This document shows positions 1 to 64,000 of a DNA stretch of 64,000 nucleotides, piece after piece (position 1 is the first letter of the stretch; the number at the start of each line of letters is the position of its first letter). The translations under genes were made by a program, and so were the position numbers. The stretch lies in IMG/VR virus record IMGVR_UViG_3300008108_000006. One strand, written 5' to 3'. This stretch comes from a virus. Taxonomy: Duplodnaviria; Heunggongvirae; Uroviricota; Caudoviricetes. The notes under the pieces are model-generated. The model saw only the letters and a list, made by a program, of their open reading frames with translations. It was not told the DNA's origin and ran no database searches.

Positions 1-387
1 TGCAATTAAAACACCCGCATTGGCTTCAATAAAAGAAATATAACCATCTTCGATTTTAATAGTAAGATTTCTTTTTTTAGCCGATTTAATCATATCTTGA
101 GTTGGTTTTATATTAAGGTGTTTTATATGACCTGTATAAAGTGGATTTTTAATTATTAAATATGCTTTGGTTACTCTTCCATCATTTTGTTTAGCATAAT
201 ATGTAGCATCGACTTTGGATGTTGTAAACCATCCACCACCTTTGAATTCTCCACCACTATATGAACCACCATGATACATCACTAATGGATTTCCCTCATC
301 ATCAATGACTTTTGTATCCATAAATGGGAATTCGATGTTCTCAGTTTCCTCCCTCAATACTTTCCTTATATGTTCTTGTAAGTTCAT
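1..387 (-). CDS. Partial (runs off left edge) ART-PolyVal-like ADP-ribosyltransferase-fold protein with MNLQEHIRKVLREE leader
   Basis: Not in ORF track; hand translation MNLQEHIRKVLREETENIEFPFMDTKVIDDEGNPLVMYHGG...GGWFTTSKVDATYYA...AYLIIKNP matches the KVVDxxGNPLVxYHG / GxxFT / YLxIKNP pattern; ATG overlaps stop of upstream ORF (ATGA). Confidence 0.6.
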   Translation of the reverse strand, partial: MNLQEHIRKVLREETENIEFPFMDTKVIDDEGNPLVMYHGGSYSGGEFKGGGWFTTSKVDATYYAKQNDGRVTKAYLIIKNPLYTGHIKHLNIKPTQDMIKSAKKRNLTIKIEDGYISFIEANAGVLIA

Positions 388-1019
388 AATTTAATCTCCA
401 ATCTTTTATAATCTCCAATTGGATATATTGAGTATACCTCATCGGGTTTCTTCTTTACAATGGAAAAATAATATCCCGACCAATTACTTTCATCCTCGGG
501 TCTTGAAAATAATACTTCACCACTACCAATCTTATTTAATTCATCTTTAACTTTCCACCAATCAATTGGAAACCCAACTCCCTTTTTATATAATAATTCA
601 CCCCAAGTATCATAATTTAAAGAAGACCCTATTGAGTTTCTTGATTCCCAATCTCTCTCGGAATGCTTAACAAAAATATACTTATACCCATCGTCATCAA
701 AAACCCCCGCCGAATATACCTTATCAATATACTCCTTAACTTCATCACCATATCGGTCCATTAAATAATCCCCTAACGCATCTATCCAAGCATCAATACG
801 ATCATCCGAATCAAACTCGGTTGGAATTTTTCCCGAAGCAACATCAGTTGTTGATGACACAAGATTATCGTGAAAATTATCATAGTACTTGTGATTGTGC
901 ATAACCTCCGACTTTAATAAATCAAGAAAATCTGTTCCTTTAAGTCTCCTTACCACAAATGCCGGTAACTTTTTGGTTTCCTCCCTTAATATTCTTCTAA
1001 TATTTTCTTGTAAGTTCAT
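384..1019 (-). CDS. Hypothetical protein with MNLQENIRRILREE leader (putative internal virion protein)
   Basis: ORF track 384..1025 starts at TTG; ATG at 1019 lies 5 nt after TATTTAT and begins the shared leader. Confidence 0.7.
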   Translation of the reverse strand: MNLQENIRRILREETKKLPAFVVRRLKGTDFLDLLKSEVMHNHKYYDNFHDNLVSSTTDVASGKIPTEFDSDDRIDAWIDALGDYLMDRYGDEVKEYIDKVYSAGVFDDDGYKYIFVKHSERDWESRNSIGSSLNYDTWGELLYKKGVGFPIDWWKVKDELNKIGSGEVLFSRPEDESNWSGYYFSIVKKKPDEVYSIYPIGDYKRLEIKL

Positions 1020-1036
1020 AATCAATAAATATAAAC

Positions 1037-1792
1037 TTAATTAATCATTTTTTTACCCAATAGATTTTCTCTAAACATTCTTGTTTTCAAATCACGAGTC
1101 CAAGTTTTTTTTTGTTCAAAATTTAATTCGTTATAAATTCCAATCAAAGGTGGTGACATTCCTATCATATCCATAAAAGACAAATCATCCCAAATATCCA
1201 TATATTTGTTATATAATTGTTTAACGTTGTGAATCTGACCCTGAATTTCAACCTTGGTCATATTGACTGAAACATCTTTCAAATTTCTTGTTCCAAGCTC
1301 AGCTTGTTTTCGTAGTCTTTTTGAAAGATGACGGTGATTAAATGTATCATCAATCCAATGTGCTAATTCATGATGAATACTACCTTTAATTTTTTCAGGT
1401 GTAAATTCTTTTAGTATATAGATTCTCTGTTGTTCTTTTGATAATTTTTGAGCAGCAATTTCTATATTTCCGTGACCATAACCCAAAACAAAATTTTTCG
1501 CACTGTCATTTATTGAAATAAAAATTTTTTGAGTACTGGGTTGATATCCATTGAGCCCATTATTAATAATAATATCACAAGGATTCATTTCATTAGCTTT
1601 GATAGCATCTCTTGTTTGTAATATTGAAGTGTCAATAGTATCCCAACTAAACATATCATCTCTAACAATTCCTGTTTGACGAATCTCTTCGATATCTTTT
1701 TTGAAAAACATATCATACAATAACTCAACATCATCATCCACCAATGTTAAAACCTCATTTAATACTTTTCTTATGTGTTCTTTTAAATTCAT
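1037..1792 (-). CDS. Putative zincin-like metallopeptidase with leader
   Basis: HHELAH (HExxH) with downstream E (KVEIQG); leader MNLKEHIRKVLNE. Confidence 0.55.
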   Translation of the reverse strand: MNLKEHIRKVLNEVLTLVDDDVELLYDMFFKKDIEEIRQTGIVRDDMFSWDTIDTSILQTRDAIKANEMNPCDIIINNGLNGYQPSTQKIFISINDSAKNFVLGYGHGNIEIAAQKLSKEQQRIYILKEFTPEKIKGSIHHELAHWIDDTFNHRHLSKRLRKQAELGTRNLKDVSVNMTKVEIQGQIHNVKQLYNKYMDIWDDLSFMDMIGMSPPLIGIYNELNFEQKKTWTRDLKTRMFRENLLGKKMIN

Positions 1793-1816
1793 AATATAAA
1801 TACGATCTTGTTTAAC

Positions 1817-2332
1817 TTAACCCGCACAATCTGCTTGAATCTGTTTATTCCTCCACTGAATCCAATACTCCTGTAACCCCTCTTTTGTTCGTTTCAAATT
1901 ACTAATATCAAACTCATCACCAGGTAATAACACACCACTCAATTCAGATATTCTCCTATTAAGTTCAGGTGTGTGATTCCAACCTCCGACGTGATCAAAA
2001 GATGTATAAGCATCACAATTATTTTGAACATCAATAAACGGAATGGATAACTTATATGTAACATTCCCACTACCCATACCATCAGTTGACATTCTTATAT
2101 TATTCAAATCAACTTTCTTGTATTCACCCTGTCTGTAAAGTTCTTTAAGTTTATCACCAACCTTACCCGACATTGTATTTGAAAATTTATGTGCAATGTC
2201 ACCCATCTCATTAAATTCAGGTCCAATATACGTTCCATTACAACCATATTCAGTACAAGATATGTTGGATGTTTGTTCTGAGATTAAACCCATCATCTCT
2301 TTAATTCTTTCTATGTTTTCTTGTAGTTTCAT
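1817..2332 (-). CDS. Hypothetical protein with MKLQENIERIKEMMGLISE leader
   Basis: ORF track; leader nearly identical to that of 4210..4995. Confidence 0.7.
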   Translation of the reverse strand: MKLQENIERIKEMMGLISEQTSNISCTEYGCNGTYIGPEFNEMGDIAHKFSNTMSGKVGDKLKELYRQGEYKKVDLNNIRMSTDGMGSGNVTYKLSIPFIDVQNNCDAYTSFDHVGGWNHTPELNRRISELSGVLLPGDEFDISNLKRTKEGLQEYWIQWRNKQIQADCAG

Positions 2333-2335
2333 AAT

Positions 2336-4195
2336 TTATCTAATTAACATTTTCTTTAATAATCTTCTTATGTGTTCATATATACCGTACACACTACCTT
2401 CTGTTCCAAAGACACTATTTGGAAATAAATCACCTAACATCTTATACTTATACGCTGCGTAAAACGCTGAAGGACTTTTTCGTCTAAAAGCTACTATGTT
2501 ATTATTATATTTAGCAGCCTCATCTTTAAGTGTATCCTTATTCCACTTAGGATCTATCGGTCTTTCGGGGAATAATAACATAGGATCTATACGGTGAAAC
2601 AATGCAGCTTTATAATGTAACGGACTACCCGCACTAAATTCAAATGGATAATCATATTTAGCCGCTTCTCTTTCAATTTCACCAGGTGTCATATATGGAA
2701 TTTTCATTGGAAATAAATCATCTATCATTCCTCGAGTACGTGCCGCATCATAAGCACGACGAGAACCTTTTTTAAATTCATTTCTTGAATTATATTTACT
2801 AGCTTCTTGTTTAATTTCATCAGGTGTTACTCTTTTAACAGTACTTGGAAATAAATCGTTTAATATTTTATAATTATATGCCGCTTCATGAGCACGACGA
2901 TTACCTTTTTGAAATTCACTTCTTGAATTATATTTACTAGCTTCTTGTCTAATCAAATCTTCAGTCCATTTTGTAAGTTTTCTTCCTTCAGGAAATAAAT
3001 CATCTAACATTCCTCGTTTATATGCAACATTATAAACCGTAGGATTACCTCGTTTAAATTCTGCTTTTGAATTATATTTACTAGCCTCTTGTCTAATCAT
3101 ATCTTCAGTCCAGTTTGTAAATTTTCTTCCTTCAGGAAATAAATCATCTAACATTCCTCGAGTACGCGCTGTTTGATACGCCGAAGGACTACCTCGTTTA
3201 AATTCTACTTTTGAATTATATTTACTAGCTTCTTGTTTAATCAAATCTTCAGTCCATTTTATATATTTTACTTCTGGAAATAGATCATTCATCATACCAT
3301 ACCTTAGTCCTGCATGATACGCCAAAGGATTACCTTTTTGAAATTCACTTCTTGAATTATATTTACTAGCTTCTTGTTTAATCAAATCTTCAGTCCATTT
3401 TGTAAGTTTTCTTCCTTCAGGAAATAAATCATCTATCATTTCACGTCTAAGCGCCGCATCGTATGCCCCAGTACTACCTCGTTTAAATTCTGCTTTTGAA
3501 TTATATTTACTAGCTTCTTGTTTAATCAAATCTTCAGTCCATTTTGTAAGTTTTCTTTCTTCAGGAAATAAATCATCTATCATTCCTCGATTATACGCTG
3601 ATTTATACGCCAAACGATTACCTTTCAGAAATTCACTTCTTAAATTATATTTACTAGCTTCTCGTCTGATCATATCATCAGTCCATTTTGTAAGTTTTTT
3701 TCCTTCAGGAAATAAATCATCTAACATTCCTCGATTATATGCAATTGTATACGCCGAAGGACTACCTTTTTGAAATTCTTTTTTTAAATTATATTTACTA
3801 GCTTCTCGTCTGATCATATCATCAGTCCATTTTGTAAGTTTTCTTCCTTCAGGAAATAAATCATCCAACATTCCACGTCTATATGCCGCACCAAATGCCG
3901 CAATATCACCTTTTTCAAATTCTTTTTTTAAATTATACTTACTCGCCACTTGTCTGATCAAATCTTCAGTCCATTTTGTATGTTTTTTTCCTTCAGGAAA
4001 TAAATCATCTAACATTCCACGTTTATATGCGGTTTGATATGCCGAAGAACTACCTTTCTGAAATTCTACTTTTGAATTATATTTACTAGCTTCTTTTTTA
4101 ATTTCATCCTCAGTCCATTTTAATGGTCCGACATCTTCTAACAAAATACCTTCTGTTAAAACCCTTAATTGTAATTCTGTTAATCTTAATCTCAT
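2336..4195 (-). CDS. Tandem-repeat protein, 12 copies of ~48-aa KWTEDxIxxEASKY...GMLDDLFP helical repeat; no nuclease domain
   Basis: Repeats read directly from translation (10 well conserved, 2 degenerate at C-terminus); leader MRLRLTELQLRVLTEG. Confidence 0.85.
   Translation of the reverse strand: MRLRLTELQLRVLTEGILLEDVGPLKWTEDEIKKEASKYNSKVEFQKGSSSAYQTAYKRGMLDDLFPEGKKHTKWTEDLIRQVASKYNLKKEFEKGDIAAFGAAYRRGMLDDLFPEGRKLTKWTDDMIRREASKYNLKKEFQKGSPSAYTIAYNRGMLDDLFPEGKKLTKWTDDMIRREASKYNLRSEFLKGNRLAYKSAYNRGMIDDLFPEERKLTKWTEDLIKQEASKYNSKAEFKRGSTGAYDAALRREMIDDLFPEGRKLTKWTEDLIKQEASKYNSRSEFQKGNPLAYHAGLRYGMMNDLFPEVKYIKWTEDLIKQEASKYNSKVEFKRGSPSAYQTARTRGMLDDLFPEGRKFTNWTEDMIRQEASKYNSKAEFKRGNPTVYNVAYKRGMLDDLFPEGRKLTKWTEDLIRQEASKYNSRSEFQKGNRRAHEAAYNYKILNDLFPSTVKRVTPDEIKQEASKYNSRNEFKKGSRRAYDAARTRGMIDDLFPMKIPYMTPGEIEREAAKYDYPFEFSAGSPLHYKAALFHRIDPMLLFPERPIDPKWNKDTLKDEAAKYNNNIVAFRRKSPSAFYAAYKYKMLGDLFPNSVFGTEGSVYGIYEHIRRLLKKMLIR
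2430..4120 (-). repeat. Coding tandem repeat array, ~144-bp unit
   Basis: Recurrent blocks such as aggaaataaatcatctaacattcc and gaattatatttactagcttc at ~144-bp spacing; boundaries approximate. Confidence 0.9.
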
Positions 4196-4209
4196 AATTA
4201 ATAAATATA

Positions 4210-4995
4210 TTAATTATTAGGTCTTGATGCTTTATATCCTTTCGAATTCAAATAATCAATCAATTCATCCACCATACTTTTATCTTCTTCTTGAAAGGCG
4301 TGTCTAGATGGACTAACAATAATACCATTATTATTTATAATCGTGAAATTTGATAAACCAAACTTCTGTACTAATTTGGATAATCTTTTCCCTAATTGCT
4401 CACGAGTTAAATTATATTTCTTATAAACTTCGGAATCATCTGAAATTATAATATCAGGAACCACTTTACTCAAAGTCTTTCCTTTTTCGATAAACTCTTG
4501 AGATGCAACTTCCTTTTGACCATAATCAGGATTTTCACTCACACTTAACGACTCATCACTTTCAAGAACATTCATAGCCTTATCAACTAAACTATTATCC
4601 ACTTTAACGAAATATTGTATCACACCAAATGGAAATGGTACATAATACATACCAACCGAACAATCTATGTTGGCACGTTTTAACATTAAACCAATTTTCT
4701 TTAAGATATTATTAGTGTTATTCAAATTCGATTTTGAATGATAAAGCAATATCTGAGACGCTATCTTGTGTTCAAATGAGTTTGGTTCCACTATGTCAAT
4801 CTCAGAAGGTCTATTGAATTGAAAACTACTATCCTCACCACCTGATTGTATGTGTTTAGTGTATTCCCCCATTTTTTTCCTGTCCTCATATGATAATTCC
4901 TCACCCCGATTCATCTTGTCCAAAATGTCGTCGATGTTTTCGGTAATGAGCCCCATAACCTCTTTAATTCTTTGTATGTTTTCTTGTAGGTTCAT
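4210..4995 (-). CDS. Hypothetical protein with MNLQENIQRIKEVMGLITE leader
   Basis: ORF track; shared leader. Confidence 0.7.
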   Translation of the reverse strand: MNLQENIQRIKEVMGLITENIDDILDKMNRGEELSYEDRKKMGEYTKHIQSGGEDSSFQFNRPSEIDIVEPNSFEHKIASQILLYHSKSNLNNTNNILKKIGLMLKRANIDCSVGMYYVPFPFGVIQYFVKVDNSLVDKAMNVLESDESLSVSENPDYGQKEVASQEFIEKGKTLSKVVPDIIISDDSEVYKKYNLTREQLGKRLSKLVQKFGLSNFTIINNNGIIVSPSRHAFQEEDKSMVDELIDYLNSKGYKASRPNN

Positions 4996-5085
4996 AATAT
5001 TATAATATAATCTTCACTCTTTTATAATCTTTAATTTGATATATTGAATTTGTCACCTTGGGAACCATCATATCTGTTCTTGTCA

Positions 5086-6219
5086 CTATAAATTAGTTTC
5101 ATCAACAACTCTTACTATCGCTGGACCATATTGGTCGTTATACATATCAAACGATTTTGAACTTCTGTTTGGATGTCCTACAGGCAGTCCTCTTGTACCA
5201 AAGTGGGATTCTTTATGACCAAATTCTTTATCCATATCATAGAAATTATCAAAATAATAATCGTTGTAAACTTTGTCATCAAAATAACTATCTTTTACAA
5301 CTCTACCATAATCATCTGACCATAAATTTGGTATCCCTTGAAATCCGTAAAAAACTTTATATCTCCCATTTTCATCACCATCATACGAAGATGTTTCTTC
5401 CCTTAATATTCTTATTATAGATTCTTCAATATTATCCTTATTTTTTTTAGGAAATAAATCATCTAACATCCCTCGATTTTTAGCAGGTTGATACGCCGAA
5501 GAACTACCTTTCTGAAATTCACCTCTTGAAGCATATTTGCTAGCTTCTTGTCTGATTTTATCTTCAGTCCATTTTAATTTTCTTTCAGGAAATAAATCAT
5601 CTAACATTCCACGTTTGCGTGCCGCACTATATGCCAAATAACTACCTTTCTGAAATTCTCCTCTGTATTTGTACTTACTAGCTTCTCGTCTAACTTCATC
5701 ATCTGTCCATTTTAATTTTCTTTCACCAAATAAATCATCTAACATTTTATTTCTATATGCGAACCCGTATGCCGATTGACTACCCATTTGAAATTCTCCT
5801 CTTGAATTATATTTACTAGCTTCTTGTCTGACTTCATCTTCGGTCCATCGCTTATGTCCTCTATCACCATAATTCTCAAAATTCAAATCTTGCAAAATCC
5901 CAATTTTTGACGCAGCTTGATAAGCTTCAAAATTACCTTTTTTAAATTCACTTTTTGACTTATATTTACCCGCCTCTTGTTTAATCAAATCTTCAGTCCA
6001 TTTTGATGCTTTCCTTTCAGGAAATAAATCTTTCAACATTTTACGGTTATACGCCGCACCATACGCTGAAAGACTCCCTTTTTGAAAATCTCCTCTGTAT
6101 TTGTACTTACTAGCTTCTCGTCTGATTTCATCTTCAGTCCATTTTAATGGTCTAGCATCTTCTAACAAAATACCTTCTGTTAAAATCCTTAATTGTATCT
6201 CTGTTAATCTTAATCTCAT
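5086..6219 (-). CDS. Paralogous repeat protein (5 repeats) fused to an internal leader copy and an unrelated C-terminal domain
   Basis: N-terminus nearly identical to 2336..4195; 5 KWTED repeats; internal IEESIIRILREE. Confidence 0.85.
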   Translation of the reverse strand: MRLRLTEIQLRILTEGILLEDARPLKWTEDEIRREASKYKYRGDFQKGSLSAYGAAYNRKMLKDLFPERKASKWTEDLIKQEAGKYKSKSEFKKGNFEAYQAASKIGILQDLNFENYGDRGHKRWTEDEVRQEASKYNSRGEFQMGSQSAYGFAYRNKMLDDLFGERKLKWTDDEVRREASKYKYRGEFQKGSYLAYSAARKRGMLDDLFPERKLKWTEDKIRQEASKYASRGEFQKGSSSAYQPAKNRGMLDDLFPKKNKDNIEESIIRILREETSSYDGDENGRYKVFYGFQGIPNLWSDDYGRVVKDSYFDDKVYNDYYFDNFYDMDKEFGHKESHFGTRGLPVGHPNRSSKSFDMYNDQYGPAIVRVVDETNL

Positions 6220-6812
6220 AACTCTCTTTTAATTAAATTATAATAGAATTCACTAATCCTATCAGGTGTTGTAATGTTGTTCGCTCTTAATTGTGTTCTT
6301 ATTTGATTAATAAAACCAACCAACTGAATAAGTTGTACATTTTTATACATTTGAGGACTCTTGAAGTGTGGTTTAATTAAACCCATCTTCTGAAGTTCCC
6401 TAATCTTTCTTGATCCAAAATCATCCGCAACGTTCTCACTATACTTCATAAACTTGGCAGCATCCATAACCGATACCTCCTCATTATAAAAATCATACAT
6501 AGTTTTCTCACCATACTTCTTATATTGATATTGATGTGCTATCTCATGAAAGATAACAAACAACGCCATCTCCAAACTAGTATTTAATACCGACTTATTA
6601 ATTAACACCCCATTATGTAATGCCGCCCCAAGTGCTTGATACTTAAAATCCGCAAACTCTATTTTCTGACAACCCGACTTCTCAATGAAATCAACCAAAA
6701 AATCTGTAACCTCATCCGACATATTATATGTGGATCTTAATTTATCAATAAAAGGACCCAAATTGGTGGTTTCCTCTCTTAATATTCTTCTTATGGTTTC
6801 TTGTAAGTTCAT
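6216..6812 (-). CDS. Putative zincin-like metallopeptidase with leader
   Basis: IFHEIAHQ (HExxH) and downstream ENVADDFG; leader MNLQETIRRILREE. Confidence 0.6.
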   Translation of the reverse strand: MNLQETIRRILREETTNLGPFIDKLRSTYNMSDEVTDFLVDFIEKSGCQKIEFADFKYQALGAALHNGVLINKSVLNTSLEMALFVIFHEIAHQYQYKKYGEKTMYDFYNEEVSVMDAAKFMKYSENVADDFGSRKIRELQKMGLIKPHFKSPQMYKNVQLIQLVGFINQIRTQLRANNITTPDRISEFYYNLIKREL

Positions 6813-6821
6813 ATATCGATA

Positions 6822-7736
6822 TTATTTTTTTAAATCGTTTTTATTTAGGGTTGAAATAAGTCTATGAAAATCTTCCCACATTTCCACTTGTTCTTCCGTA
6901 TATTCATCCCAAGGTTCTCCAGTAAATCTTTCATAAAAGTTTTCGGCGTTTTTATTAAAATTATTATCAAAAATAAAATAACCAATATAATTTCCCTCTA
7001 CAGGTTTTTTATATCTTACTTCTTGTATATATTCAAAATCATCTACCCTAACGTGGGATAAATCTTTATTTGGTTTTTCGTTAATGGAATATAAATATAT
7101 TTTATTATTACCTGTTAATGAACCATAATGATTTAACATACTCCAAACACCCAATAAAGCACCACCAATAGTTTTTGAAGCAGATATTTCTGGTGTTGTA
7201 CTTCTTGCAATAATATCATCTGTGTGAAACTCAGGGTTACCATCATCATTTAATATTCTTCTTATTGATTCATAAACATTAGTCTTCTTCGGTGTATTAT
7301 CATTCCCACATTTGTGACAAACATATGGATCTTCACCACCATCAGATAGATACCAAAACCATCCACAATCCTCACAAACAACTGCCGACTCACCCTCTAT
7401 CGCATAATACCTATCACGTATCTGATCATAGTAATGTTCACTGAAAAAATTATATAAATCATCCCACATTTCGGTAAATAATTCACTGTTATAATATTCC
7501 TCATCTGAAAAGAAAGTATCCACCATATATGAAACAACCATTTTATTGAATTTATATTCATCCATAAAATTCCACTTGTCCTTATTCTTTGCAAACTTCT
7601 TGGACGCATCTGTTAACGCTTCCTTAAATATTTCATCAATCTTCTTAAAGTCTAACCTTCTCAAAAGATGCTTTGGGATTTCAGATTCTTTTAATAATCT
7701 TCTAATCGTTTGTTTAATATTTTCTTGTAAGTCCAT
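6822..7736 (-). CDS. Multidomain protein: leader, helical domain, CxxC-CxxC zinc ribbon, second leader copy, possible ART-like domain
   Basis: CEDC...CHKC; internal VYESIRRILND; C-terminal PEISASKTIGG...QEVRY. Confidence 0.55.
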   Translation of the reverse strand: MDLQENIKQTIRRLLKESEIPKHLLRRLDFKKIDEIFKEALTDASKKFAKNKDKWNFMDEYKFNKMVVSYMVDTFFSDEEYYNSELFTEMWDDLYNFFSEHYYDQIRDRYYAIEGESAVVCEDCGWFWYLSDGGEDPYVCHKCGNDNTPKKTNVYESIRRILNDDGNPEFHTDDIIARSTTPEISASKTIGGALLGVWSMLNHYGSLTGNNKIYLYSINEKPNKDLSHVRVDDFEYIQEVRYKKPVEGNYIGYFIFDNNFNKNAENFYERFTGEPWDEYTEEQVEMWEDFHRLISTLNKNDLKK

Positions 7737-7751
7737 AAACTATAAATATAC

Positions 7752-7780
7752 AAAAAATGGAGATGTTTTCACATCCCCAT
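7752..7780 (-). terminator. Intrinsic terminator
   Basis: Minus strand ATGGGGATGT-GAAA-ACATCTCCAT followed by U tract. Confidence 0.8.
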
Positions 7781-7822
7781 CTAATTAAAAATTAAAAATT
7801 ATTATGAAAAAAAACAAATTTC

Positions 7823-8191
7823 CTAACTCATAACATATAAAGAAGAACCTTTACTATGGATCAATTCAAACTTATGGTCATCAACATTCCAACCGTTTAA
7901 GACCCAATTGGGTTGTACCCTCGGATTATACTTAACACGAACATTACTAAGTTCAATATCTGGATCAACAAGAACCTGAACATCCTCACATAAAACCCAA
8001 GCACAAACCGACTTGTGTTGCCCATTAAAGATCTTCTCCGCTGTTGATTTTTGATTTTTCAACTGACAACCTTTCATAATCAATTGAACAACTTTCGGAT
8101 CAAAATACTTAACCTCCGTTGGATAAGTAATTTTCCATTTCATATAGTTCTTACCTTGACTAAGATTAAACCTAACTTTGATCCGTTTCAT
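7823..8191 (-). CDS. Hypothetical phage protein
   Basis: ORF track 7823..8215; ATG at 8191 (MKRIKVRF) lies downstream of the promoter at 8218-8248. Confidence 0.7.
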   Translation of the reverse strand: MKRIKVRFNLSQGKNYMKWKITYPTEVKYFDPKVVQLIMKGCQLKNQKSTAEKIFNGQHKSVCAWVLCEDVQVLVDPDIELSNVRVKYNPRVQPNWVLNGWNVDDHKFELIHSKGSSLYVMS

Positions 8192-8248
8192 AATCTTGTT
8201 ATTTTTCTTTAACAATACAAAGATACTAGAAAAATTCTAACCTACAAA
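8189..8248 (-). repeat. ~60-bp promoter/start cassette, copy 1
   Basis: Identical to 8991-9049 except for one T in a T run. Confidence 0.9.
8218..8248 (-). promoter_or_regulatory. Bacteroidota-type housekeeping promoter TTTG-N19-TATCTTTG
   Basis: Exact -33/-7 consensus and spacing. Confidence 0.8.
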
Positions 8249-8309
8249 TTTTTTTTGAAATTGTTGTATATGAGATAAAAACCTTCTTTAATAAACTAGT
8301 TATAACCAA

Positions 8310-8552
8310 TTAAACAGTCTTACCCATTTTATTTCGTTCATACCATACCCACAGACTATCTCTCCAAGGTGTGTCATTCATGCCCCATTTTTGAGCATCA
8401 ATTCTCATATCTTCTGGTAATTCCCAAAATAATTGTTCCATTTCTTCTTGGTTTAAATTTACTTTACCATTATCCCAAGTTACATCCAATATAACATCGT
8501 GGAAATGTGCCCAATCATTTTTGTCAAAGTTGTAATCTTCTATTTTATTCAT
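8310..8552 (-). CDS. Hypothetical protein
   Basis: ORF track; on the dominant strand, fills gap. Confidence 0.65.
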   Translation of the reverse strand: MNKIEDYNFDKNDWAHFHDVILDVTWDNGKVNLNQEEMEQLFWELPEDMRIDAQKWGMNDTPWRDSLWVWYERNKMGKTV

Positions 8553-8575
8553 AATAATTAACTGGTTATAACAAA

Positions 8576-8644
8576 GTATATGTGAAATACCTCATAAGGT
8601 TTCTACTAATTATTTAGGTTTGTCGTCAGGTACTTCACATATAC
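8576..8644 (-). ncRNA. Intergenic stem-loop with hammerhead-like core (candidate)
   Basis: 17-bp inverted repeat (one G-U pair on minus strand) enclosing CTGACGA...GAAA-CCT-TATG-AGG-TA. Confidence 0.3.
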
Positions 8645-8665
8645 CCAACCGTTAGTGATAATGAT

Positions 8666-8965
8666 TTATTTTAGTCTCTCAAAATATATTGTTTGTGTTG
8701 GACCACCTACATATGTTTCTAAACGAAAAACAAAATTATCATCGTCAATTTTTGAAAGTTTCATTTCTTCGTGTCCAGAGCCTAAATTAAACTTTTTAAG
8801 TTTTTGTAATAATTTTCTTTCTTCTCCTTGTTTCAAAAATTTTCCTTTAATTTTGATTTTCTCATCTCTATATTCCGCAGAAAATAAATCACTATCACTA
8901 ACATCAGATATATTCAAGTTTTCATTGAACTCTCCGAAACTTTTTATGTGTTTTTTATCTTTCAT
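8666..8965 (-). CDS. Small protein with T4 capsid-targeting-like N-terminus
   Basis: KHIKSFGEFNE resembles T4 internal-protein CTS (MKTYQEFIAE). Confidence 0.6.
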   Translation of the reverse strand: MKDKKHIKSFGEFNENLNISDVSDSDLFSAEYRDEKIKIKGKFLKQGEERKLLQKLKKFNLGSGHEEMKLSKIDDDNFVFRLETYVGGPTQTIYFERLK

Positions 8966-8990
8966 ATTCGTTTATTAAGTTTAGTGTTTT

Positions 8991-9049
8991 CATAATCTTG
9001 TTATTTTCTTTAACAATACAAAGATACTAGAAAAATTCTAACCTACAAA
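8991..9049 (-). repeat. ~60-bp promoter/start cassette, copy 2
   Basis: Near-identical to 8189-8248. Confidence 0.9.
9019..9049 (-). promoter_or_regulatory. Bacteroidota-type promoter TTTG-N19-TATCTTTG
   Basis: Exact consensus and spacing. Confidence 0.8.
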
Positions 9050-9056
9050 CTTTTTT

Positions 9057-10064
9057 TTAGATAATTTCCATACTCTCAGAAAATAAGATTTGTTCCACCA
9101 TCGGACAATTATTACGAATAATAATGTTAAACCATTCCTTGAACTTCCCCTTATCTTTGAAGTCAAAGGTAATTCCATCATAATTAAGTTTGAAAACTCC
9201 AACCTTTTCTAAAACATCAACCTTATTCACAACCATATTTGTAACCCCATTTATGTTTGCCGCTTTGATAATCATATCCATATCGGTCCAAGCAATCTGT
9301 CTTGGTCTTCCCGTTGTGGAACCAAACTCATTCCCCACTTCCCGGATTTGATTAAACACATCATCGGGTTGTTCAAAGGTCTTAGCACCAACATAAGTGT
9401 TATACGCCTTACATACACCATAAACCTTTCTAATCTTTTGTGGCGGAACTCCGTTCAATACCGCAGAACCAATCGTACAATGTGATGATGTTACATATGG
9501 ATAATCACCCCAATCAATATCCAATTCAAAACCTTGTGCCCCCTCAAATAATATCCGAACATCAAAATCATTCTTGTGAAATACATTATAGATATCACAT
9601 ACATAATTCCGAATCTCTTCAACATCCTCAGCTCTAATACCCTGACGATAATACTTGTCACGATATGCAGGACCATTACCTGTTTTGGTTGTTCCAATCT
9701 TTGAATCCTTGGAATCCTCGGCAATGTGATCATCGGTAATAATATGAACCCTCTTGTCAATGAATAAGTATTCCCTAACACGAATACCCTTACTCTCCAA
9801 ATCCTTAATCTCACTCATAAGTGAATTGATATTCACAACACACCCAGGCCCAATGATGGATATCAAACCATTAACAATCCCCGATGGTATGTAATGAGTA
9901 ACAATCTTCATATCACCAACATAAATGGTGTGACCAGCGTTTCCACCACCATTATAACGAACAACGTGTGTATATTCACCACTTTGAGTTAAATAATTAC
10001 AAACCTTACCTTTTCCAGTATCACCCGCTTGTAAATCAACTATTACATCTGCAAATTCTAACAT
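9057..10064 (-). CDS. purA: Adenylosuccinate synthetase (short form)
   Basis: GDTGKGK P-loop, GGGNAGHT, EGAQG, DWGDYPYVTSS, GSTTGRPR, NKVD. Confidence 0.93.
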   Translation of the reverse strand: MLEFADVIVDLQAGDTGKGKVCNYLTQSGEYTHVVRYNGGGNAGHTIYVGDMKIVTHYIPSGIVNGLISIIGPGCVVNINSLMSEIKDLESKGIRVREYLFIDKRVHIITDDHIAEDSKDSKIGTTKTGNGPAYRDKYYRQGIRAEDVEEIRNYVCDIYNVFHKNDFDVRILFEGAQGFELDIDWGDYPYVTSSHCTIGSAVLNGVPPQKIRKVYGVCKAYNTYVGAKTFEQPDDVFNQIREVGNEFGSTTGRPRQIAWTDMDMIIKAANINGVTNMVVNKVDVLEKVGVFKLNYDGITFDFKDKGKFKEWFNIIIRNNCPMVEQILFSESMEII

Positions 10065-10073
10065 AATCTTAAA

Positions 10074-10328
10074 TTAAATTTTATCCAAACACCAAATCGG
10101 TGTCTTTTCACCAACATATGAACCCTGAACATTGAATGAAAAATACTCAATAGCATCTTCTTCACTCATATCACGACATAAAATTGTAATACATTTACTG
10201 ATTGAATAGATTAGTCTCATACTTGACTCATCTAACCCTATGATGGCATCATCAAAACCATCCGCCTTCAAAAATAACTCATCCTCATAATTCATGAATA
10301 AGTACTCCAAAAAATTTGTTTGTTCCAT
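10074..10328 (-). CDS. Conserved hypothetical phage protein
   Basis: ADGFDDAIIG...EEDAIEYFSFNVQGSYVGEKTP, a motif common in aquatic phages. Confidence 0.7.
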   Translation of the reverse strand: MEQTNFLEYLFMNYEDELFLKADGFDDAIIGLDESSMRLIYSISKCITILCRDMSEEDAIEYFSFNVQGSYVGEKTPIWCLDKI

Positions 10329-10383
10329 AATTCTTAATCAAGAATAAGAAACAAAATTCATAAAAACAACTAAATGATTATTC

Positions 10384-10716
10384 TTATAATGGAAAGGTTT
10401 CGCCAACAAATTGGTTAGGAACAGGAATGGTTTGAATGGTGTTTATACCCTCAATTTGAAAGGTTTCACCAACCCATCTACCCATAAGTGATTCTAACAT
10501 AGATAGTTCCATAGGAAGGTATCGAAGAATATTTTCACTAATACCACGATAGATAAATAAGTCTTTATTTTTCAAACCCAAATGACCATCTCCTTCAGGA
10601 TCTATTAACCAAATAATCCCAAATATATCTTTTCTCCATTCATATTTCTTAAACTGAGTTTCCATGAATTTTTTGAATATTGGATATAACTTTTCTTCTG
10701 TTACCTTGACTTTCAT
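10384..10716 (-). CDS. Tandem paralog 1 (MKVKVTEEKL family)
   Basis: Start refined to ATG 10716 by alignment with paralogs; TATTTAT upstream. Confidence 0.75.
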   Translation of the reverse strand: MKVKVTEEKLYPIFKKFMETQFKKYEWRKDIFGIIWLIDPEGDGHLGLKNKDLFIYRGISENILRYLPMELSMLESLMGRWVGETFQIEGINTIQTIPVPNQFVGETFPL

Positions 10717-10769
10717 AATGATAAATATCCTTATAATGGAAAGGTGTCTCCAACACTCAACGGTGATGG

Positions 10770-11069
10770 TCAAGTCATCACCTGGACGATTAACCCCTCA
10801 ATTTGAAAGGTCTCTCCAACCCATCTACTCATAAGTGATTCTAACATAGATTGTTCCATAGGAATGTAGCGAAGAATTCCTTCACTAATATCCACATAGA
10901 CATGTAAATATCTACCTTCCACCAATTCCATTTGACCATATCCTTCAGGATCCATAAAAAATATCCCACCATTATTTTTATCTCTTCTCCATTCATATCT
11001 CTTAAACTGAGTTTCCATAAATTTTTTGAATATTGGATATAACTTTTCTTCTGTTATTTTAACTTTCAT
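10770..11069 (-). CDS. Tandem paralog 2 (MKVKITEEKL family)
   Basis: Near-identical N-terminus; TATTTAT upstream. Confidence 0.75.
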   Translation of the reverse strand: MKVKITEEKLYPIFKKFMETQFKRYEWRRDKNNGGIFFMDPEGYGQMELVEGRYLHVYVDISEGILRYIPMEQSMLESLMSRWVGETFQIEGLIVQVMT

Positions 11070-11099
11070 AATGATAAATATTCTTATAATGGAAAGGTT

Positions 11100-11420
11100 T
11101 CACCAACCTAATGGTTTCAAAACGAATGGATTCATTTGGGGATTTAACACCTCAATTTGAAAGGTCTCTTCAACCCATCTACTCATAAGTGTTTGTAACA
11201 TAGATTGTTGTATAGGAATGTAGCGAAGAATTTTATCTTTAATACCACGATATATCCATAATTTTTTGTTTTTTTCCAATTCCAAATGACCAAATCCTTC
11301 AGGATCTATATACCAAATGGAATCATATTCATCTTTTCTCCATTCATATCCCTTAAACTGAGTTTCCATGAATTTTTTGAAAACTGGATATAACTTTTCT
11401 TCTGTTACTTTAACTTTCAT
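11100..11420 (-). CDS. Tandem paralog 3 (MKVKVTEEKL family)
   Basis: Near-identical N-terminus. Confidence 0.75.
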   Translation of the reverse strand: MKVKVTEEKLYPVFKKFMETQFKGYEWRKDEYDSIWYIDPEGFGHLELEKNKKLWIYRGIKDKILRYIPIQQSMLQTLMSRWVEETFQIEVLNPQMNPFVLKPLGW

Positions 11421-12199
11421 AACATTTCATTAACTCTGTTTATAAAGTTATCTATCTTTTCGGTATATAAACTTCTAATTATAACCTCAACAATTTCTGA
11501 TATATTAACATACATAGTATCATATACCATAGATTCATCCTCATCTTCATCACCAATTATCGGATAGAATGATGAGTAATACTCATTTGTTATATCATCT
11601 GTAAGATCCAAAATAAACCTTTCACTATCAAAATAAACAAGATTATCAAAAGGATTAGATCTTAACTCTTGAATCAAATCATTAAAGAAAATATCACTTT
11701 CCAAACGTTCATCCACATAATTAGTAAGTACTGACAATTTACGTAATATTTGTTGTTTAACACCTTCTTTTGTTGTAATGGATTCCATAATAGTTTCTGT
11801 TATTTCCGTATTTTTTTTGAATATTGAGATCATCTCAACGGTATGAATTTTCTCAATCTTATAACCAACATCAGGTGGAAGTTGTTTGATTAACGATTTC
11901 CAAGCCCTTTCCGCCTCATCAGACCTAAACGCCGATTGAATGATGATATTCGGCATTTTATCCAATAACTCCAACATCGCTTTCTTATATAAACCTCTAC
12001 CCTTAAATTCTTCCTTTATTGTTGCCATAACAACCATATAATGTTTTTCATCAGGTGTTTCCAATGTCATATCACCAACCGCCTCACCATCACTCATAAT
12101 GAACACCTCAATGAATCCATCCAATCGTTCAATTTGAATTTCTTCATTTATTACACCCATAACCTTACGGATTCTACCTATCTCTTCATTTAATCTCAT
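11417..12199 (-). CDS. GNAT-like acetyltransferase domain protein with leader
   Basis: TIKEEFKGRGLY resembles GNAT acetyl-CoA motif A, then RSDEAERAWKSL; leader MRLNEEIGRIRKVMGVINEE. Confidence 0.55.
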   Translation of the reverse strand: MRLNEEIGRIRKVMGVINEEIQIERLDGFIEVFIMSDGEAVGDMTLETPDEKHYMVVMATIKEEFKGRGLYKKAMLELLDKMPNIIIQSAFRSDEAERAWKSLIKQLPPDVGYKIEKIHTVEMISIFKKNTEITETIMESITTKEGVKQQILRKLSVLTNYVDERLESDIFFNDLIQELRSNPFDNLVYFDSERFILDLTDDITNEYYSSFYPIIGDEDEDESMVYDTMYVNISEIVEVIIRSLYTEKIDNFINRVNEML

Positions 12200-12211
12200 A
12201 ATATATAAATA

Positions 12212-12517
12212 TTACTCTTTGTTCTCATGTTTTTGTGTTCCAAAATAATATGAAAATATCATCAACACAAGTGTTTTTATTAAATCAAAAAGTTCTTTAC
12301 TTTGACCTTCAGTTAATAAGTTAATCTTGAATGCTATTATTTTATCAACAACATAAACACCCGTAAGTGCCGCAAATACCATAAGTATAAACCTAACCAA
12401 AACGTCTTTGGTACCGGTGGCAAACAATTTGTATGTCCCATACATAAATCCACCAACAAGTAATAACGATAAAATTACCGCAAAAATCGTAATCCAAATA
12501 TCACCTGAGCTATACAT
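12212..12517 (-). CDS. Three-TM membrane protein
   Basis: Three hydrophobic segments; TATTTAT upstream. Confidence 0.65.
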   Translation of the reverse strand: MYSSGDIWITIFAVILSLLLVGGFMYGTYKLFATGTKDVLVRFILMVFAALTGVYVVDKIIAFKINLLTEGQSKELFDLIKTLVLMIFSYYFGTQKHENKE

Positions 12518-12544
12518 CTAAATAAATATTATTACATTTCAAAA

Positions 12545-12919
12545 ATGAAAGCAATCATAGCAGTTAATAACAAACAATACATCGGATTAAATAATAAATT
12601 ACTTTGGAAAAGTAAGGAAGATCTTAAACACTTCAAACAACTAACCGAAGGTCAACGTTTATTGGTCGGTTATAACACCTTCACAGAATTACCTCCATTG
12701 AAAAATAGAACTCTTATCATAGATCAACGGAACGAGTTTTTATCTGCCGATTGGTGTATCGGTGGAAAAAAAACCTATGAAAAGTATTGTCATCTATTCA
12801 CAGAACTACACATATCAAAAATAGATAATGATGACATCGGTGATACCGAATATCCGAACCTTGAAAATCTAAATCCCGAGTGTAAGGTCTTCACTTATTA
12901 CTTCTCAACAACAGATTAA
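12545..12919 (+). CDS. folA: Dihydrofolate reductase (compact)
   Basis: IIAVN...IGLNNKLLWKSKEDLKHFKQLT...VGYNTF...LKNR...IGGKKTY...DTEYP. Confidence 0.9.
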   Translation: MKAIIAVNNKQYIGLNNKLLWKSKEDLKHFKQLTEGQRLLVGYNTFTELPPLKNRTLIIDQRNEFLSADWCIGGKKTYEKYCHLFTELHISKIDNDDIGDTEYPNLENLNPECKVFTYYFSTTD

Positions 12920-13411
12920 CGTGATCTTGCCGTCAGTTAAGTAAGGTCTAATATCACCTTCCATAAAACCAATGTTAACATATTCTGAAGGTCTTTCAAA
13001 CTCATCATAACATTCAACTGAACAATCACCACTATTCATAATGATCTTGTTAATAATAAACGGATCAATATCCATTTTATGGTTAATCGTCTCAGGTTTG
13101 GTATAATACCCAATCTGATCATCAATACCAATCACCTTATAATAACGATTGATATCAATTTCCATATCCCCACAATCCTCAGAACAATCATAAGGATATT
13201 GTGTAACTTTATACGGATTCAGATTTGTTAATTTCTTAGCAACTGATTTACCATCCGTCATAATATCACCAACTTTCAAATTCTTTTCACGAATCCCTAA
13301 AAATAACCTCGGCTTACATTGACAGTTTTCACCCAATTCATCACACCATAAACATTCACCATTGTGATCCATTTTTGGTGATACCGAAAATAATTTTGCG
13401 TTTTTCTTCAT
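12905..13411 (-). CDS. Hypothetical protein
   Basis: ORF track. Confidence 0.55.
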   Translation of the reverse strand: MKKNAKLFSVSPKMDHNGECLWCDELGENCQCKPRLFLGIREKNLKVGDIMTDGKSVAKKLTNLNPYKVTQYPYDCSEDCGDMEIDINRYYKVIGIDDQIGYYTKPETINHKMDIDPFIINKIIMNSGDCSVECYDEFERPSEYVNIGFMEGDIRPYLTDGKITLICC

Positions 13412-13680
13412 AATTTCTTTTTTAATGTCTCTAATAGATCAATATCGATCTTTTCACCCAATAAAAATCTCATACACTTTTCAACTAACTTCTGCTCAGG
13501 TGATATATCATTCCTACTAGCCAAATATGTTACGTGTTTAACTTCCGTATCATTAAAATAAATATCAATACCATCAAACAACTTTTTTAACTCCTCAAAT
13601 CTCTCCCCCTCAAATACTTTGTAGTCGGTTACAAAAACCACATAAGCATAATCCAATTTAATCTTATTAAGCAATAACAT
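13408..13680 (-). CDS. Hypothetical protein
   Basis: ORF track; 4-bp overlap with next gene. Confidence 0.6.
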   Translation of the reverse strand: MLLLNKIKLDYAYVVFVTDYKVFEGERFEELKKLFDGIDIYFNDTEVKHVTYLASRNDISPEQKLVEKCMRFLLGEKIDIDLLETLKKKL

Positions 13681-13697
13681 AACCCATCACTTTAAGA

Positions 13698-13982
13698 TTA
13701 CACCCAATCATAAACAACAACAATATCTTCTGATAAAATTCCAGCATAAGCACCAAATCCCTTAACATATTGCCTATTTTGCTCCCTTAAATCCCAATCA
13801 TTCAACATATGTTTGTGACTCAATGTTAAATAAATAAAAGCCAATTTACCTATGTTATTAATTTTATAATCATAGATAAAATTTTCAGGTTCTTTGATGT
13901 AATACCTATCTAAAACCATATTCAAAATGTAAATTAATTTTTCCATCAGAGCAAATGTAGTGAATTTTTTTTGTAATACCAA
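13698..13982 (-). CDS. Hypothetical protein (start uncertain)
   Basis: ORF track. Confidence 0.5.
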   Translation of the reverse strand: MVLQKKFTTFALMEKLIYILNMVLDRYYIKEPENFIYDYKINNIGKLAFIYLTLSHKHMLNDWDLREQNRQYVKGFGAYAGILSEDIVVVYDWV

Positions 13983-14423
13983 ATGTTTTCTACTATATTT
14001 ATTGACATGACAACAATAGAACTAGCAAACAAATTTATATCTAAAAAATTAAAAGGTCTAACAATTAAGGATATCACTTATGAAACCGATATTAAAGACA
14101 ACCCCACGTACGGTGTTGCGTTTATTGAAATATCTAAAGACTATTTAATGTCTCACTCAACTCCGATAGATAGAGACACATATAAAGATATGAAAAGTAA
14201 GGAATATTTCCCTTGGAGTGATCCTCCACCAAACCCTAATTATCCTGATATAAGGGTTTTGAAAGATTTTGCCGATTCTATTGATGAGAAAACTTTCGAT
14301 ACAATTTATACTTATATAGTTGAGTCACATTATATAATAACCGAATTACATTTTAAACATTTATCAATACGTTTTGGTCCTTACGAAGGTTTTTTTGACG
14401 AACCTTTTGAATACTTCCGATAA
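13983..14423 (+). CDS. Hypothetical protein
   Basis: ORF track; no competing long ORF. Confidence 0.55.
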   Translation: MFSTIFIDMTTIELANKFISKKLKGLTIKDITYETDIKDNPTYGVAFIEISKDYLMSHSTPIDRDTYKDMKSKEYFPWSDPPPNPNYPDIRVLKDFADSIDEKTFDTIYTYIVESHYIITELHFKHLSIRFGPYEGFFDEPFEYFR

Positions 14424-14425
14424 AA

Positions 14426-15529
14426 TTAAATCAATTTACTTCTTAAGTAGTTTTTCTCATCTTCATTCAATGTATCCAAAAATCTATTAACTTGTCCCAA
14501 TCTTCTAATTCTAAGATCATCACCCGCAAAATCACTATCACCATAGTCAGTGTCCGCGGCTTCAAAATATTCTTCATACAAATATTCACTCACAATAATC
14601 CCACCCATATCGTCTATCATATCTTTACTTGTTGCAAACATCGTTCTATACCAAGAATCTGTAAAATACGTTTGCCCATGTTTTTCATATGTTACATCAA
14701 ATTTATACAATTCAGGAAAAACAACATCATCTACTTTAGTTTCTTTGGTAATTTCATTATTAGAAAATATGTCAAATATATAAACCAATAACTCCATAGC
14801 ACTAACTTTATCATTACCGAATTTACCACCAACAAAGAGATCCATTTCGTGATAATATTTGTCGTATATCGTTTCAACCGCATCAGTATAATCTAAATTA
14901 TCACCATACTTTACAACAAAATATTTACATAATTTAAGTAATTCTTCTTTTGACATATCGGTGATATCTGCAGACTCAGTTAATATACGTTTAGTTTTGG
15001 GTTTTGATTCATTAATAGGTCCTTCAATTGTAAAATCTGTATAATCCCAATCATTAAATTCCTTATCGTCAGTATCGTAGTCGTACATTTCCATCTCATC
15101 CCAAATAAAAGTACCACCCTCATCATACCATGATACTATGTCACGAGCATCTTCCTCAGTTACCGCATGAACCACTCCTTTGTGGAATTCTGTCTTCCAT
15201 TCCATTACTTTTGATTTTCCATAAACATTGATCTTATTTAACGGAAGGAATATAAAATCTTTCTTTTCAAAATTATCACTTGCAATTATTTCCATATTAA
15301 CCAAAAGTGTTGATCGGATCCAAGCTGCTAACTCAAACTCACTAACACCCCTAAGTTGTTCTTTAGTTACCCCCACATAACTCAAATCGTTTTCAAATAC
15401 TGAATAAAAATCTTCCAAGTCAGAATCGTGAACAAATTCATAATCCTTCAAATCAGGAGACATCTTAGTTAAAATCGCAATAATCGTAAACATGTAGTTA
15501 CGATCTATTTTTTCTAAAATATTAGCCAT
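14426..15529 (-). CDS. Acidic protein with two internally homologous halves
   Basis: Halves separated by INES...ILTES; TATTTAT upstream. Confidence 0.7.
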   Translation of the reverse strand: MANILEKIDRNYMFTIIAILTKMSPDLKDYEFVHDSDLEDFYSVFENDLSYVGVTKEQLRGVSEFELAAWIRSTLLVNMEIIASDNFEKKDFIFLPLNKINVYGKSKVMEWKTEFHKGVVHAVTEEDARDIVSWYDEGGTFIWDEMEMYDYDTDDKEFNDWDYTDFTIEGPINESKPKTKRILTESADITDMSKEELLKLCKYFVVKYGDNLDYTDAVETIYDKYYHEMDLFVGGKFGNDKVSAMELLVYIFDIFSNNEITKETKVDDVVFPELYKFDVTYEKHGQTYFTDSWYRTMFATSKDMIDDMGGIIVSEYLYEEYFEAADTDYGDSDFAGDDLRIRRLGQVNRFLDTLNEDEKNYLRSKLI

Positions 15530-15583
15530 ATTTAATAAATACCTATTGAATTATAAATATCAATATGTTACTATTATTTAACT

Positions 15584-15778
15584 ATGGAAAAACAACACAT
15601 TTTATACGATTGGATCTTTTGGTGTAACACTTATGAAGACAACACCTGGTACGGAATTAAGAAAAACGATATCTCCAAATTTTTTATGGGTGGTGATATT
15701 ATAAAAGAAGTAGAACACTTCACAGGTAAAACAATGAAGGAAGTAGTTTCAAAAGCATTGAACACTTATCTTGTTTGA
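15584..15778 (+). CDS. Hypothetical protein
   Basis: ORF track. Confidence 0.6.
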   Translation: MEKQHILYDWIFWCNTYEDNTWYGIKKNDISKFFMGGDIIKEVEHFTGKTMKEVVSKALNTYLV

Positions 15779-15802
15779 TATATTTATAAGATAAAAGAAA
15801 TC

Positions 15803-16141
15803 ATGATCAACGAAACACATAAGAGAATATTAAAGATGATGGGTGTTACATTAACTGAACAAGTTAATCAAGAAAATCAACCATTAACACCATTACAAAA
15901 AATAGAATCTCTATTGAATGATGAAGGTTTAACTGAGAAATTATCCTACCTATTGGAATCTTTCAATGTTGAAACAAAAGAAGAGTTCTTGGAATCGTTA
16001 TCCAAGAGCGTTAATAAAACTTTGATTATGAGATTAATGAACACCTCAAGACAGAAATACGATACCGATAAAGATGATCTTTACAAACAAATTATTGAAA
16101 TCTTATCTGAGGTGCTCAAAACATCTGATACCTTAAAATAA
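15803..16141 (+). CDS. Hypothetical protein with leader (MINETHKRILKMMGVTLTEQ)
   Basis: Leader variant; TATTTAT at 15781-15787. Confidence 0.65.
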   Translation: MINETHKRILKMMGVTLTEQVNQENQPLTPLQKIESLLNDEGLTEKLSYLLESFNVETKEEFLESLSKSVNKTLIMRLMNTSRQKYDTDKDDLYKQIIEILSEVLKTSDTLK

Positions 16142-16150
16142 CAACCTATT

Positions 16151-16333
16151 TTATGGTTGATAGATCCTAACAACCTCACAAGATTTATACTTACAGATGT
16201 CTTTTTTAGCCCGTCTTTTAGTATAATCTTTATTATCAAAAACGGATGCTTCGTTGATCGCAACAAACTCTTCTCTTTCATCCGACCAATACTCATTAGG
16301 GTTAACCAATGATCTTACAACATAATACTTCAT
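16151..16333 (-). CDS. Hypothetical protein
   Basis: ORF track; coupled to upstream gene. Confidence 0.55.
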   Translation of the reverse strand: MKYYVVRSLVNPNEYWSDEREEFVAINEASVFDNKDYTKRRAKKDICKYKSCEVVRIYQP

Positions 16334-16665
16334 ATCTTATTTTTATTTAAGTAGTTAGCCCAATCCTCAGCGCCATCATCATCACGTCTTGATGCGTATT
16401 TTTTAGTTAATAGGTTATTCATACGTTTCTCATGATCTACCTTGATCCAATTATTCGGTATATCATTCTTAACGTCAGATAATTCAACCCTATGTTCAAC
16501 ATAATGCGTGATATAAACAACTCCGTCTTTATCACTAATAACCATATTCGGTTTCATTCCAACATATGGTATATATGTTTTTCCATCATAAACCATATTT
16601 TGGATCATTACCTCGGAATCACCATTCAAAGATTCCAACTTTTCCCTTAATTCAGATACTTTCAT
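16330..16665 (-). CDS. Hypothetical protein
   Basis: ORF track. Confidence 0.6.
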   Translation of the reverse strand: MKVSELREKLESLNGDSEVMIQNMVYDGKTYIPYVGMKPNMVISDKDGVVYITHYVEHRVELSDVKNDIPNNWIKVDHEKRMNNLLTKKYASRRDDDGAEDWANYLNKNKI

Positions 16666-16723
16666 CAGTTTTTTATTTAATAATACGAATTACTTATCAC
16701 AATGTCAATTAACTCATAAAGAA

Positions 16724-18313
16724 TTAAATATCAATCTCAGAAAGTCTTTCTCTCACAAGTTCATTAACAATATCATCGTCGGGTGATGGATACCACCTAT
16801 CATCATAATCAAATGTTGGTTTTTCAATATAGTCTTGTTCCATCAAAGTATCAAGAACACCATCTAAATTGTAACCTCCGGTATTTTCATAAGAACTACT
16901 ATAAGGGTAAAAGTGTTCATCAAAAATATCCATAACAGATTCATCATCCACATCCACCAAGTTTGATAAATCAACCTCTATCTCAACACCACCATCATCA
17001 AATCTAGAAACATTACCATATTCCTCTAAGGCTGATTTTAATAGGGATTGCATATGATCAACATAATCGTCACCATCAGCAGAATTTATTGCAGATCTAA
17101 TAGCATTCATTATCTCATAATCACCATCAACCTCTTTAATAGAATCTTTCAAATCTAAATCTTCATCCAATTCAATATTATTTTTTTGTGCCATTTGTCT
17201 AACGATATCCCAAAGTTTATTTTCAGTTTCTTTGTCAATCGTGTAACTAAAAAAGCTTGAAGTATCTACATCATTATCATATCCCCACAAATCCCAAGGA
17301 GCTACCATAATTTCTTCAAAAATATGTACCGTTCTCACGTCTCCGTTTCTGTTACGGTATCTATTTTCCCAACCTCCATTAACATAATATTTTATATAAT
17401 CAGGATCTAACTTTAACGTAAAGTTTGTCGGTAACGGTGGAAGTTCAATAAGACCCATTTTAGCTAACACCCTTTGCATTGATTTGGATTCAAATAAATC
17501 AGGTCTTTCTTGATATAATTGTTTAATTGTTTCATCGGGAAGATCACTTATTTTGAAATCTTGTTGTGCCCCATACTCAGAACCAAACTTTTGAATTAAA
17601 TAACCATCTTCACCATCCATTACAGAAAACAATGGCACAATATATTGATGGTATTTATCACTAGGTTTCGAGTTTTTAGGACCTTTTAATTGATACAAAA
17701 CATTATCATCACCAATCGCCGCAGTTAATAATGACTTATTTATTTTAAATTTATCATTTAATGGAACATATTGTCTTAATGAATATAAATAACCATATGA
17801 ACTTCTTCCACAATGTCCCATCCTTTCACATTCTTCAGGTGAGTTATTTGTGTTCAAATCCACCCAATATAAACCATTACCATTTTTATCTCTAAAATCT
17901 AAAATCACATCGTGATCCTCAACATAATTAATTTGACCTTCACCAACTTCTAAACTATCGTGCCATTGTTTTGATAACGAATATAACTCATTAAACGTGT
18001 TATTTTTGTAAGGTTGTACATTACCATTTAGTCCTACCCTAATCCAATCCATTATTGATTGGATTCTTTGTCTAATATAAAGAGGAACTTCGTATTTTTC
18101 TTTGAGCATGTTTTCCATTTCCAATGGTGTTAACATATTTCGCATGTTAGTATTCAAATAGTCAATAACTTTGTTCCCCATCCAAACGGATAATGGTCCG
18201 CACAATTCATCTAATGTCTCAGCCGCCTTCTCACTAAAATTAAGCTTATCTATTAGAATTTTTTTCTTTGACGCTTCTAATATTATTTGTCTTATGTTTT
18301 CTAATAATTTCAT
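16724..18313 (-). CDS. Large leader-bearing protein with PcfJ-like motif
   Basis: SKQWHDSL...EECERMGHCG...YSLR...QLKGPKNSKP fits the PcfJ-like ExxxMxHC pattern; TATTTAT upstream. Confidence 0.55.
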   Translation of the reverse strand: MKLLENIRQIILEASKKKILIDKLNFSEKAAETLDELCGPLSVWMGNKVIDYLNTNMRNMLTPLEMENMLKEKYEVPLYIRQRIQSIMDWIRVGLNGNVQPYKNNTFNELYSLSKQWHDSLEVGEGQINYVEDHDVILDFRDKNGNGLYWVDLNTNNSPEECERMGHCGRSSYGYLYSLRQYVPLNDKFKINKSLLTAAIGDDNVLYQLKGPKNSKPSDKYHQYIVPLFSVMDGEDGYLIQKFGSEYGAQQDFKISDLPDETIKQLYQERPDLFESKSMQRVLAKMGLIELPPLPTNFTLKLDPDYIKYYVNGGWENRYRNRNGDVRTVHIFEEIMVAPWDLWGYDNDVDTSSFFSYTIDKETENKLWDIVRQMAQKNNIELDEDLDLKDSIKEVDGDYEIMNAIRSAINSADGDDYVDHMQSLLKSALEEYGNVSRFDDGGVEIEVDLSNLVDVDDESVMDIFDEHFYPYSSSYENTGGYNLDGVLDTLMEQDYIEKPTFDYDDRWYPSPDDDIVNELVRERLSEIDI

Positions 18314-18338
18314 ATACTAATAAATATATGAAAAATAC

Positions 18339-18485
18339 TTAATTACGAAATGAAGGACAATCTTGACCTTTTTTCGGATGTCTCTCACGTTGTCTTTCAA
18401 TCTTTTTTAGTTTCTTTTGTGAAACAGTATAAGAAGATGATTGACAAGAAACCATTAATACCACCAAAATAAAAAGATATCTCAT
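18339..18485 (-). CDS. Small lipoprotein
   Basis: MRYLFILVVLMVSC lipobox-like signal; start refined from ORF 18339..18536. Confidence 0.55.
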   Translation of the reverse strand: MRYLFILVVLMVSCQSSSYTVSQKKLKKIERQRERHPKKGQDCPSFRN

Positions 18486-18486
18486 A

Positions 18487-19272
18487 TTATTTAACTTTAA
18501 CTGCGGTTGCATTAACAGGATTGAAGTTATTACCATTCCAACTCCAAATTACACCAACAACTTTAAGATTTTCTTTTTTCCAAGAATTACTAATCGGAAT
18601 GACATATGAAAAATCTTGAGTTGAATTTGTTGTTATTGTTGTTATGGTTTCACCAAGGATTTTTGATCCACCATATCCACGAACCACATTATTATGTAAT
18701 GGATTTGATGATCCGGTCTGACCTTTAATAATACTATCCTCCAATACCAATATTGAAAACGTATGACTACCGAAACCATCTTTGAAGTATTGAACTTTAG
18801 ATTTTACCTCAATTTGAAAATTAACACTTGATCCATTAACAGGTTTTACAACAGCATCAACATAACATCCCGCAATCGGTGATAACGCATTATTCTGAGT
18901 TAAATAATTATTTGCCGTTGATTGGTTTGGATAAAAGTTTTTGAAATCTGTATTAACACCCATAAACAAATGAGGAATACCATTTTGATTGAATCTTTTC
19001 ATCAATCTATCACCAATGGTATCTCCCGCAGGTGAATTTAACCCATCACTAGTTTGAGATGACAAACAAATAATCTTATCGTCACCATACACTTCCATCG
19101 CACGTAACACAGGTTTTCCCGACGATCCACAAGGACCACACCAAGTCGCTCCTTTATACACTAATACCGTTCTTTGAACAGGTTGTACCGTAATCGTTTC
19201 CGTGATCTTTACATCTTTTGAACAACTAAATAATGTCACACCAAAGATGATTGAATAAATAATTTTTTTCAT
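18487..19272 (-). CDS. Omp28-like / thioredoxin-fold outer-membrane lipoprotein
   Basis: LFSC lipobox, ATWCGPCG, GIPHL, HNNVVR; architecture of Bacteroidota Omp28-type proteins. Confidence 0.7.
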   Translation of the reverse strand: MKKIIYSIIFGVTLFSCSKDVKITETITVQPVQRTVLVYKGATWCGPCGSSGKPVLRAMEVYGDDKIICLSSQTSDGLNSPAGDTIGDRLMKRFNQNGIPHLFMGVNTDFKNFYPNQSTANNYLTQNNALSPIAGCYVDAVVKPVNGSSVNFQIEVKSKVQYFKDGFGSHTFSILVLEDSIIKGQTGSSNPLHNNVVRGYGGSKILGETITTITTNSTQDFSYVIPISNSWKKENLKVVGVIWSWNGNNFNPVNATAVKVK

Positions 19273-19314
19273 AATATTGTTTTTATATAATTATAATGAT
19301 TTTACAAACTTTTT

Positions 19315-19716
19315 TTAACCTACCAACTTACAATCTTTAACAGACATCACAACTTTAATCTCAGTTGGTAAGTCACTAGACCAATCCAAAATACCGAAAT
19401 CAATTTCAAGTATCTTACCTTGAATTTCCCATTTTTCAACTTCATAACCTGTCGGGTCTAACATCGTCATCTCTAAACTCAATAACCTACTCAGATCCTC
19501 CAAAGAGTTGGATGGATTATAAAAATCATACAACACTTTAGTTGTGGATGGCACAATCGGATCCCACATCTCAAATAACATATTACCCCAACCACCATTG
19601 ACAATTATAGGTCTAGTTGCTTTATTCACCACAAAAGATGGTATATCAATATTCTTAAAATTAACAAGAAACCTATTCTGTTTCTTTGGTTCAAAAGGTT
19701 CAAATTGTGTATCCAT
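19315..19716 (-). CDS. T4 gp19-like tail tube protein (short, orphan copy)
   Basis: FEPKKQNRF...WDPIVPS...MLDPTGYEVEKWEIQG...DFGILDWSSD typical of jumbo myophage tube proteins. Confidence 0.7.
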   Translation of the reverse strand: MDTQFEPFEPKKQNRFLVNFKNIDIPSFVVNKATRPIIVNGGWGNMLFEMWDPIVPSTTKVLYDFYNPSNSLEDLSRLLSLEMTMLDPTGYEVEKWEIQGKILEIDFGILDWSSDLPTEIKVVMSVKDCKLVG

Positions 19717-19732
19717 TAGTTACTATTTTTTT

Positions 19733-19942
19733 TTAATACGTTCCATTTATTAAACTGATTCCATGTCTGACTCCACTTACGAAGTCGTTAATTTCTTCCT
19801 CAGATATGTCTGATATAATTGTTCCTATCGCAATCCCAACTTCATTTCCTATATCCGATATATCCCCTTTATCGTATGGTAAGTTGGATAACTCGGAAAT
19901 TATATGTTTTAAGGTTCTTTGAAAATCTATATTTTGTCTCAT
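19733..19942 (-). CDS. Hypothetical protein
   Basis: ORF track. Confidence 0.6.
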   Translation of the reverse strand: MRQNIDFQRTLKHIISELSNLPYDKGDISDIGNEVGIAIGTIISDISEEEINDFVSGVRHGISLINGTY

Positions 19943-19945
19943 AAT

Positions 19946-20683
19946 TTAATTAGATAAAGGTGCTTTAATGGTTGGGTGTGATTGATAACCTTCTACTTGA
20001 AAATCTCCTATCTCCATACTCTTAATCCATCCATCAATTGTTTGGTATTCGTGATTCCAAAACTCGTCATTGATAATTAGTTTAGGTAACGGGTAAGGTT
20101 CTCTACCAATCTGTTCCTTAGCTTGTTCAATGTGGTTACTGTAAAGGTGGACATCACCTAAGTTACCAATCAATTCATCAGGTACCATATTAACTTCTTT
20201 AGCAATGATTTCAAGTAGTAAACCATAAGAAGCAATGTTGAATGGTAAACCTAAGAATGTATCTACTGAACGTTGATTCCACATTAAAGAGATTGCTCTG
20301 GTTGGAATGTTTCTAGTAGCTAATTTAGCATCTTCAAAACCAGCTGGTTTACCTATACCTCCCATATATTCATTAACATATATTTGAATTCTCTCATCTC
20401 TACTCAACTCTCTTGTATAAACTTGAAATCCATAATGACAAGGTGGAAGAACCATATTCGGTAAATCGTGTACTGCCCATGCCGATACAATCAACCTACG
20501 TGAATTTGGATTATCTTTTAGTTGCTTAATCAATTCAGATATTTGGTCAATACCCTTATTACCAAACTCATCATTAAATTCTTTGTCGGTTTTTAATTTT
20601 TGTAAGAACTCTTCTTTTGTGAAAGGAGTCCCATCTTCGTGTGTATGTTTACTCTGCATAATTCCAGTTTTTAAATTTTTCAC
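19946..20683 (-). CDS. thyA: Thymidylate synthase, C-terminal (catalytic) fragment
   Basis: IDQI...NSRRLIVSAW...LPPCH...QRSVDTFLGLPFNIASY...GDVHLYSNH...KAPLSN. Confidence 0.92.
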   Translation of the reverse strand: MKNLKTGIMQSKHTHEDGTPFTKEEFLQKLKTDKEFNDEFGNKGIDQISELIKQLKDNPNSRRLIVSAWAVHDLPNMVLPPCHYGFQVYTRELSRDERIQIYVNEYMGGIGKPAGFEDAKLATRNIPTRAISLMWNQRSVDTFLGLPFNIASYGLLLEIIAKEVNMVPDELIGNLGDVHLYSNHIEQAKEQIGREPYPLPKLIINDEFWNHEYQTIDGWIKSMEIGDFQVEGYQSHPTIKAPLSN

Positions 20684-21362
20684 TCTTGCTTTTTATTCTA
20701 TCACTAACCATATCCCACTTAACACCTAATTGATTTGACGCATGGCTAATACTCTCATACCATACACCACCAATAATACAAGGTCTTTTGTGAACTGACA
20801 CATCACTTAGTTTTTTTCTAGTTTCATTACTTATTTCACGTCCTTTTAATTTATCTCTAACTTCCTGACGTTTCATACCGTTATTAGACTTTATTTTATC
20901 TTTAGTTTCTTCAGAGTGAAACCAACCACCATTTTCTTTTCTAGTGTTAACCATTTTATCAATAACTTCTTGTGGCCGTTTTCTACCTTTAAGTGTTTCA
21001 CTTGTTTTTCTTTTATGTTCTTCACTTAATTTAACACCTTTTTTCTTTTCACTTATTAATTTTATTACTTCTATTTTAATAGATTCATAAACTCTAGAAC
21101 TAGGGATATATCTACTTTGTCTCTTACTTTTCATATTACACATTGCCCATAACGCAAACTTTAACTTATTATTATTGGGATAGATTCGTACTAGTAATCT
21201 GTGACATACAAAATGCTCTCTAGCAGTTAAACTCACTAAGTTTTCTTTATCGTCCGAACCACCCATACATCTTGGTATTATATGGTGTTTTTCTGTATAA
21301 CATTCCAATATTCTATTATTCGCCCTCACCACTATTTGGTTGTATATTTTTTCGTAGTTCAT
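20649..21362 (-). CDS. HNH homing endonuclease with NUMOD3-like repeats
   Basis: EKHHIIPRCMGGSDDKENLVSLTAREHFVCH; SEEHKRKTS, HSEETKDKI, SNETRKKLS. Confidence 0.9.
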   Translation of the reverse strand: MNYEKIYNQIVVRANNRILECYTEKHHIIPRCMGGSDDKENLVSLTAREHFVCHRLLVRIYPNNNKLKFALWAMCNMKSKRQSRYIPSSRVYESIKIEVIKLISEKKKGVKLSEEHKRKTSETLKGRKRPQEVIDKMVNTRKENGGWFHSEETKDKIKSNNGMKRQEVRDKLKGREISNETRKKLSDVSVHKRPCIIGGVWYESISHASNQLGVKWDMVSDRIKSKSEKFKNWNYAE

Positions 21363-21529
21363 AGTATTTCTCCATTGTTTTTTTATTTATTACTTCTTTG
21401 TTACGATGGTAATACTCTTTAGCCCAAGCTCGTTGTGCTTCAATTTTTTCTTGTTCTGTTTTGTATTTTTTTAATCGTCCCATTTATAATAAATATATAA
21501 CTAAAAGAAAAAAACTAAAAGAATTGTAA
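20684..21529 (-). mobile_element. Free-standing homing-endonuclease cassette interrupting thyA
   Basis: TATTTAT motif + 55-aa ORF + HNH gene lie between the two thyA halves; no room for a group I intron core. Confidence 0.7.
21316..21483 (-). CDS. 55-aa basic helical protein preceding the HNH gene
   Basis: Hand translation MGRLKKYKTEQEKIEAQRAWAKEYYHRNKE...; TATTTAT at 21489-21495. Confidence 0.65.
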   Translation of the reverse strand: MGRLKKYKTEQEKIEAQRAWAKEYYHRNKEVINKKTMEKYYELRKNIQPNSGEGE

Positions 21530-22039
21530 TTATTTTTTAACTTTTTTCAAATAATCTTCGTAAAGTTTGTCATCTGATTTACCACCCCAATTACGCCAAC
21601 CAGCCCCATACACGGGCCCTAATTCACCCCACGTCTTTGCAAACTCATCATCTGTTTTAATTTTGTTGATGAAATCCTCCTTGTTTGTAATAGCATAACC
21701 CGCAATGGTTGTATCATCCATAAACTTTTCTAAAGTTTTTTTCTGATAATTTGCCCATGTATCACCATCCCAAATATGACAATCATTATCTACAAGGTAT
21801 TTGATATTAGTCGAGCCAGAAAGAAACCAAAGTAGTTCCGTTACTATTTGTTTCCAAGCCATCTTCTTTGTGGTGAGTAATGGAAACCCATCTGACATCT
21901 TATGACGAATCTGTCTTCCGAATACTGAGATGGTTCCTGTACCTGTTCGGTCTTTCTTTTCTACTCCATTGTCAAGAATGTCTTGGAGTAGGTTTTGGTA
22001 GTCTGTGTCTAGTTTATTCATATTATAATTTTTTATCAT
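21530..22039 (-). CDS. thyA: Thymidylate synthase, N-terminal fragment
   Basis: [12 protein letters not shown]...DRTGTGT.SVFG...FPLLTTKK...[11 protein letters not shown]...IWD...[12 protein letters not shown] then stop; start may be 22021. Confidence 0.92.
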
Positions 22040-22506
22040 CCTACTAATGTTTCTCCCTCTAATACATCTGTAGATTTATATACTTTAATTCCTCTAAACC
22101 TAACATCTGAAAAGTTACTAGTTGGGTCAAAAGTAACATACCTTTTAAATTCATACACTAATTTATAAAAGGTAGCAGGATGTACTAATATCATATTAGG
22201 TTCTCTTGATGTGGTACGTATATGAGTCGTTATTTTTCCCATTATTTGGTCCACTATTCCATGCTCATAAGCACCATCAGAACCAATTTGAAAATCATCA
22301 CTCACATAAGGTGGTTCATCTTCAAGTCCATCCATTAAAGTTTGGTCCCATTCCTCTTGTTCTTCCATTTCCATCAACATATCCTGTAGTCGTTTAATCT
22401 CAGCGAGGACATCATCACCGAACTCAATCTTATACATTATTGATAAATCAATTGCTTGTATCTTGTAAATGTTCAGCAGTTCTTTTAGTATTTGTTCTTT
22501 AGTCAT
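22036..22506 (-). CDS. Hypothetical protein
   Basis: ORF track; starts with repeated MTKEQI cassette. Confidence 0.6.
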
Positions 22507-22521
22507 AACTTTCTATTTTTT
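22493..22521 (-). repeat. 29-bp gene-junction repeat (copy of 23317-23345)
   Basis: tgttctttagtcataactttctatttttt exact at both sites. Confidence 0.85.
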
Positions 22522-22854
22522 ATTGTCTCTGTAAAATTCCTTAATAAGATTACACATCTCAGTTTGTTCTGTGATGTTTACTCTAGTCGGATTTCTATTT
22601 ATTGATTCCAATCGCAATTGATAAACATCTTCCTCATTTGAATCACTCAATAAGAAGTAATCAGCCAAACCAAAGTATAACGATACATCATATTCAGTTA
22701 TATCAAAATGTATATCATCAACATCAAATGTAAAATACTCATTAACTTTTGGTTTATTATTCCAAAATACTTCATTAACCTTGAATATCCAAATCATTTT
22801 TTTCTTTTTTAATATAACCTCTATTTTCTTTATAGACATAAAGAATCTCATCAT
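22513..22854 (-). CDS. Hypothetical protein (start probably later)
   Basis: ORF track. Confidence 0.55.
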   Translation of the reverse strand: MMRFFMSIKKIEVILKKKKMIWIFKVNEVFWNNKPKVNEYFTFDVDDIHFDITEYDVSLYFGLADYFLLSDSNEEDVYQLRLESINRNPTRVNITEQTEMCNLIKEFYRDNKK

Positions 22855-22993
22855 CTTTTATTTCAGGAAACCCATGTTGATATGTTTCAACTATAATTGA
22901 TTTCCAATTACCCTCCATCGGTACATAACTAACTTCTGTCGGATTATCTAAATTGATTAGAAATGTTGGTTGTGTTACTTGTATTTTATTCAT
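22775..22993 (-). CDS. Hypothetical protein
   Basis: ORF track. Confidence 0.55.
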   Translation of the reverse strand: MNKIQVTQPTFLINLDNPTEVSYVPMEGNWKSIIVETYQHGFPEIKDDEILYVYKENRGYIKKEKNDLDIQG

Positions 22994-23330
22994 AACTTTC
23001 TATTGTTTCGTTGTTGTATGTTATTGTGATTAGTTTGGTTGGAATATTTTCCCAATCAATTTTAGTATCACTTCCTTTTAGTGCTTGATGTAAGTTATTC
23101 TTAAAGTATTGCATATCTCTAATTTCATTTCTCTCTTCCAAACTCAACTCTCTTTCCTCAATCTTCAATCCCCACCTTTCAGAGAACTCAGTATCGGTTT
23201 TACATTTGTTGATGAATTCTTCTTTTGTAAATGAACGCTTTACTTCTGCATCTTCATAAAATTCGTGACCATCCTTATATGATATACAATAATACTCATA
23301 CACCTCATCAATAATCTGTTCTTTAGTCAT
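22986..23330 (-). CDS. Hypothetical protein resembling the ThyA insertion segments
   Basis: FTKEEFINKCKTDTEFSERWG and RELSLEER...NIPTKLI match inserts in the thyA fragments. Confidence 0.65.
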   Translation of the reverse strand: MTKEQIIDEVYEYYCISYKDGHEFYEDAEVKRSFTKEEFINKCKTDTEFSERWGLKIEERELSLEERNEIRDMQYFKNNLHQALKGSDTKIDWENIPTKLITITYNNETIESYE

Positions 23331-23345
23331 AACTTTCTATTTTTT
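23317..23345 (-). repeat. 29-bp gene-junction repeat (copy of 22493-22521)
   Basis: Exact repeat. Confidence 0.85.
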
Positions 23346-23495
23346 CGTTCTTGTATTAATTATAATAGGTAATTTACCTTCAGGTGACATTTCTATCAAT
23401 TGTTGGTATTTCTCATCTCCAACTACACCATCAACAGTCCACTCTGTCTTTACCCCATTTTCATAAATGGGTATTGAATATGTTTCTTTAGTCAT
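23337..23495 (-). CDS. Hypothetical protein
   Basis: Start refined to MTKET, which shares the junction repeat. Confidence 0.55.
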   Translation of the reverse strand: MTKETYSIPIYENGVKTEWTVDGVVGDEKYQQLIEMSPEGKLPIIINTRTKK

Positions 23496-23499
23496 AACT

Positions 23500-23829
23500 T
23501 TAATTTGATTCATAGTATTGTTGGTCATCAATTAACTCTTCAATAAAAGGTTGGTCTTCCAATCTTTCAATAACAATGTTTAATGCTTCAGGGTGGTGGA
23601 TTCTTGAACCCGCTCCAAAAGATATCGTGGTAAGTCCTAACACTTCGTTGTTAACGTAATGTCTGAATTTACCTTTTTGGTTATTTACCTCGTGGTCCAT
23701 TGAAACATCATTCCAATCACTCAATACAACTTCGTGTCCTCCTTTGTTTTTGTAAACCAATCTGATCACATTGTTGTGACTGAAGTTCTTAATAAATTCT
23801 CCTAATTTCATATTTTTATTTTTGTTCAT
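23500..23829 (-). CDS. Hypothetical protein
   Basis: ORF track. Confidence 0.6.
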   Translation of the reverse strand: MNKNKNMKLGEFIKNFSHNNVIRLVYKNKGGHEVVLSDWNDVSMDHEVNNQKGKFRHYVNNEVLGLTTISFGAGSRIHHPEALNIVIERLEDQPFIEELIDDQQYYESN

Positions 23830-24136
23830 TAACTTCTACATCCCAACTAGCTAATACAAATTGAAGTTCTAAATTCCACAACTCATCCTCATCAACATGA
23901 GCCACTGCCTCAAACCCTCCTGTACATGAATGGTAAGTCTTTTTCTCTTTCATAGCACCATCATAAGCATCTTGAAGCAACTTCATAGCTGTTACCATTA
24001 AGTTTCCAATAGTTGGAACTCCATCATCTGTTATTGTATCTGCCCATTGCCATTTGAGAAGTGACATTGCTTTGTGAGTCTTCTCCCAATTAAAGTGATC
24101 AACAATCTCACTGATAAGTTGTTCTCTAGCCTTCAT
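23816..24136 (-). CDS. Hypothetical protein, paralog of 25489..25839
   Basis: Shared FxWxK...WxW...GVPxI...LLxDA...TGGFxA pattern. Confidence 0.7.
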   Translation of the reverse strand: MKAREQLISEIVDHFNWEKTHKAMSLLKWQWADTITDDGVPTIGNLMVTAMKLLQDAYDGAMKEKKTYHSCTGGFEAVAHVDEDELWNLELQFVLASWDVEVNEQK

Positions 24137-24318
24137 TTTACAAAATATTGAAATGTCCCTACTACAATAGCCGAGATAAATACTCCCATCCCAATACCTG
24201 ATAGTAGTAGTTTAATACGGAAAAATTTCTCACTGGATACATCCGTTGTCCAATGAACGATCCAAGCACTTGCCAAGAAACAAAAACCAATGATGTTTAA
24301 CAATGTGTGTAATGTCAT
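24133..24318 (-). CDS. Small two-TM membrane protein
   Basis: Two hydrophobic segments. Confidence 0.6.
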   Translation of the reverse strand: MTLHTLLNIIGFCFLASAWIVHWTTDVSSEKFFRIKLLLSGIGMGVFISAIVVGTFQYFVK

Positions 24319-24357
24319 AACTTTTTTTTTATAAGAACAAATATAAGAACAAATAAG

Positions 24358-24627
24358 TTAATAGTCCAACTTTTCGTTGTGTAATTTAACAAAATATTCC
24401 GCAACATCTTTAGATAGTTCACCACTCCTCGCAATAAAATACTCACTCTCAACACCACCATCATCAAACATAATCGGTTGTTCCCCCTGAATCGGACGAC
24501 ACCAACAATCATCACCACTGAAACACGTTCCAAGTTTCCACCTAATGGTAAACGCCAACTCCGATGCTTGTTTATACGTTAATTTAGTTACCATACTCTT
24601 CTCTACCTTCTTTAATTTTATTCTCAA
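24358..24627 (-). CDS. Hypothetical protein
   Basis: ORF track; CxxxxxCWC motif. Confidence 0.55.
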   Translation of the reverse strand: MRIKLKKVEKSMVTKLTYKQASELAFTIRWKLGTCFSGDDCWCRPIQGEQPIMFDDGGVESEYFIARSGELSKDVAEYFVKLHNEKLDY

Positions 24628-24796
24628 CGTAATTCCTAATCTCTTTCATCGATGTTAAAAAATTGTTTCTCAATCGGTGAAACTCTTCATCTTTAATTTC
24701 ATCAAATCTTGAGTAACTTTCAAAACAATAATCAATACCCTCATTATCCATTCGGTATTCAACCATAACAAAATTTTCAAATTCTTCTTCTGTCAT
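24584..24796 (-). CDS. Hypothetical protein
   Basis: ORF track. Confidence 0.6.
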   Translation of the reverse strand: MTEEEFENFVMVEYRMDNEGIDYCFESYSRFDEIKDEEFHRLRNNFLTSMKEIRNYVENKIKEGREEYGN

Positions 24797-24804
24797 AACT
24801 TTCT

Positions 24805-25080
24805 TTATTTAGATTTATAAGTGTAATCATAAGCACTATCCCAAACATTATCAAACTCTTCTTGTAATTCCTTTGGTAATTTATCATATAACTCTCGTTC
24901 CACCCAATCAAACATCCGATAACCAAACTTTAAGTGATTTAAGTTTGTTTCCATATAAGAACAATTACCGGAAAATTTACATTTCAAAGGTGAGCAACAA
25001 CCCTCTTCACCACAACCACTACACTCAGGACAATATGGTGAATAATCATCTTTTAATTCCAAATCTATAGGTTCCGTCAT
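24805..25080 (-). CDS. Cys-rich hypothetical protein
   Basis: CPECSGCGEEGCCSPLKC. Confidence 0.6.
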   Translation of the reverse strand: MTEPIDLELKDDYSPYCPECSGCGEEGCCSPLKCKFSGNCSYMETNLNHLKFGYRMFDWVERELYDKLPKELQEEFDNVWDSAYDYTYKSK

Positions 25081-25088
25081 TGTCTTGA

Positions 25089-25478
25089 TTAGTGATGATG
25101 TTTAATAAAACCATTTATATACCCCTTGATGTTGTACGCACCCGCAGGATTCATACTATGAACAATAAAGTCACACATCTTCAGATCATTATCAATCATA
25201 TAATCAACCAACCATTTGGCACAATCATACCCCGTCTTTTCCTTGAAGGTCTCATACTTCTCATTGTATGTTCCATTATACATTGAAGGATCGTAGTGTT
25301 CGTCAGCCAAATCGTGATCAAAGGATATTAAATCCGGTAACCCATTTGTTTTAATGTAATCCACAAACTCATCGTAATTACGGACCACAACCCAATCATT
25401 ATCAGCATAAACACGCTGCGGCATATAAACCATACAATCCAACGGATTTCTTACATCATCCAAAAATAACTTTTTCAT
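25089..25478 (-). CDS. Cyclic-phosphate-processing receiver-like (cREC) domain protein
   Basis: LFLDDVRNP...ISFDHDL...TGYDCAKWL...HSMNPAG. Confidence 0.75.
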   Translation of the reverse strand: MKKLFLDDVRNPLDCMVYMPQRVYADNDWVVVRNYDEFVDYIKTNGLPDLISFDHDLADEHYDPSMYNGTYNEKYETFKEKTGYDCAKWLVDYMIDNDLKMCDFIVHSMNPAGAYNIKGYINGFIKHHH

Positions 25479-25488
25479 ATCTTTTTTT

Positions 25489-25839
25489 TTATTTATGTTC
25501 TACTTCACAGTTCCATTGACTAGCAACAAACATCAAATTCATACCAAATACCCTATTTAAGTCCTTATCCCAAAACACCTCAGCATCGAATCCTCCTGTA
25601 CTCACCGTGTAATTACCTTTAATTCTAATTGATCCTGATGTTGCATCAACAAGTAACCCATATGCACATTCAACCATTTTATCAATACTCGGAACACCTC
25701 GAGTTGATGACCACCACCAATCCAATGCTTGCATCGTGATCTTAACTCGGTGAAAATCAAAATAACCTAAAGTCTCACTAATCTTTTGTTTGATATTATC
25801 ATCAAAAGATTCAAAGGTCTCAATAGTTTTACTGTTCAT
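25489..25839 (-). CDS. Hypothetical protein, paralog of 23816..24136
   Basis: Shared motif pattern. Confidence 0.7.
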   Translation of the reverse strand: MNSKTIETFESFDDNIKQKISETLGYFDFHRVKITMQALDWWWSSTRGVPSIDKMVECAYGLLVDATSGSIRIKGNYTVSTGGFDAEVFWDKDLNRVFGMNLMFVASQWNCEVEHK

Positions 25840-25843
25840 ACCA

Positions 25844-25874
25844 CAAAGATAAAGATAAAAAAGTAAAATCCAAA
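25844..25874 (-). promoter_or_regulatory. Bacteroidota-type promoter TTTG-N19-TATCTTTG
   Basis: Exact consensus, 4 nt before ATG at 25839. Confidence 0.75.
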
Positions 25875-25938
25875 AAAAAATGGGAAACTAATCCCACTTT
25901 TTTGAGCCAACCGAGATTGGGTCCACCATTTGGTTTAC

Positions 25939-26217
25939 TCAAACCAACAAAGAAGATTCTAACATGGTATAAACATCAATAACATATTTACCGTTACAAT
26001 ACGGAATTAACGATCCGTGATGTGGAAAATAATCTTGAACCACAGATTTTGATCCTTCAACAATATGAACTTCAAATGTGTCTTTGAAATTACCGTATAA
26101 TTTATCAGACCCTCCGACAACTATTAAAGACTTCTTACCAAACTCTTTTTTAAAAATCCTACCACCTTCAAAAACCGGATGATCGGTTGATTCTGCAATT
26201 ATTTGTCCTATAGTCAT
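25939..26217 (-). CDS. Hypothetical protein
   Basis: ORF track. Confidence 0.6.
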   Translation of the reverse strand: MTIGQIIAESTDHPVFEGGRIFKKEFGKKSLIVVGGSDKLYGNFKDTFEVHIVEGSKSVVQDYFPHHGSLIPYCNGKYVIDVYTMLESSLLV

Positions 26218-26303
26218 TGTTTGTTTTTTTTATTCTCCTCTAAAATATGAATTAAACCTATGATCGCCAAAACATAAATAACCAACTTTAATATCGTTCT
26301 CAT
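26214..26303 (-). CDS. 29-aa single-TM peptide
   Basis: Hand translation MRTILKLVIYVLAIIGLIHILEENKKNKQ; fills gap, ATGA-coupled to next gene. Confidence 0.45.
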   Translation of the reverse strand: MRTILKLVIYVLAIIGLIHILEENKKNKQ

Positions 26304-26306
26304 AAA

Positions 26307-26585
26307 TTATCTAGTTTCAAGAGCCTCAATCTTAGATTTTACAATATCTGTCATTTCAACAATTTCCTCCACTTTTGATGAAATAATACACTCCTTAAGT
26401 ATGTTGTAAGGAATATTCAAGAAGAAATCGTACCCATTGAAAAATCTAAGGTCCGAACATTCCACAAAACAACCATTAATCATTTTAAGAAACAGCTTGA
26501 ATTGTGTTCCATCAACAAATCTTTCGTCCAAAATAACACCCAACTCAAGGTGTTGGACTTTAACTCTACTAACCATCTTAATCAT
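26307..26585 (-). CDS. Hypothetical protein
   Basis: ORF track; TATCTTTG at 26590-26597. Confidence 0.65.
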   Translation of the reverse strand: MIKMVSRVKVQHLELGVILDERFVDGTQFKLFLKMINGCFVECSDLRFFNGYDFFLNIPYNILKECIISSKVEEIVEMTDIVKSKIEALETR

Positions 26586-26612
26586 ACAACAAAGATAAGT
26601 ATAGAAATTTAA

Positions 26613-27581
26613 TTATCCAACTATTTCAAAATTTTTTGATTTTTCTTTTGTCACATCAAAATCTCTTAACGATCCACCCGCATTTAATTTCACATAATGT
26701 CTTATGGCATCATCCAAATTTGTAAATTGGTTTTCCTTACTAATATCTTTAATTAAAAATTTAACAGCAATTTCTGAGGCAATCTTAGGATCATTAACCA
26801 AATCAGGATTAGATACCAAATCTTTACCAATCAAATTACCATATTTGGAATAATTACCTTTACCTGTTAATTGGTTCAACCCTCTACCCCTATACATCCA
26901 ACCATCATCACCACCTTGATTCCCCGCAACCTTTGAATAAACCACCTTAAAGAATTCCTTTGGATTGTTTTTTAATTTGGATAATTGATCATCCGATAAA
27001 TGTTTAACTCGTTTTCCAAAAATATTCCTAAGTTTAGAGTTAGATGTTTTACTATATGGATTTTCCGATTGCGGAATAAATCCCGATTCCTTATCAATCG
27101 TTGATAGTATCGCCACTTGGGCATAAGGATTGGTCAAACCAACTTTAGTCATCTCATCAATCATACTATTAACAACACTACCCTTCGACCCCGAATAATT
27201 GTGTTTAATTTTTCCTTTTAATTTTGGTACATCAGTTTTTACCTCTTCTTTATTTGACGTATCAATTGGTGATCCAGGCTTTTCTTGCAAAATACTATTA
27301 AAAAATTCATCAGTGATTTCACCATTAACCTTCAACCCTTTTGCTTTTTGGTATTGTTCAATAAAGTTCTTCATTTCCGAATCGTACTTACCATTCAACT
27401 TAACACCCGATATACCAAAATCTTTAAGTAACTTTTGAATTGCGGTCACTTTAAACCCTTTGTCACCTAATTTTGGATATTCTTTTTTATCCTTCATTGC
27501 TTTAATACCGCTAAGAATTTTTCCCTGCACAAAATCATCCAAACCCAAAAGCTCAATAAATTGTTCAACTAATATTTTCAT
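26613..27581 (-). CDS. Peptidoglycan-binding domain + glycoside hydrolase family 19 endolysin-like enzyme
   Basis: LGDKGFKVTAIQKLL...FQ-like PG-binding domain; KESGF...YRGRGLNQLTGKGNY...NPDLV; start refined to 27581 (TATTTAT upstream). Confidence 0.85.
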   Translation of the reverse strand: MKILVEQFIELLGLDDFVQGKILSGIKAMKDKKEYPKLGDKGFKVTAIQKLLKDFGISGVKLNGKYDSEMKNFIEQYQKAKGLKVNGEITDEFFNSILQEKPGSPIDTSNKEEVKTDVPKLKGKIKHNYSGSKGSVVNSMIDEMTKVGLTNPYAQVAILSTIDKESGFIPQSENPYSKTSNSKLRNIFGKRVKHLSDDQLSKLKNNPKEFFKVVYSKVAGNQGGDDGWMYRGRGLNQLTGKGNYSKYGNLIGKDLVSNPDLVNDPKIASEIAVKFLIKDISKENQFTNLDDAIRHYVKLNAGGSLRDFDVTKEKSKNFEIVG

Positions 27582-27612
27582 AAAAACTTTTAATATAAAT
27601 ACCTTATTAAAC

Positions 27613-27641
27613 AAAAAAACCCATCACAATCGTGATAGGTT
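27613..27641 (-). terminator. Intrinsic terminator of the large ncRNA
   Basis: ACCTATCAC-GATT-GTGATGGGT followed by U tract. Confidence 0.8.
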
Positions 27642-28470
27642 ATATTGGCTAACGCTGAGACTAAACGTTTTGGTTGGTTGCCTTTGGAGGGATTATCCGA
27701 GGTTTGGTTCCCCAATCTTGTCCACATATGTTGCCATACGTATCAACCAGTGTCGGTAACTATCGGTTACCACTCGTTTCGTTGTGACTTACTCCACACT
27801 TACTTATGTCTGTTCAATCTTGCTAGACTGACTAAAGGATGGCCGTCCTACCAGCACTTTCGTTATGAAACCTAACAGACTTGCGGTCTGATTAAGTTCT
27901 TGGTTGACGCAAGGTCCCAAGAATTAGACACCTTTCATCACAACGCCCGAAGGCTTTCGCTTCATCTTGTTTTTAGTTCAAATACAAATTGAGTAGCCGT
28001 GAGTTTTGAAGGACGTGCTTCGGGAGAAGTTTCATATCTTTTGGACACAAAATGCTTCACGACCTTCTGTAAGTCTGCAAACCTACGGTTCATAAGGATT
28101 ACGTTGTTTCACAACTCGGAAACCCTTCAGAACTGGTGCCAAGCCCTACTTCCAATTGCAGTCGGAGTCGAACCTTCACCTTCAACTTTTCCTATTGGTG
28201 TCACCACCTCAACCTCGAGTCTCACTTCTCGAGATGAATAGATTCTCTCAGCGGTTGCCCCCGAGATTCCATCCGTAGTTGATTTGCTTAGTTGTCAAAT
28301 CTTATGATCTGCGAGACTGTCGGTTGCTAAACCATAAAGTCCCATTTAGTCCCGTCACCGGGGTTATCTAATGACGCTAAGCCGCCAATACCGTCGACCT
28401 AATTCCTTGAGAGGGGAAATGGTCTTTTTCAAAGAACGTTGTCGGTTTTGAGTATTATCCGACGTTTTGG
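27613..28470 (-). ncRNA. Large (~855 nt) structured non-coding RNA, GOLLD-like candidate
   Basis: GC-enriched interval lacking a credible ORF, bounded by promoter and terminator; multiple hairpins (GCC-UUCG-GGC, GGTAAC/GTTACC, CAGAC/GTCTG) and long-range pairings; family name inferred from size and phage context only. Confidence 0.7.
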
Positions 28471-28474
28471 ACTA

Positions 28475-28506
28475 CAAAGTTAGAACAACTTTTTCGTTCT
28501 GTCAAG
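28475..28506 (-). promoter_or_regulatory. Bacteroidota-type promoter for the ncRNA (CTTG-N20-TAACTTTG)
   Basis: Perfect -7 element, one mismatch in -33. Confidence 0.65.
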
Positions 28507-28600
28507 TCTTTTTTTGAAATTTTTTTGGGGTAATTTTTATAAATATACCCTAAATCTCAAAAATCTCACTCAACACTACAAAATTACAAACTTTTTTTCA

Positions 28601-29059
28601 TTATGTCAAGATATTTTTGAAAATTTCTTCATTTTCTTTGAAACAAGTATAATGATTGTGGTATGCAAGATGTCTAGCCTCAACTTCCAAGGGGTGTTGT
28701 TCATACCCATACACCTTTAATAACTTCTCATATTTTGTCGCCACAGGTTGCATAGAATGAACATACTCGTGAATGATCGTTTGTATCAAATCACCCAACG
28801 TTTTGTGCATAGTATAGTTGATACCAATGATATTATCTTCGTGATCATACCAACCAAATGTTGTCTTACCATCAGGTCCTTTACTACCTTTAATACAGAA
28901 GTGTGATATTGGTGATTTTCTACGTCTATTCACACCCATATTAGTTTTACACCACCCAATAACAACATCGGCAATCTTTTCAGTTCTTTTCCTACCGATT
29001 CTCTTAACTGAAGTACTAATATTTGTAACCATATCACAAAGATAATTACAAAATTTCAT
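28601..29059 (-). CDS. Putative zincin-like metallopeptidase
   Basis: IIHEYVHSMQ (HExxH) and HPLEVEA. Confidence 0.6.
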   Translation of the reverse strand: MKFCNYLCDMVTNISTSVKRIGRKRTEKIADVVIGWCKTNMGVNRRRKSPISHFCIKGSKGPDGKTTFGWYDHEDNIIGINYTMHKTLGDLIQTIIHEYVHSMQPVATKYEKLLKVYGYEQHPLEVEARHLAYHNHYTCFKENEEIFKNILT

Positions 29060-29260
29060 ACTTCAAAAGTGTTAATGTCGTTTTTTTCAAAAAACCAACA
29101 AAATATCACCTAACAACACCATAAGAACAAAAAAACACCATATTATACACTAAAACGAAAAGTTAATGATATCTTAATAACACACCGAAAAATTCATTTT
29201 ATACAAATCCTTTTTTATTTATTGTTATGGATAAACACTTTTCTACTAAACAATTTAATT

Positions 29261-29800
29261 ATGAAAACACTTTTTACACTACTATTTTCGTTTGTTTTTA
29301 TTTCAATTTCTGTCGCAAAATCACACAAAAACTATGGAACAATAAAATCTCAAAAACTCTACGAATGTATTGAAAAATACTCAGAAGAGTTGGGTGTTCC
29401 CAAACACATCGCTTATAACATAGCAAGACTTGAAACCGGTTACAAAGGACCAACCCACAAAAACTACAACCCACACAGAAGATCAAGATGTGGGGCTGTC
29501 GGTCCAATGCAAATCATACCACGTTACGCAAAAAAACTCGAGAAGAATTTAAGTAACAAAATCTTAATGTATAATATTGAAACGAATGTTAGAATTTCGT
29601 TGAAGATGTTAAAGAAACATTACAACAGGTACCATTCTTGGGAAAAGGCAGTCGCTTGTTACCATAAAGGTAATCCAAGACCTAACAAATATTCAAGATA
29701 TGTTACAACAAATTACAACTACCATCGTAAATGGGATCGGTCCTATAGGAATGATTACCCAAAGTGTGATACGACAGATATAATTTACGCAAACAGATGA
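29261..29800 (+). CDS. Lytic transglycosylase (SLT domain) with signal peptide
   Basis: IARLETG, GAVGPMQII, NIETNVR, AVACYHKG; start refined to MKTLF. Confidence 0.85.
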   Translation: MKTLFTLLFSFVFISISVAKSHKNYGTIKSQKLYECIEKYSEELGVPKHIAYNIARLETGYKGPTHKNYNPHRRSRCGAVGPMQIIPRYAKKLEKNLSNKILMYNIETNVRISLKMLKKHYNRYHSWEKAVACYHKGNPRPNKYSRYVTTNYNYHRKWDRSYRNDYPKCDTTDIIYANR

Positions 29801-29808
29801 AAATAAAA

Positions 29809-29829
29809 ATGGGGGTCATTGACCCCCAT
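29809..29829. terminator. Bidirectional terminator between convergent genes
   Basis: atgggggtc-att-gacccccat with A/T tracts on both sides. Confidence 0.75.
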
Positions 29830-29834
29830 TTCTT

Positions 29835-30425
29835 TTATACAATATCCTTTGACTCAATCAAAGTATATGTAAATGAATTACCGTGTTTATCTCGGGACTT
29901 CCTAATGATTTCCATAAAGGAATCAAAATCCGCCGATCTTTTGAATACTTGGCAACCTTCCGACCAATTTTCTACGTATGTTGAATCAACACCCGCTTTA
30001 TGAATGTTAATACCGAAAACACCTTCTTGGATTTTGTTCTCGTCGTGTTGCATATCTTTATCAGCATCACGATATACTTTCACATTCTTAGCTTGTCTCA
30101 ACGCTTCATACTTACCTTGGTGTAATCCGATTATGTGAGAACTTCTATACTGTCCTTCAACCAATCTTGCAACACCTGCAGCGTTATGATACTCCAACAT
30201 CGCTTTCTTACCGGGATCGGTTGTGATCGTCCATTCATGATACTTCCATTGACCACCAACTTTATAAGATAGTGTAATAGTATCATCAAACGCATTCGTT
30301 ACTTTATCACCTGTTGCTGAATTTCTTACTCCTACAATATTAACATCATAGTCGGTATCAGAATCAAACCACTTATAACCTTTTGTCTCAACCGCTTTTT
30401 GGATTTTCTCTCTACTGTAAGCCAT
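29835..30425 (-). CDS. Putative cell-wall hydrolase (L,D-transpeptidase/YkuD-like catalytic motif)
   Basis: GINIHKAG...NWSEGCQV fits HxxG...SxGC; adjacent to holin-like gene. Confidence 0.55.
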   Translation of the reverse strand: MAYSREKIQKAVETKGYKWFDSDTDYDVNIVGVRNSATGDKVTNAFDDTITLSYKVGGQWKYHEWTITTDPGKKAMLEYHNAAGVARLVEGQYRSSHIIGLHQGKYEALRQAKNVKVYRDADKDMQHDENKIQEGVFGINIHKAGVDSTYVENWSEGCQVFKRSADFDSFMEIIRKSRDKHGNSFTYTLIESKDIV

Positions 30426-30679
30426 TATCCTTCAGTCTCCTCATCTTTTTTAGGTTTTTTAGGTGCTGCGAAGTTATCCAATGATGTTCCGAACAAACAT
30501 GCAATAGTAACATACTCGACCGCACTTACCAACTCAGCCGATGGTTTAATTTCTTCGTGAGTAAATGAATTAGCTATCATTGTTCCAGCAAGTGCAAGGA
30601 AACCAATGAAAGCGATTACTCTCTTTGAGCTCACATCTCCCGATGCGGAACTCAACATTGATTTGAAAAATTTTTTCAT
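30425..30679 (-). CDS. Holin-like small membrane protein
   Basis: SSKRVIAF motif, two TM segments, charged C-terminus. Confidence 0.5.
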   Translation of the reverse strand: MKKFFKSMLSSASGDVSSKRVIAFIGFLALAGTMIANSFTHEEIKPSAELVSAVEYVTIACLFGTSLDNFAAPKKPKKDEETEG

Positions 30680-30713
30680 AATATCCTGTTTTATGAATAA
30701 ATATCTTCAACAA

Positions 30714-31103
30714 TCAAATTCTACTCAAAAAATCAATAAAGGATTGTGTCATCGGTGTCGGTAAATCATCCAAATCAAAGAACCCACATTCAGTATGTTC
30801 AAACCCATCTTGAGCCATGTCCAAATCAATATCAATCATCTCATCGGACTCATATAAGAACATATGAATTACCTTTGTTACCTTACCTTTTATTATAATT
30901 CTACCAATATAATTAAAATCACCTTGCAGTTCATAACCTGTTTCCTCATAAAACTCTCTCATCGCACCTTCGGGCGGTGATTCGTAATCCTCAACATGCC
31001 CTGATGGAATAGACCAATAACCACCAAGTGTTTGATCCATCGCCCTTTTACACAAAAGAATTTCATTTCCAACTTTATATACAATTCCTGCAATTTCTTC
31101 CAT
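30714..31103 (-). CDS. NUDIX hydrolase
   Basis: PSGHVEDYESPPEGAMREFYEETG Nudix box; start refined to 31103. Confidence 0.9.
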   Translation of the reverse strand: MEEIAGIVYKVGNEILLCKRAMDQTLGGYWSIPSGHVEDYESPPEGAMREFYEETGYELQGDFNYIGRIIIKGKVTKVIHMFLYESDEMIDIDLDMAQDGFEHTECGFFDLDDLPTPMTQSFIDFLSRI

Positions 31104-31113
31104 ATTTATAAGT

Positions 31114-31473
31114 ATGTTATATCCAGTTAAAATAAGAATAAATGACCAAGTTTTCAAATGTGAAGTTAGACACACTAAAAGTGACTTGGAAAAAGGTATG
31201 ATGGGAAGAACATTTCCCGATACTAATTATAGTATGTTGTTTATTATGCCAACATCAGAAAGACAAAGTTTTTGGATGAAAAACTGTGTTCAACCATTAG
31301 ATATACTTTTTATATCGGGTGTTAAAATTACAACAATACATAAGAATTGTCCTCCTTGTGATGAAGAACCTTGTGAAACTTATGAAGGTTACGGTGGTTT
31401 TGTGTTAGAATTAAACGGTGGTGCCTGTGATATGTACGGAATAAACGAAGGTGATAGAATTGAGATTATTTAA
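31114..31473 (+). CDS. DUF192-family protein
   Basis: GMMGR...MLF...FWMKNCVQPLDILFI...VLELNGG. Confidence 0.85.
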   Translation: MLYPVKIRINDQVFKCEVRHTKSDLEKGMMGRTFPDTNYSMLFIMPTSERQSFWMKNCVQPLDILFISGVKITTIHKNCPPCDEEPCETYEGYGGFVLELNGGACDMYGINEGDRIEII

Positions 31474-31832
31474 TCCCAATGAACACTCATATAAGGCCTA
31501 CCATCCTTAAGATGTAACTCACCCATTCCCCAACCTTCAACATTACGAAACGTAACAGATCCACCGGACTTAACATCTACCATATCCTCAACTCTTACAA
31601 CCATACCTGGTGTTAATTTTTGGTTCTTACCTTTTGGATCTAATACAACGGTACCATTAACATTCATCACCGTTAATTTATTTCTATTAACCGGTTTCAA
31701 ACTCTTTTCAACAATTTTACCGTCATTAGTCATAATGGATCCAAATTTAATTCCCGATCCAACTTGTTCACTTATTACTTTTTTTACTAATCTAACTAAA
31801 TCAGATTCAGTAAGTCTTACAATTTTACTCAT
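31470..31832 (-). CDS. Hypothetical protein with MSKIVRLTESDLVRLVKKVISEQ leader
   Basis: Leader motif. Confidence 0.65.
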   Translation of the reverse strand: MSKIVRLTESDLVRLVKKVISEQVGSGIKFGSIMTNDGKIVEKSLKPVNRNKLTVMNVNGTVVLDPKGKNQKLTPGMVVRVEDMVDVKSGGSVTFRNVEGWGMGELHLKDGRPYMSVHWD

Positions 31833-31833
31833 A

Positions 31834-32202
31834 TTATTTTAATGTTAAAAGATATTTTAATTTATTAAATTCCGCCATCATTTCATCTCTAATGTTTAAC
31901 AGATCACTATCACCCGCATCATATACATCATTCAGTGATAGTAAAAAATCAACACATGAATTTACATAATCATCAATACTAATTTCATCAATATCAATAA
32001 TCTCAATATTTAAGACACCATTATTTAATCTAGGTCTCCCATGTTTACCCATACAAACCTCAACAAACTTATCAATTAAGTCATCTAATGCATCATACAC
32101 ACCACCAAACGCTTGGTGTTGAGCATAACTTGTGGTTTGCCAATGCAACATTTTAACCTGTTGTTGCATCTTCATCATGTTTTCAATTATTTCAACTTGC
32201 AT
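31834..32202 (-). CDS. Ferritin/Dps-like four-helix protein (DUF5856-like)
   Basis: LHWQTTSYAQHQAFGGVYDALDDLIDKFVE...NKLKYLLTL. Confidence 0.75.
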   Translation of the reverse strand: MQVEIIENMMKMQQQVKMLHWQTTSYAQHQAFGGVYDALDDLIDKFVEVCMGKHGRPRLNNGVLNIEIIDIDEISIDDYVNSCVDFLLSLNDVYDAGDSDLLNIRDEMMAEFNKLKYLLTLK

Positions 32203-32203
32203 A

Positions 32204-33202
32204 TTATATAAAATTAATTAATTTAGAAAAGTAATCATCAATAGAGTTAGAACTAGCACTTGATGGTTTTTCAACTTCCACCGGTTTAATTACCGCTTCG
32301 GGTTTAGTGGTCGTTCCCGAAACTTCGTCATTGAATAGTTGGCTACCTTCACGAGTGTTTGTAAATTCTTCCATTTTCTCGTTAACGGTTTCCTCACCAT
32401 ATTTATTAACCAATTGCTCGGGGGTTGTGAATTTAGTAATACCCATGTAATCCAAAAATCTACCCCAAAATTTAGTTTTTAATATTAACTTACTTAATTG
32501 AGGATTTCTCCACCAACCTATCTTACGGAAAAACTTAGTTAATTTACCCATCTTATCAACATTAAAATCTCTAAACACTCTAACTGATTTTGATGTCTTT
32601 CCCGTCAATGCCGCTTCTTTAGCACCCGCAGTGAATAATTTAATCCAATCTGAGATTAAATTAATAAACCTACCAATTAAAGGTATTTTCCTACCTTTCT
32701 CTAATATATTCATCAATGGTTGTGACCATTTTGATGTTGTATTAGCCAAACTAGTAACCGCCTTGTCACCTTTTAAGATCTCCTGTGCGACTTTTGAACT
32801 CTTACCCGTAGCCATCGCCACTTCCAAACCTTTAACACCTTTACTAGCCATCGCAACACCTTTTATTGGTTTTGCAATAAGATCACCAACATAAGGTATT
32901 GCTGATATCATTGATAATATTCCAAAAAACTTTTGACCTCTTGAGAAATAGATAACACCATTCACTAAATCAACAACACCTGTTGGATCAAAAATACCCA
33001 CGATATCACCCGCAGTTTGAATCCAATCCATAACACTTTCATTTATATCTATAATGTCATTAGGATATAATATCTTCAAATATTCAATAACCGCAATCTT
33101 AGCCTCATCATCAAAATTCTCAACGATACCTCTAACTCTTTTTAATTCTTGGTTAGATAACATTAAACGATTAACCTGCGACTCCGCTAGTTGTAATTTC
33201 AT
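32204..33202 (-). CDS. Leader-bearing protein with hydrophobic pre-toxin-like segment
   Basis: DIVGIFDPTGVVDLVNGVIY...ILSMISAIPYVGD. Confidence 0.55.
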   Translation of the reverse strand: MKLQLAESQVNRLMLSNQELKRVRGIVENFDDEAKIAVIEYLKILYPNDIIDINESVMDWIQTAGDIVGIFDPTGVVDLVNGVIYFSRGQKFFGILSMISAIPYVGDLIAKPIKGVAMASKGVKGLEVAMATGKSSKVAQEILKGDKAVTSLANTTSKWSQPLMNILEKGRKIPLIGRFINLISDWIKLFTAGAKEAALTGKTSKSVRVFRDFNVDKMGKLTKFFRKIGWWRNPQLSKLILKTKFWGRFLDYMGITKFTTPEQLVNKYGEETVNEKMEEFTNTREGSQLFNDEVSGTTTKPEAVIKPVEVEKPSSASSNSIDDYFSKLINFI

Positions 33203-33239
33203 AAATTATTTTTATTTATAATAAATACCTACAAAAACA

Positions 33240-33259
33240 AAAAAAGGGAATCCCTTCCC
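33240..33259 (-). terminator. Intrinsic terminator
   Basis: GGGAA-GGGA-TTCCC followed by U tract. Confidence 0.65.
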
Positions 33260-33267
33260 ATCATTTT

Positions 33268-33336
33268 TCACGATTCAACATCGTCCTCAGCATAAGCACC
33301 CTCATCTTCTTCTTCAGGGTCATAAAAATCTCTCAT
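33268..33336 (-). CDS. 22-aa acidic peptide
   Basis: MRDFYDPEEEDEGAYAEDDVES; TATTTAT at 33348-33354; flanked by terminators. Confidence 0.45.
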   Translation of the reverse strand: MRDFYDPEEEDEGAYAEDDVES

Positions 33337-33355
33337 AATGTTTATTTATAAATAT

Positions 33356-33377
33356 AAAAAAAGGGACCTAAGTCCCA
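33356..33377 (-). terminator. Intrinsic terminator
   Basis: GGGAC-TTAG-GTCCC followed by U tract. Confidence 0.7.
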
Positions 33378-33391
33378 TTTTCCAATATTAA

Positions 33392-34075
33392 TTAAAAGTA
33401 AAAATAAACGTCGGGATTACGTGCATCAACCATCTGAGTTTCAAACCAAGTGTGTCCAATCTCCCAAGTACCCTCAATTGTGTTAATAATGATAGTTCCT
33501 TCTCCTCCATCATTGTTTTCCCATCCACCATAATTATCGTATAAAATCTGATAAGCATAGTTTTGATATTCAGACCCATTGTAATCATCATCACCGTCAA
33601 ATTCTACATCATCGTGTATAGATCCATCATCACCACCACCACTATATTTCGCAGTATAAACACCACGACCTTCCAACTTTTCCATCCAATCTTCAGATAT
33701 TGTACCTTCAGAATACGAATCTTCAGATCCGTAAGATTCATATTCAGCATCAAACCATACTTTCTTTTCATCAACACCTATATAAACATCAACTGTAGAA
33801 TAGTTAATATCTTCATGAACGTTATCAAATAATTTATCCCATAAATCACTTTCAGTAAAAAGGTCATCAATTATTTGATTTACACCGAAATCTTCCTTAA
33901 TGGATACATTATTAGTCTTAGAATACCAATAATCAATACTATCCGGTTCTGTACTACCATCATAAAAATATAAGGTGGTATATGCCTCACTAACATCCGC
34001 TTGCATTTTTAGATATAATGAAAATATCTTAAATTTTTTTTTCAATCTTTCGTCTAATTCAATCTCAATTGCCAT
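33392..34075 (-). CDS. DUF6878-like acidic protein
   Basis: YSGGGDDGSI...YGGWENNDGGEGTI. Confidence 0.6.
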   Translation of the reverse strand: MAIEIELDERLKKKFKIFSLYLKMQADVSEAYTTLYFYDGSTEPDSIDYWYSKTNNVSIKEDFGVNQIIDDLFTESDLWDKLFDNVHEDINYSTVDVYIGVDEKKVWFDAEYESYGSEDSYSEGTISEDWMEKLEGRGVYTAKYSGGGDDGSIHDDVEFDGDDDYNGSEYQNYAYQILYDNYGGWENNDGGEGTIIINTIEGTWEIGHTWFETQMVDARNPDVYFYF

Positions 34076-34095
34076 ATCTTTTTTTTATATAAATA

Positions 34096-34449
34096 TTAGT
34101 CTTCTATGTTTAAGTCCATAGTTCTAATCATCCAAATAGGTCTTTCTTTATTTTCTATAGCCTTTAACCATTCTTTCGCCGATGGTATATAATTGGAACA
34201 ATCTTCCCTTACGTGTTGTTCACCAACATATCTAGTATAAACTACCGTACCATCTGAGTTAACAAACGATTCTCCGAACACCTTCTGACATTCAAAAATT
34301 CCCTCACTATGATGTCTGAATATTCTGTGGTTTGAATGTCCATACCACGCTTTGGTTTCATCAAACCAATTATGAATATGAATATAATCTTCAACCTTCC
34401 CACCAAATTTTTTCACAGATGATTTAGCATGTAACATCGGATGTGCCAT
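34096..34449 (-). CDS. DUF6915-like protein
   Basis: HPMLHAKSSVKKFGG...IHNWFDETK...RHHSEGIF...GEQHVREDC. Confidence 0.7.
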   Translation of the reverse strand: MAHPMLHAKSSVKKFGGKVEDYIHIHNWFDETKAWYGHSNHRIFRHHSEGIFECQKVFGESFVNSDGTVVYTRYVGEQHVREDCSNYIPSAKEWLKAIENKERPIWMIRTMDLNIED

Positions 34450-34451
34450 AA

Positions 34452-35306
34452 TTAAAATGTAATTTCCTTTTGATTTTTAGTTAAAACAAACTCACCAACT
34501 CTCTTCCTTGCAATGTCCGCATAGTTTTGAGATAATTCAATCCCAACCCATTTACGATCCAACACCTCGGCAGCAACCAATGAAGTTCCCGATCCCGCAA
34601 ACGGATCCAAAACAATATCATCTTTATATGTTAAGATTTTTATCGCCTTGGTCGGAATATCCATTGAAAATGTTGCCTTGGTCATTGACCTTGTGTCTGC
34701 GAAGTAATTCCATTGTCCATACACCAACTCGATAAATTCTTTTTTATCTTCGTCTTGATATACTCTTTTTGTTTTTCCTTCCACGTCTTTCTCTTCATAT
34801 TTCCATTGAGGTTGTCCTTTGTTTATTTTCTTCGGTGATCCTTTATAAGCCAAAATCACACATTCCTTTGGATTATAAATATACGGTGATGACGGACTCA
34901 TCCAAGAACCCCAAGCAGTTGTCTTACTTCTATGTGGTGATTGTTCCTCCAAATCAACAATACCATAAAACCCAAAACCGATTTCTTTCATAATTTGCCA
35001 AACCTCAGACGCAATAAAAATACGACCACCCTTCGTTTGTCGGTTAATCTCATAAGGAATATTCAACGATATACGACCACCTTCTTTCAACACATTAAAC
35101 GCTTGTGTTAACCAATTTCTGGTGAAAACTAAATAATCGTCAATATGTAAATCATCTTCACAAACATCATAATCAATCCCCACACCATACGGAGGACTAG
35201 TAACGATCAAATCAATAGATCCCTCGGGTAATGTTTTCATAACTTCAACACAATCACCAGTGATTATTTTACTCAAAACATCACCAATATCTTCAATTTT
35301 CTTCAT
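34452..35306 (-). CDS. DNA amino-methyltransferase, beta class (probably N4-C or N6-A)
   Basis: Motif IV TSPPY precedes motif I VLDPFAGSGT. Confidence 0.9.
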   Translation of the reverse strand: MKKIEDIGDVLSKIITGDCVEVMKTLPEGSIDLIVTSPPYGVGIDYDVCEDDLHIDDYLVFTRNWLTQAFNVLKEGGRISLNIPYEINRQTKGGRIFIASEVWQIMKEIGFGFYGIVDLEEQSPHRSKTTAWGSWMSPSSPYIYNPKECVILAYKGSPKKINKGQPQWKYEEKDVEGKTKRVYQDEDKKEFIELVYGQWNYFADTRSMTKATFSMDIPTKAIKILTYKDDIVLDPFAGSGTSLVAAEVLDRKWVGIELSQNYADIARKRVGEFVLTKNQKEITF

Positions 35307-35452
35307 CTAATATTTTTTTACTAAGTAATGATAATCAATTTTTAACTAACTTTCAATGTTGATAAGTTTTTTGATGAAAATTAAAATCTATGACTAACTT
35401 TGTAATGTTAAAAAAAAGAAGTAATAATTCAAACTCAAAACTATTTATTATT

Positions 35453-35734
35453 ATGAGACTTAAAGATTTATGTGATTTTTCCCTGAATAATCCTGATGCC
35501 GACTTTTGGTTAGTTAGAAAAGGTTCCGCTAATGTTGTGGGAACACCAACTAAAGAATTCTCACCCGAACACATCGGAGTTACCGTTACAAGGACCGATA
35601 TCCTTCTTCCCGATTATCTGTTCTACGTATTTCAATATTTAGTTTCATCAGGTAAACTACAACAATTATCTCACGGAACAACCAAACTATCAAATATTAA
35701 GATATCCGATATTGGTAACATACAAGTAGGATAA
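35453..35734 (+). CDS. Mini type I R-M specificity-subunit (HsdS TRD)-like protein
   Basis: MRLKDLC...LPDYLFYVF...GTTKLSNIKISDIGNIQV; start refined; TATTTAT at 35442-35448. Confidence 0.55.
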   Translation: MRLKDLCDFSLNNPDADFWLVRKGSANVVGTPTKEFSPEHIGVTVTRTDILLPDYLFYVFQYLVSSGKLQQLSHGTTKLSNIKISDIGNIQVG

Positions 35735-35740
35735 AAAAAT

Positions 35741-35758
35741 GGGGGTTATTAAACCCCC
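35741..35758. terminator. Bidirectional terminator
   Basis: gggggtt-att-aaaccccc with flanking A/T tracts between convergent genes. Confidence 0.7.
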
Positions 35759-35988
35759 GTTTTTGTTTTAATGATATTCTCAATCTTTCTTTCAAGATAC
35801 CATTTTGCCTTTGTTAAATCTTCCAATTCCTTCATTGGGTTCTTTTTTCCTGCTCTTGAGATGTATTTCACCGTATTACCTAAGTGAAAATCCAAGTCCC
35901 AAGCCTCAATCACCTTAATGGCTTCATACACATTTGTTTCACCACCGTAATGACCTGGGTGATTAACCATATCTTTTTCTTCTCCCAT
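35749..35988 (-). CDS. DUF3310-family protein (T7 gp1.7-like)
   Basis: VNHPGHY...FHLGNTVKYISRAGKK...EDLTKAKWYLER. Confidence 0.85.
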   Translation of the reverse strand: MGEEKDMVNHPGHYGGETNVYEAIKVIEAWDLDFHLGNTVKYISRAGKKNPMKELEDLTKAKWYLERKIENIIKTKTGV

Positions 35989-36000
35989 ATTATAAACTGT

Positions 36001-36186
36001 TTAATTTTTAACAATAACAAAATAATCTTTTCCGTATTTACTTTCTTCAATGATCCCTTCTTCAATCAAACCGATCAAATATTCTCTCGTTTCCCAATCA
36101 CTCTTCTTCAGGATGTATTTAGCAATAAATCCGATGTGTAATGGTTGAGCCAATTTTTTTAAGAGTTTCCCATCAATGTCATCCAT
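36001..36186 (-). CDS. Small winged-helix-like hypothetical protein
   Basis: ORF track. Confidence 0.55.
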   Translation of the reverse strand: MDDIDGKLLKKLAQPLHIGFIAKYILKKSDWETREYLIGLIEEGIIEESKYGKDYFVIVKN

Positions 36187-36322
36187 ACTTTTTTTTCATA
36201 AAGTTACAAAATTTATTCCACTTCGTCAACAACTTTTTCTCTAATTATTATCGCACCATCATAATCCTTATAATCTTCATACTCCTCGGGTGTAATTATA
36301 ATAAACCTGTGCGCCATATAAA

Positions 36323-37096
36323 TTATGCGTTAAGTTGTAATGTTTTTGTAGTTTGTATGGTATGGTTCATTAACTTCCGTTTGAATAGCGGTAATAAAGA
36401 ATTCTCTATCGGTAAGTTTTGTGATGATATACATTCAAAAATCGGAAACTTTGAATTTGATATTTGATCAATTAACCTTGAATAATTATCAGATTGATCT
36501 CCCTTATAAATTCTTTCAACATCACATTTTGTTTCCTCAGTGTCCTGACGAATTTTTTTAATTGAGTATTTCCAAATGTAGTTTTCCTTGTTGAAGATGT
36601 CTTGGTAAATGAAGAACCCCGCACCAAAATAAATCCGCTCTTCGTTCTTAATCGGATTCGTTGCCACCGATTGATAACCGATCTCCCAAACAGATTTCGC
36701 AACAACAAAATATTCTTTCAATCTATCAAGTGCTGACATAACACTTAATCTAATGTCCTTATATTCTCTGTCTGTGAATTTTTTTCTGCTTTTGACGTTC
36801 TTTATCTCAAACAACATAATCTCATCATCAGGTGTCTTAAATGTCTTATCTAAACCCAATAATAACCCATCTTCAACATATGCTCGACAAACAGCCAAAT
36901 GTAATGCCAATTCTGAAAAATATGGATATATCTCACCACGACTTAAAGCGTCTTCAACCTTTTTGATGAAAGACATAACGATATATTCATTATATTCAAC
37001 ATCAACCGGCTTTCTTAAAAACCAATCTGTCGGCATTAACAATTTTATTTCTTTTTCCATACTCTTCAAAAATAAACATATCATCCATAATGTCAA
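36323..37096 (-). CDS. Conserved hypothetical protein
   Basis: ORF track; start may be 37060. Confidence 0.7.
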   Translation of the reverse strand: MTLWMICLFLKSMEKEIKLLMPTDWFLRKPVDVEYNEYIVMSFIKKVEDALSRGEIYPYFSELALHLAVCRAYVEDGLLLGLDKTFKTPDDEIMLFEIKNVKSRKKFTDREYKDIRLSVMSALDRLKEYFVVAKSVWEIGYQSVATNPIKNEERIYFGAGFFIYQDIFNKENYIWKYSIKKIRQDTEETKCDVERIYKGDQSDNYSRLIDQISNSKFPIFECISSQNLPIENSLLPLFKRKLMNHTIQTTKTLQLNA

Positions 37097-38892
37097 TTAT
37101 GTCTGAAAATACTGTAATCTGTATCTAAATAAGTTTCCTCATCAACATTACCATCATAACTTGATATAACCCCAACACCATCAGTATCAACAACACCTTT
37201 AGCCAATTCATCTATATCAATAAAATCATTGAGGTTGTATCCAAACTCACGAATAAATGATAATGGATCATTAACATAATCACTAACCAAATCATCAATT
37301 TTTTCGTTAATTAGATCATCGGGAATGTCACCATCGGGATCTTCTTTAATCTCATCAATCTCATACTCAAGATCTGAAATTTCACTTTCTAAATCACTTA
37401 TCTCACTTTCAATCTCATCAATCCTGTCTTGATTCCAATTCTCATCATCCATATTTTCTAACTCACTCAACTCTTCTTGTAGATTAGTAATCTCATCTTT
37501 CTTATCTGAAATCTCATTAGTCTTGTTTTCAATCGCTATTTCTTGATTTCTAGATAATTCTCTCACATCAGCATCAAAATAACTGTCAAGATCATCATAA
37601 ACAATCTGTTCATACATCTCTCTTGCATATTCTTCTACTTTGTCAGTATCAATATAATCCTCTAAAAAAGACTCTCTAAAACCTTCTAGACCAACATCAT
37701 CTATTAAATCTTTCTGACTTTTAATAGCCGCCTCTTCAACCTCACTTGTTAATCCTACCACCCACTCTTCGCCAGTTTCAAAAAGTTCAAAGATTTTTAA
37801 TCCGTAAAATCCGTAATCCATCGGAATTAAGCTATAAACATCAAATCTATCCAAATAATCCGACATCGCTTCATCAATTTCATCAATTCTTTCCTCAATC
37901 TCCGTTTCCCTTTCTTCACTAACTCCCGCAGATAGTTCATCAGACAACTCTTCCCTCTCCTCTTTCATCTTATAATACCCAACAATCTCATCTTCACTAT
38001 GTCCATTCAATTCACCAGTGCTTGTTAAATGATTATATAACGCCCAAGCATATTCTGCAGTACCATCCTCTTCACCATACGGCCATTCATTTGATTCTCT
38101 ACGTTCATTAGCCATTTCCAACTTTCTTCTATTAATGTTTGCAAGTCTCTCTCGATCAAGTCTAGCCAATTCTTCTTCTCTTCTTTTTTTATCTGCAAAA
38201 ATTTCAAGTTGTTCAGAATATCTTGATTTAACATACTCATCAATCTTATCTAAAATACCACTCAAATAATCAGTATCTATTAACCAACCTGTCTTGAATT
38301 CATCATCAGGTGCGTCAAAAAATTGACGCTTACCATCAAAACTATAAACATAAGCTACCTTATAGAACTTATCAGATGTCGGTCTCTTTTTATCTAAAAA
38401 ATAAAATAATTTACCCTCACTATTATATTTATCAAAATAATTGGATGAGTCCTTGGAAGCGGTACACCATTTGGTCCCTTTACCATAATAACAAGATGCT
38501 TTATGTGTGTATGGTGTGACCACAGTTAATGTATCGTCATCATAAACCACATCAGACCCTTCAACCGATTCAACAGATCTTCTAACTCTATTTTGATATT
38601 CATCCAAAGCATTTAATAAGTCTTCAACGCTAGTATATTTTTCAATTTCCTTTCTTTCCAAGTTATTAGATACTTCATAAAACCTATTCAACATCACATC
38701 TAACTTCTCTAATACACCATCAAAATTTGTAGGATCCAAAACATTGCCTAACCACATTAGGTATTTATTATTTCCCGGAAGACCATCCGATAATTTAATA
38801 ATTTGTTGTAGTTGGTTAGATGAGAACTTCTTTGAAAACTTATTTGAAAAGTCCTCAACTCGTCCTTCTTGTAATAATTTTATAAATTTCAT
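37093..38892 (-). CDS. Large acidic coiled-coil protein with GTKWCTA (PcfJ-related) domain and leader
   Basis: PYTHKASCYYGKGTKWCTAS; long E/D-rich coiled coil; TATTTAT upstream. Confidence 0.7.
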   Translation of the reverse strand: MKFIKLLQEGRVEDFSNKFSKKFSSNQLQQIIKLSDGLPGNNKYLMWLGNVLDPTNFDGVLEKLDVMLNRFYEVSNNLERKEIEKYTSVEDLLNALDEYQNRVRRSVESVEGSDVVYDDDTLTVVTPYTHKASCYYGKGTKWCTASKDSSNYFDKYNSEGKLFYFLDKKRPTSDKFYKVAYVYSFDGKRQFFDAPDDEFKTGWLIDTDYLSGILDKIDEYVKSRYSEQLEIFADKKRREEELARLDRERLANINRRKLEMANERRESNEWPYGEEDGTAEYAWALYNHLTSTGELNGHSEDEIVGYYKMKEEREELSDELSAGVSEERETEIEERIDEIDEAMSDYLDRFDVYSLIPMDYGFYGLKIFELFETGEEWVVGLTSEVEEAAIKSQKDLIDDVGLEGFRESFLEDYIDTDKVEEYAREMYEQIVYDDLDSYFDADVRELSRNQEIAIENKTNEISDKKDEITNLQEELSELENMDDENWNQDRIDEIESEISDLESEISDLEYEIDEIKEDPDGDIPDDLINEKIDDLVSDYVNDPLSFIREFGYNLNDFIDIDELAKGVVDTDGVGVISSYDGNVDEETYLDTDYSIFRHN

Positions 38893-38946
38893 AAACAATA
38901 TTTTACAATAAATATTTAATAATTATTTTAACTCAATTATCTTTCA

Positions 38947-38979
38947 CAAAGATAGTTAAAAACTATTTATTGTAACAAA
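38947..38979 (-). promoter_or_regulatory. Bacteroidota-type promoter TTTG-N21-TATCTTTG
   Basis: Consensus match upstream of 38892. Confidence 0.55.
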
Positions 38980-39003
38980 TAAACTCAATTAAATTTTAGA
39001 GAT

Positions 39004-39150
39004 ATGGCAGGATGCGGATGTAAAGGTAATCAACCACCTCAACCACAAAACCCACAACCGGTTCAAACACCGGTTCAACCGCAACAGAGTAATAATACGG
39101 TTCAAAATGCTATCAAAAGAACCATTCAAAAATACTACTCAAAAGGTTAA
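39004..39150 (+). CDS. 48-aa MAGCGCK peptide, Pro/Gln-rich
   Basis: Hand translation; followed by terminator. Confidence 0.6.
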   Translation: MAGCGCKGNQPPQPQNPQPVQTPVQPQQSNNTVQNAIKRTIQKYYSKG

Positions 39151-39170
39151 TTTTTATGTTCTAATTTAGA

Positions 39171-39195
39171 AAGGGAGGTAATTCTCCCTTTTTTT
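39171..39195 (+). terminator. Intrinsic terminator
   Basis: AAGGGAG-GTAATT-CTCCCTT followed by U tract. Confidence 0.75.
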
Positions 39196-39217
39196 ATTTA
39201 TTAAGTATTTATAATAT

Positions 39218-40222
39218 ATGGATATACTCAATTTTGCAATTGAAAGTTTTAACGACGGTAATACTGAGGAAGTTGAAAATTTTTTTGGTTCTATTGAAAC
39301 TTTTATGAAATTTATTACTAAAAAAAATAGACTACACGAGCTAAGACCCAACCCTAATGATTTATATGCATCCGACTATAATCAGTTAATGAAATTAATT
39401 TTTGATAGTTCAACAACTGAACAAGAAAAACCATTGGTTGATCATATTATAGATCAATATATAAGTGATGTTGAAAAAATAGACGACAATACTTACAGAT
39501 TTAGGTTTGATAGAGAAGATCTTTCAAAGTTGTTTCGGGATTATAGCCGTGGCACATCACCACGAGATGTTGCACAATCAGTATTAAATGAGGATTATTG
39601 GGAACCATTTTATGATGTTATAGATAGAAATAATATGTATGATCTAATAGAAGATCTAAATGATGATAATATGAATTATGTCATTGGTTACATAGTTAGT
39701 AATTATAAAACATTAGATTTATCAGACATTGAGACAGAATTATCTGAAGAATTAAAAGAAAGATTAGACTCCTCAACAATAACTTTAACACCTGAAATTA
39801 CAAAAGAAATTTTAGAAGATGAGGAATTAACTAAGGAACTGTTTAATACCGAATGGCAAGATTTATATTGGGAATTGAGTGGTGCCTATAATCAAGCATA
39901 TAATGATGCATATACTAATGAGATATACAATGAAGTTATGTCGGAATTAGATAGTTTATTCGGAAAAAGGATTGAGTGGAAGAACGATAATAAGAGATTT
40001 GATAGTTATGTTGATTTATCTTACAGCACAATATATCAATTTTTATATGATTATTTAGAAGGTGGTGATGATGAAACTTATTACTACCAAGGTAATTTAG
40101 AAAGTATCTTAAAAGAATTACACAATAATAGTTACGATTGGTTAGATATTATAATACCTGATTATCCAGATTATACAGATATCAAAAATAATTATCAAGA
40201 AACAATTCAAGGAAGGATTTAA
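39218..40222 (+). CDS. Acidic hypothetical protein
   Basis: ORF track; TATTTAT at 39206-39212; weak similarity to C-terminal half of 16724..18313. Confidence 0.7.
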   Translation: MDILNFAIESFNDGNTEEVENFFGSIETFMKFITKKNRLHELRPNPNDLYASDYNQLMKLIFDSSTTEQEKPLVDHIIDQYISDVEKIDDNTYRFRFDREDLSKLFRDYSRGTSPRDVAQSVLNEDYWEPFYDVIDRNNMYDLIEDLNDDNMNYVIGYIVSNYKTLDLSDIETELSEELKERLDSSTITLTPEITKEILEDEELTKELFNTEWQDLYWELSGAYNQAYNDAYTNEIYNEVMSELDSLFGKRIEWKNDNKRFDSYVDLSYSTIYQFLYDYLEGGDDETYYYQGNLESILKELHNNSYDWLDIIIPDYPDYTDIKNNYQETIQGRI

Positions 40223-40266
40223 TATGTGATTTTTTTCTCATATTGTTACATAAAAAATAATAAAAT

Positions 40267-41058
40267 ATGAGATTATATAATCCAAAATCAAAATCAGGAG
40301 CACATAATGTTCTCTTAGATTTTATCATGCTGAAGGTATCCGAAAATAATAAATTCACAACTCTTTTAGAATTAATAAATGTAGGAAACTTCTTGGTGGT
40401 AAAAGGTGAAACAAATAACCCAACAAAAGTTTTACTATCTAAAACCTATGATGAGTTCTTAGATTGGTTTCCCGAATACTCAAACATCTTCCCAACAAAC
40501 TTTATTGATTGTATCAACTATGACGCGGATAAGATAGATATCATTTCCCCCTATCTTTGGAATCGTTTCTATAAGACCGAGAGACCTCTATTTTCGGACT
40601 TTCAGGTTGACATATGGAATGAGTATGACGGACAATCTAAATTCAACTACGTTGACGAAAATTATGTTCATTTGGAATTTGGTTCGATCAAACCTTCTAA
40701 ATTCACACCACTAACAGTACAATCAATAAGTCCTTTTGGTTTATCCTTAGATTTACGAGCACCATATTATTATTCAGAGATGGTCGCCAACAATATGATG
40801 GAATTTGCAATGGTTAAAGATATGGAAGTATGTTTAGTTTTATCTGTATTAGACGATTTACCTGAGATAATGATAAAAACCAATTCACCATATTCAAATG
40901 ATAAACTTTCATCTTGCGCTATGGATATATTTGATATATCATTACCAGAATTTATTGAGTTAATTAAAGACCATAATATTATGGACGATTCTCTATTTCC
41001 CCTTCATGAGAAAACATGGAACAAAATAAACAAAAAAAAGGAGTTAGTAATTTTCTAA
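40267..41058 (+). CDS. Degenerate S-adenosylmethionine synthetase (MetK)-fold protein lacking catalytic motifs
   Basis: LLDFIM...ELINVGNFLVVKGET, RAPYYYSEMVANNM and LSSCAMDIFD align by eye with MetK N- and C-domains; GHPDK and GGGAFSGKD absent. Confidence 0.5.
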   Translation: MRLYNPKSKSGAHNVLLDFIMLKVSENNKFTTLLELINVGNFLVVKGETNNPTKVLLSKTYDEFLDWFPEYSNIFPTNFIDCINYDADKIDIISPYLWNRFYKTERPLFSDFQVDIWNEYDGQSKFNYVDENYVHLEFGSIKPSKFTPLTVQSISPFGLSLDLRAPYYYSEMVANNMMEFAMVKDMEVCLVLSVLDDLPEIMIKTNSPYSNDKLSSCAMDIFDISLPEFIELIKDHNIMDDSLFPLHEKTWNKINKKKELVIF

Positions 41059-41070
41059 CTCCTTTTTCTT

Positions 41071-41343
41071 TTACAGATTAAAATGTTTTTTGATGATATC
41101 AATTCCTTCATCTATTTCGTTATAATCTCGTTCAGGTGCAAATACCTTAGCATCGTCTTCACCCATTATGATCATAAATGCCGGAACATAATCATTACCA
41201 ACTAATTTTTTGAAAATTTCATATTCCATTTCATTTTCCTCAATATCAGCATCTACGAATTCAATACCAAGTTCCTTTATCTTATCTTTCATTTCCACAC
41301 AGAACGGACAACCCTCCATAGTGAATACCACCAAATTATCCAT
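41071..41343 (-). CDS. Glutaredoxin-like protein
   Basis: FTMEGCPFC...VPAF. Confidence 0.85.
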   Translation of the reverse strand: MDNLVVFTMEGCPFCVEMKDKIKELGIEFVDADIEENEMEYEIFKKLVGNDYVPAFMIIMGEDDAKVFAPERDYNEIDEGIDIIKKHFNL

Positions 41344-41648
41344 TACATAACCATTTTACCAACGTTTAATAGTTCTTCCCTCTGTAATACCCCACTTTTT
41401 GAGAATACCTCACTACCTGACTTATAAGCCTTAATTGTCGGTACCCCACGAATACCTAATGTTTTTACAAACTCAATATCATTGTCAATGTTGAATGTAT
41501 AATAGTTTGTATTTGTGTCCTCTTTTGATACAGATTCATAAATAGGTTTCAATACCTTACAAGGTCCACACCAAGATGCAAAATAATCAATAACCATTGA
41601 TTCACCTTCTTGGATTTTTTGTTTTAACTGATCAGCTGTTAATTCCAT
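41343..41648 (-). CDS. trxA: Thioredoxin
   Basis: FASWCGPCK...GIRGVPT. Confidence 0.9.
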   Translation of the reverse strand: MELTADQLKQKIQEGESMVIDYFASWCGPCKVLKPIYESVSKEDTNTNYYTFNIDNDIEFVKTLGIRGVPTIKAYKSGSEVFSKSGVLQREELLNVGKMVM

Positions 41649-41967
41649 TTTTACTTTTCTTTTTTAATTGATTATGAAAGAATATCATTTCCTCTTTCTG
41701 TTCTGATTTATATAGAATGTAAGTTGAGAAGTCGTAATAGTAAATATAAAGATTGTTCTTCAACAAATAACAAACTTCGTTTATAGTTTCCAACCCATTT
41801 ATATCCTCAAATGAGTTTTTGAAAATTATCGTTGAGGTCTTTTCGAGTTCTTCTGTAGTTACCAAACCACTTCTAATGTTAAAGGTTGAAAAAAGAACGT
41901 TGTGTTCCTTTTCCAACCAATTAACTAATTTACTATACGAACAATGTTTATCGTATAATTTTTTCAT
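41632..41967 (-). CDS. Hypothetical protein
   Basis: ORF track. Confidence 0.6.
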   Translation of the reverse strand: MKKLYDKHCSYSKLVNWLEKEHNVLFSTFNIRSGLVTTEELEKTSTIIFKNSFEDINGLETINEVCYLLKNNLYIYYYDFSTYILYKSEQKEEMIFFHNQLKKKSKNGINS

Positions 41968-42107
41968 CGTCCCTGCCCTCTATACTTTTTACGATAGTTT
42001 TTAGAACGTTTGTTCTTTGAAGTCTTGGTCTTAGCGTGAACACCAGGACGAGAGGTTTTACCATGCCCAACAAAGGTAAAGGCGGATTGAGTTTTTGCTT
42101 TTGCCAT
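41964..42107 (-). CDS. 47-aa highly basic peptide ending KKYRGQGR
   Basis: Hand translation MAKAKTQSAFTFVGHGKTSRPGVHAKTKTSKNKRSKNYRKKYRGQGR; promoter upstream, ATGA-coupled downstream. Confidence 0.7.
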   Translation of the reverse strand: MAKAKTQSAFTFVGHGKTSRPGVHAKTKTSKNKRSKNYRKKYRGQGR

Positions 42108-42137
42108 TTTTTTATTTGATTTAATAGTTTAACACCT

Positions 42138-42167
42138 CAAAGATAAAACAAAATTTTTAATTACAAA
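42138..42167 (-). promoter_or_regulatory. Bacteroidota-type promoter TTTG-N18-TATCTTTG
   Basis: Perfect elements, spacer one nt short. Confidence 0.6.
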
Positions 42168-42176
42168 ACATTTTTT

Positions 42177-42428
42177 TTAATTGAGACATGCTAACCCGAA
42201 TTTTGTTCTAATAAAAGGTCCAATCATTGATGTAACGACATCTAACATCTGTTCTCTTGTCATTTCATAATCTTTCCCGTTATCAGAATTGTTATACACC
42301 TTGTCCCTTATCTTAGTAAAAAAAAGGGACTTGTCTAAGTCCCCTATAAGTGTTTTTAATTGTTCGGGATTATTATTGAAAAAATTAAACATATTTTTCA
42401 AGTAAATTTCAATATCTACGTTTTTCAT
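42177..42428 (-). CDS. Hypothetical protein
   Basis: ORF track. Confidence 0.65.
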   Translation of the reverse strand: MKNVDIEIYLKNMFNFFNNNPEQLKTLIGDLDKSLFFTKIRDKVYNNSDNGKDYEMTREQMLDVVTSMIGPFIRTKFGLACLN

Positions 42429-42432
42429 ACTG

Positions 42433-44301
42433 TTAATCCATAGCCCACAAAATATCTCCTTCTTCTAATCTAGCCGCGAGTTTAGGCTCTATTGTCATGT
42501 TAGGATTACAGTTTCTAAAGACTAACGCCATTATTGGTAAATCAGCTAAAAAGTCAGGTGCCACAGTAATATTAGGACAATTAACAAATGTTAGAATTTG
42601 TAAGTTTTTTAACTTAGTAACTATTTCCGGAACCTCATTCACACAGTTATTTAAAGACAATGCCTTTAAATCATCTAATTTAGCAAAACTTTCAGGAAAT
42701 ACAAGATTAATTGGTGTATTACTAGTATTAGTAAAATTAAATCTTGTTGTTGATTCAGGTATTAATTTTAAAACATCATCAAAACCATAAAGATCAATAA
42801 ACTTAGCCATATTATTTTTAGGGTATTCCAATGAAAACCCACCAGTTATTTTATTACTGTTTTCATCAAGTTGGGAATAGAACTCGTTTTTTCTCTCTTC
42901 TTTTAATCCTTTTAACGCTTGAGTATTCAATAACTGAATATCTGCATCAGATAACTCTTTTAATGATTTAGTCTTAAGAGTATCCTTCTTTTTACTAATA
43001 TAGTAAGATAATACCGATCCACCTGTTCTTGATATCATACCCGCGGTTAAATCTTGACCCAAAGCAATATACTTCTTCTGTAATTCATCAGGTAAATTAC
43101 CAAATTGTTCATCACTTAATGTTGGTGAATTCACTTCCATCCAAATTTCAGCATCCTCATAACTACCCAACTCTTGAACTATGTCATCACCAGACACACT
43201 CTTACGTCTATATTTTCTTAAAATTTCTTGTTCCTCAGCCGTTAAAGGTTTTGGTCGGAATAAACCTTCAAGTCCATCTAATTTTGGAATTTTACTAACG
43301 ATTTGAGACCAAGGTATGTTTTGGTGACCTGAATAAACACCATCATTTGTTCCATCAGCAAGTGCCATGTTTCCTCGAGGATCAACTAAAATAACAACTG
43401 CGTAGTTCGCATCAGAAAATGGTTTATCACCATCAATTACATAATAAATCGTTCTTTCGTAATCTAAACGATAATTGTAATATAAGTTAGAACCACCTTC
43501 TCTTGAGATACACCAAGATCTACCATTCTTCAATTTAATACAATCCGGTTTTCCTTTTGGAGCATAAATCTCTAAATTAGGGATGTCTGGTTGACCTTCA
43601 GCCGGAAATACCATATCAACATCAAATTTAGACTTTTGTCCTGTATTTACGGGTGCCTTTTTAGCCTCAATAGCATCCACTATACGTTCAATTTCTTGGA
43701 ACGTTAGATTTTTGATTGGTTTTGTATCTGCCGGAATCTCAGCGTTATTATCGGCATAACTTGACGCATAAAATTCGATAATATCATCTGAGATATCAGG
43801 GAATTTCTTTTTCATCGCAGCAATTAATAATCTCAAATAATTAGCATTCAAAAATTCAACTATTTTCAAAAACGTGATCTTACTCAAATTCATTTTTTCT
43901 TTTGGAACTTCACCACTAATATCCATTAATTGTCTAATCGCTCTTTTAAGTGCAGCATTCTCAACCGGTGGATCCCCCGCCTTTGCGGAATTATCTTTAA
44001 TTTGAGTGAATAAATCTTTAGAAGTTTTTTTAGATTCCTTACTTGATAAAATATCCGATAACTCAGCATAAGTTAGTTTGAATAAATCTCTTTTATCAAC
44101 AGGTAATTGATTTTTATATTTTTCAAACTCCTCAATTTTAGCAATAATATCATCATCCTTAAGAGAACTATTTTCACCCTTATACTTATCTATTAATTGT
44201 TGGAGGACTTTTTGACTAACCTCCATAACTAATTTCTTATTTTTTCTTTTTGCGTCTTCAACGATAACCGATGATAAAAGATTAACTAATTTCATAGACA
44301 T
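42433..44301 (-). CDS. Leader-bearing protein with WCIS (PcfJ-related) domain and C-terminal leucine-rich repeats
   Basis: GRSWCISR...NLYYNYR; LPESF-like FPESFAKLDDLKALSLNN...VPEIVTKLKNLQILTFVNC. Confidence 0.65.
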   Translation of the reverse strand: MSMKLVNLLSSVIVEDAKRKNKKLVMEVSQKVLQQLIDKYKGENSSLKDDDIIAKIEEFEKYKNQLPVDKRDLFKLTYAELSDILSSKESKKTSKDLFTQIKDNSAKAGDPPVENAALKRAIRQLMDISGEVPKEKMNLSKITFLKIVEFLNANYLRLLIAAMKKKFPDISDDIIEFYASSYADNNAEIPADTKPIKNLTFQEIERIVDAIEAKKAPVNTGQKSKFDVDMVFPAEGQPDIPNLEIYAPKGKPDCIKLKNGRSWCISREGGSNLYYNYRLDYERTIYYVIDGDKPFSDANYAVVILVDPRGNMALADGTNDGVYSGHQNIPWSQIVSKIPKLDGLEGLFRPKPLTAEEQEILRKYRRKSVSGDDIVQELGSYEDAEIWMEVNSPTLSDEQFGNLPDELQKKYIALGQDLTAGMISRTGGSVLSYYISKKKDTLKTKSLKELSDADIQLLNTQALKGLKEERKNEFYSQLDENSNKITGGFSLEYPKNNMAKFIDLYGFDDVLKLIPESTTRFNFTNTSNTPINLVFPESFAKLDDLKALSLNNCVNEVPEIVTKLKNLQILTFVNCPNITVAPDFLADLPIMALVFRNCNPNMTIEPKLAARLEEGDILWAMD

Positions 44302-44336
44302 TAATTTTATACTATAAATATACTGAAAATTTGATT

Positions 44337-45176
44337 TTAATAGTTCATGATCAATAATTCTTCACCCTTGTTCTGTTCTTTACCCTTTTTAGCCGCCGCA
44401 GCCTTAACAAACTCTTTTCTCTCCCACTTATATTGGTCTTCAGGAAACCACTCTCTCAGTAAGTCAAAGTCATAATAAGATAAAGAAAACTTACCTTGGA
44501 TGTTCTTCAAAACGTTTGCCAATCTTTCGTGATCATTACGATCAAAATCGTGATTTGAATAATAGTTCTCAGTTTTCCAATATGGTGGATCAACATAAAA
44601 ATAAGTTTTTTCACTATCATATTTTTCAATAACAGATTGAAAATCCATATTCTCAAAATGACTAATCTTTAGGAAGTGTTCAACCCAATCAGGTTTACTC
44701 AACTTATCACGAAACGTCAAATACTTTGATTTGTATTTACCTTTCAAATCAATAAAAGAACTGGTCTCAGGTTTACTTCCGCTAAACACCTGTGTAAGAA
44801 TATAAGCATACTTCGCCGCAACACTATAATCAGGCGATGTTACTTGAAAATCTTTTGAGAACAACTCACTTTGAAACTCATAAAATGCTAATTTATATCT
44901 AGGATCCGTGTTTTCCACACCGAACTCCTGACACGGAATGGAATTGATCTCCTCTAACAATCTCTCGGGATTTGATAAACAAGTGAACAAATTATAATTC
45001 AAAGGATTAAAGTCATTGTAAACGACCCTATTCAAATTAGGGAACTCTTTAAGGTCCATATTAAAGAAACACCAAAACATCCCACCGAATGTTTCAACAT
45101 ATGTTTCAATATCTTTAGGGTAGAACGGAACAATCCATTTACCAATCTTACTCTTACCTCCAATATAACTTAACAT
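44337..45176 (-). CDS. DNA adenine methyltransferase (Dam/D12 class)
   Basis: YIGGKSK, YVETFGG, YNDFN, FYVDPPY. Confidence 0.9.
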   Translation of the reverse strand: MLSYIGGKSKIGKWIVPFYPKDIETYVETFGGMFWCFFNMDLKEFPNLNRVVYNDFNPLNYNLFTCLSNPERLLEEINSIPCQEFGVENTDPRYKLAFYEFQSELFSKDFQVTSPDYSVAAKYAYILTQVFSGSKPETSSFIDLKGKYKSKYLTFRDKLSKPDWVEHFLKISHFENMDFQSVIEKYDSEKTYFYVDPPYWKTENYYSNHDFDRNDHERLANVLKNIQGKFSLSYYDFDLLREWFPEDQYKWERKEFVKAAAAKKGKEQNKGEELLIMNY

Positions 45177-45372
45177 AAATTACTTTTTATTCAAATATAA
45201 GAATAAAAAACGACAAAAGCAACTTAATAAACAACTTTTTTTCCTTCCTTACGTGAATAAACTTTCTTGGACTTAACCACCTGTTGGCTAGTCTTACGAC
45301 GAATGATTTGTTTAATATGTCTCAATGACAAATCCGGTAATTTATTTTCCATTGCTTTTTCCCTTTAATACG

Positions 45373-45403
45373 CAAAGATAAGGATATTCTCAGAATTTAC
45401 AAA
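45373..45403 (-). promoter_or_regulatory. Bacteroidota-type promoter TTTG-N19-TATCTTTG
   Basis: Exact consensus. Confidence 0.75.
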
Positions 45404-46023
45404 AAATTATATCTTAAAACATAATCATAATTAACAAATCTGTTTTCAATATCACTGTGAGATGGTGTTTGAGTAGTTAAGTTCTTAATACTCGAGTATG
45501 TATTTAATTCGTTTTGAAGTTTTGCTAAAATTAAATCAACATGATCTTTTTCATTGGTTATCTTATCATAAATGATACCAAAATTTTTAGTTGAGAATCC
45601 TATACAGTGTGTTGTAACGGTGCTATATGTTCTAATAACGTGACTATTTATTTTTTCAAATCGGTGTTCTGGTTTAGAAAAATGGTTACCCCCAAAATAA
45701 ATCAAATCATAATCTGAAGGTATTTCTCTTAAATAGATTTCAACTTCCTCCTGAAAGTTGTCATTAAACTCACAATCATCTTCAATTAACAAAAAATTAT
45801 TACATCCACTGTTTTTAATAATATTAAATATTTTTATATATGTTTGTCTTAATCCTTCCCAACCTGTTTGACCTATACTATATCCATCAACCGCGGTAAA
45901 TATTTCATATTTTGATAGATTAATTCTATCTAAATTACTAATAACTTTTTCTAATCTATCTGGTCTTCTTTCAAGATTGATTATAAAAATTTTATCAAAA
46001 AAACTATCAATCATTTGTAACAA
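45397..46023 (-). CDS. Glycosyltransferase family 25-like protein
   Basis: IFIINLERRPDR, AVDG, LLIEDD, DLIYFG. Confidence 0.8.
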   Translation of the reverse strand: MLQMIDSFFDKIFIINLERRPDRLEKVISNLDRINLSKYEIFTAVDGYSIGQTGWEGLRQTYIKIFNIIKNSGCNNFLLIEDDCEFNDNFQEEVEIYLREIPSDYDLIYFGGNHFSKPEHRFEKINSHVIRTYSTVTTHCIGFSTKNFGIIYDKITNEKDHVDLILAKLQNELNTYSSIKNLTTQTPSHSDIENRFVNYDYVLRYNFL

Positions 46024-46172
46024 TTTTTATACGGACGACAACTTGCCTTCTGACTAAAACCCATCTTATTACAAGGTGTGCTCTTACAATAAGATTTACT
46101 CATCTTACGAGGTTTTTTAAATTCTTTTTCCTCTATATATTTTTTCAGAACTTCTTTTATAATTTCTTTCAT
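46011..46172 (-). CDS. 53-aa Cys-rich peptide with leader
   Basis: MKEIIKEVLKKYIEE...CKSTPCNKMGFSQKASCRPYKNCYK; TATTTAT at 46177-46183. Confidence 0.6.
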   Translation of the reverse strand: MKEIIKEVLKKYIEEKEFKKPRKMSKSYCKSTPCNKMGFSQKASCRPYKNCYK

Positions 46173-46188
46173 ACTAATAAATATTAAT

Positions 46189-46338
46189 ATGGAAACGAAA
46201 AAAACTTGTACCACTTGTAAGCAAAAAGGCGGATACACAAAACAAAACAAAATATTCCTATGGTCAGGATTTTTTATGTTGTTAATCTTAGGTTACGGTC
46301 TTTACTCATTGGTAACTGATATCATATCTCTCTTTTGA
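46189..46338 (+). CDS. 49-aa CxxC + single-TM peptide
   Basis: Hand translation METKKTCTTCKQKGG...FLWSGFFMLLILGYGLYSLV. Confidence 0.55.
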   Translation: METKKTCTTCKQKGGYTKQNKIFLWSGFFMLLILGYGLYSLVTDIISLF

Positions 46339-47239
46339 ATTTAACAACACATTCAACATAAAGATCACCTAATCCAGGTGATTTAAAACCTTTATGTTTA
46401 ACCCTTAAAGGTTTCGTAGTATCAAACGTATCAGGCATCGTAATTGATAATTCACCATCAGGATGTGGTATTGTAAATTTATCTTGAGTTAATGATTCTA
46501 AATCAAATTCTTTTCTAAACACTAAATCAATATCACTCTTTGAAAATCCATCCTGATCCAAAATTTCAACTTTAAGTAATAAGTTACCATATATTCCATT
46601 TGAAAAATCACCCAATCCCGTCATTCTAATAAATTGACCCGAATCAATTCCAACTGGAATTTCAAACTTAACTACTTTTATTTCTTGTTTAACAGCTCTA
46701 CCCGAACAAGATGAACATGGTTTGATAATAATTCTTCCTCTACCTCCACAAGAAGGACAAGTTTGTCTTATTGTTTGTTGAAAGAATCCACCACCAATTG
46801 TTTGTACGAAAAATCCTTGCCCTTGACAGGTTCCACACGTTTCAGTGTCACCACCGGTTGAATTACAAGATGAACATTCAATATTACGTTGGTATTTAAC
46901 TTCAATAGTCTTTCCCTTATAAGAGTCAATTACCCCAATACCGACATCGATTACTTTGTCAGGTACTTGAGGTTGTTTTGGACCTCTATTAAACATTTGA
47001 TCAAAGAAATCATCAAATCCTCCAAACCCATTAAAACCACCATTCTTCTCCATTTCCCATTTCTGTTTTTTCTGAGGATCGGTCAATACATCATATGCTT
47101 CAGCAATCTCTTTAAATTGATCGGCACCGTCAGGATTAATGTCTGGATGATATTTTTTTGATAAATTTCTATACGCTTTCTTTATATCTTCTTCAGATGC
47201 GTTATTATTTATTCCAAGTATGTTATAATAATCTTTCAT
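46322..47239 (-). CDS. dnaJ: DnaJ chaperone
   Basis: J-domain with HPD, G/F region, four CxxCxGxG-like zinc motifs, C-terminal domain. Confidence 0.92.
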   Translation of the reverse strand: MKDYYNILGINNNASEEDIKKAYRNLSKKYHPDINPDGADQFKEIAEAYDVLTDPQKKQKWEMEKNGGFNGFGGFDDFFDQMFNRGPKQPQVPDKVIDVGIGVIDSYKGKTIEVKYQRNIECSSCNSTGGDTETCGTCQGQGFFVQTIGGGFFQQTIRQTCPSCGGRGRIIIKPCSSCSGRAVKQEIKVVKFEIPVGIDSGQFIRMTGLGDFSNGIYGNLLLKVEILDQDGFSKSDIDLVFRKEFDLESLTQDKFTIPHPDGELSITMPDTFDTTKPLRVKHKGFKSPGLGDLYVECVVKFKREI

Positions 47240-47876
47240 GAACTATCACGTTGTTTTATTCAAAAATAAAAAAAGAAAAAAAATTCTCAAGTCGTTTGTG
47301 ACAACAAAGCGCGCAAATGAGTTTTTTAATAGATTGATTGAAGAATCTGATTCTGTCATATTTGATATGCAAACTGAAAATGGTAAGTCTTGTAAATTTG
47401 AAATAGGTATTATTCAAAAGGGTAAATTTTTATTTGATAATTACACAACAGATGAACTAGGTAGAAATATAAAAATAGAATTAGAAAATCAAGATTTTAC
47501 TTTATTAAAAATTAAACCATATAAGGTTGAAGAAGGTCTTTTTGATCCTAAAACAAAAAATAGGATCTCGGTTCCTTATTTTCTAAAAACTTATTTATCT
47601 AAAGATGGTTTGAAAATGATATCCAAAGTAAATAATAGAATTGTATATCAAAAAGATGATGAGATTAAACTTTTTTCATTAAAAAGTGAATCTGACGCAG
47701 ATAGATTTATTGAATCCCTTCAATTAAGGTTTTCGGTTCAAAAAAGAAGTGATGTTCTTTTTGTTAAAGACGTATCAACCGCTCAAAGACAATATTTATA
47801 TAATTTGTTGGAGGAAGCAGGATTTGACAGACAATATCTATACCGGAAATTTACAACTCATCCAGCAAGTAAATAA
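47238..47876 (+). CDS. Conserved hypothetical protein
   Basis: 212-aa ORF filling the interval; ATG overlaps dnaJ start codon. Confidence 0.7.
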   Translation: MNYHVVLFKNKKRKKILKSFVTTKRANEFFNRLIEESDSVIFDMQTENGKSCKFEIGIIQKGKFLFDNYTTDELGRNIKIELENQDFTLLKIKPYKVEEGLFDPKTKNRISVPYFLKTYLSKDGLKMISKVNNRIVYQKDDEIKLFSLKSESDADRFIESLQLRFSVQKRSDVLFVKDVSTAQRQYLYNLLEEAGFDRQYLYRKFTTHPASK

Positions 47877-48072
47877 ACTCAGTTCCTGACACATCAATTT
47901 TAAAACTCTTAGCATCTTTATTCAATTCCTTGAACTTAGTACCCATCGTATGAAATTCCATTTCGGGTAATTCAAATATTACTGTAGTTTTTCCTAAATA
48001 TAATCCTTGTGCAAGTTCAGCAATCTGCGCTAGTGTGGTTAAATATTTATCACTCTCTTCAATCTCTGCCAT
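47851..48072 (-). CDS. Hypothetical protein
   Basis: ORF track. Confidence 0.6.
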   Translation of the reverse strand: MAEIEESDKYLTTLAQIAELAQGLYLGKTTVIFELPEMEFHTMGTKFKELNKDAKSFKIDVSGTEFIYLLDEL

Positions 48073-48248
48073 AATGTTAGTTTTTCAGGTTTTGGTATCA
48101 ATTCATCTTTAGTAATACCCTTTAAACTTCTTATTAATTTTTGTTTTTCATTGTCTAAATCTCTATGAAAAATTTTAAGGTCACTCTCTAACCCATCTAA
48201 TTCTTCCTCAATTTCACTTTTCGGTTTCATCCTCAGTAACTGTTTCAA
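48039..48248 (-). CDS. Hypothetical coiled-coil protein
   Basis: ORF track. Confidence 0.55.
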   Translation of the reverse strand: MKQLLRMKPKSEIEEELDGLESDLKIFHRDLDNEKQKLIRSLKGITKDELIPKPEKLTLWQRLKRVINI

Positions 48249-48654
48249 GTTTTAATTCTTTCTCAACATCCATCTTCAATTTCATGAGATCATCCAAAGA
48301 ACTTTTTTCAAAAATCTTCTTTAATTCTTTTACTTTATCATTAAATAGTTTCTCTTTAGCTTCTTTATCCAAATTGTATTTAATGATCCTTTTAATCCCA
48401 TCAATGGTTTTTGTAAGATTCTCTTCATTTGGCTCACAAACAAATGATACAATGATCTTATCATCAACCTCATTCTGAGTATATTGCAATTCTTTTAATA
48501 AGGTCTCGGTAAATACCCAATTCTCGGGAAAGGTCAAATCAAAAGATATGTATGTTTTAATCTTACGAACACTATGTAAGTAAGGGAAAATTAATTTTAT
48601 AATTTCAATGAATTTCATAGCTTTATTAAATAAGTTATTATGTATGATAAGCAA
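48214..48654 (-). CDS. Hypothetical protein
   Basis: ORF track; start probably MKFIEII. Confidence 0.65.
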   Translation of the reverse strand: MLIIHNNLFNKAMKFIEIIKLIFPYLHSVRKIKTYISFDLTFPENWVFTETLLKELQYTQNEVDDKIIVSFVCEPNEENLTKTIDGIKRIIKYNLDKEAKEKLFNDKVKELKKIFEKSSLDDLMKLKMDVEKELKLETVTEDETEK

Positions 48655-48803
48655 ATACCATTAAGTAATAGTTCCCTCTTACTTAACTCCATTTTAATTG
48701 GATTAATACTTAAGAGAGAACTAATAAACTTAACGACTGTCCTCAAAAAGACAATTGATGAAAAGTTAAATAAAAAAAGAAATATGGTTGATAACTCAAT
48801 CAT
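48615..48803 (-). CDS. Small membrane protein
   Basis: Start refined to MIELS, coupled to upstream stop. Confidence 0.55.
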   Translation of the reverse strand: MIELSTIFLFLFNFSSIVFLRTVVKFISSLLSINPIKMELSKRELLLNGICLSYIITYLIKL

Positions 48804-48975
48804 TCTCTTGTTTTTTGTGATCCAAAATTTCACCACGTAGGGTCTGCAAAAGACTTTTCATGTCTTGACATGTTTTTCTAGCTCTTGTTCCTGCGCTTTT
48901 GTTTCCACCGAAAAATTTACCGGTGTCGGTTGATAGAGTCTCCATCAACGCTTTTAATTGTTCTAATGTTTCCAT
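48796..48975 (-). CDS. Histone H1-like protein (Hc1-type, Bacteroidota-like)
   Basis: Not in ORF track; hand translation METLEQLK...FFGGNKSAGTRARKTCQDMKSLLQTLRGEI. Confidence 0.75.
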   Translation of the reverse strand: METLEQLKALMETLSTDTGKFFGGNKSAGTRARKTCQDMKSLLQTLRGEILDHKKQEND

Positions 48976-49026
48976 ACATTTAATTTTAATACAAAAAATT
49001 TAAGTTTTCAATAGGTATTGTAAATA

Positions 49027-49512
49027 CTATTGTTTATTAATTAAAAGATTTTTATCTATGCTCTTATATAATTCGGTCAGCATATCCAAATCAGACTTGG
49101 TAAATGGTTTCCTGTCGTCAAATAATTGGATAAAAAACTTTCTCAGCCCATCCACAACTTTTTGGTTTTTCTGTTTATAAAAAATCTCCGTAAAGAAATT
49201 TTTGAGAAACACTTTATGCTCCCCATCTTCACTTATGTGAATATTTTCTTTTTCAAAGTTTTCCAAGATTTTTTTCCAACACCAATCAAAATGATTACTC
49301 TGCTCCTCGTTTGTTAATAATACCTTTGTTTCGTTGTTTTTATCCCTCTCACCCCCTAAATAAGTAGTTTCAATAATATCTGTTAAGCCAACACATAAAT
49401 CACAAAATAACTCTCTCTTCTCAGAAATCATATTATTGATCCTGAACCATGTATCCACATCATCATTATTTAATGGTGTTGCCACCCAAGAAAAAAAATT
49501 CCCCATATCCAT
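49027..49512 (-). CDS. Conserved hypothetical protein
   Basis: ORF track. Confidence 0.7.
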   Translation of the reverse strand: MDMGNFFSWVATPLNNDDVDTWFRINNMISEKRELFCDLCVGLTDIIETTYLGGERDKNNETKVLLTNEEQSNHFDWCWKKILENFEKENIHISEDGEHKVFLKNFFTEIFYKQKNQKVVDGLRKFFIQLFDDRKPFTKSDLDMLTELYKSIDKNLLINKQ

Positions 49513-49551
49513 ATATGGGGAATAATAATAATAATATTAAATTTTTGTATA

Positions 49552-50469
49552 TTATTGTGTTTTTTGATTGTATGATATTAATTTAGACATTTTACTTAAC
49601 TCTTCATTAATAACCATATTTTTCTTTTCTTCACTCTCTTTAACATTCAAATCTTTGAACATATTGTTAAGTTTCTTCGCCCCCTTAGATTCACCCGCAT
49701 TATCTACCGGTTGTGTATATCTATTATATGATCTATTTTTCTCAACACCGTAAAGGTTTTTCTTTCTCTTAGCATTAATCTTTTTACCAAATCCTGTATC
49801 AACAGCATTAGCATATTTAGCCGAATTACCAGTTTTTGATGAACCTTCAAGATTTGCTGCTAACCAATCATCGTTAGGTTGGATTTCATCATACTGTAGG
49901 TTTTCCATACCGGGAGAATATGCAAAGTTCTCAATGTATTCTTCAACCGCACCCGATGGTGTATATGCTTTCTTAGTCATTTTACCTAACTCACCATTTC
50001 CCGCAGGAAACATAGTAGGATTCATATCAAATTTACCCTTAGAACCATCTTTCAAATAGTCTTTCATTTTTTTCTCTAAATCCTTCATGTACTTCTTTGT
50101 TTCACCACCAGATTCTTTGTGAGCTCTCTTGTAGGTTACCAATCCGGGAGGATCTGATGCTTCATTAACCATCACCTCAATAAAATCAACCAATTCATTC
50201 TCACTCATTCTTAGAACGTTCTCTTCAACTTTCTTACAACCACAAGATTTATAATCAGAGTTATCTACATTTCTTAGTTTTTTTGTTTTACCATCAAACG
50301 TAAATTCGGTATCTCCTGCACATATCGCCTTACATCTAGCACCTGTGAAAGCGTTACCTTCACCCATTTCTTCATGTTTTGACATGGTTTTTTTTGCCAT
50401 TTTTACACTCTTATCCGCAATCTTTTCAGATAATTCACCTTTTAACATTTTATCAAAATAATTTCCCAT
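49552..50469 (-). CDS. Putative virion head-associated protein
   Basis: EGNAFTGA motif, internal LRMSENELVDFIEVMVNE leader; TATTTAT upstream. Confidence 0.55.
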   Translation of the reverse strand: MGNYFDKMLKGELSEKIADKSVKMAKKTMSKHEEMGEGNAFTGARCKAICAGDTEFTFDGKTKKLRNVDNSDYKSCGCKKVEENVLRMSENELVDFIEVMVNEASDPPGLVTYKRAHKESGGETKKYMKDLEKKMKDYLKDGSKGKFDMNPTMFPAGNGELGKMTKKAYTPSGAVEEYIENFAYSPGMENLQYDEIQPNDDWLAANLEGSSKTGNSAKYANAVDTGFGKKINAKRKKNLYGVEKNRSYNRYTQPVDNAGESKGAKKLNNMFKDLNVKESEEKKNMVINEELSKMSKLISYNQKTQ

Positions 50470-50490
50470 TTTACTTTTTATTTATAAATA

Positions 50491-51459
50491 TCATTTTTTA
50501 TTGAAATGTTCATCAAATAATCTATTAATTACTGATGGTGGTACTCCAATCTTATTACTAACACGATTTACCGTTTCCTTAATGTCACCGTCAATGATTT
50601 CCAAAGCATTAATATCACCTTGGTTACAATATGGGAACTTCTTACATTTCTCTTTTACTTTTACAAATTTACCACCAGGACCTCCGTACCTTGGAAACTT
50701 TTTGTCTTTTACCGCTCTTCCTTTATATATGGAATCAGGACCTCCAATCTTCAAAGGATCCTTTACAAACCCTGGAAATGGTGCGTCGTATTGACCTGCC
50801 GATGAAGCACCTGTTGCCTCCTTAGTCTCAATTTTTTTTAACTTATCATAATACTTCGGGTCTTCGTATATATGATCCATCGCAATTTCCTTAGCCTTTG
50901 ATTTATTATCGGTGTGTTCCATCTCGGTTTTAATACCTTTGGACAATTGTTTCTTAATATCAGTTAAGGGTATTCTATGTTTTTTTGCAAGATCTTCTAA
51001 GTTCTTATCATCAGCCTTACCACCTTTTAATATCTCACCTTCTTTAATGTCCTTTATAAACATATCTTGTTTCTTAAACGCAGCCCTATCCAAATAATCA
51101 TACGCCTTATCACCATAAGCATCGTACAACCTTTGGAATATTAGTGCCGGGTTTTTTCTCATATACCTAATAACATCTTCAGGAACTTCTCTGTAATATT
51201 TTCCAAATACATTATCCAAATCAATCTCTCTTGGTTGAATTGTTCTTTCAGAATCTTTCTTGAACTCCTCACCTTTGGTTTCTTTAGTCTCTTTTTTCAT
51301 AGGACCGAACAAAGGACCAACATATCCTCCTGCGGATCCCGCACCGGTAGCCTCAGTGTTTTCTATTTTTTTCAAAAAATCACTTTGTGCGTCTAATGAT
51401 TTAGAACCTGATGGTAGTTCTCTAAAAGATTTCTTCATAGCGTCTGATAAACTTTTCAT
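50491..51459 (-). CDS. Putative virion protein with DUF5661-like domain and repeated E-ATGAxSAG motif
   Basis: KGIKTEMEHT...AKEIAMDHIYEDPKYYDKL; EATGAGSAGGY and EATGASSAGQY. Confidence 0.6.
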   Translation of the reverse strand: MKSLSDAMKKSFRELPSGSKSLDAQSDFLKKIENTEATGAGSAGGYVGPLFGPMKKETKETKGEEFKKDSERTIQPREIDLDNVFGKYYREVPEDVIRYMRKNPALIFQRLYDAYGDKAYDYLDRAAFKKQDMFIKDIKEGEILKGGKADDKNLEDLAKKHRIPLTDIKKQLSKGIKTEMEHTDNKSKAKEIAMDHIYEDPKYYDKLKKIETKEATGASSAGQYDAPFPGFVKDPLKIGGPDSIYKGRAVKDKKFPRYGGPGGKFVKVKEKCKKFPYCNQGDINALEIIDGDIKETVNRVSNKIGVPPSVINRLFDEHFNKK

Positions 51460-51460
51460 A

Positions 51461-51706
51461 TTATGCGTTCTTTAATCTACTTTGCCAAACACTTCTTTGA
51501 TTATACATTACACCATAAAATTCTGTGAAAAGTTTGACAATAGTTTCTTTCACTTCATCATTTAACTTACCCTTTTTCAATTCTTTAAGAATCTCTGCCA
51601 TCAATTTTTCTTCGTATTGACGCAAAGTATTAGATCCAAGAAAATCTTTAATCTCTTTTCGGATCATAATTTCAATTTCTTTCTGTTCTGATGATGTAAA
51701 TGCCAT
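51461..51706 (-). CDS. Hypothetical protein
   Basis: ORF track. Confidence 0.65.
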   Translation of the reverse strand: MAFTSSEQKEIEIMIRKEIKDFLGSNTLRQYEEKLMAEILKELKKGKLNDEVKETIVKLFTEFYGVMYNQRSVWQSRLKNA

Positions 51707-51714
51707 ATATATAA

Positions 51715-52533
51715 TTACTTCAATAATTCTTTTATTGACCTAATAGAATAACCAAAACTTAAACTAGGTCCCCAAGTTATCCCGAAAGAGTTAGCCGATC
51801 CCATATACCCAAACATAGGTCCAAACCCAACATGTAGAGCCAAACCATTCTGAAATACTTTTTTTGGTGGATCAATTACCACAGAGTTTAACACAGGAAT
51901 ATCCAATAAATCCTTTTCAATTTTTTTATCTAAAATAACCTTACCGTCTTCGTATTTCAATGTATAAGGTGTTACCACAACTTTTTTAACTCCTTTATCC
52001 TCAATTGTTGCCATACTCAAACCAAATGTGAATTTTTCATCTAACTTTGTAGATTTCCCATTGTATTTTGGATATAACCCTAATGAATATTTTTCGGAAT
52101 ATGTGGTGTCATTAATTTTAATAGTTTTACTTTCAAAAAGAACATAAGTTTCTGAACCAATACTCCTAACGTCATTAGTATCTGAAAAATAAATTCTATA
52201 CGTGGAATCATTAACTTTTTCAATTTGTGACCCAATATCAAAACTGTGTTCGTATTTTGGTGTTAGATAAGTAACTGTTGTAATTGTCTTACCCGGTAAC
52301 TCTTTTATTATTGTTCTAAAATTAACATCTTGTTTTTCAGCTTCTTCTTTTGTTAATTGGAATGAAACCTTTTCATACTTACCCTTATAATACTTCACAG
52401 TATCAGTCATTGCAAGTTCGTTCTGATGTGCTTTTTGTTCTAAATAATCTTTGTCTTGACAGGATTTCAAGTTAGTAATGACTAAAAAAACTATTACACC
52501 TAACAAAATTAAATTTAATATCTTATTCTTCAT
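51715..52533 (-). CDS. Membrane-anchored or lipoprotein-like protein
   Basis: N-terminal TM followed by KSC; beta-strand C-terminus. Confidence 0.6.
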   Translation of the reverse strand: MKNKILNLILLGVIVFLVITNLKSCQDKDYLEQKAHQNELAMTDTVKYYKGKYEKVSFQLTKEEAEKQDVNFRTIIKELPGKTITTVTYLTPKYEHSFDIGSQIEKVNDSTYRIYFSDTNDVRSIGSETYVLFESKTIKINDTTYSEKYSLGLYPKYNGKSTKLDEKFTFGLSMATIEDKGVKKVVVTPYTLKYEDGKVILDKKIEKDLLDIPVLNSVVIDPPKKVFQNGLALHVGFGPMFGYMGSANSFGITWGPSLSFGYSIRSIKELLK

Positions 52534-53185
52534 CTTCAGGAAATGTTAAAGTTTTCTTTCTAACAGCTAATACTTTAGCCCATTTAGTTTTGAATTTTTG
52601 ATAATAACTTTGAATTTGCTCAATAAATTTAACAAAATCATAATCAACCTTAATCATGGTACCATTAACATAAACACCGTTTGATTCACCAATACTGTAG
52701 AAAAATTCCAAATCTTTATCAATGATATGTCCTGACCATTCAACCGTGCTCCCATAGATATTCAATGGATAAAAATCAACAAATTCAGAAACTTCAGATG
52801 TAAATTCGTCCATAGTTTCTTGAAATGCTGATTTGTCCTCAGTTGTTAATTGTAAATCCTTACTGTCTTTTCCATGAACTACGATAACACCACCCGAAAC
52901 TCTATACGCTTGTTGTTTATCTTTTTTTACCGGAGCATCATCACTAACCTTATCTTCAATTGATTTTGCAATGTTGGGTCTTTTATCCGAGATAGCATTT
53001 GTACCCGCAGTTTCTCCCTCAAATGAAGAATCCTGTTCCAAAATTATTTGTGAAAATAATTTATTCTCATTCAATTGACCATACTTACGGTCACTCATCA
53101 TCTTTGACGACACCTTCAATAGGTTTTTCATTTCGTCGTATTCGTTTCTTTTCATATAGTAATTCGTTAAATCTATCAAAATCAA
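52523..53185 (-). CDS. Hypothetical protein
   Basis: ORF track; start probably MKRNEY. Confidence 0.65.
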   Translation of the reverse strand: MILIDLTNYYMKRNEYDEMKNLLKVSSKMMSDRKYGQLNENKLFSQIILEQDSSFEGETAGTNAISDKRPNIAKSIEDKVSDDAPVKKDKQQAYRVSGGVIVVHGKDSKDLQLTTEDKSAFQETMDEFTSEVSEFVDFYPLNIYGSTVEWSGHIIDKDLEFFYSIGESNGVYVNGTMIKVDYDFVKFIEQIQSYYQKFKTKWAKVLAVRKKTLTFPEDEE

Positions 53186-53741
53186 ATGCCGGATTCACGT
53201 CAGTGTATCTCTCCGAAAAATTACTCCTTGAAACAATACCTTCGTATTTCTCAACCCCTGTAACCTTTACGTTGTGACCCACACATCGGTTATTTATTTG
53301 TTGGGTTTTAAATATCTCTTGACACAATTTAGACAATGAAACATATTGTTCATCCGTATAATTTTGCCAAAAAATACAATCCCTCCACTTCCGTTCAAAG
53401 ACCTTTTCCTTATAAATACTTCCAATCCAGTTAATGTGATGTGAAGTAAGTGGTAACCTATCCAACCAACCTAAATTTTCTAATGCAATTACGATACCAC
53501 AGTAATCCTCGGTTAAGTCAAATGATAGATCAGACCCCTCACTATCCTCTAATAATTGAAATACCTCACCATCCTGTTTTACAAGATAATGAGGTATTTT
53601 AGAATTCTTTTTGTTCAACCTGAATTCAACACTTTTGATATATTCATCAAAATGTCTTTTAGTGTCAATCAATATAATTCTCTTCTTAACATCTTCTGTG
53701 GGTATTCCATTTGATGATAAAGTTTTATTGATTTTGACCAT
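53091..53741 (-). CDS. N-acetylmuramoyl-L-alanine amidase (Amidase_2)-like protein
   Basis: PHYLVKQDGEVFQL, IALENLG, YTDEQYVSL, VGH, DVNPAFD; first Zn His appears replaced by Asp. Confidence 0.7.
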   Translation of the reverse strand: MVKINKTLSSNGIPTEDVKKRIILIDTKRHFDEYIKSVEFRLNKKNSKIPHYLVKQDGEVFQLLEDSEGSDLSFDLTEDYCGIVIALENLGWLDRLPLTSHHINWIGSIYKEKVFERKWRDCIFWQNYTDEQYVSLSKLCQEIFKTQQINNRCVGHNVKVTGVEKYEGIVSRSNFSERYTDVNPAFDFDRFNELLYEKKRIRRNEKPIEGVVKDDE

Positions 53742-54405
53742 TTTTACTATATATCAACCTCTTTATTCCTTCTTCAGGTTGTTCAGATTCTTCCGACATT
53801 TTCTTTAAATGTTTTTCAAGCTCACTCAGTTTTTCCTCGGAAAGAACTACCGGATTATCAATTGTTTCTTGTTTTGCAACTTGTTTTGATAATTCGTAAA
53901 TCTCATCTTGAGTTAATTCCTTCGGCGGTTCCTTTTCTGTTTCACGTTCTGAATACACAATCAGCATGTGAGCAAAAGTCAATGATATGAATGGTAACAA
54001 ACCCCCCGTGAAAAACGCCAATATCCTTTTATGTGCCGAAACATCAGTTGCTTCAATACCCATCGGTTCAAATAATCCTGAAACCATCTCAATCCACATC
54101 TTAAACTCTTGTGATGATGTTTCAATAAATGAAAAGGAATAAAAGAAGTTTCCAATAAACTGAATCAATGTAACAATACCAAATGGTATATAGATAAACC
54201 TACCAAATTTTGCAGACACCCCAGCCAATGCCGCAAGTGCTGCAATCTCCACCGCCACAGATAAGAATATCGCCCAAGACATCGGGTTAGATAAACCATA
54301 AAATGTGACAACGTGAGAGATTGAAACAATCGCAACCAAAAGTATAGGAATGATAAATGAGGTCACAATAATGGACCTCAAATTATCTTGTAACCATTTC
54401 TTCAT
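53725..54405 (-). CDS. Multi-pass membrane protein
   Basis: Four hydrophobic segments. Confidence 0.7.
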   Translation of the reverse strand: MKKWLQDNLRSIIVTSFIIPILLVAIVSISHVVTFYGLSNPMSWAIFLSVAVEIAALAALAGVSAKFGRFIYIPFGIVTLIQFIGNFFYSFSFIETSSQEFKMWIEMVSGLFEPMGIEATDVSAHKRILAFFTGGLLPFISLTFAHMLIVYSERETEKEPPKELTQDEIYELSKQVAKQETIDNPVVLSEEKLSELEKHLKKMSEESEQPEEGIKRLIYSKNGQNQ

Positions 54406-54406
54406 A

Positions 54407-54676
54407 TCAATTTGTGGTATCTACCAAATTTTGATTTTTATAGAAGTTGATCGGTACGTGATTCTTATCACTCAACTCTTCAATCTCCAAGTTTTTCCAA
54501 GCCGGTGTTTCGTTGATAAGTTTAATCATTTCTTGTTTTGTAATCGTATTTGATTTCAAATCCTGAACTTCCTTTTTCAAACGATTAACATCTGACCCTG
54601 TTCCACAACTTCTGAACAACAATAATACCAACACCACAAAAGATGCTATCGGTAAATAACTTTTGATTTTTTCCAT
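54407..54676 (-). CDS. Small lipoprotein-like protein
   Basis: Signal then RSCG; TATTTAT upstream. Confidence 0.55.
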   Translation of the reverse strand: MEKIKSYLPIASFVVLVLLLFRSCGTGSDVNRLKKEVQDLKSNTITKQEMIKLINETPAWKNLEIEELSDKNHVPINFYKNQNLVDTTN

Positions 54677-54699
54677 AACTTTTATTTTATAAATATAAA

Positions 54700-55503
54700 T
54701 CACATGTAATCAAACAACGATCCACTCTCATTTCTTAATTTTCTAAGAGCCTTTTCTTTGATTTGACGGACACGTTCTTTTGTAAGATTAAAATCATTTC
54801 CAATTTCTTCAAGAGTTTTTGGCGCATCACCAGCTATTCCAAAGTAATCTTCAACAATAATTCTTTCCCTATCATCCAAAATACCCAAGATCTCCATCAT
54901 CTTCTCTTTCAAAATGTTTTGAGTGTTGAATAAAGATTCAGGTAGGAACCCATCAGGACTTTCAATGGTATCTAATAACGTATCACCTTCCTCATTGATT
55001 GTTTGATCATAGTTAATAACCGATGGTAGTGATTGCATCTTATCCGATAATTCACCACCTTTTTTACTGATCTCACGTTTTTCTTTGTATAGATCTTGGA
55101 CAATATTAACCGGAAGACGGATGGTTCTTGAATTCTCATTCAAACTTTGAAGAATAGATTGTTTGACCCACCATACCGCATAAGAGATAAATCTTAAATT
55201 CTTATTCCAATCAAAACTTTGAATGGCTTTCATAAGACCTAGGTTTCCCTCAGCGATTAGGTCCGCTAACTCCAACCCTTGGTTTTGGTATTGTTTGGCA
55301 ATAGTAATAACAAACCTTAAATTACCTTCCAACAACTCTTTATCCACCCTCTCTTTTTCTTCTTTGGTTAAAGACCCACTCAACATCATTTGAGATAGTT
55401 CTCGTTCCCTCTCAGCCGACATAACTTTTAATCTACGAACATCTTTCAAATAAGACGAGATCTCGTCTTGGTTCATAATTACAACTGCACTTCTTTCTTT
55501 CAT
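54700..55503 (-). CDS. RNA polymerase sigma-70 family factor (RpoD/RpoS-like, lacks region 1.1)
   Basis: NLRFVITIAKQY...DLIAEGNLGLMKA...RFISYAVWWVKQSI...RTIRLP...TLEEIG...LTKERVRQIKEKALRKLR. Confidence 0.93.
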   Translation of the reverse strand: MKERSAVVIMNQDEISSYLKDVRRLKVMSAERERELSQMMLSGSLTKEEKERVDKELLEGNLRFVITIAKQYQNQGLELADLIAEGNLGLMKAIQSFDWNKNLRFISYAVWWVKQSILQSLNENSRTIRLPVNIVQDLYKEKREISKKGGELSDKMQSLPSVINYDQTINEEGDTLLDTIESPDGFLPESLFNTQNILKEKMMEILGILDDRERIIVEDYFGIAGDAPKTLEEIGNDFNLTKERVRQIKEKALRKLRNESGSLFDYM

Positions 55504-55507
55504 TTTA

Positions 55508-56068
55508 TTACTCCTGTGATTTTAATATTTGTTCTTCTAATGGTGTTAATGAATCAATACCAGATTCGTTGATCTTGTCTAAGATTTCATCAATTGTAGG
55601 TTTTTTGAATCCCGCCTTGTTCATAATTTCTTCAAGGACACTTTCATCAATCTCATTCTCAAATTCCATATCCAACTCCTTCGCAGTCATACCAAGTCCT
55701 GTCTTTTGAAGACCATAACTACGTGTGTTCAAATCAACTTCACCATCTGTTTTTTCTAAATCAAACAAATGTTCAAAGAAGTTTCTCGGTAACATCACTG
55801 ACATATTGTCAGTATATTCCATCAGAAAGTATTGAGGTGCCGCACTACTAATGGTAAACGAGAGGAATTCTCTGAGTTCATTAAAATTAACTTCGGACCA
55901 AAAATGGATGATTACATTATAATCACCAAACAAAAATTTAACGGACGGTGAGTCTGCAATAGGTGCTAGACCATCAGCAACGTCCCGGATGACATTTTCT
56001 CTACCTGAGAATTCACCCATCATAAACAAAAGATATTTTTTCATATTCTTTATTGGATTAGAGTACAA
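55508..56068 (-). CDS. Hypothetical protein with C-terminal DUF6576-like motif
   Basis: IDEILDKINESGIDSLTPLE. Confidence 0.6.
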   Translation of the reverse strand: MYSNPIKNMKKYLLFMMGEFSGRENVIRDVADGLAPIADSPSVKFLFGDYNVIIHFWSEVNFNELREFLSFTISSAAPQYFLMEYTDNMSVMLPRNFFEHLFDLEKTDGEVDLNTRSYGLQKTGLGMTAKELDMEFENEIDESVLEEIMNKAGFKKPTIDEILDKINESGIDSLTPLEEQILKSQE

Positions 56069-56103
56069 AGTACGGATATTTATTTGACAAAAACAAGACC
56101 AAA

Positions 56104-56394
56104 ATGAAAAAAATTGTCACATTATCAGAATCACAATTAGTCGGTTTAATTGAACGTATTGTGAATGAAACATCTAAGGATAAACAGTTCATTCAAAAAG
56201 CAGTTGAGAAACAAGAGAAGAAAGGAACTTCCGGCAAATTCGGTGCTTGGTGTAAGAGAAATGGTCTTGCATCTGCAGATGGTGAAGTAACTATGAAGTG
56301 TATCAACAAAGCGATGAAGTCCGATGACTCTTCTGTTGTTAAAATGGCTAACTTCGCCAAAAACATTGGTGGTTTTAAGGGTGCTAAACATTAA
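56104..56394 (+). CDS. Small leader-bearing protein
   Basis: MKKIVTLSESQLVGLIERIVNE; TATTTAT at 56087-56093. Confidence 0.65.
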   Translation: MKKIVTLSESQLVGLIERIVNETSKDKQFIQKAVEKQEKKGTSGKFGAWCKRNGLASADGEVTMKCINKAMKSDDSSVVKMANFAKNIGGFKGAKH

Positions 56395-56409
56395 ATAATA
56401 ACAATAATA

Positions 56410-56439
56410 GGGGAAGATGTAACTCTTCCCCATTTTTTT
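56410..56439 (+). terminator. Intrinsic terminator
   Basis: GGGGAAGA...TCTTCCCC followed by U tract. Confidence 0.75.
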
Positions 56440-56443
56440 AACA

Positions 56444-58825
56444 TCACTGACTTACTTTTGAAATGTTATCAGTTTTTGTGATCTTAACAGTATTGTTAGC
56501 CCACTGACTAACCAATGGATTGTGTGTGATTACAAAGATCTTTTCAAAGTAATCTTTAATCTTACTGAAGAACTCACCAACCATCTCAAGGTTTTCATTA
56601 GATATCTTTCCAAATACCTCGTCAAATACGATTATGTTCGGTTTTGGTAATGAACATACTTTACTTAACACCGCTCTCAACGCCAAAGAAGCAATTGTCT
56701 TCTCATAACCTGATCCTGATACCATCAGTTTTTCAACACCAGTTCCGTTATCAATCATAACAAACTCAACCTCGTTCTTATCGTTAATTCTAACTTCCAA
56801 TTTGAAGTAAGAACTATCTTGTAACAATCGTTGTAGTTCTGAGTTAATCAACGGCATCATCGTTTTCATAATCATCTTTGATATTCCATTCTTTCCAAAG
56901 ATATCCAAATAGATCTTGTAGATCTTTTCTCTTTCAAACTCCAACGCAATCTTACTGATTAGGTCCCGATTTTTTTCAATCTTCTTAACCAATAAATCGT
57001 TTTCATTTTGAATTTGAGATAAATCCCTTTCAATCTTACCCTTCTCCAACTTCAAGTCATCCAACCTCATAGTTGCTTTCACAATTTGACCATCGAGATT
57101 TTTGTTCTCCTCGATCTTATTTTGAACATCATAAAACTTTCCGAGTTTATCTTTGATTTGTTGGATCTTCATATCATAGTTTTGAATCTCCACCTCATAC
57201 TTTTCTCGGATAAGTTTGTTCCTTTCATATTGATCAAACTCGCGTTTTAGTTGTTGGAATTGTAGGTCACCTTGGTTCAACTCATTAAGATTGTTTTCAA
57301 AACCTATTTGTTGTTCCTTAAGTCCGTCCATCTGTTCTAACTTGGATTTTGTCAGTTCAGCATTCAAAAGTTCAATACCACAATGCTCACATTTGATTCC
57401 CCCACTCACAGAACGAGCCAATACTTCCAAGTCTTTCAATTTAACATTAACCTCAATTTTACTTGATGTTACTTGTTTAATATTTTCTCGGATTTTATCG
57501 TGCTCTGTTTCGTTGTAGAACTCACTCGGTGGAACAACATTAACACCATCCATTAACTTTTTGGTCTCCTCTTTCTTATTCTGAAAAACAAGGATCTCAC
57601 CATTTAAGTTTTCCGGGTTGATCAATGAGAGTTCTTTATCAATGTCAGTGTGTTTCTTCAACATCAACTCATCACGGAATTTTTCACCACGAGATAAACG
57701 ATCGTTAGTGTCTTCCAATTTACCATCCAACACCATCTTCTGATCGTTGTTTGTGGTAATCTTTTCATTAGACCCAACAATCTCATCTTCCAACTGCTGT
57801 GTTGAATAAAGATTTGACATCATCGTCTTTGAAAAACTTGAATATAGTTCTTTACCTACCTCTTCTTTTTTCTTCAAAAACTCCAACCCCAAGAATTTGC
57901 TTAATACTTGTCCTCTTGCCGTTGGTTTAGATTCCAATAAGTCCTCCAAGTTAGATGCGGTGGTTAAGATCGTCATCAAAAAGTCCTCCATCTCACCGAT
58001 AGAATTCTTAATGAACTTTTCAGTTTCACGTCTTTGTTCTCCAGTATAATTCTGAAGTTCCCCATTAGGTAGTTTCTTAAAGAAGTCCAACTCAGTCTTA
58101 ACATTCCATTCACCTGATTTTGCTTTCTTCCTCTCCAAGTTACGAACAATTAAGTAATCTTCCCCATCAATAGTAATCTCACCCTTCACACTTACCTTAT
58201 CCTTATCTGTAAATCTGTTGAAGATCTCCTCAGATTTGGTTGTCTTGGTCGTGGTGTTGAAGAATAAGAACATCAATAAATCCACACTTAATACCGTCTT
58301 ACCTCCGAAGTTGGGTGGGTTTGATTCAATCACGGTGATACCATTACACTTTTCAAAATCCAAAACCTGTCCATCACCGTATGATAAAAAGTTTGAAAAC
58401 TCAATCTTTCTAATATACCACTTCTTAAACGCCGCATATTCTTCCTCCGACGCAGCAATCTTATTCTCAACCATTTGGTCAATACTCAACACCTCTTCTG
58501 AATGTCGTTCCAAATCCTTGGCTTTCAGATAATTCTTCATCATCTCAACCTGGTAGTTACGATCCATAATGTTAAATGAAACATCAACCGTCTGCATAGT
58601 GTCGTCATCTTCGCCAGCAATTACCTTGGTAATAACATTCACGTTCGTTGTGTTGTATTTCTTTTGAAAATACAGCTTAACACTCTTGATTCTCTCCTGT
58701 GTAAAGTTCTCAGGTGAATCTTGCCATACCACTTGAACGTACGGATTATTTAGTTTATCAATTTCTATCTTCTTACTCATAAATTCGTAATTAAAATCAG
58801 GCTTGGGGTTGAATAGATCCCACAT
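56444..58825 (-). CDS. sbcC: SbcC/Rad50/T4 gp46-like SMC ATPase
   Basis: Walker A NFGGKT, coiled coil with CEHC hook, signature SGSGYEK, Walker B VFDE, H-loop ITH. Confidence 0.9.
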   Translation of the reverse strand: MWDLFNPKPDFNYEFMSKKIEIDKLNNPYVQVVWQDSPENFTQERIKSVKLYFQKKYNTTNVNVITKVIAGEDDDTMQTVDVSFNIMDRNYQVEMMKNYLKAKDLERHSEEVLSIDQMVENKIAASEEEYAAFKKWYIRKIEFSNFLSYGDGQVLDFEKCNGITVIESNPPNFGGKTVLSVDLLMFLFFNTTTKTTKSEEIFNRFTDKDKVSVKGEITIDGEDYLIVRNLERKKAKSGEWNVKTELDFFKKLPNGELQNYTGEQRRETEKFIKNSIGEMEDFLMTILTTASNLEDLLESKPTARGQVLSKFLGLEFLKKKEEVGKELYSSFSKTMMSNLYSTQQLEDEIVGSNEKITTNNDQKMVLDGKLEDTNDRLSRGEKFRDELMLKKHTDIDKELSLINPENLNGEILVFQNKKEETKKLMDGVNVVPPSEFYNETEHDKIRENIKQVTSSKIEVNVKLKDLEVLARSVSGGIKCEHCGIELLNAELTKSKLEQMDGLKEQQIGFENNLNELNQGDLQFQQLKREFDQYERNKLIREKYEVEIQNYDMKIQQIKDKLGKFYDVQNKIEENKNLDGQIVKATMRLDDLKLEKGKIERDLSQIQNENDLLVKKIEKNRDLISKIALEFEREKIYKIYLDIFGKNGISKMIMKTMMPLINSELQRLLQDSSYFKLEVRINDKNEVEFVMIDNGTGVEKLMVSGSGYEKTIASLALRAVLSKVCSLPKPNIIVFDEVFGKISNENLEMVGEFFSKIKDYFEKIFVITHNPLVSQWANNTVKITKTDNISKVSQ

Positions 58826-58997
58826 TGTTATCCTCGGTTAGTCCTGACATCGCTTTGTGTTCTTCCACTAATTCTTTCAAACGTTGCATCATAACCTCTT
58901 GATACATCTTGTTGTATGCTTTTTGAGCACCTTTGATTTTCTCGTTTCTTACTTTCACTTTTTGTTTGTGATTTTTTCTGTTTCTTGATACTGGCAT
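58797..58997 (-). CDS. Small basic hypothetical protein
   Basis: MPVSRNRKNHKQKVK; start refined. Confidence 0.6.
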   Translation of the reverse strand: MPVSRNRKNHKQKVKVRNEKIKGAQKAYNKMYQEVMMQRLKELVEEHKAMSGLTEDNNVGSIQPQA

Positions 58998-59050
58998 AAT
59001 ATAAATTTTTATCCCTATAAAGATAAAAAACTTTTCTGACATAATCAAAT

Positions 59051-59080
59051 AAAAAAACCGGTCAATGACCGGCTTTTTTT
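59051..59080. terminator. Bidirectional-type terminator hairpin
   Basis: ccggtca-a-tgaccgg flanked by A and T tracts. Confidence 0.65.
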
Positions 59081-59098
59081 AATGTTTGTTCAACCCTC

Positions 59099-59437
59099 TC
59101 ATTTAGGTCTATTTTGTTCGTACCATTCAATGATACTGTTGATTGCCCAAACACCACCCGATGCTAACATACCATCGAAAAAACAGGATATTATGGAGTT
59201 AGTAGAGTAAAATTCATTTGTTGGTGAAAACAACACCAACGACATAAGAAATCCAACCCAAGTGCTTGTACACATCATACAGGATATCAAACCACTAATA
59301 AATGTAAAAATGGGTTGAAACACTGATGGTATTGTCGCTGCGTTATGAATTGAGTTTCTTAAATTGTTAAAAATGGAACCATATACCAATATGTTTGACA
59401 TCCCATAAGCCATAAGTAACCATCCGAATAACATCAT
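59099..59437 (-). CDS. Membrane protein (DUF1360-like)
   Basis: GLISCMMCTSTWVG within hydrophobic helices. Confidence 0.5.
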   Translation of the reverse strand: MMLFGWLLMAYGMSNILVYGSIFNNLRNSIHNAATIPSVFQPIFTFISGLISCMMCTSTWVGFLMSLVLFSPTNEFYSTNSIISCFFDGMLASGGVWAINSIIEWYEQNRPK

Positions 59438-59444
59438 ATTCTTT

Positions 59445-59849
59445 TTATTTAGAATAAAGGTCGTTCAAGTTTGATCCTCTCAAGATAGCGCCTTTTTGTA
59501 GATAGTTTCTTGATAATTCTTTCACTTGTTCTTCCAAGTTTTTTATTTTGTCACTCTTTAATGATAACTCATCGTTTAAAGATTGTATAGTGTTCTCAAG
59601 TTTTTTTATTGATTCTAAATCAGCAACATAAACCTCTTTAACAACTTCCACCGGAACTTCTTTCTCAACCTCAACAAACATTGATTCACCTTCACCTAAA
59701 AGTCCATACTTCTCAATATTATATCCCTTCATTAAACAGGCTAAAACAAATGAATCGGAATTTTCAATATCGTTTAATTCACAGAATTTTACGATATTCT
59801 CATAATTCTTCTTCGGAATCTCAATAGTTTGTAAGTTGTTCTGTTCCAT
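59445..59849 (-). CDS. Hypothetical coiled-coil protein
   Basis: ORF track. Confidence 0.6.
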   Translation of the reverse strand: MEQNNLQTIEIPKKNYENIVKFCELNDIENSDSFVLACLMKGYNIEKYGLLGEGESMFVEVEKEVPVEVVKEVYVADLESIKKLENTIQSLNDELSLKSDKIKNLEEQVKELSRNYLQKGAILRGSNLNDLYSK

Positions 59850-60600
59850 TTACCAAATCATCAATACTGTTTATTTTGAAAGCCAAAAATGGTTTTGGAT
59901 TCATTAAGTCTACAAAATCATAGACATCAGTTTCAACATTGTAAATACCGAATCCGTGTTTATTCAATGTTTCACCATAGTTTTGTTGTATTGTTGATCC
60001 AACCATATACGCTTTCTTCCCACCAGGAATATTAAACACCTGTCTTTTATGGATATCACCACACAATACTAAGTCACAACCATCAAACTTATCAGATGAA
60101 AACCCTTCTTCAAACTTATAACCAATATCTGTTGTAAGTCCTTGGACAGGTCCGTGGAACAATCCTATCTTGGTTCTACCATCCTTGTTGATCTCAGGTG
60201 GTAGATTATGTTCCATCAAAGAATAAACGCACCAATCGATGTTTTCGTCCTCATAAACCCCACGATTTTTAAGATAAACGATATTCTCGTTCTTCAAAGA
60301 ATCAATGATGGGTGTTAATGTATCCAATCGCTCAGTATTGTTCTCCAAGAAATCGTGGTTACCTATAATTAAAATTGTCTTTGCAATTTTTGAACACTCG
60401 GTTAATACCCAAGCAACCATCTCAATCAATTCGGGTGAAACTTGGTTCTTACTATGAACCAAGTCACCTGTAAATACAATACGATCGGGTTTAATCTCTC
60501 TAAATTGATTAAACATATCATTGATGATATCTCGATACAATTCGTGATCCTTAAACAACCTAATGTGTAAGTCTGAAAAATGTACTAACTTCTTAATCAT
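59821..60600 (-). CDS. sbcD: SbcD/Mre11/T4 gp47-like nuclease
   Basis: HFSDLH, FTGDLVH, IGNHD, FHG, CGDIHKRQ; near SbcC. Confidence 0.88.
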   Translation of the reverse strand: MIKKLVHFSDLHIRLFKDHELYRDIINDMFNQFREIKPDRIVFTGDLVHSKNQVSPELIEMVAWVLTECSKIAKTILIIGNHDFLENNTERLDTLTPIIDSLKNENIVYLKNRGVYEDENIDWCVYSLMEHNLPPEINKDGRTKIGLFHGPVQGLTTDIGYKFEEGFSSDKFDGCDLVLCGDIHKRQVFNIPGGKKAYMVGSTIQQNYGETLNKHGFGIYNVETDVYDFVDLMNPKPFLAFKINSIDDLVNGTEQLTNY

Positions 60601-60802
60601 CCCCTAAAATTTTGAAATCCTCATTCATAAAACCGCAACCATCACATACATAAGTCGGAAACGGAACTAATGTGTCTTCTGAAGACCCTGTTAATAATTT
60701 ACTAACCTTTTTAATAAGAGTAACTTCTCTGAATATTACTCCTCCACAACTCTCACACTTAACCGTGGGTTGGTCTTTTAACGAAATTTTTACATCACTC
60801 AT
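60593..60802 (-). CDS. Zinc-ribbon protein
   Basis: CESC...CDGC. Confidence 0.65.
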   Translation of the reverse strand: MSDVKISLKDQPTVKCESCGGVIFREVTLIKKVSKLLTGSSEDTLVPFPTYVCDGCGFMNEDFKILGDD

Positions 60803-61661
60803 GACTTGAATATTTTTCTTTAATCATATTAACAAAATTGGATAAAATCAATGAACTCTCCATCATTTCATCACCATAACGGTCTTTCAATACTTTAATA
60901 CTTGAATAAAGTTCGTTAAGATTAATCTCACTTAATTTTTTAACCTGTGATTCAACTTTTTTACGATATGTTTCATAATACCATAAATCAAACGCCTCAA
61001 GTCGGAAAGTATTCAATAGTTCAGACAATTCTAAAATATCCCAACCATTATTAACACAATGAACTACCTCAATTTCAGAATCAGCGGCATTAAAAATTTG
61101 AAGACCATTTTCCATAGGACAAAAATTGTTTGTCATATAGAACGCAATCTTTTGATAATTCTTATGAAGTTTGGGATCATTGTTAATTACATAGACAAGA
61201 TACCCATCTCTAGTATAACTATTAAAATGATTATTAGTATCTCTAGATGCCGTACACCACTTGGTGGATGCTCCATATTTCAAGGACGCTTCATACGTTA
61301 ATGGACGACACATAAAAATAGTATCTTCATTTTTAAGAATTTTAACCTTGTTCTCAATGTTTTTTTGGAAGTCAGCGTCTTCTTTTTTAGTTACCGCATT
61401 TCGGATTACTTCATTAATATATTCAAAATCTTTATAATCAGAATGATAAATGTCTTTATTATCAATGTATGCAATAAATTCGTGAAACTTTGTAACGGTA
61501 CCCATAATATTTTTAGGTGAAATATTTGGATGGTTGGTTTTCATTTGACACATATATTCCAAATATTTCTGCGTCTTGGACATATCGTGATTAACGAACG
61601 ATTCAAAGGTAGAACTTCTAATTACAGGATATTTCTCCCTAATTGTTTCAATTTTTGACAT
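60795..61661 (-). CDS. STKWCTA (PcfJ-related) domain protein, no leader
   Basis: RPLTYEASLKYGASTKWCTAS; paralog of 37093..38892 N-terminus. Confidence 0.65.
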   Translation of the reverse strand: MSKIETIREKYPVIRSSTFESFVNHDMSKTQKYLEYMCQMKTNHPNISPKNIMGTVTKFHEFIAYIDNKDIYHSDYKDFEYINEVIRNAVTKKEDADFQKNIENKVKILKNEDTIFMCRPLTYEASLKYGASTKWCTASRDTNNHFNSYTRDGYLVYVINNDPKLHKNYQKIAFYMTNNFCPMENGLQIFNAADSEIEVVHCVNNGWDILELSELLNTFRLEAFDLWYYETYRKKVESQVKKLSEINLNELYSSIKVLKDRYGDEMMESSLILSNFVNMIKEKYSSHE

Positions 61662-61689
61662 AATTTTATTTTTTTATTGTTTTTTCAAA

Positions 61690-62376
61690 TCATATATAGA
61701 TAACATCAACTAACTCATTTATGTTCAAACCATAGAACTTGAAGTTATCAACCTCGTGTTGGTATGTCTTATGAAAATGACCATAAACCCATTTAATTTG
61801 TTTTTCACCCTTGAACTTGTCATAGACCTTGGTAATCATTTGTCGGTCCAACTGAAGATCCGAGTATAAATTACTATCATTCATCGCATAATGATGAACC
61901 AGACTATCAAATCCAAATGGTGGTGTGGTTATCGGTGCTGTATGGGTAACAATCACATCAACATCCAACCCATCAAACCTAACAGGATCAATAAATGGAA
62001 CCCCTTCGTTATCCCAATAACTGTACCCCAACGTACGATGCTTACGATCAATACTAATCGCACCACCAATAAATAAATGAACCAAACCATCTATCGTTAA
62101 GACATCAAAATCTTTAACAAAAACGATGTTTGAATATTTTGGTGGATTGTCCCACACATTAGGATTATCGTGATTACCACGAATAATGTATAGGGTATTA
62201 TCATTCACAACCAATCGTTCATTTACTCGGTCAAGTAATTCTGATTGTTTATTTATCATACCTATTCCAAAATCACCAACTTGGACAATACTAAAATTAT
62301 CCAAGCGGTCACTTGCTTTAACAACCACGTTTAGGTCACCGTGAATGTCTCCCAAATATGCTATTTTGTTTCCCAT
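61690..62376 (-). CDS. Calcineurin-like metallophosphoesterase
   Basis: GDIHG, QVGDFG, IRGNHD, VTHTAP, YGHFH. Confidence 0.88.
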   Translation of the reverse strand: MGNKIAYLGDIHGDLNVVVKASDRLDNFSIVQVGDFGIGMINKQSELLDRVNERLVVNDNTLYIIRGNHDNPNVWDNPPKYSNIVFVKDFDVLTIDGLVHLFIGGAISIDRKHRTLGYSYWDNEGVPFIDPVRFDGLDVDVIVTHTAPITTPPFGFDSLVHHYAMNDSNLYSDLQLDRQMITKVYDKFKGEKQIKWVYGHFHKTYQHEVDNFKFYGLNINELVDVIYI

Positions 62377-62381
62377 AACAA

Positions 62382-62413
62382 CAAAGGTAATAAGAAAAAA
62401 TTAAACCATCAAA
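62382..62413 (-). promoter_or_regulatory. Bacteroidota-type promoter TTTG-N20-TACCTTTG
   Basis: Consensus match 5 nt before ATG at 62376. Confidence 0.7.
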
Positions 62414-63173
62414 CTTTTTCCAACATAATTTTTACCTCAGCCATTAAGTCCTTGGTTTCAATTACCTTATAATCATCAATCGCTTCGTTAATCCAAACCA
62501 AATAACACTTACCAATCTTAATGTTGGTATTCTTCTCAATCAAATGTTTATACAAATTCAACTGAAGAGAATAAGTATTCAATTCACACTCTTCCAAATG
62601 AGAGATGGGGTCTTTCATCTTGTTACCATAGTTATTACCAGTCTTAATCTCCTTATTGGTCTTGTAATCCCAAATCTGATATTCACCGGCTTTCTTGTTG
62701 TAAAACAATGCGTCAATCTGACCAGCAATACCATATTCCATATCACCAACAACCAATTCCATTTTAACCGGAATTAAGTTAGCCTTGGCCTGATGATAAA
62801 ACTTTTCAACCATTTTAACACACTTATCAAACGGTTCTCTAATCGGATCCAAACCAAATCGTTTAACCACAGGAACCGGATCATAAGGAAAGATCTTGTT
62901 GTTCCATAAGTTTTCAGCATACAAATGGACAGCACTTCCTTTTACCGTAGAGAAGTCACGTTTGTAATCCCAATCCGAGATAACATCCTCAACCTTCAAC
63001 CCCCTCTTACTAGCATAACTCTCAGCCATACCTTGGGTATCAAACTTATCCTTAAACTTACCAATGAAGGTTGTTACGGATGTTAGTTTTTTACCGTCAC
63101 AATAATACTCGTGTGGTTCATCGTAATACGTGATACCATTGAACTTAGATAGTTCCAAAAAAATATTTTCCAT
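62409..63173 (-). CDS. PD-(D/E)XK exonuclease
   Basis: LTSVTTFI, GSAVH, IAGQIDAL, IWDYKTN, YSLQLNLY. Confidence 0.85.
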   Translation of the reverse strand: MENIFLELSKFNGITYYDEPHEYYCDGKKLTSVTTFIGKFKDKFDTQGMAESYASKRGLKVEDVISDWDYKRDFSTVKGSAVHLYAENLWNNKIFPYDPVPVVKRFGLDPIREPFDKCVKMVEKFYHQAKANLIPVKMELVVGDMEYGIAGQIDALFYNKKAGEYQIWDYKTNKEIKTGNNYGNKMKDPISHLEECELNTYSLQLNLYKHLIEKNTNIKIGKCYLVWINEAIDDYKVIETKDLMAEVKIMLEKV

Positions 63174-63175
63174 AT

Positions 63176-64000
63176 TTACTTAATTTCATAATAATACTCA
63201 TCAATCTTACCCTGAAGTTCGGCGATGTCCTTATCATCGGGTAATCTCAATATTTCAATACGACCGAATAACCTACCGCCATTCAATTCGTGATACAAAG
63301 ATAATGCATTTTTCCAAGCATCGCCATCCAATGCAATAATTATTTTTCCTTTTGCATCATTATATAACTTATCCATCAGTTTTTGAGATAAATGTTTTCC
63401 CAACATAACCACAGGATTATCCAAGAACAACGCATCAAATACACCCTCAACCAAAAAGATATCCTTATTCCAATCAACTCTACTCTCGTTGAAAATAATC
63501 TCGTCTTTCGGATAATCAGGATTTCTGTATTTACTCTTTGAGTGTTTGTTCCACGATCTTGCAATATAATAATTCAACTGACCTTCTTGGTCATACGAAG
63601 GAATAATAATACGACCCATAAAATCACCCTTATCACAAAATCCAATGTCGTATTTTTCAATCATCTCATCGGTAATGAAACGACTTTTCAAATAATTCAT
63701 CGCTTCTTTATAAACCGGATATCTCGGATTTGAATCCTTAAACTTCGTATAACTTGGTGGTAATTTAATCTTCGGAACTTTCGGTCTATCAGGTTTCACC
63801 TCTTCGGGTGCCAAAATAGAATAAGTCCTCTTTTGTTTCTTCGTTCCCCAAGTATCAAATAATTTACCCAATGGTCCGTGAGTTCCATTATCATCCGAAC
63901 AACTCCAACACTTATAAACGTGTCGGAAATAATTAACCTCAAAATTCCCTTTATTCCTACCCTCATCACACGCGGGGCAGTTAAACGAGATCTGTCCTTT
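63176..64000 (-). CDS. DNA primase (zinc finger + TOPRIM), 5-prime end outside window
   Basis: Frame stays open to window edge: NCPACDE...KCWSC zinc finger; IIIPSY, YYIARS, LVEGVFDAL, IALDGDA. Confidence 0.88.
   Translation of the reverse strand, partial: KGQISFNCPACDEGRNKGNFEVNYFRHVYKCWSCSDDNGTHGPLGKLFDTWGTKKQKRTYSILAPEEVKPDRPKVPKIKLPPSYTKFKDSNPRYPVYKEAMNYLKSRFITDEMIEKYDIGFCDKGDFMGRIIIPSYDQEGQLNYYIARSWNKHSKSKYRNPDYPKDEIIFNESRVDWNKDIFLVEGVFDALFLDNPVVMLGKHLSQKLMDKLYNDAKGKIIIALDGDAWKNALSLYHELNGGRLFGRIEILRLPDDKDIAELQGKIDEYYYEIK

Follow-up and report, generated by a model that had tools for sequence, protein, structure and literature searches.

Why should nine neighbouring viral genes, most with unrelated products, begin with one of a few shared short leaders? 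The question is raised by the first part of the window, the 64,000-nucleotide stretch of a caudoviricete genome (IMG/VR record IMGVR_UViG_3300008108_000006) that we analysed. ORF calling fills positions 1-7736 with nine consecutive minus-strand genes, each headed by a leader peptide (Table 1), and the gene that follows them (7823-8215) is leaderless. We propose that this cassette is part of a hyperplastic late-gene array for prohead-loaded proteins of a T4-type jumbo phage, a reading to which we give a probability of roughly 55%. Given that the leaders are interchangeable, carry a protease-type site and have had cargos swapped behind them, the cassette most likely represents an enlarged and recombining form of the T4 system by which assorted proteins are loaded into the capsid.

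An earlier, sequence-only reading had described nine adjacent genes with Glu-ending leaders of two types. The ORFs and N-termini agree with this description in all but the count, which is three types plus a variant. Every leader type has [L/I]-x-Glu as its terminal residues, though the sequences differ. Over the first 45 nt, identity is 0.69-0.91 within leader A, 0.89 within B and 0.93 within C, against a background from the other gene starts in the window with a mean of 0.35 and a 99.9th percentile of 0.58. Leaders A and C resemble each other at background level. Both DNA words quoted in that reading were located, TTCTTGTAAGTTCAT at 373, 1005 and 6798 and CTTAATATTCTT at 985, 5402 and 6778. 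Within the window, leader C is carried by genes 5 and 7 alone, which are paralogues over their whole length, a point against the capsid-loading reading. A short N-terminal peptide common to otherwise unrelated proteins (three types, nine genes) answers to the description of a T4-type capsid-targeting sequence (CTS), and the hydrophobic-x-Glu ending to that of a prohead-protease motif.

Table 1 Leaders, genes and promoter-like motifs in the window
Feature	Position	Strand	Details
Leader A	starts 387, 1019, 6812	(-)	MNLQE[NHT]IR[RK][IV]LREE
Leader A variant	start 1792	(-)	MNLKEHIRKVLNE; gene 3
Leader A variant, looser	start 7736	(-)	MDLQENIKQTIRRLLKE; gene 9
Leader B	starts 2332, 4995	(-)	M[KN]LQENI[EQ]RIKE[MV]MGLI[ST]E
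Leader C	starts 4195, 6219	(-)	MRLRLTE[LI]QLR[VI]LTE
Gene 1	1..387	(-)	leader A (MNLQEHIRKVLREE); ART-PolyVal ADP-ribosyltransferase domain; C-terminus beyond window start
Gene 2	384..1019	(-)	leader A; helical 'xLPxxxxRRL' module; uncharacterised C-terminal domain; start taken as the ATG at 1019
Gene 3	1037..1792	(-)	leader A variant; conserved ~235-aa HExxH protein
Gene 4	1817..2332	(-)	leader B (MKLQENIERIKEMMGLISE); Cys-containing domain, uncharacterised
Gene 5	2336..4195	(-)	leader C (MRLRLTELQLRVLTE); about twelve 48-aa helical repeats
Gene 6	4210..4995	(-)	leader B (MNLQENIQRIKEVMGLITE); uncharacterised domain
Spacer	4996..5085	(-)	relic of gene-2-like 3' end, directly before gene 7 leader
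Gene 7	5086..6219	(-)	leader C; five 48-aa repeats; internal leader; C-terminal module
Gene 8	6216..6812	(-)	leader A (MNLQETIRRILREE); zincin-like HExxH domain, HEIAHQ at 6531-6548
Gene 9	6822..7736	(-)	leader A variant; 'RRL' helical module; zinc ribbon; uncharacterised C-terminal domain
Promoter-like motif	1025..1032	(-)	ATATTTAT; 5 nt upstream of gene 2
Promoter-like motif, variant	1796..1803	(-)	GTATTTAT; upstream of gene 3
Promoter-like motif	4201..4208	(-)	ATATTTAT; upstream of gene 5
Promoter-like motif	7742..7749	(-)	ATATTTAT; upstream of gene 9, cassette start
Leader-B-type gene	11417..12199	(-)	MRLNEEIGRIRKVMGVINE; outside cassette
Leader-A-like gene	16724..18313	(-)	MKLLENIRQIILE; 529 aa; promoter-like motif upstream
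Gene with leader type D (fourth type)	31470..31832	(-)	MSKIVRLTESDLVRLVKKVISE
Gene with leader type D	56104..56394	(+)	MKKIVTLSESQLVGLIERIVNE

The cargos are unrelated, and comprise an ART-PolyVal domain, two distinct HExxH proteins, 48-residue repeats, a zinc ribbon and uncharacterised domains. The ART-like domain that had been proposed for gene 1 matches PF18760 (Pfam ART-PolyVal; E 6e-11, 43.7 bits, cut-off 31.2). The two HExxH cargos and two repeat arrays of the sequence-only reading are likewise real: the motif is invariant in both families, and the arrays have a period of about 48 aa with about 12 and 5 units. No GNAT domain was found within positions 1-7736. The repeat protein of gene 5 belongs to phrog_20046 (E 2.5e-95), a family of unknown function, and the zinc ribbon of gene 9 (CxxC...CxxC) lies at 7302-7376.

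Gene 3 is the conserved anchor of the cassette, with orthologues at 80-95%. Its HHELAHWIDD (1346-1375) is invariant, including H141, E142, H145, D148 and D149 (199 clusters). Foldseek against the PDB gave no match, matches in a wide VIA structure search are confined to the C-terminal helical part, and Atlas matches include zinc peptidases at a weak TM of 0.35 or less. In the gene-8 family, H89, E90, H93 and E126 are invariant (392 clusters; 32 sequences for invariance), and the AF2 model (pLDDT 86) has the three-stranded sheet followed by an HExxH helix that is expected of a zincin, as is a downstream Glu ligand, here E126. With few exceptions, the best 50 rows of its VIA structure search are HExxH zincins, most of them metallopeptidases, with modest Z scores of 4.6-5.9. 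Structural neighbours at Z 5-6 are IrrE, ArdC (Z 5.6), ERAP and Wss1, and AFDB neighbours are SprT, IrrE, ATP23 and M48. Gene 8 thus probably encodes a zincin-like HExxH protein, a putative metallopeptidase. The two HExxH families align with an hhalign probability of 4%. In the models of genes 3 (pLDDT 83) and 8, the leader is a detached helix in front of a confident domain, with residues 1-15 below 50.

The sequence-only reading had called the leader portable and had pointed to related genomes as the place to look for cargo exchange behind constant leaders. Both ideas are borne out. At two junctions with the closest relative, L069, a nucleotide identity of 91-93% falls to noise a few bases past the leader, and at a third such identity begins at the leader's ATG. 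Junction 2 is that of gene 1, where homology to L069 stops right after the leader. Because these breaks sit at leader ends or the ATG, cargos have been exchanged behind constant leaders. Gene content around the cassette is not fixed, but differs in L069, L066 and L068. The position of gene 4 is taken in L069 by a gene-2 paralogue, and a gene 4 homologue in L030 sits behind a different N-terminus. Other genes have kept their L069 orthologues: gene 2 (90% identical, with paralogues elsewhere and a fused form in L001), gene 5 (59%, with a different repeat number) and gene 6 (92% identical, leader intact).

The reverse also occurs, with one cargo family carrying different leaders in different genomes. 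The gene-8 family is found behind leaders A, D and others, and the junction E13 E14 T15 is kept in at least 90% across these different leaders. The leader of the gene-3 family follows the dialect of neighbouring genes (Wilcoxon p 0.035). Related loci totalling about 0.62 Mb contain 206 unique cargos, which group into 114 clusters; 88 of these are singletons, and the largest has 38 members. These alignments show the leader coding sequence to be the evident site, at the DNA level, where cargo genes are exchanged.

Related genomes also contain a T4-like head module. All five complete leader-A genomes (257-308 kb) encode Peptidase_S77 and Gp23, and the SbcC-like protein of the window has 58-62% identity with its counterparts in four of the five. 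The gene order in G005 is T4-like: portal, a small core-position gene beginning MKFGLIKSRIENILTE, protease, an acidic scaffold-like gene and capsid. The T4 gp23 site FLTE↓AEIGG aligns, in a short, gapped alignment, with FLINE↓ATGEG of the relatives' capsid proteins, whose predicted maturation site is I-N-E↓A. From the relatives' T4-type protease and capsid, this site and the [L/I]-x-E endings, we infer capsid routing and leader removal. A late-promoter-like motif, ATATTTAT, shows 17-18x enrichment in front of gene starts. In G005 it stands ahead of the terminase, protease, scaffold, capsid and sheath genes, and it is also found before genes 2, 5 and 9 and many other leader genes. A search of a phage collection for a cultured relative of the lineage found none.

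In the capsid-loading model, a gene unit would consist of a 14-22-residue amphipathic leader ending in L/I-x-Glu and its cargo. The leader would bind the assembling scaffolding core, like the T4 CTS, and the shell would then close around the core. The S77 (gp21-type) prohead protease would cut after the leader Glu and release the mature cargo, be it the ADP-ribosyltransferase, an HExxH enzyme, a repeat protein or a small helical module, which would remain with the DNA and be ejected into the next host. In fused genes, internal leaders would allow the protease to dice a polyprotein into modules. The leader DNA may give the phage recombination system a short homology handle, which would lead to rapid cargo turnover and to leaders homogenised within a genome into "dialects".

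It is conceivable, but in our view unlikely, that the leaders are instead a portable N-terminal helix whose role is unrelated to the capsid interior, such as docking to a chaperonin, membrane, tail or baseplate, oligomerisation, or marking proteins for degradation or regulation. On this view the [LI]-x-E ending would be incidental. The tripeptide is common in these Glu/Lys/Ile-rich proteomes, and comparison with shuffles shows no depletion of it inside cargos (observed/expected 1.00 in cargos, 1.15 in all genes), which counts against capsid loading. However, the tripeptide ends every leader type despite their sequence differences, and the junction is kept where leaders swap in the gene-8 family. 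The "RRL" module family repeats a ~105-aa unit whose opening helix is the leader, so there it may belong to the fold, and the N-terminus of the T4 capsid protein is reported, in a reference cited by PMC10052503, to direct proteins to GroEL. Against such roles stand the T4-type protease and capsid module of the lineage with its matching predicted capsid cleavage site, the promoter-like motif that leader genes have in common with head genes, and the parallel between a leader-headed ART and T4 Alt. At least 37 of the 321 genes in G005 (about 12%) are headed by one of three leader types. These are many species for one capsid, a number that favours a role elsewhere and counts against capsid loading.

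The conserved 5' stretch could also be mainly a nucleic-acid element (for late-mRNA translation or regulation, or a recombination site) that encodes a functionless peptide, which we regard as quite improbable. In about 30 contigs, leader A is written with the same unusual synonymous codons (AAC 86% vs 25% genome-wide, CTA 71 vs 9, TCC 91 vs 7, AGG 86 vs 12), leader DNA is nearly identical within a genome, and homology breaks at leader ends. Such strong synonymous-site conservation means that part of the leader's constancy lies at the DNA level and not in peptide selection, and it fits a DNA homology handle. Translation initiation cannot be its cause, however: among 160 leader-A matches, 141 are Met-initial, but 16 distinct copies inside ORFs, at module junctions, have no ATG and keep the same rare codons. 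A functionless peptide is also at odds with the fact that genomes encode one and the same peptide in different codon dialects (TTA in the window, CTA in G003 and G005), with conservative changes at its variable positions (R/K, I/V, S/N/H/T) and with the helix-plus-[LI]-x-E design shared by leader types of unrelated DNA.

Ordinary tandem paralogy, in which one gene was repeatedly duplicated and all but the similar N-termini diverged beyond recognition, would suit genes 5 and 7, the 6-8 tandem paralogues with one leader and one cargo family in L066 and L068, and the largest cargo cluster, but is very improbable for the cassette, whose cargos differ in fold or family (ART-PolyVal, zincin-like, second HExxH, repeats, zinc ribbon), since orthologous cargo is found behind different leaders and the identity of close relatives is about 98-100% across the junction and abruptly noise at the leader end, which indicates replacement, not divergence.

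The capsid-loading reading has its precedent in T4. The internal proteins of T4 and Alt enter the core via a 10-20-residue CTS that is removed by gp21 (PMC5694885), and the internal proteins of T-even phages are diverse defence-countering proteins with "only a conserved CTS" in common (PMC3012670, PMC5694885). Like the T4 IPI/IPII/IPIII locus, the cassette combines a short N-terminal peptide on unrelated small proteins, a gp21-type L/I-x-E end and a clustered, hypervariable location, in a lineage with gp20/gp21/gp22/gp23-type head genes. By contrast, leaders here have 14-22 aa (about 10 in T4) and are of several types per genome, tens of genes per genome are tagged (about four in T4), the cargo clusters sampled number more than 100, leaders occur inside polyproteins, and the leader DNA has been shown to be a site of exchange. 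For T4, packaging and cleavage have been proven, whereas here they are predicted. T4 Alt is a packaged ART and the prototype of an injected host-modifying enzyme (PMC5512222). Gene 1, also of a T4-type phage, likewise combines a short leader, comparable to the gp21-cleaved propeptide of Alt, with an ART domain, but this domain matches ART-PolyVal and not the Alt family.

Giant phages of the phiKZ/SPN3US type also have many internal or ejection proteins cut after Glu by an S77-family protease, and prohead targeting has been proposed for the conserved propeptide N-termini of their diverged paralogues gp53 and gp54 (PMC5694885, PMC10052503). Their propeptides, however, mostly exceed 100 residues, have an A/S/G-x-E motif and come with no report of use as a portable tag across unrelated families. 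In the mobile regulatory PeSL cassettes of T4-type phages, short conserved sequences likewise border the variable genes of hyperplastic regions and supply the homology for modular shuffling (PMC2839356, PMC4122927); under 50 bp of homology suffices for T4-type recombination (PMC2839356). PeSLs are intergenic early promoter-terminator elements, whereas here the 5' coding sequence of late-type genes serves as the handle, and a functional-looking peptide is encoded in it as well.

The sequence-only reading had likened the cassette to a polyvalent protein split into modules, with counter-defence as the putative role of its cargos. Polyvalent proteins occur in phages and conjugative elements (Iyer et al. 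2017, PMC5512222), and have in common with this system ART-PolyVal and HExxH peptidase-like hubs, a predicted delivery alongside DNA and, in relatives, GNAT domains and multi-module polypeptides. The likeness holds in part for the relatives, which encode polyproteins of two to three leader-module units with leader-like peptides between modules; among their fused proteins, P0225 joins GNAT to HExxH and P0226 a weakly ART-like domain to HExxH. It does not extend to the window, where modules are separate, leader-headed ORFs with their own starts and fall short of the two to fifteen effector domains per polypeptide of polyvalent proteins. Module boundaries in the window carry a head-protease-type site instead of relying on an embedded MPTase, and neither gene 3 nor gene 8 hits Pfam MPTase-PolyVal, Atlas clusters of which are weak structural neighbours (TM 0.30-0.33).

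Two-module fusions in the window are restricted to genes 7 and 9. The C-terminal module of gene 7 (5086-5391) follows an internal leader, EESIIRILREET (5392-5427), and exists in L008 (82% identity) as a separate gene that a leader of its own, MRIEETIKRILREE, heads, which marks gene 7 as a fusion. In gene 9 the internal leader, YESIRRILNDD (7242-7274), is degenerate. A leader-like relic, YEHIRRLLKKM (2348-2380), is present at the C-terminus of gene 5. We tentatively suggest that the leader might have a dual use: the peptide as capsid address and protease site, and the DNA as a cassette "attachment site" for integron-like, in-frame exchange of effectors, with leader-retaining fusions as polyproteins diced in the capsid. 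On that view, a polyvalent protein and a series of separate tagged genes would be interconvertible states of one system.

New here are the junction-exact cargo swaps, the leader swaps on one cargo, the codon conservation, the leader-module polyproteins and the GNAT-HExxH fusion of relatives, and the relatives' T4-type protease and capsid protein with its predicted cleavage site. If capsid loading is correct, infection by an uncultured aquatic giant phage brings dozens of proteins into each new host, and the short leader is a sequence label for spotting injected proteins in metagenomes, which would lead to new host-takeover and anti-defence factors that are mostly of no known family. In-frame exchange at the leader would reshuffle this arsenal fast with targeting unbroken. 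The T4 CTS already serves as a packaging tag in T4 capsid engineering, and the leaders could be such tags for capsids of non-model phages.

Five further leader-headed genes lie in the window outside the cassette; a Pfam search with the product of 16724..18313 matched no family. An ART domain had also been considered possible at the C-terminus of gene 9, but Pfam gave no match at E up to 10. One homologue of this region (6822-7241) was found, and 55 of its 100 nearest Atlas clusters carry Arr-ms (score 0.94, 160 shared features), a relation that is a language-model lead only. The relic in the spacer before gene 7 is also present in L069, and is the footprint of an old exchange.

The nine consecutive minus-strand ORFs that fill positions 1-7736 (genes 1-9, numbered upward from position 1) each begin with a short leader attached to unrelated cargo, i.e., the protein part after the leader. 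The sequence-only reading had made this observation, and it is confirmed. Its shared, Glu-ending leaders also stand, but the cassette contains three leader types (A-C) and not two. All nine leaders end in Leu/Ile-x-Glu. Leaders of the same type are 0.69-0.93 identical across their first 45 nt, against a background from the other gene starts of the window that averages 0.35 (99.9th percentile 0.58); the DNA words quoted in that reading coincide exactly in position with leaders. In the window, leader C is common only to two paralogous repeat proteins (genes 5 and 7). Outside the cassette, five more genes of the window are headed by leader A, B or D. The window is AT-rich (~31-35% GC), its strand bias is constant, and its phage genes include an endolysin, an SbcC-like nuclease subunit and a PurZ-like adenylosuccinate synthetase.

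Positions of leaders and other features in the window and, where stated, in a relative
Feature	Position	Strand	Remark
Leader A, MNLQE-x-IR[RK][IV]LREE	gene starts 387, 1019, 6812	minus	genes 1, 2, 8
Leader A, weaker forms	gene starts 1792 (...VLNE), 7736 (...RRLLKE)	minus	genes 3, 9
Leader B, M[KN]LQENI[EQ]RIKE[MV]MGLI[ST]E	gene starts 2332, 4995	minus	genes 4, 6
Leader C, MRLRLTE[LI]QLR[VI]LTE	gene starts 4195, 6219	minus	genes 5, 7
Leader D, M-K-K-I-V-R-L-T-E-S-D-L-x-R-L-V-K-x-V-I-x-E			elsewhere in window, outside cassette
Internal leader-like peptide EESIIRILREET	5392-5427		inside gene 7
Internal leader-like peptide YESIRRILNDD, degenerate	7242-7274		inside gene 9
Leader-like relic			C-terminus of gene 5
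Relic ORF ending ...SIYQIKDYKRVKIIL	4996-5085		spacer before gene 6 leader
ATATTTAT(A/T), example copies	1025-1032, 4201-4208, 7742-7749		promoter-like motif
Promoter-like motif, extra copy	7091-7098		inside gene 9, upstream of C-terminal domain
PurZ-type gene	9057-10064	minus	best PHROG phrog_1211
Three tandem paralogous small genes	10384-11420	minus
Portal ORF of relative G005	L050:14400-18422	minus	1340 aa

No relative of the cassette turned up in a cultured-phage collection searched at both nucleotide and protein level, and the window's SbcC-like protein had only ~25% matches there. Relatives were sought by a degenerate leader-A DNA pattern in which every synonymous codon was permitted. 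This pattern matched 39 stretches on ~30 IMG/VR contigs, including complete genomes of 257-308 kb. As a control, four genomes with 1-7 matches to the forward pattern had 0 to the reversed one. The SbcC-like protein is 58-62% identical to that of four of the five complete relatives. We also ran small leader HMMs over ~0.62 Mb of related DNA, which returned 160 matches to type A, 49 to type B and 44 to type D. Met starts 141 of the type-A matches, and 16 distinct type-A copies sit in long open frames, at module junctions. Behind the leaders in this DNA are 206 distinct cargos, forming 114 clusters (88 of them singletons). The complete genome G005 has one of three leader types on at least 37 of its 321 genes.

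Cargos are exchanged in frame at the leader. A single-sequence search with gene 3 found no loci, and a profile search found 39, every one at no more than 57% identity. Closer relatives were found via gene-3 homologues: locus L069, with genes 89-93% identical, and L066, L067 and L068 (80-89%). L069 has a gene-2 paralogue in place of gene 4, an additional 93-aa leader-A gene between genes 3 and 2 and, after gene 2, a 97-aa protein instead of the ADP-ribosyltransferase (ART). In L066 and L068, 6-8 tandem genes of the dialect MKIENIIRRVLRE lie between the synthetase gene and gene 3. Compared with L069, identity stays at ~98-100% from the 3′ end of gene 3 through the spacer that contains the promoter-like motif and over the first 44 nt of the next gene, which encode its leader, and collapses to noise right after those 44 nt. 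An equal collapse follows the leader of the gene after gene 2; upstream, homology starts at the gene 3 ATG. The relic ORF before gene 6 is kept in L069 and corresponds to the C-terminus of gene-2-like proteins. The exchange of cargo in relatives that the sequence-only reading had proposed as a check is thus found, with gene content differing around a conserved gene 3 and sharp breaks at leaders, and we regard modular exchange as very probable.

The converse, replacement of the leader on a constant cargo, also occurs. In the gene-8 family, one domain stands behind leader A, leader D, MKLIEIFKTLINE, others or additional N-terminal modules, and a Glu-Glu-Thr junction is kept in at least 90% of sequences. 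Among gene-3 homologues from 29 loci, the leader is closer to the leaders of neighbors in its own genome than to those of other genomes (mean best match 6.4 vs 5.3 of 12; Wilcoxon p 0.035); the likeness is clear in L088, L091 and L095.

Synonymous codons in leader A are far from genomic usage. In 115 distinct leader-A DNA sequences, Asn is AAC in 86% (25% genome-wide), Leu is CTA in 71% (9%), Ser is TCC in 91% (7%), Ile is ATA in 97% (35%) and Arg is AGG in 86% (12%). Translation initiation is ruled out as the cause, because the 16 internal leader-A copies keep these codons and have only the ATG substituted. The codons occur in dialects, with AAC-TTA and GAG-GAA in the window, and AAC-CTA and GAA-GAA in G003 and G005. 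Taken with the breakpoints, the codon constancy speaks for recombination and gene conversion inside the leader, and the constancy of leaders is clearly in part a DNA phenomenon. In T4-type phages, homology patches of <50 bp suffice for recombination, and conserved PeSL elements mediate modular shuffling (PMC2839356).

Leaders also act as separators in polyproteins formed by fusion. The N-terminal module of gene 9 had homologues in 36 clusters when searched by phmmer against 1.84 billion representative proteins, and members of these clusters include polyproteins with two or three tandem leader-module units. L008 encodes the C-terminal module of gene 7 in a separate leader-headed gene (82% identity), and in L001 the gene-2 cargo is joined to a second leader-cargo unit. 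In two homologous proteins, the HExxH domain of gene 3 lies behind a GNAT domain (P0225; Pfam Acetyltransf_1, exceeding the cut-off) or behind a domain with sub-threshold similarity to ART-PolyVal (P0226), and both links are a leader-like ...L-x-E junction. Many leader-headed proteins in L008, L026, L004, L009 and L001 share a basic, Cys-containing C-terminal tail, EKCWxGYTQKGMKTMFGKxYPNCVKKxKK, of which none was seen in the window's cassette. This tail is a second portable module, at the opposite end of the protein.

The cargos themselves are diverse. Gene 1 is an ART-PolyVal domain (Pfam E 6e-11, exceeding the cut-off), as predicted for positions 1-387. A further ART had been considered possible at the C-terminus of gene 9, which combines a helical ‘RRL’ module at the N-terminus with a zinc ribbon and a C-terminal domain. 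This assignment is not confirmed: the C-terminal domain has no Pfam match and just one homologue, and the sole hint of an ART is a language-model neighborhood rich in Arr-ms. H89-E90-x-x-H93 and E126 are invariant in the gene-8 family, which comprises at least 392 sequence clusters. In the AF2 model of gene 8 (pLDDT 86), the HExxH helix comes after a three-stranded sheet, and its structural neighbors, at a modest Z of 5-6, are nearly all HExxH zincins, mostly metallopeptidases, including IrrE/PprI, ArdC, ERAP1 and Wss1. In the gene-3 family (199 clusters), HHELAHWIDD is invariant. Foldseek matched nothing in the PDB for gene 3, and a wide VIA structure search matched only its C-terminal helical or winged-helix-like part, with no convincing match. 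The two HExxH families have no detectable kinship (hhalign probability 4%). In the AF2 models of both genes 8 and 3, residues 1-15 are a detached, low-confidence helix before a confident domain. Both repeat arrays of the earlier reading are borne out: genes 5 and 7 consist of a 48-residue repeat (phrog_20046, a PHROG without assigned function), which matched no solved structure. Genes 2, 4 and 6 match no known family. A role of the cargos in counter-defense is plausible by analogy with IPI*, Alt and polyvalent proteins (PMC5512222).

The leaders are a portable N-terminal family with unrelated cargos behind them. For their function, the best fit is capsid targeting plus cleavage resembling that of the T4 capsid-targeting sequence (CTS), to which we assign a probability of roughly 55%. 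In T4, a 10-20-residue N-terminal peptide brings internal proteins and the ART Alt to the scaffolding core and is cut off by gp21 after Glu; the S77-family proteases of phiKZ and SPN3US likewise cleave after x-X-Glu (PMC5694885). T-even internal proteins are described as diverse anti-restriction proteins whose sole common part is the CTS (PMC3012670). Packaging is known in T4; here the leaders were read from gene sequences and the head genes from relatives. Each of the five complete genomes tested has genes for a prohead protease of the T4 gp21 type (Peptidase_S77) and for a Gp23-type major capsid protein; the S77 protease of one relative lies at L050:11778-12563 on the minus strand. The head module of G005 is in T4 gene order (terminase, portal, small gene, protease, acidic scaffold-like gene, capsid), and the small gene, at the gp67/gp68 position, starts with MKFGLIKSRIENILTE. 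FLINE/ATGEG in the relatives aligns with the maturation site FLTE/AEIGG of T4 gp23, although it is only a putative maturation site because the alignment is short and gapped.

The capsid reading is tempered because many genes are tagged, because part of the leader constancy is at the DNA level and because [LI]-x-E is a common tripeptide that is not depleted in cargos. Such depletion might be expected beside a protease, but observed/expected is 1.00 inside cargos and 1.15 in all genes; this measure is suggestive at most, and we do not use it as evidence. The earlier interpretation is partly supported: the portable leader and cargo exchange hold, and routing into the capsid and cleavage are slightly more likely than not. 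The cassette would then be a much expanded, recombining new variant of the T4 CTS/internal-protein system. It adds breakpoints resolved to the base, evidence from codons, polyproteins with internal leaders and links to ART, HExxH and GNAT fusions. A literature search of partial coverage, which does not prove absence, found no paper that describes recombining arrays of several leader types in uncultured jumbo phages.

The relatives and the window have some additional properties. The N-terminal third of the G005 portal ORF carries an insertion resembling an HNH endonuclease (PHROG matches: HNH at residues 115-371, portal at 957-1236); possible explanations are an intein and a fused homing endonuclease. 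In the 269-kb record G004 (the contig of L004), the protease and capsid genes each occur in two copies, ~200 kb apart, which could reflect an assembly concatemer, a chimera or a long repeat. The window's PurZ-type synthetase (best PHROG ‘2-aminooxy adenylosuccinate synthetase’, E 6.6e-71) is a hint of a Z-base (diaminopurine) genome. L066 and L068 have it at 89% identity; we dropped it as a synteny anchor, since it is absent in G001, G002, G003 and G005. Nearby, the three tandem paralogous small genes all start with MKVK[VI]TEEKLYP[IV]FKKFMETQ.

In both the window and G005, the 40 nt before gene starts are 17-18-fold enriched in the motif ATATTTAT(A/T). It lies upstream of the terminase, protease, scaffold-like, capsid and tail-sheath genes of G005, and also before genes 2, 5, 9 and many other leader genes; gene 3 is preceded by the one-base variant GTATTTAT. 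Since it precedes both head/tail and leader genes, it is probably the late promoter of this lineage. The motif sits 4-37 nt before many starts, often just ~5 nt from the ATG, and mRNAs from a predicted promoter at that distance would be near-leaderless. The extra copy inside gene 9 may be due to chance or may be an internal promoter.

Follow-up and report, generated by a model that had tools for sequence, protein, structure and literature searches.

The product of P0001, a gene from a freshwater phage, is probably a free-standing array of a nuclease-associated, three-helix module of ~40 residues; it would bind nucleic acid without cutting, and the gene is maintained in the phage. The module is ordinarily found beside the cutting domain in selfish phage nucleases, and P0001 is probably a DNA-binding protein descended from such a homing-type nuclease, not a TALE-like code. 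The gene was studied within 64 kb of phage DNA, hereafter called the window. We know of no described function of the module, although it is among the commonest uncharacterised repeats of phage metagenomes, with thousands of clusters, and is nearly always tied to DNA-cutting domains.

Organization of the P0001 gene

The gene and its parts are as follows.

2336–4195, minus strand: whole gene P0001, 619 aa, comprising an N-terminal peptide, 12 repeats and a short tail; the ORF is open throughout
4124–4195, minus strand: N-terminal 24 aa, MRLRLTELQLRVLTEGILLEDVGP, of the second leader type, with three (L)xE motifs
2408–4123, minus strand: twelve tandem repeats of 46–49 aa each, aa 25–596
2336–2407, minus strand: C-terminal tail, aa 597–619 plus the stop codon, ending in EHIRRLLKKMLIR

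Outside the repeats P0001 has only 24 plus 23 residues (47 non-repeat residues), leaving no space for a further domain. The protein is basic, with a pI of 9.5 and 119 K+R versus 91 D+E. Promoter-like TAACTTTG motifs display no enrichment, and none is close to the gene.

Tandem Repeats Finder detected a period of 144 nt (8.5 copies, 81% matches, score 1416) and also a super-period of 432 nt (score 1696). Anchoring on the EA(S/A)KY motif delimited 12 units in the protein, spaced by 48, 48, 48, 48, 48, 47, 48, 48, 46, 46 and 49 aa. A six-frame profile scan of the window gave 12 matches at nt 2411–4120, with E of 5e-17 to 6e-30. The profile was derived from P0001's own repeats; independent support therefore comes from the match of P0001 to phrog_20046 (E 2.5e-95, 8 matched stretches) and from thousands of outside relatives. 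Together these results establish the array of 12 repeats of ~48 aa that the first-pass annotation had read from the DNA. All 12 units agree with the family consensus WTxExxxxEAxKYxxRxEFxKxxxxAYxxAxxxG(W/M)LD, and units 11 and 12 are degenerate. DNA identity among the units is 67–89%. A basic linker, FPEGRKLTK, closes each unit after the helices.

The near-invariant scaffold proposed for the repeats is borne out: columns T4, D6, I8, A12–N16, E20, F21, G24 and D40–P43 are constant in units 1–10. The ten helix strings quoted in that proposal are precisely columns 25–35 of the same units. Entropy is highest at columns 19, 22, 25–27, 30, 31, 33 and 34, and at least nine columns have an entropy of 1.3 bits or more. 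The clustering of variation claimed for a hypervariable helix is thus present, but the term is too strong, as the same columns vary family-wide. Within 151 other proteins the most variable between-repeat columns are likewise 30, 22, 19, 26, 33 and 27, and column 30 in the family is mostly N, Q, S, D, K, T or R.

The module in phage nucleases

The repeat profile matched 5,912 representative clusters (50% identity) at E<=1e-3; tightening the threshold to E<=1e-10 left 3,401. Arrays of the family reach up to 17 units, and a search for single-module proteins gave 24 matches only. Of the 252 fetched relatives, 230 (~90%) contain 60 aa or more of contiguous non-repeat sequence, the insert being roughly 100 aa. 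Among the segments of 85–230 aa in fetched relatives, 193 of 240 lie inside the array. PF01541 (GIY-YIG) matched 97 of 110 tested inserts within arrays, in support of the first-pass statement that similar repeats occur on phage homing endonucleases; the module is the same as that on such homing-type nucleases. The terminal domains of relatives are T5orf172/MUG113 (8), GIY-YIG (5), MTES_1575 REase-like (2) and SF2 helicase/ResIII (1), and PF26058 appears in the precomputed annotations of many relatives.

Cultured phages also carry the module. Gp123 of Rhizobium phage RHph_Y60 consists of GIY-YIG and 3 repeats. Gp125 of BcepSauron has 4 repeats and a C-terminal segment that looks T5orf172-like by eye, and the GIY-YIG profile gave no match to it. 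Gp0071 of Vibrio phage EniLVp02 has an HNH-like partner by eye alone, to which searches of Pfam, PHROGs and PDB give no support.

The fusion of the module to nuclease and other DNA-enzyme domains in relatives marks it, on sequence grounds, as nuclease-associated, and it probably binds nucleic acid, which we infer to be DNA. The mean charge of +2.8 per repeat across the family is consistent with nucleic-acid binding, and basic residues are conserved at K14 (84%), R/K18 (80%), K/R23 (62%) and K/R34 (68%). The recurrence of one short module with GIY-YIG, T5orf172/MUG113, MTES_1575 and SF2 helicase/ResIII is of the NUMOD type; NUMODs were reportedly described by Sitbon and Pietrokovski in 2003 as nuclease-associated modular DNA-binding domains. 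No homology of the module to the NUMOD1–4 profiles was detected in Pfam (E<=1), and no family in the Pfam copy searched matched the module. The survey papers on jumbo phages and on GIY-YIG likewise contain no description of it. A Paulinella "group 2" motif, reportedly common to bacterial GIY-YIG, helicase and NUMOD proteins (PMC7729196), is a possible counterpart of the module.

P0001 itself retains the repeat region that members of the GIY-YIG homing endonucleases have appended to them, and it lacks their catalytic domain. Pfam searches of the protein returned no nuclease domain, no NUMOD family at E<=1 and no CW_7 or wall-binding match, and the NCBIfam search gave zero matches. When the six frames of the 64-kb window were scanned with a GIY-YIG profile derived from 110 relatives, there was no match (best E 2.9), so that the absence of a nuclease, noted at first reading, holds. 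Pfam matches of the whole protein to AGO_N, LysM_RLK, Couple_hipA and others were rejected as artefacts: none contains a stretch significant by itself, and their scores are sums of weak matches over the repeats.

Terminal peptides and possible delivery with the genome

Three neighbouring genes are as follows.

5086–6219, minus strand: paralog P0002 of 377 aa, which shares the 24-aa N-terminus of P0001 and carries 5 repeats at 5440–6144
1817–2332, minus strand: leader-tagged gene downstream of P0001, 171 aa
1–387, minus strand, cut by the window edge: leader-tagged protein carrying the ADP-ribosyltransferase domain ART-PolyVal (PF18760, E 6e-11, a match that passes the curated cut-off)

The N-terminus of P0001, MRLRLTELQLRVLTEG..., differs from the MNLQENIRRILREE-type leader of the adjacent genes. 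This second leader type is common to the paralog and to P0195, the ortholog of P0001 on contig L001, and a looser form occurs on ORFs at 31470, 32204 and 56104. The putative leader first assigned to P0001 therefore stands as a shared N-terminal peptide, but it is not of the same type as the neighbours' leader. By eye, LxE motifs occupy residues 5–7, 13–15 and 18–20. At the extreme C-terminus of P0001, EHIRRLLKK resembles the core of the neighbours' leader, and the tail is kept in P0195. The repeats of P0002 are followed by an internal leader-like stretch, IIRILREETS, and then by a 95-aa domain of no known family. The product of 1817–2332 displays 100% protein identity over 132 aa to the gene adjoining the ortholog on L001, and the two are syntenic.

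Domains of polyvalent proteins are predicted to be injected with DNA, with T4 Alt as the packaged prototype (PMC5512222). The P0001 gene lies 2 kb from the leader-tagged ART-PolyVal domain, and, as in T4-type packaging, a short N-terminal peptide is common to unrelated proteins of the phage. Nuclease-free arrays bear the leader of their own cluster in three unrelated contigs, including L004 and L005, and the leaders differ between them. A leader pattern is matched in 5 of 22 pure arrays versus 6 of 230 others (Fisher p 0.001, in samples that are not phylogenetically independent). The gene neighbourhoods of the nuclease-free arrays on L004 and L005 gave no functional clue beyond the common leaders. 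The nearby leader-tagged ART-PolyVal and the local leaders on nuclease-free arrays make virion delivery of P0001 with the genome plausible by analogy; for the step of capsid packing and delivery taken alone, we put the chance somewhat short of even. The leader-tagged cassettes with polyvalent-type domains suggest, by the same analogy, that some phages deliver DNA binders with the genome.

P0001 might otherwise bind DNA inside the infected cell only. It would then act, unpackaged, as a regulator or as a blocker of the sites of related nucleases, and the N-terminal peptide would serve another purpose, for example as a translation or recombination signal. This is possible, if rather unlikely. A precedent is CapR, a homing-endonuclease DNA-binding domain without a nuclease that is a repressor in the satellite PLE (bioRxiv 10.1101/2023.03.23.533998). 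The leader-like stretch is also found at internal or C-terminal positions (P0002, P0018, P0130 and the P0001 tail). In metagenome assemblies the DNA coding for the leader is a point of branching and high depth, as would suit a recombination junction and a targeting peptide alike. Action within the cell alone is, however, harder to reconcile with a neighbour that has ART-PolyVal, a class tied to injected proteins, and with the enrichment of leader-like N-termini on nuclease-free arrays.

Maintenance of the gene and change of repeat number

Between P0001 and its ortholog P0195, dN/dS is 0.31 and 0.49, and among the repeats it is 0.37 on the scaffold columns. Judged by these ratios, the gene is maintained by selection. 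The first-pass annotation had proposed dN/dS by repeat position as a check; a value of ~1.9 was obtained only for columns picked post hoc, and all of helix 3 gives ~1.0.

The ortholog has 3 repeats, and contig L001 is 91% identical to nt 1935–2821 and 86% identical to nt 3996–4216 of the window. Because it has 3 repeats versus 12 in DNA of 86–91% identity, the repeat number must change fast. The first unit of the ortholog is chimeric, combining unit 1 with unit 10. Metagenome contigs give weak indications of net 432-nt and 144-nt skips within the array, where several joints have short sides. Short-read contigs break within the array and therefore provide no repeat-number distributions. No nuclease-bearing ortholog of the P0001 gene was found.

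An inert, decaying remnant of a homing endonuclease gene, left without its own function after loss of the nuclease, would also account for an array alone, since the usual architecture of the family includes the nuclease. The degeneracy of the last two units and the faster divergence of the array gene than of its neighbour (dS 0.28–0.32 versus 0.067) agree with decay. We nevertheless consider it unlikely. The frame of 1.86 kb is uninterrupted in a genome of 32% GC, and the dN/dS values given above, both between orthologs and on the scaffold columns, are below one. A second intact paralog shares the N-terminus, identical P0001 alleles occur in lake metagenomes of different studies and years, and nuclease-free arrays recur in other phages with leaders of their own. 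P0001 would thus be a domesticated binder kept by selection, not debris.

Predicted structure of the unit

AlphaFold2 predicts each repeat as a confident three-helix unit with a short fourth helix (pLDDT 85–87), the helices lying at about columns 5–12, 18–24, 26–34 and 38–41. The linkers between units have a pLDDT of 62–67, and pTM is 0.40 for three units versus 0.61 for one. The Atlas model of the whole protein has a pTM of 0.20. Confident units with low-confidence linkers give the array a beads-on-a-string look, and no continuous solenoid is predicted. In the predicted unit the variable residues face outward on helices 2 and 3 and are not buried, in agreement with the binding surface first envisaged; exposed variable positions would fit any ligand surface equally.

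PDB sequence searches with P0001 and with a 69-sequence repeat profile yielded nothing meaningful, Foldseek against PDB gave zero matches at E<=0.001, and the AFDB Swiss-Prot structure search gave no matches. The BFVD matches were homologs only (BcepSauron and Rhizobium phages), besides HNH rows below significance. With VIA-align, run over 48,161 chains, the best Z was 3.4 for the 3-repeat model and 3.1 for the 1-repeat model, and for a predicted helical unit of 40 aa a Z of 3.4 is at noise level. Matches to Slx4 CCD, TetR HTH and Cpl-7 were all of noise-level Z. Those to TetR-type HTH have a Z of 2.1–2.4, and the helix 2–helix 3 junction is, by eye, off the classical helix-turn-helix sequence pattern. 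The helix-turn-helix likeness first read from the variable helix is putative.

The module could instead bind protein or a non-nucleic-acid polymer, for instance by docking onto the nuclease domain in the manner of Slx4-CCD on Slx1, or by cell-wall binding like that of the CW_7 repeats of Cpl-7, the free array being a scaffold or decoy. The matches to Slx4 CCD (Z 2.6–3.2, three entries) and Cpl-7 (Z 2.1–2.2) are weak but recurrent, and no DNA-binding fold was found by the PDB, Foldseek and VIA-align searches. We hold such a ligand to be improbable: these matches are at noise level, every partner fused to the module is a DNA enzyme (GIY-YIG, T5orf172, REase-like or SF2 helicase), copies of the module occur on either side of the nuclease and differ in number, its charge is strongly basic, and Pfam gave no CW_7 or other wall-binding match. 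A TALE-like modular binder, as first suggested, would be a rigid superhelix whose repeats each recognize a single base, or a short word of fixed length, by means of a few hypervariable residues, and although P0001 has a near-identical scaffold, variation focused on few positions of one helix and at the same columns across the family, and a repeat number and order that differ between close relatives, this is very unlikely, as the units are independent and have a 48-aa three-helix period, not one of 33–35 aa with two helices, at least 7–9 columns vary per unit in place of a 2-residue code, the low-confidence linkers and low pTM predict no continuous solenoid, and dN/dS over all of helix 3 is not clearly above 1.

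Proposed origin and function

We therefore return to the stand-alone array of a nuclease-associated module. In most relatives copies of the module lie to either side of a GIY-YIG, T5orf172, REase-like or helicase domain, which they presumably position on DNA. Each module would fold on its own. Sequence-dependent contacts would come from the outward faces of helices 2 and 3 (columns 19, 22, 26, 27, 30, 31, 33 and 34), and the conserved basic K2, K14, R18, K23 and K/R34, together with the basic linkers, would grip the backbone. DNA-binding domains of homing endonucleases occur as bead-on-string repeats (bioRxiv 10.1101/2023.03.23.533998). Modules in series could recognize an extended, degenerate target, as in the bead-on-a-string zinc-finger or NUMOD arrays of homing endonucleases. 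The DNA spanned by arrays of 10–17 modules would greatly exceed known homing sites, and some modules may therefore not read bases.

The usual place of the nuclease is between repeats, so unequal recombination between the flanking repeats could remove it and produce a nuclease-free array in one step. The same process could alter the repeat number, as in the 12 versus 3 repeats of near-identical phages. With the catalytic domain absent, P0001 most likely binds nucleic acid without cutting, and it may act as a blocker, a regulator or a DNA-coating factor. Its own N-terminal peptide, the leaders of its neighbours and the polyvalent-type domains raise the possibility that it is packed in the capsid and delivered with the DNA.

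A bolder version, to which we give little credence, is that the array represents a new modular DNA-reading unit, with ~6 surface positions per bead reading a short word, and that such arrays are capsid-packed and retuned by gain, loss and shuffling of repeats. If true, a DNA binder of custom specificity would accompany the genome into the cell, where it might, for instance, protect phage DNA or silence a host locus at time zero.

A maintained, nuclease-free array of 12 units and a 3-unit ortholog in nearly identical DNA make a handy entry point to the DNA reading of the module, and the nuclease-free array can be expressed without toxicity. If the beads read DNA, they would constitute a further natural scaffold for modular DNA recognition beside zinc fingers and TAL repeats, and would explain target choice in a very large group of selfish phage nucleases.

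Comparison with known systems

The CW_7 repeats of Cpl-7 resemble those of P0001 in the 48-aa period, the three-helix unit and the short linkers. There is no sequence match, however, the structural Z is only 2.1–2.2, and the fusion partners of the P0001 family are DNA enzymes. TAL effector repeats share the tandem, near-identical helical repeats, the variation at few positions and a possible delivery into the target cell. They form a solenoid of 34-aa two-helix repeats with a 2-residue RVD, whereas P0001 has 48-aa three-helix units with many variable positions and no predicted packing between repeats.

The T4 internal proteins, Alt and the polyvalent proteins (Iyer et al. 2017, PMC5512222) are similar in that a short N-terminal peptide is common to unrelated small proteins. 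The (L/I)xE motifs resemble T4 prohead-protease sites, and cleavage and packaging of P0001 are putative. The leader differs from that of T4, where IPI starts MKTFKEF. A neighbour of P0001 has ART-PolyVal, and DNA-binding domains are one class of polyvalent modules; here, in contrast to the polyvalent proteins, the modules are separate genes and not one giant protein.

CapR of the Vibrio cholerae PLE is alike in that the DNA-binding region of a homing endonuclease is retained without the nuclease and reused as a binder. CapR is satellite-encoded and has one Zn-finger domain, whose target is known, whereas P0001 has 12 helical modules and is phage-encoded.

The free-standing GIY-YIG/T5orf172 homing-type endonucleases with repeated modules for DNA binding (I-TevI, T4 Seg and the ICP1 T5orf172 HEGs; Barth et al., bioRxiv 10.1101/2023.03.23.533998) share with P0001 the bead-on-a-string layout and recombining repeats of changing number. 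Unlike them, P0001 is without any catalytic domain, and its unit is three-helical and cysteine-free, being neither the Zn finger of CapR/DUF723/DUF4379 nor NUMOD1–4 (no Pfam match). In the relatives of P0001 the nuclease is inside the array, not at one end. The module of P0001 is the same as that of thousands of GIY-YIG-bearing relatives.

An array protein without a nuclease

Within the window the repeat profile matches only two gene products:

2336–4195, minus strand: array protein P0001, an open frame of 619 aa
5086–6219, minus strand: paralog P0002, 0.9 kb from the P0001 gene, sharing the 24-aa N-terminus of P0001 and carrying five repeats

Tandem Repeats Finder reports a 144-nt period across the P0001 gene (8.5 copies, 81% matches, score 1416) and also a 432-nt super-period. 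With unit boundaries anchored to the EA(S/A)KY motif, residues 25–596 resolve into 12 units of 46–49 aa each. The 12-repeat array described by the first-pass annotation is thus present, and its ten helix strings are exactly columns (positions within a unit) 25–35 of units 1–10. These ten units share 67–89% DNA identity, and units 11 and 12 are degenerate. P0001 is basic, with a pI of 9.5 and a net charge of +28.

The protein had also been called nuclease-free, which holds. The repeats leave no more than 24 residues at the N-terminus and 23 at the C-terminus, and a GIY-YIG profile made from the inserts of the relatives, run over every frame of the 64-kb window, matched nothing (best E 2.9). With the catalytic domain looked for and absent, P0001 is ruled out as a homing endonuclease.

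The repeat family and its nuclease partners

No genuine match to the repeat protein was found in Pfam-A or NCBIfam. In PHROGs, P0001 (E 2.5e-95) and P0002 (E 4.5e-44) match phrog_20046, whose function is unknown. When 1.84 billion representatives were searched with a profile from the window's 17 repeats, 5,912 related clusters were retrieved at E<=1e-3; at E<=1e-10 the count was 3,401. The family consensus is WTxExxxxEAxKYxxRxEFxKxxxxAYxxAxxxGWLD, and the longest arrays have 17 units.

Most relatives carry something besides repeats. A segment of at least 60 aa without repeats is present in 230 of the 252 fetched, leaving 22 pure arrays, a few of which are probably fragments. Non-repeat segments of 85–230 aa are mainly array-internal, flanked by repeats on either side (193/240), and 97 of the 110 inserts examined inside arrays are GIY-YIG catalytic domains. 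Repeats of this kind therefore do occur on phage homing endonucleases, as the first-pass annotation said. Terminal partners are T5orf172/MUG113 (8), GIY-YIG (5), MTES_1575 REase-like (2) and SF2 helicase/ResIII (1), and an N-terminal DUF723 zinc ribbon is also present in some relatives. Among cultured phages, Rhizobium phage RHph_Y60 gp123 combines GIY-YIG with 3 repeats, and BcepSauron gp125 has 4 repeats and a C-terminal segment that is T5orf172-like by eye, with no profile match. Judged by these architectures, the repeat module behaves like a nuclease-associated modular domain.

Gp0071 of the T4-like Vibrio phage EniLVp02 (L002, 3464–5155) has a 180-aa N-terminal region followed by six family repeats; the region displays an H-H...N...H pattern, HNH-like by eye, which no profile backs. 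Separately, 12 short chromatophore-imported proteins of Paulinella chromatophora have a common motif of unknown function, also found in bacteria, on proteins that contain GIY-YIG, SF2 helicase and NUMOD domains (PMC7729196). This set of partner domains matches that of the phrog_20046 module, of which the motif may be an instance.

Predicted fold and variable surface

An AlphaFold2 model of three units (111-row alignment) has a mean pLDDT of 87 and a pTM of 0.40, with helices at 5–12, 18–24, 26–34 and 38–41 of each unit and linkers at pLDDT 62–67. A single unit gives pLDDT 85 and pTM 0.61, and the Atlas model of whole P0001 has a pTM of 0.20. The models thus predict a chain of small independent bundles and no TALE-type solenoid. 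A Foldseek search of the PDB with the repeat model found nothing, the best VIA-align score of the repeat models was Z 3.4, and Slx4-CCD, TetR-type HTH domains and the Cpl-7 wall-binding repeat matched only at noise level in the fold searches. On these scores the unit may or may not be a helix-turn-helix. The TALE-like code once proposed for P0001 is unsupported: in period, fold, packing and variability pattern alike, its units depart from TAL-type repeats and cannot be counted among them.

In units 1–10, invariant columns (T4, D6, I8, A12–N16, E20, F21, G24, D40–P43) alternate with variable ones, and entropy peaks at columns 19, 22, 25–27, 30, 31, 33 and 34. By helical periodicity, the variable columns would lie on those sides of helices 2 and 3 that point away from the conserved core of F21, A28, Y29 and A32. 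Between-repeat variability in 151 other family members, nuclease-bearing ones included, is highest at columns 30, 22, 19, 26, 33 and 27. The variable surface is therefore generic to the whole family: the hypervariable helix of the first-pass annotation stands as a set of variable columns but not as a peculiarity of P0001. Among the P0001 repeats, the scaffold columns have a dN/dS of 0.37 and helix 3, taken whole, one of about 1.0; a value of 1.9 is reached solely for columns chosen post hoc, which is circular.

Across the family, column 30 is usually occupied by N, Q, S, D, K, T or R, and the mean charge per repeat is +2.8, with conserved K14, R/K18, K/R23 and K/R34. Variability and basic charge are compatible with, but do not prove, a putative nucleic-acid-reading surface. 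P0001 is most likely a modular nucleic-acid binder.

Selection and change in repeat number

A 992-nt lake-metagenome contig (L001) encodes P0195, an ortholog with the same N-terminus, C-terminus and downstream gene as P0001 and only three repeats. Its DNA is 91% identical to the window over 1935–2821 and 86% over 3996–4216. The first unit of P0195 has its front from unit 1 and its end from unit 10. The two alleles are thus separated by an in-frame indel of nine units, which arose between repeats. Compared over 128 and 60 codons, P0001 and P0195 have dN/dS values of 0.31 and 0.49, respectively. The protein encoded by the neighbour gene is identical on both sides; the dS of that gene is 0.067, compared with 0.28–0.32 for the array gene. 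Thus the array gene is under constraint, yet unusually fast-moving. Divergence between L001 and window 1817–4216 is mosaic.

Runs from 14 metagenome studies, covering lakes, freshwater and other environments, contain the stretch, and identical alleles occur in runs from separate studies. Metagenome contigs fragment within the array; at two contig joints there, the net loss is exactly 432 nt in one case and 144 nt in the other, though the short sides of these joints make the evidence weak. Since the nuclease normally sits between repeats, we propose that inter-repeat recombination could remove it in a single step and so give rise to nuclease-free arrays. An ortholog of P0001 still bearing a nuclease was not found.

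Leaders and possible delivery with the genome

The N-terminus of P0001, MRLRLTELQL..., belongs to a second shared type and not to the MNLQENIRRILREE type of most neighbours, so the putative virion leader assigned to it stands as a shared N-terminus but not as the main local one. Leader-like stretches also occur at the C-terminus of P0001, internally in the repeat protein P0018 and in P0002 (aa 262–280, similar to the leader of the neighbours, after the five repeats and before a 95-aa domain matching no known family), and at the C-terminal end of the repeat protein P0130. On two further contigs with other leaders, nuclease-free arrays bear the leader of their own gene cluster: MKIILTETQLKTVIKE heads two adjacent repeat genes on L004, and on L005 the array begins MKHIHLFEGF and its neighbours MKHIKLFEAF and similar. 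The L005 type is similar to the MKTFKEF with which T4 internal protein I begins. Leader-like N-termini are over-represented among pure arrays, at 5/22 compared with 6/230 of the others (p 0.001, in a sample that is not phylogenetically independent).

L005 is an 80.8-kb ENA contig of a different phage; every gene of its cluster at 3516–10306 starts MKHI(K/R/H)LFE(A/G)F, and the cluster includes a nuclease-free array of 10 repeats.

One leader-tagged neighbour bears on delivery:

1–387, minus strand: ORF cut by the window edge; ART-PolyVal ADP-ribosyltransferase (PF18760, E 6e-11, above the curated cut-off)

It also matches positions 517–625 of a 1,664-position PHROG profile, consistent with a polyvalent protein broken up into separate leader-tagged genes. 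Domains of polyvalent proteins are predicted to be co-injected with the DNA, the packaged prototype being T4 Alt (PMC5512222). By this analogy, the leaders on nuclease-free arrays and the ART-PolyVal neighbour make delivery of P0001 with the genome a reasonable hypothesis, plausible though tentative and somewhat less likely than not.

Leader-coding DNA at gene starts (window 2244–2354 and 4908–5018) displays 5- to 50-fold depth spikes in four metagenome runs, and many contig ends branch there in the same runs. The leader sequence may be a recombination junction that shuffles gene bodies. HExxH motifs occur in two leader-tagged proteins, 1037–1792 (minus; HHELAHW) and 6216–6812 (minus; FHEIAHQ). 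Their SprT-like or DUF3920 matches are weak only; they may be zincin-type peptidases, another polyvalent-protein theme. At 10384–11420 (minus), three tandem paralogous small genes of about 100–110 aa and unknown function, a local triplication, have the common start MKVK(V/I)TEEKLYP(I/V)FKKFMETQFK.

Comparison with known systems

P0001 is genuine and maintained by selection, a nuclease-free member of a very large, uncharacterised family of nuclease-associated repeats. Free-standing homing endonucleases have a bead-on-a-string DNA-binding region that recombines between repeats, and CapR, the repressor of a phage satellite, is a nuclease-free derivative of such a region (bioRxiv 10.1101/2023.03.23.533998). 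The three-helix module matches no family in the Pfam copy searched. The nearest described concept to P0001 is this bead-on-a-string region; the domains of the homing endonucleases and CapR are zinc fingers, whereas the P0001 module is predicted to be a cysteine-free three-helix unit.

Follow-up and report, generated by a model that had tools for sequence, protein, structure and literature searches.

A minus-strand gene for GOLLD RNA in an uncultured phage

The DNA analyzed here (the window, 64 kb in length) represents part of the genome of a large, uncultured phage whose nearest cultured relatives are remote. Taken as a whole, the noncoding interval 27613-28470 within it is almost certainly best explained as a gene for GOLLD RNA, encoded on the minus strand. 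The RNA is a new and divergent copy of a family that is already known (Rfam RF02032; Weinberg et al. 2009, as cited in PMC12286853) and for which the solved example is env-38 (Kretsch et al. 2025, PMC12286853); it does not found a class of its own. Its membership of the family, its fold and its conservation are all shown by the results below.

The original prediction, made from the letters of the window, had described a GC-enriched island carrying a structured, GOLLD-like RNA. The GC content of the region ~27600-28500 is indeed 42-46%, compared with 30-35% in its flanks and 32% over the whole window. ORFs of more than 99 aa are absent from 27613-28470, and no further ORF-free GC-rich island was found in the 64 kb. 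The minimum free energy of the 753-nt core was -232.6 kcal/mol, compared with -204.3 +/- 7.9 for shuffled sequences (z = -3.56), and this more stable folding, together with covariation in both domains, confirmed the island as a structured RNA. All of the sequence elements quoted in the original prediction are present where it placed them, given as minus-strand letters with plus-strand coordinates. The layout of the RNA, in transcript order, is as follows:

28391..28469, minus strand: variable 5′ leader, from the predicted start to the conserved core; aligns poorly among relatives and holds a C-rich motif
28068..28390, minus strand: GOLLD 5′ domain, clade-specific version (nhmmer, profile, covariation)
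27652..28067, minus strand: GOLLD 3′ domain, universally conserved (RF02032 positions 1-416, covariation)
27951..28007, minus strand: A/U-rich variable linker after the first 3′-domain hairpin (unpaired consensus in the Rfam alignment)
27652..27668, minus strand: terminal hairpin whose loop is the conserved UCUCAG and with which the GOLLD model ends (Rfam alignment positions 401-416)

Scanning of the whole 64-kb window against Rfam 15 with cmscan identified RF02032 at 28067..27652 on the minus strand with a score of 277.3 bits (gathering score, 150) and an E-value of 4.5e-78. The match covers model positions 1-416 of 416 and is not truncated, and GOLLD was the sole Rfam 15 family to exceed its own gathering score in the window, ROOL and OLE giving no match at that level. 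A permissive re-scan of 27500-28650, with E-values up to 10 accepted, again returned no ROOL, OLE or tRNA, and the extra matches were at chance level. The Infernal search with GOLLD, ROOL and OLE models that had been proposed as a check therefore gave a full-length GOLLD, in support of the family suggested in the original prediction, and the fallback of the original prediction, a new large RNA class, does not apply to an RNA with a full-length RF02032 match. Like GOLLD, ROOL is a large phage RNA that forms an RNA-only cage, in its case an 8-mer (PMC12286853); its sequence and fold are unrelated to those of the window RNA.

The interval is phage-encoded, as judged by PHROG matches in the window to an endolysin, an SbcC-like nuclease subunit and a PurZ-like synthetase, and by the origin of all relatives from viral contigs.

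Relatives of the window RNA and the 5′ domain

The alignment published with the cryo-EM structure covers the conserved 3′ domain only, as the Rfam model does (PMC12286853). GOLLD loci were gathered from viral contigs using a pattern derived from two conserved core elements, which gave 72 loci, ~46 of them with further core motifs. An alignment (A1) was prepared of 32 distinct full-length sequences, comprising the window and 31 relatives from viral contigs. Other routes to relatives gave little: a single-sequence nhmmer search with the 3′ domain against the first loci gathered produced one weak match, and the endolysin used as a probe for related phages led to one distant locus. The pattern ATAATCCCTCNAAAG was discarded as a locus finder, nearly all of its 118 loci being chance matches (3 passed the motif check). 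All 12 relatives that were checked against Rfam proved to be GOLLD, with scores of 289-320 bits. Within the clade the window copy diverges the most, with the lowest bit score and 63-72% identity to its nearest relatives.

The region upstream of the Rfam match, that is the 5′ domain, was used as an nhmmer query and retrieved 40 other GOLLD loci with E-values of 1e-44 to 1e-59. A profile of the 5′ domain matched 41 loci, in each of which it directly abuts the 3′ domain. The same profile gave no match in 14 more distant loci that were matched by the 3′-domain profile, which is expected for a variable domain; because these loci are missed, cap geometry and subunit number could differ. The clade's 3′-domain profile recovers the published GOLLD of Mycobacterium phage LilhomieP (MK937612) and the annotated GOLLD of Vibrio phage 294E48.1 (MW824419). 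In both, the 3′ domain is the same as that of the window's clade and lies at the published or annotated coordinates, while the regions upstream are undetected by the clade's 5′-domain profile.

The first 70 nt of the core were compared, by eye only, with the env-38 construct given in the supplement of the structural paper. The order of landmarks is alike, with a terminal hairpin, an A-rich junction, a GNRA-capped hairpin and the GGUUUAGC segment following one another, and the GOLLD core is therefore taken to start at ~28390. As in env-38, the conserved 3′ domain follows immediately on a 5′ domain that is structured but less conserved, and the two RNAs have in common an A/U-rich linker, self-complementary kissing loops, a UCUCAG terminal loop and a phage origin. 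Unlike env-38, the window RNA has a 5′ domain core of ~323 nt rather than ~415 nt, making it ~90 nt shorter by an env-38 count that comes from an error-containing PDF extraction, and tRNAs are absent both from it and from its surroundings.

It could be argued that the interval encodes a new large structured RNA class, unrelated to GOLLD, ROOL and OLE, since the upstream 400 nt lie outside every Rfam model and since blastn in distant mode found no match to the 1-kb region in 50,697 phage records. However, the 3′ half is a complete GOLLD match, and the full-length RF02032 hit already refutes such a class; in 41 of the 41 loci that carry the upstream half, a GOLLD 3′ domain adjoins it without a gap, and the opening of this half follows the landmark order of env-38 as seen by eye. 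The empty blastn result is explained by GOLLD being too divergent for sequence search, and a new class is considered exceedingly improbable.

Two RNAs might also be envisaged, a GOLLD 3′ domain and an independent upstream RNA that merely adjoins it, because the two domains fold separately in the solved structure (PMC12286853) and the 5′-domain profile is absent from 14 other GOLLD loci. Very little likelihood is attached to this arrangement: around the junction at 28067/28068 the minus strand is free of promoter-like and terminator-like sites, the junction shows no length variation across the 41 loci, and each published GOLLD is one RNA of ~800 nt whose 5′ domain is variable (PMC12286853). A single GOLLD RNA with two contiguous domains is the reading followed below.

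Covariation and fold

The RNAalifold consensus for the 32 sequences contained 194 pairs, 99 of which had compensatory changes. The 5′ domain comprised 84 pairs, with 99.0% of cells paired and 44 compensatory pairs, and the 3′ domain comprised 105 pairs, with 98.5% of cells paired and 51 compensatory pairs. Controls were prepared by sliding the 3′ partners by 1-3 columns and by 200 column shuffles. For the 5′ domain the slid partners gave 6-16 compensatory pairs and the shuffles at most 34, and for the 3′ domain the corresponding values were 8-16 and at most 42. Since the covariation figures are similar, the 5′ domain is supported as well as the 3′ domain modelled by Rfam, and covariation excludes an Rfam score arising from composition alone. 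The covariation analysis of homologues that had been suggested thus came out in favor of both halves of the RNA.

The individual pairings named in the original prediction fared unevenly. Three local helices, GGTAAC/GTTACC (27755-27771), CAGAC/GTCTG (27876-27890) and TTCTTGG/CCAAGAA (27897-27923), are helices of the GOLLD model and covary among the relatives. A GCC-UUCG-GGC hairpin (27945-27954) was not upheld, the string being nearly invariant, its outer pair in conflict with a GOLLD helix and an inner pair broken in 5 of 32 relatives. The supposed terminal stem between TATTGGC (28384-28390) and GCCAATA (27643-27649) forms 7 of 7 pairs in the window only and 0-4 of 7 elsewhere (30.5% of cells overall); the 5′ strand, TATTGGC, is part of a local hairpin whose closing pair covaries through CG, GC, AU and UA.

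A second long-range pairing, CGCTGAGA with TCTCAGCG, also failed: it stays 91% pairable because both strands barely vary, and there are zero compensatory changes between these near-invariant strands. In the consensus its 5′ strand sits in covarying local helices and its 3′ strand is the conserved terminal loop. The T-loop-like GGTTCGACTCC proved to be one strand of a covarying helix together with an inner hairpin (columns 357-392). No tRNA or T-arm, either as a 5-bp stem with a 7-nt loop or as a cloverleaf, was found for it by ARAGORN, and there was no Rfam tRNA match.

The stem of the terminal UCUCAG hairpin covaries (AU/GC and GC/UA). In the solved GOLLD, loop L27 organizes seven regions of the 3′ domain (PMC12286853). 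The linker at 27951..28007 differs in length among the relatives; GOLLD linkers sometimes hold tRNAs (PMC12286853) and the one in the window is tRNA-free by ARAGORN. Complementarity between a variable hairpin loop of the 3′ domain and the linker, a possible L20-J13/15 contact, was marginal, with a sum of 129 compared with 119.9 +/- 4.1 and with inconsistent positions. Pairing of the C-rich motif of the leader with an AAAGGG junction was rejected, being no better than that of shuffled leaders.

Candidate kissing loops and a cage-type assembly

Two neighboring hairpins of the 3′ domain carry self-complementary loops:

27836..27849, minus strand: hairpin HA (loop 27846..27839), self-complementary GGCC; candidate symmetric inter-chain kissing loop
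27814..27831, minus strand: hairpin HB (loop 27826..27819), central GC; candidate symmetric kissing loop

The HA loop contains a 4-nt palindrome in 27 of the 32 sequences, as GGCC (23), UGCA (3) or AGCU (1), and retention of a G/C-containing palindrome through such switches is seen nowhere else among the loops of the alignment. Because the adjacent bases cannot pair within one chain, these palindrome-keeping switches are best explained by pairing between chains. The center of the HB loop likewise switches among the relatives, being GC in 28 sequences and CG in 4. In the window the HB loop has an extra base that is unique against the other 31 sequences and gives CUAGCAAG. It was also observed that the extra base of HB, together with the closing C (27819-27826), produces the palindrome CUAG. 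A further difference from the solved GOLLD is that the loop equivalent to its conserved CGCAA loop is, in the window RNA, a 6-nt loop with a 4-nt palindrome.

In the structural study, L21a (bridge B8) shows a GC/CG switch across homologues, and L21b was too conserved in the alignment used there to be tested (PMC12286853). HA probably corresponds to L21b and HB to L21a. At the level of sequence, then, the self-complementary loops expected for GOLLD kissing contacts are present, and the loop pattern supports a putative cage-type assembly for the window's clade.

The env-38 RNA forms an RNA-only homo-14-mer cage with D7 symmetry that is stable at nanomolar RNA, and in this cage the 5′ domains are the caps, the 3′ domains are the rings and symmetric kissing loops join the halves (PMC12286853). 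By homology with env-38, we infer cage formation for the window RNA, as we do its transcript ends and timing: many copies would assemble, protein-free, into a closed cage. The env-38 14-mer consists of two seven-membered half-shells, and in an equivalent assembly the 5′ domains of the window RNA would be the caps, its 3′ domains would be the rings, and the self-complementary 3′-domain loops of opposite halves would kiss and so close the cage. The job of such a cage could possibly be, for example, to hold or sequester some macromolecule.

Transcription signals

The original prediction had placed the island between a promoter and a terminator. Candidates for both signals were found, the promoter box TAACTTTG (28482..28475) lying just outside the proposed end at 28470:

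28475..28482, minus strand: candidate promoter -7 box TAACTTTG, an exact match of the TAnnTTTG type; predicted start near 28469
27608..27641, minus strand: intrinsic terminator (hairpin 27641..27618), in which a stem of 10 bp with a 4-nt loop is followed by a U tract; strong in the terminator scan

The transcript would start at ~28469, just after the TAACTTTG box, and would end at ~27610 at the terminator, giving a length of ~860 nt for which both ends are predicted only; the conserved core, 28390..27650, measures 741 nt. In order, the transcript would consist of a leader of ~80 nt, the 323-nt 5′ domain (28390..28068) and the 416-nt 3′ domain (28067..27652).

TAnnTTTG is the -7 promoter element of Bacteroidota, and because the box is of this type we infer a Bacteroidota host. 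Among the relatives, L140, L143, L128, L155 and the L185 group have TATCTTTG boxes similarly placed upstream. Within the window the TAnnTTTG box is modestly enriched (118 occurrences compared with 95 +/- 9). Boxes of this kind were also noted a few bases before minus-strand gene starts, at 26590-26597, 25844-25851, 8218-8225, 38947-38954 and 45192-45199 (all on the minus strand). Boxes so close to gene starts fit putative Bacteroidota-style promoters with very short leaders.

At the other end of the RNA, the UCUCAG hairpin is followed in most of the relatives that reach far enough by a hairpin and U tract of their own, and compensatory changes occur in the aligned pairs of the terminator stem (columns 966-983). 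A discrete transcription unit is therefore predicted, as read from promoter and terminator signals that are themselves predicted and comparatively conserved.

The leader of the window RNA contains the word GTTCTTTG at 28437..28430 on the minus strand, and in ~22 of 32 relatives GTTCTTTG(A) precedes the core, its distance ranging from -15 to -93; those with a GTTCTTTG(A)A word include L134, L159, L168 and L185. As a general promoter word GTTCTTTG was rejected, since it is not enriched in the window (7 matches compared with 3.0 +/- 2.0). Its role might be that of an alternative promoter box, of a leader element or of a processing site.

Gene neighborhood and tRNA context

Three genes of the cell-wall hydrolase type surround the GOLLD gene in the window. 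These are listed here with a 92-aa protein gene found beside GOLLD in relatives and with a more distant synthetase gene:

26613-27581, minus strand: endolysin with PG_binding_1 and GH19 domains, directly downstream of GOLLD
29222-29800, plus strand: SLT transglycosylase, upstream of GOLLD
29835-30425, minus strand: endolysin-like gene with a phrog_3000 match, upstream of GOLLD
26307-26585, minus strand: 92-aa soluble protein, directly downstream of GOLLD in many relatives (~17-25 loci), with a median gap of ~65 nt
9057-10064, minus strand: PurZ-type adenylosuccinate-synthetase homologue (phrog_1211, E 6.6e-71)

The window differs from known GOLLD loci in that its copy is surrounded by genes for cell-wall hydrolases and preceded by a candidate promoter box of the Bacteroidota type. 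An SbcC-like gene was also recognized in the window by PHROG, and the PurZ-like gene is a hint that 2-aminoadenine may take the place of adenine in the phage DNA.

The position of the endolysin, on the same strand with its ATG (27581) ~27 nt past the U tract of the terminator, raises the question of whether the RNA might instead be a long structured 5′ UTR leader controlling that gene. No promoter is evident between the two, and read-through may reach the endolysin. Nevertheless, a strong terminator separates GOLLD from the endolysin, in most relatives an endolysin homologue lies upstream of GOLLD with the different, 92-aa gene after it, and elsewhere GOLLD occurs in tRNA islands without an endolysin. 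A leader function is accordingly judged highly improbable, and the interval is treated here as a GOLLD RNA gene in its own right.

The relatives share a syntenic block of a NUDIX hydrolase, an endolysin, GOLLD and the 92-aa protein; in the window the endolysin is inserted between GOLLD and the 92-aa gene. As the whole block is syntenic, the adjacency of GOLLD and its neighbors reflects shared phage lineage and not a specific linkage. For the same reason the case for the 92-aa protein as a specific partner of GOLLD was weakened. This protein was also rejected as a holin; it lacks a hydrophobic segment and matches neither Pfam nor PHROG.

Expression of GOLLD rises toward lysis in another host (PMC12286853), and the window GOLLD would probably be made late in infection, together with the neighboring cell-wall-degrading enzymes.

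ARAGORN found 0 tRNA genes in the 64-kb window, so that the usual tRNA-island setting of GOLLD, which is frequent and not obligatory, is absent here. No tRNA was present within the fetched flanks of 35 of the 40 related loci. In the other five a tRNA-Met lies directly upstream of GOLLD (L168, 8985-9059; L134, 11069-11143; L159, 1697-1771; L170; L169), which is the arrangement in env-38 (PMC12286853). The GOLLDs of LilhomieP and 294E48.1, unlike the window copy, are within arrays of 5-7 tRNA genes. In the LilhomieP record (L193), the annotation at 56424-56567, just upstream of GOLLD, gives a CDS for a 'hypothetical protein' and a tRNA-Asn; this stretch is where a 5′ domain would lie, the published GOLLD 3′ domain being at 56586-56999.

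Implications for the GOLLD family

Only two natural RNAs, GOLLD among them, are known to form closed cages that are free of protein. The single copy in the window adds little in itself, and the value lies in the set gathered around it. This set offers a full-length alignment of 32 sequences, which lends the poorly described 5′ domain as much covariation support as the 3′ domain, and the GGCC/UGCA/AGCU covariation of a self-pairing loop that is invariant in the alignment of the structural paper (PMC12286853).

It is conceivable, if doubtful, that this lineage constitutes a distinct GOLLD subtype, one that is tRNA-free, has a compact 5′ cap and an enlarged palindromic kissing loop, and is fixed in a cell-wall hydrolase module. 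Were that so, a different subunit number might follow, or a role in the lysis phase rather than in tRNA or translation biology. For the family in general, a setting without tRNAs and beside lysis enzymes argues that the tRNA association is not essential to the role of GOLLD.
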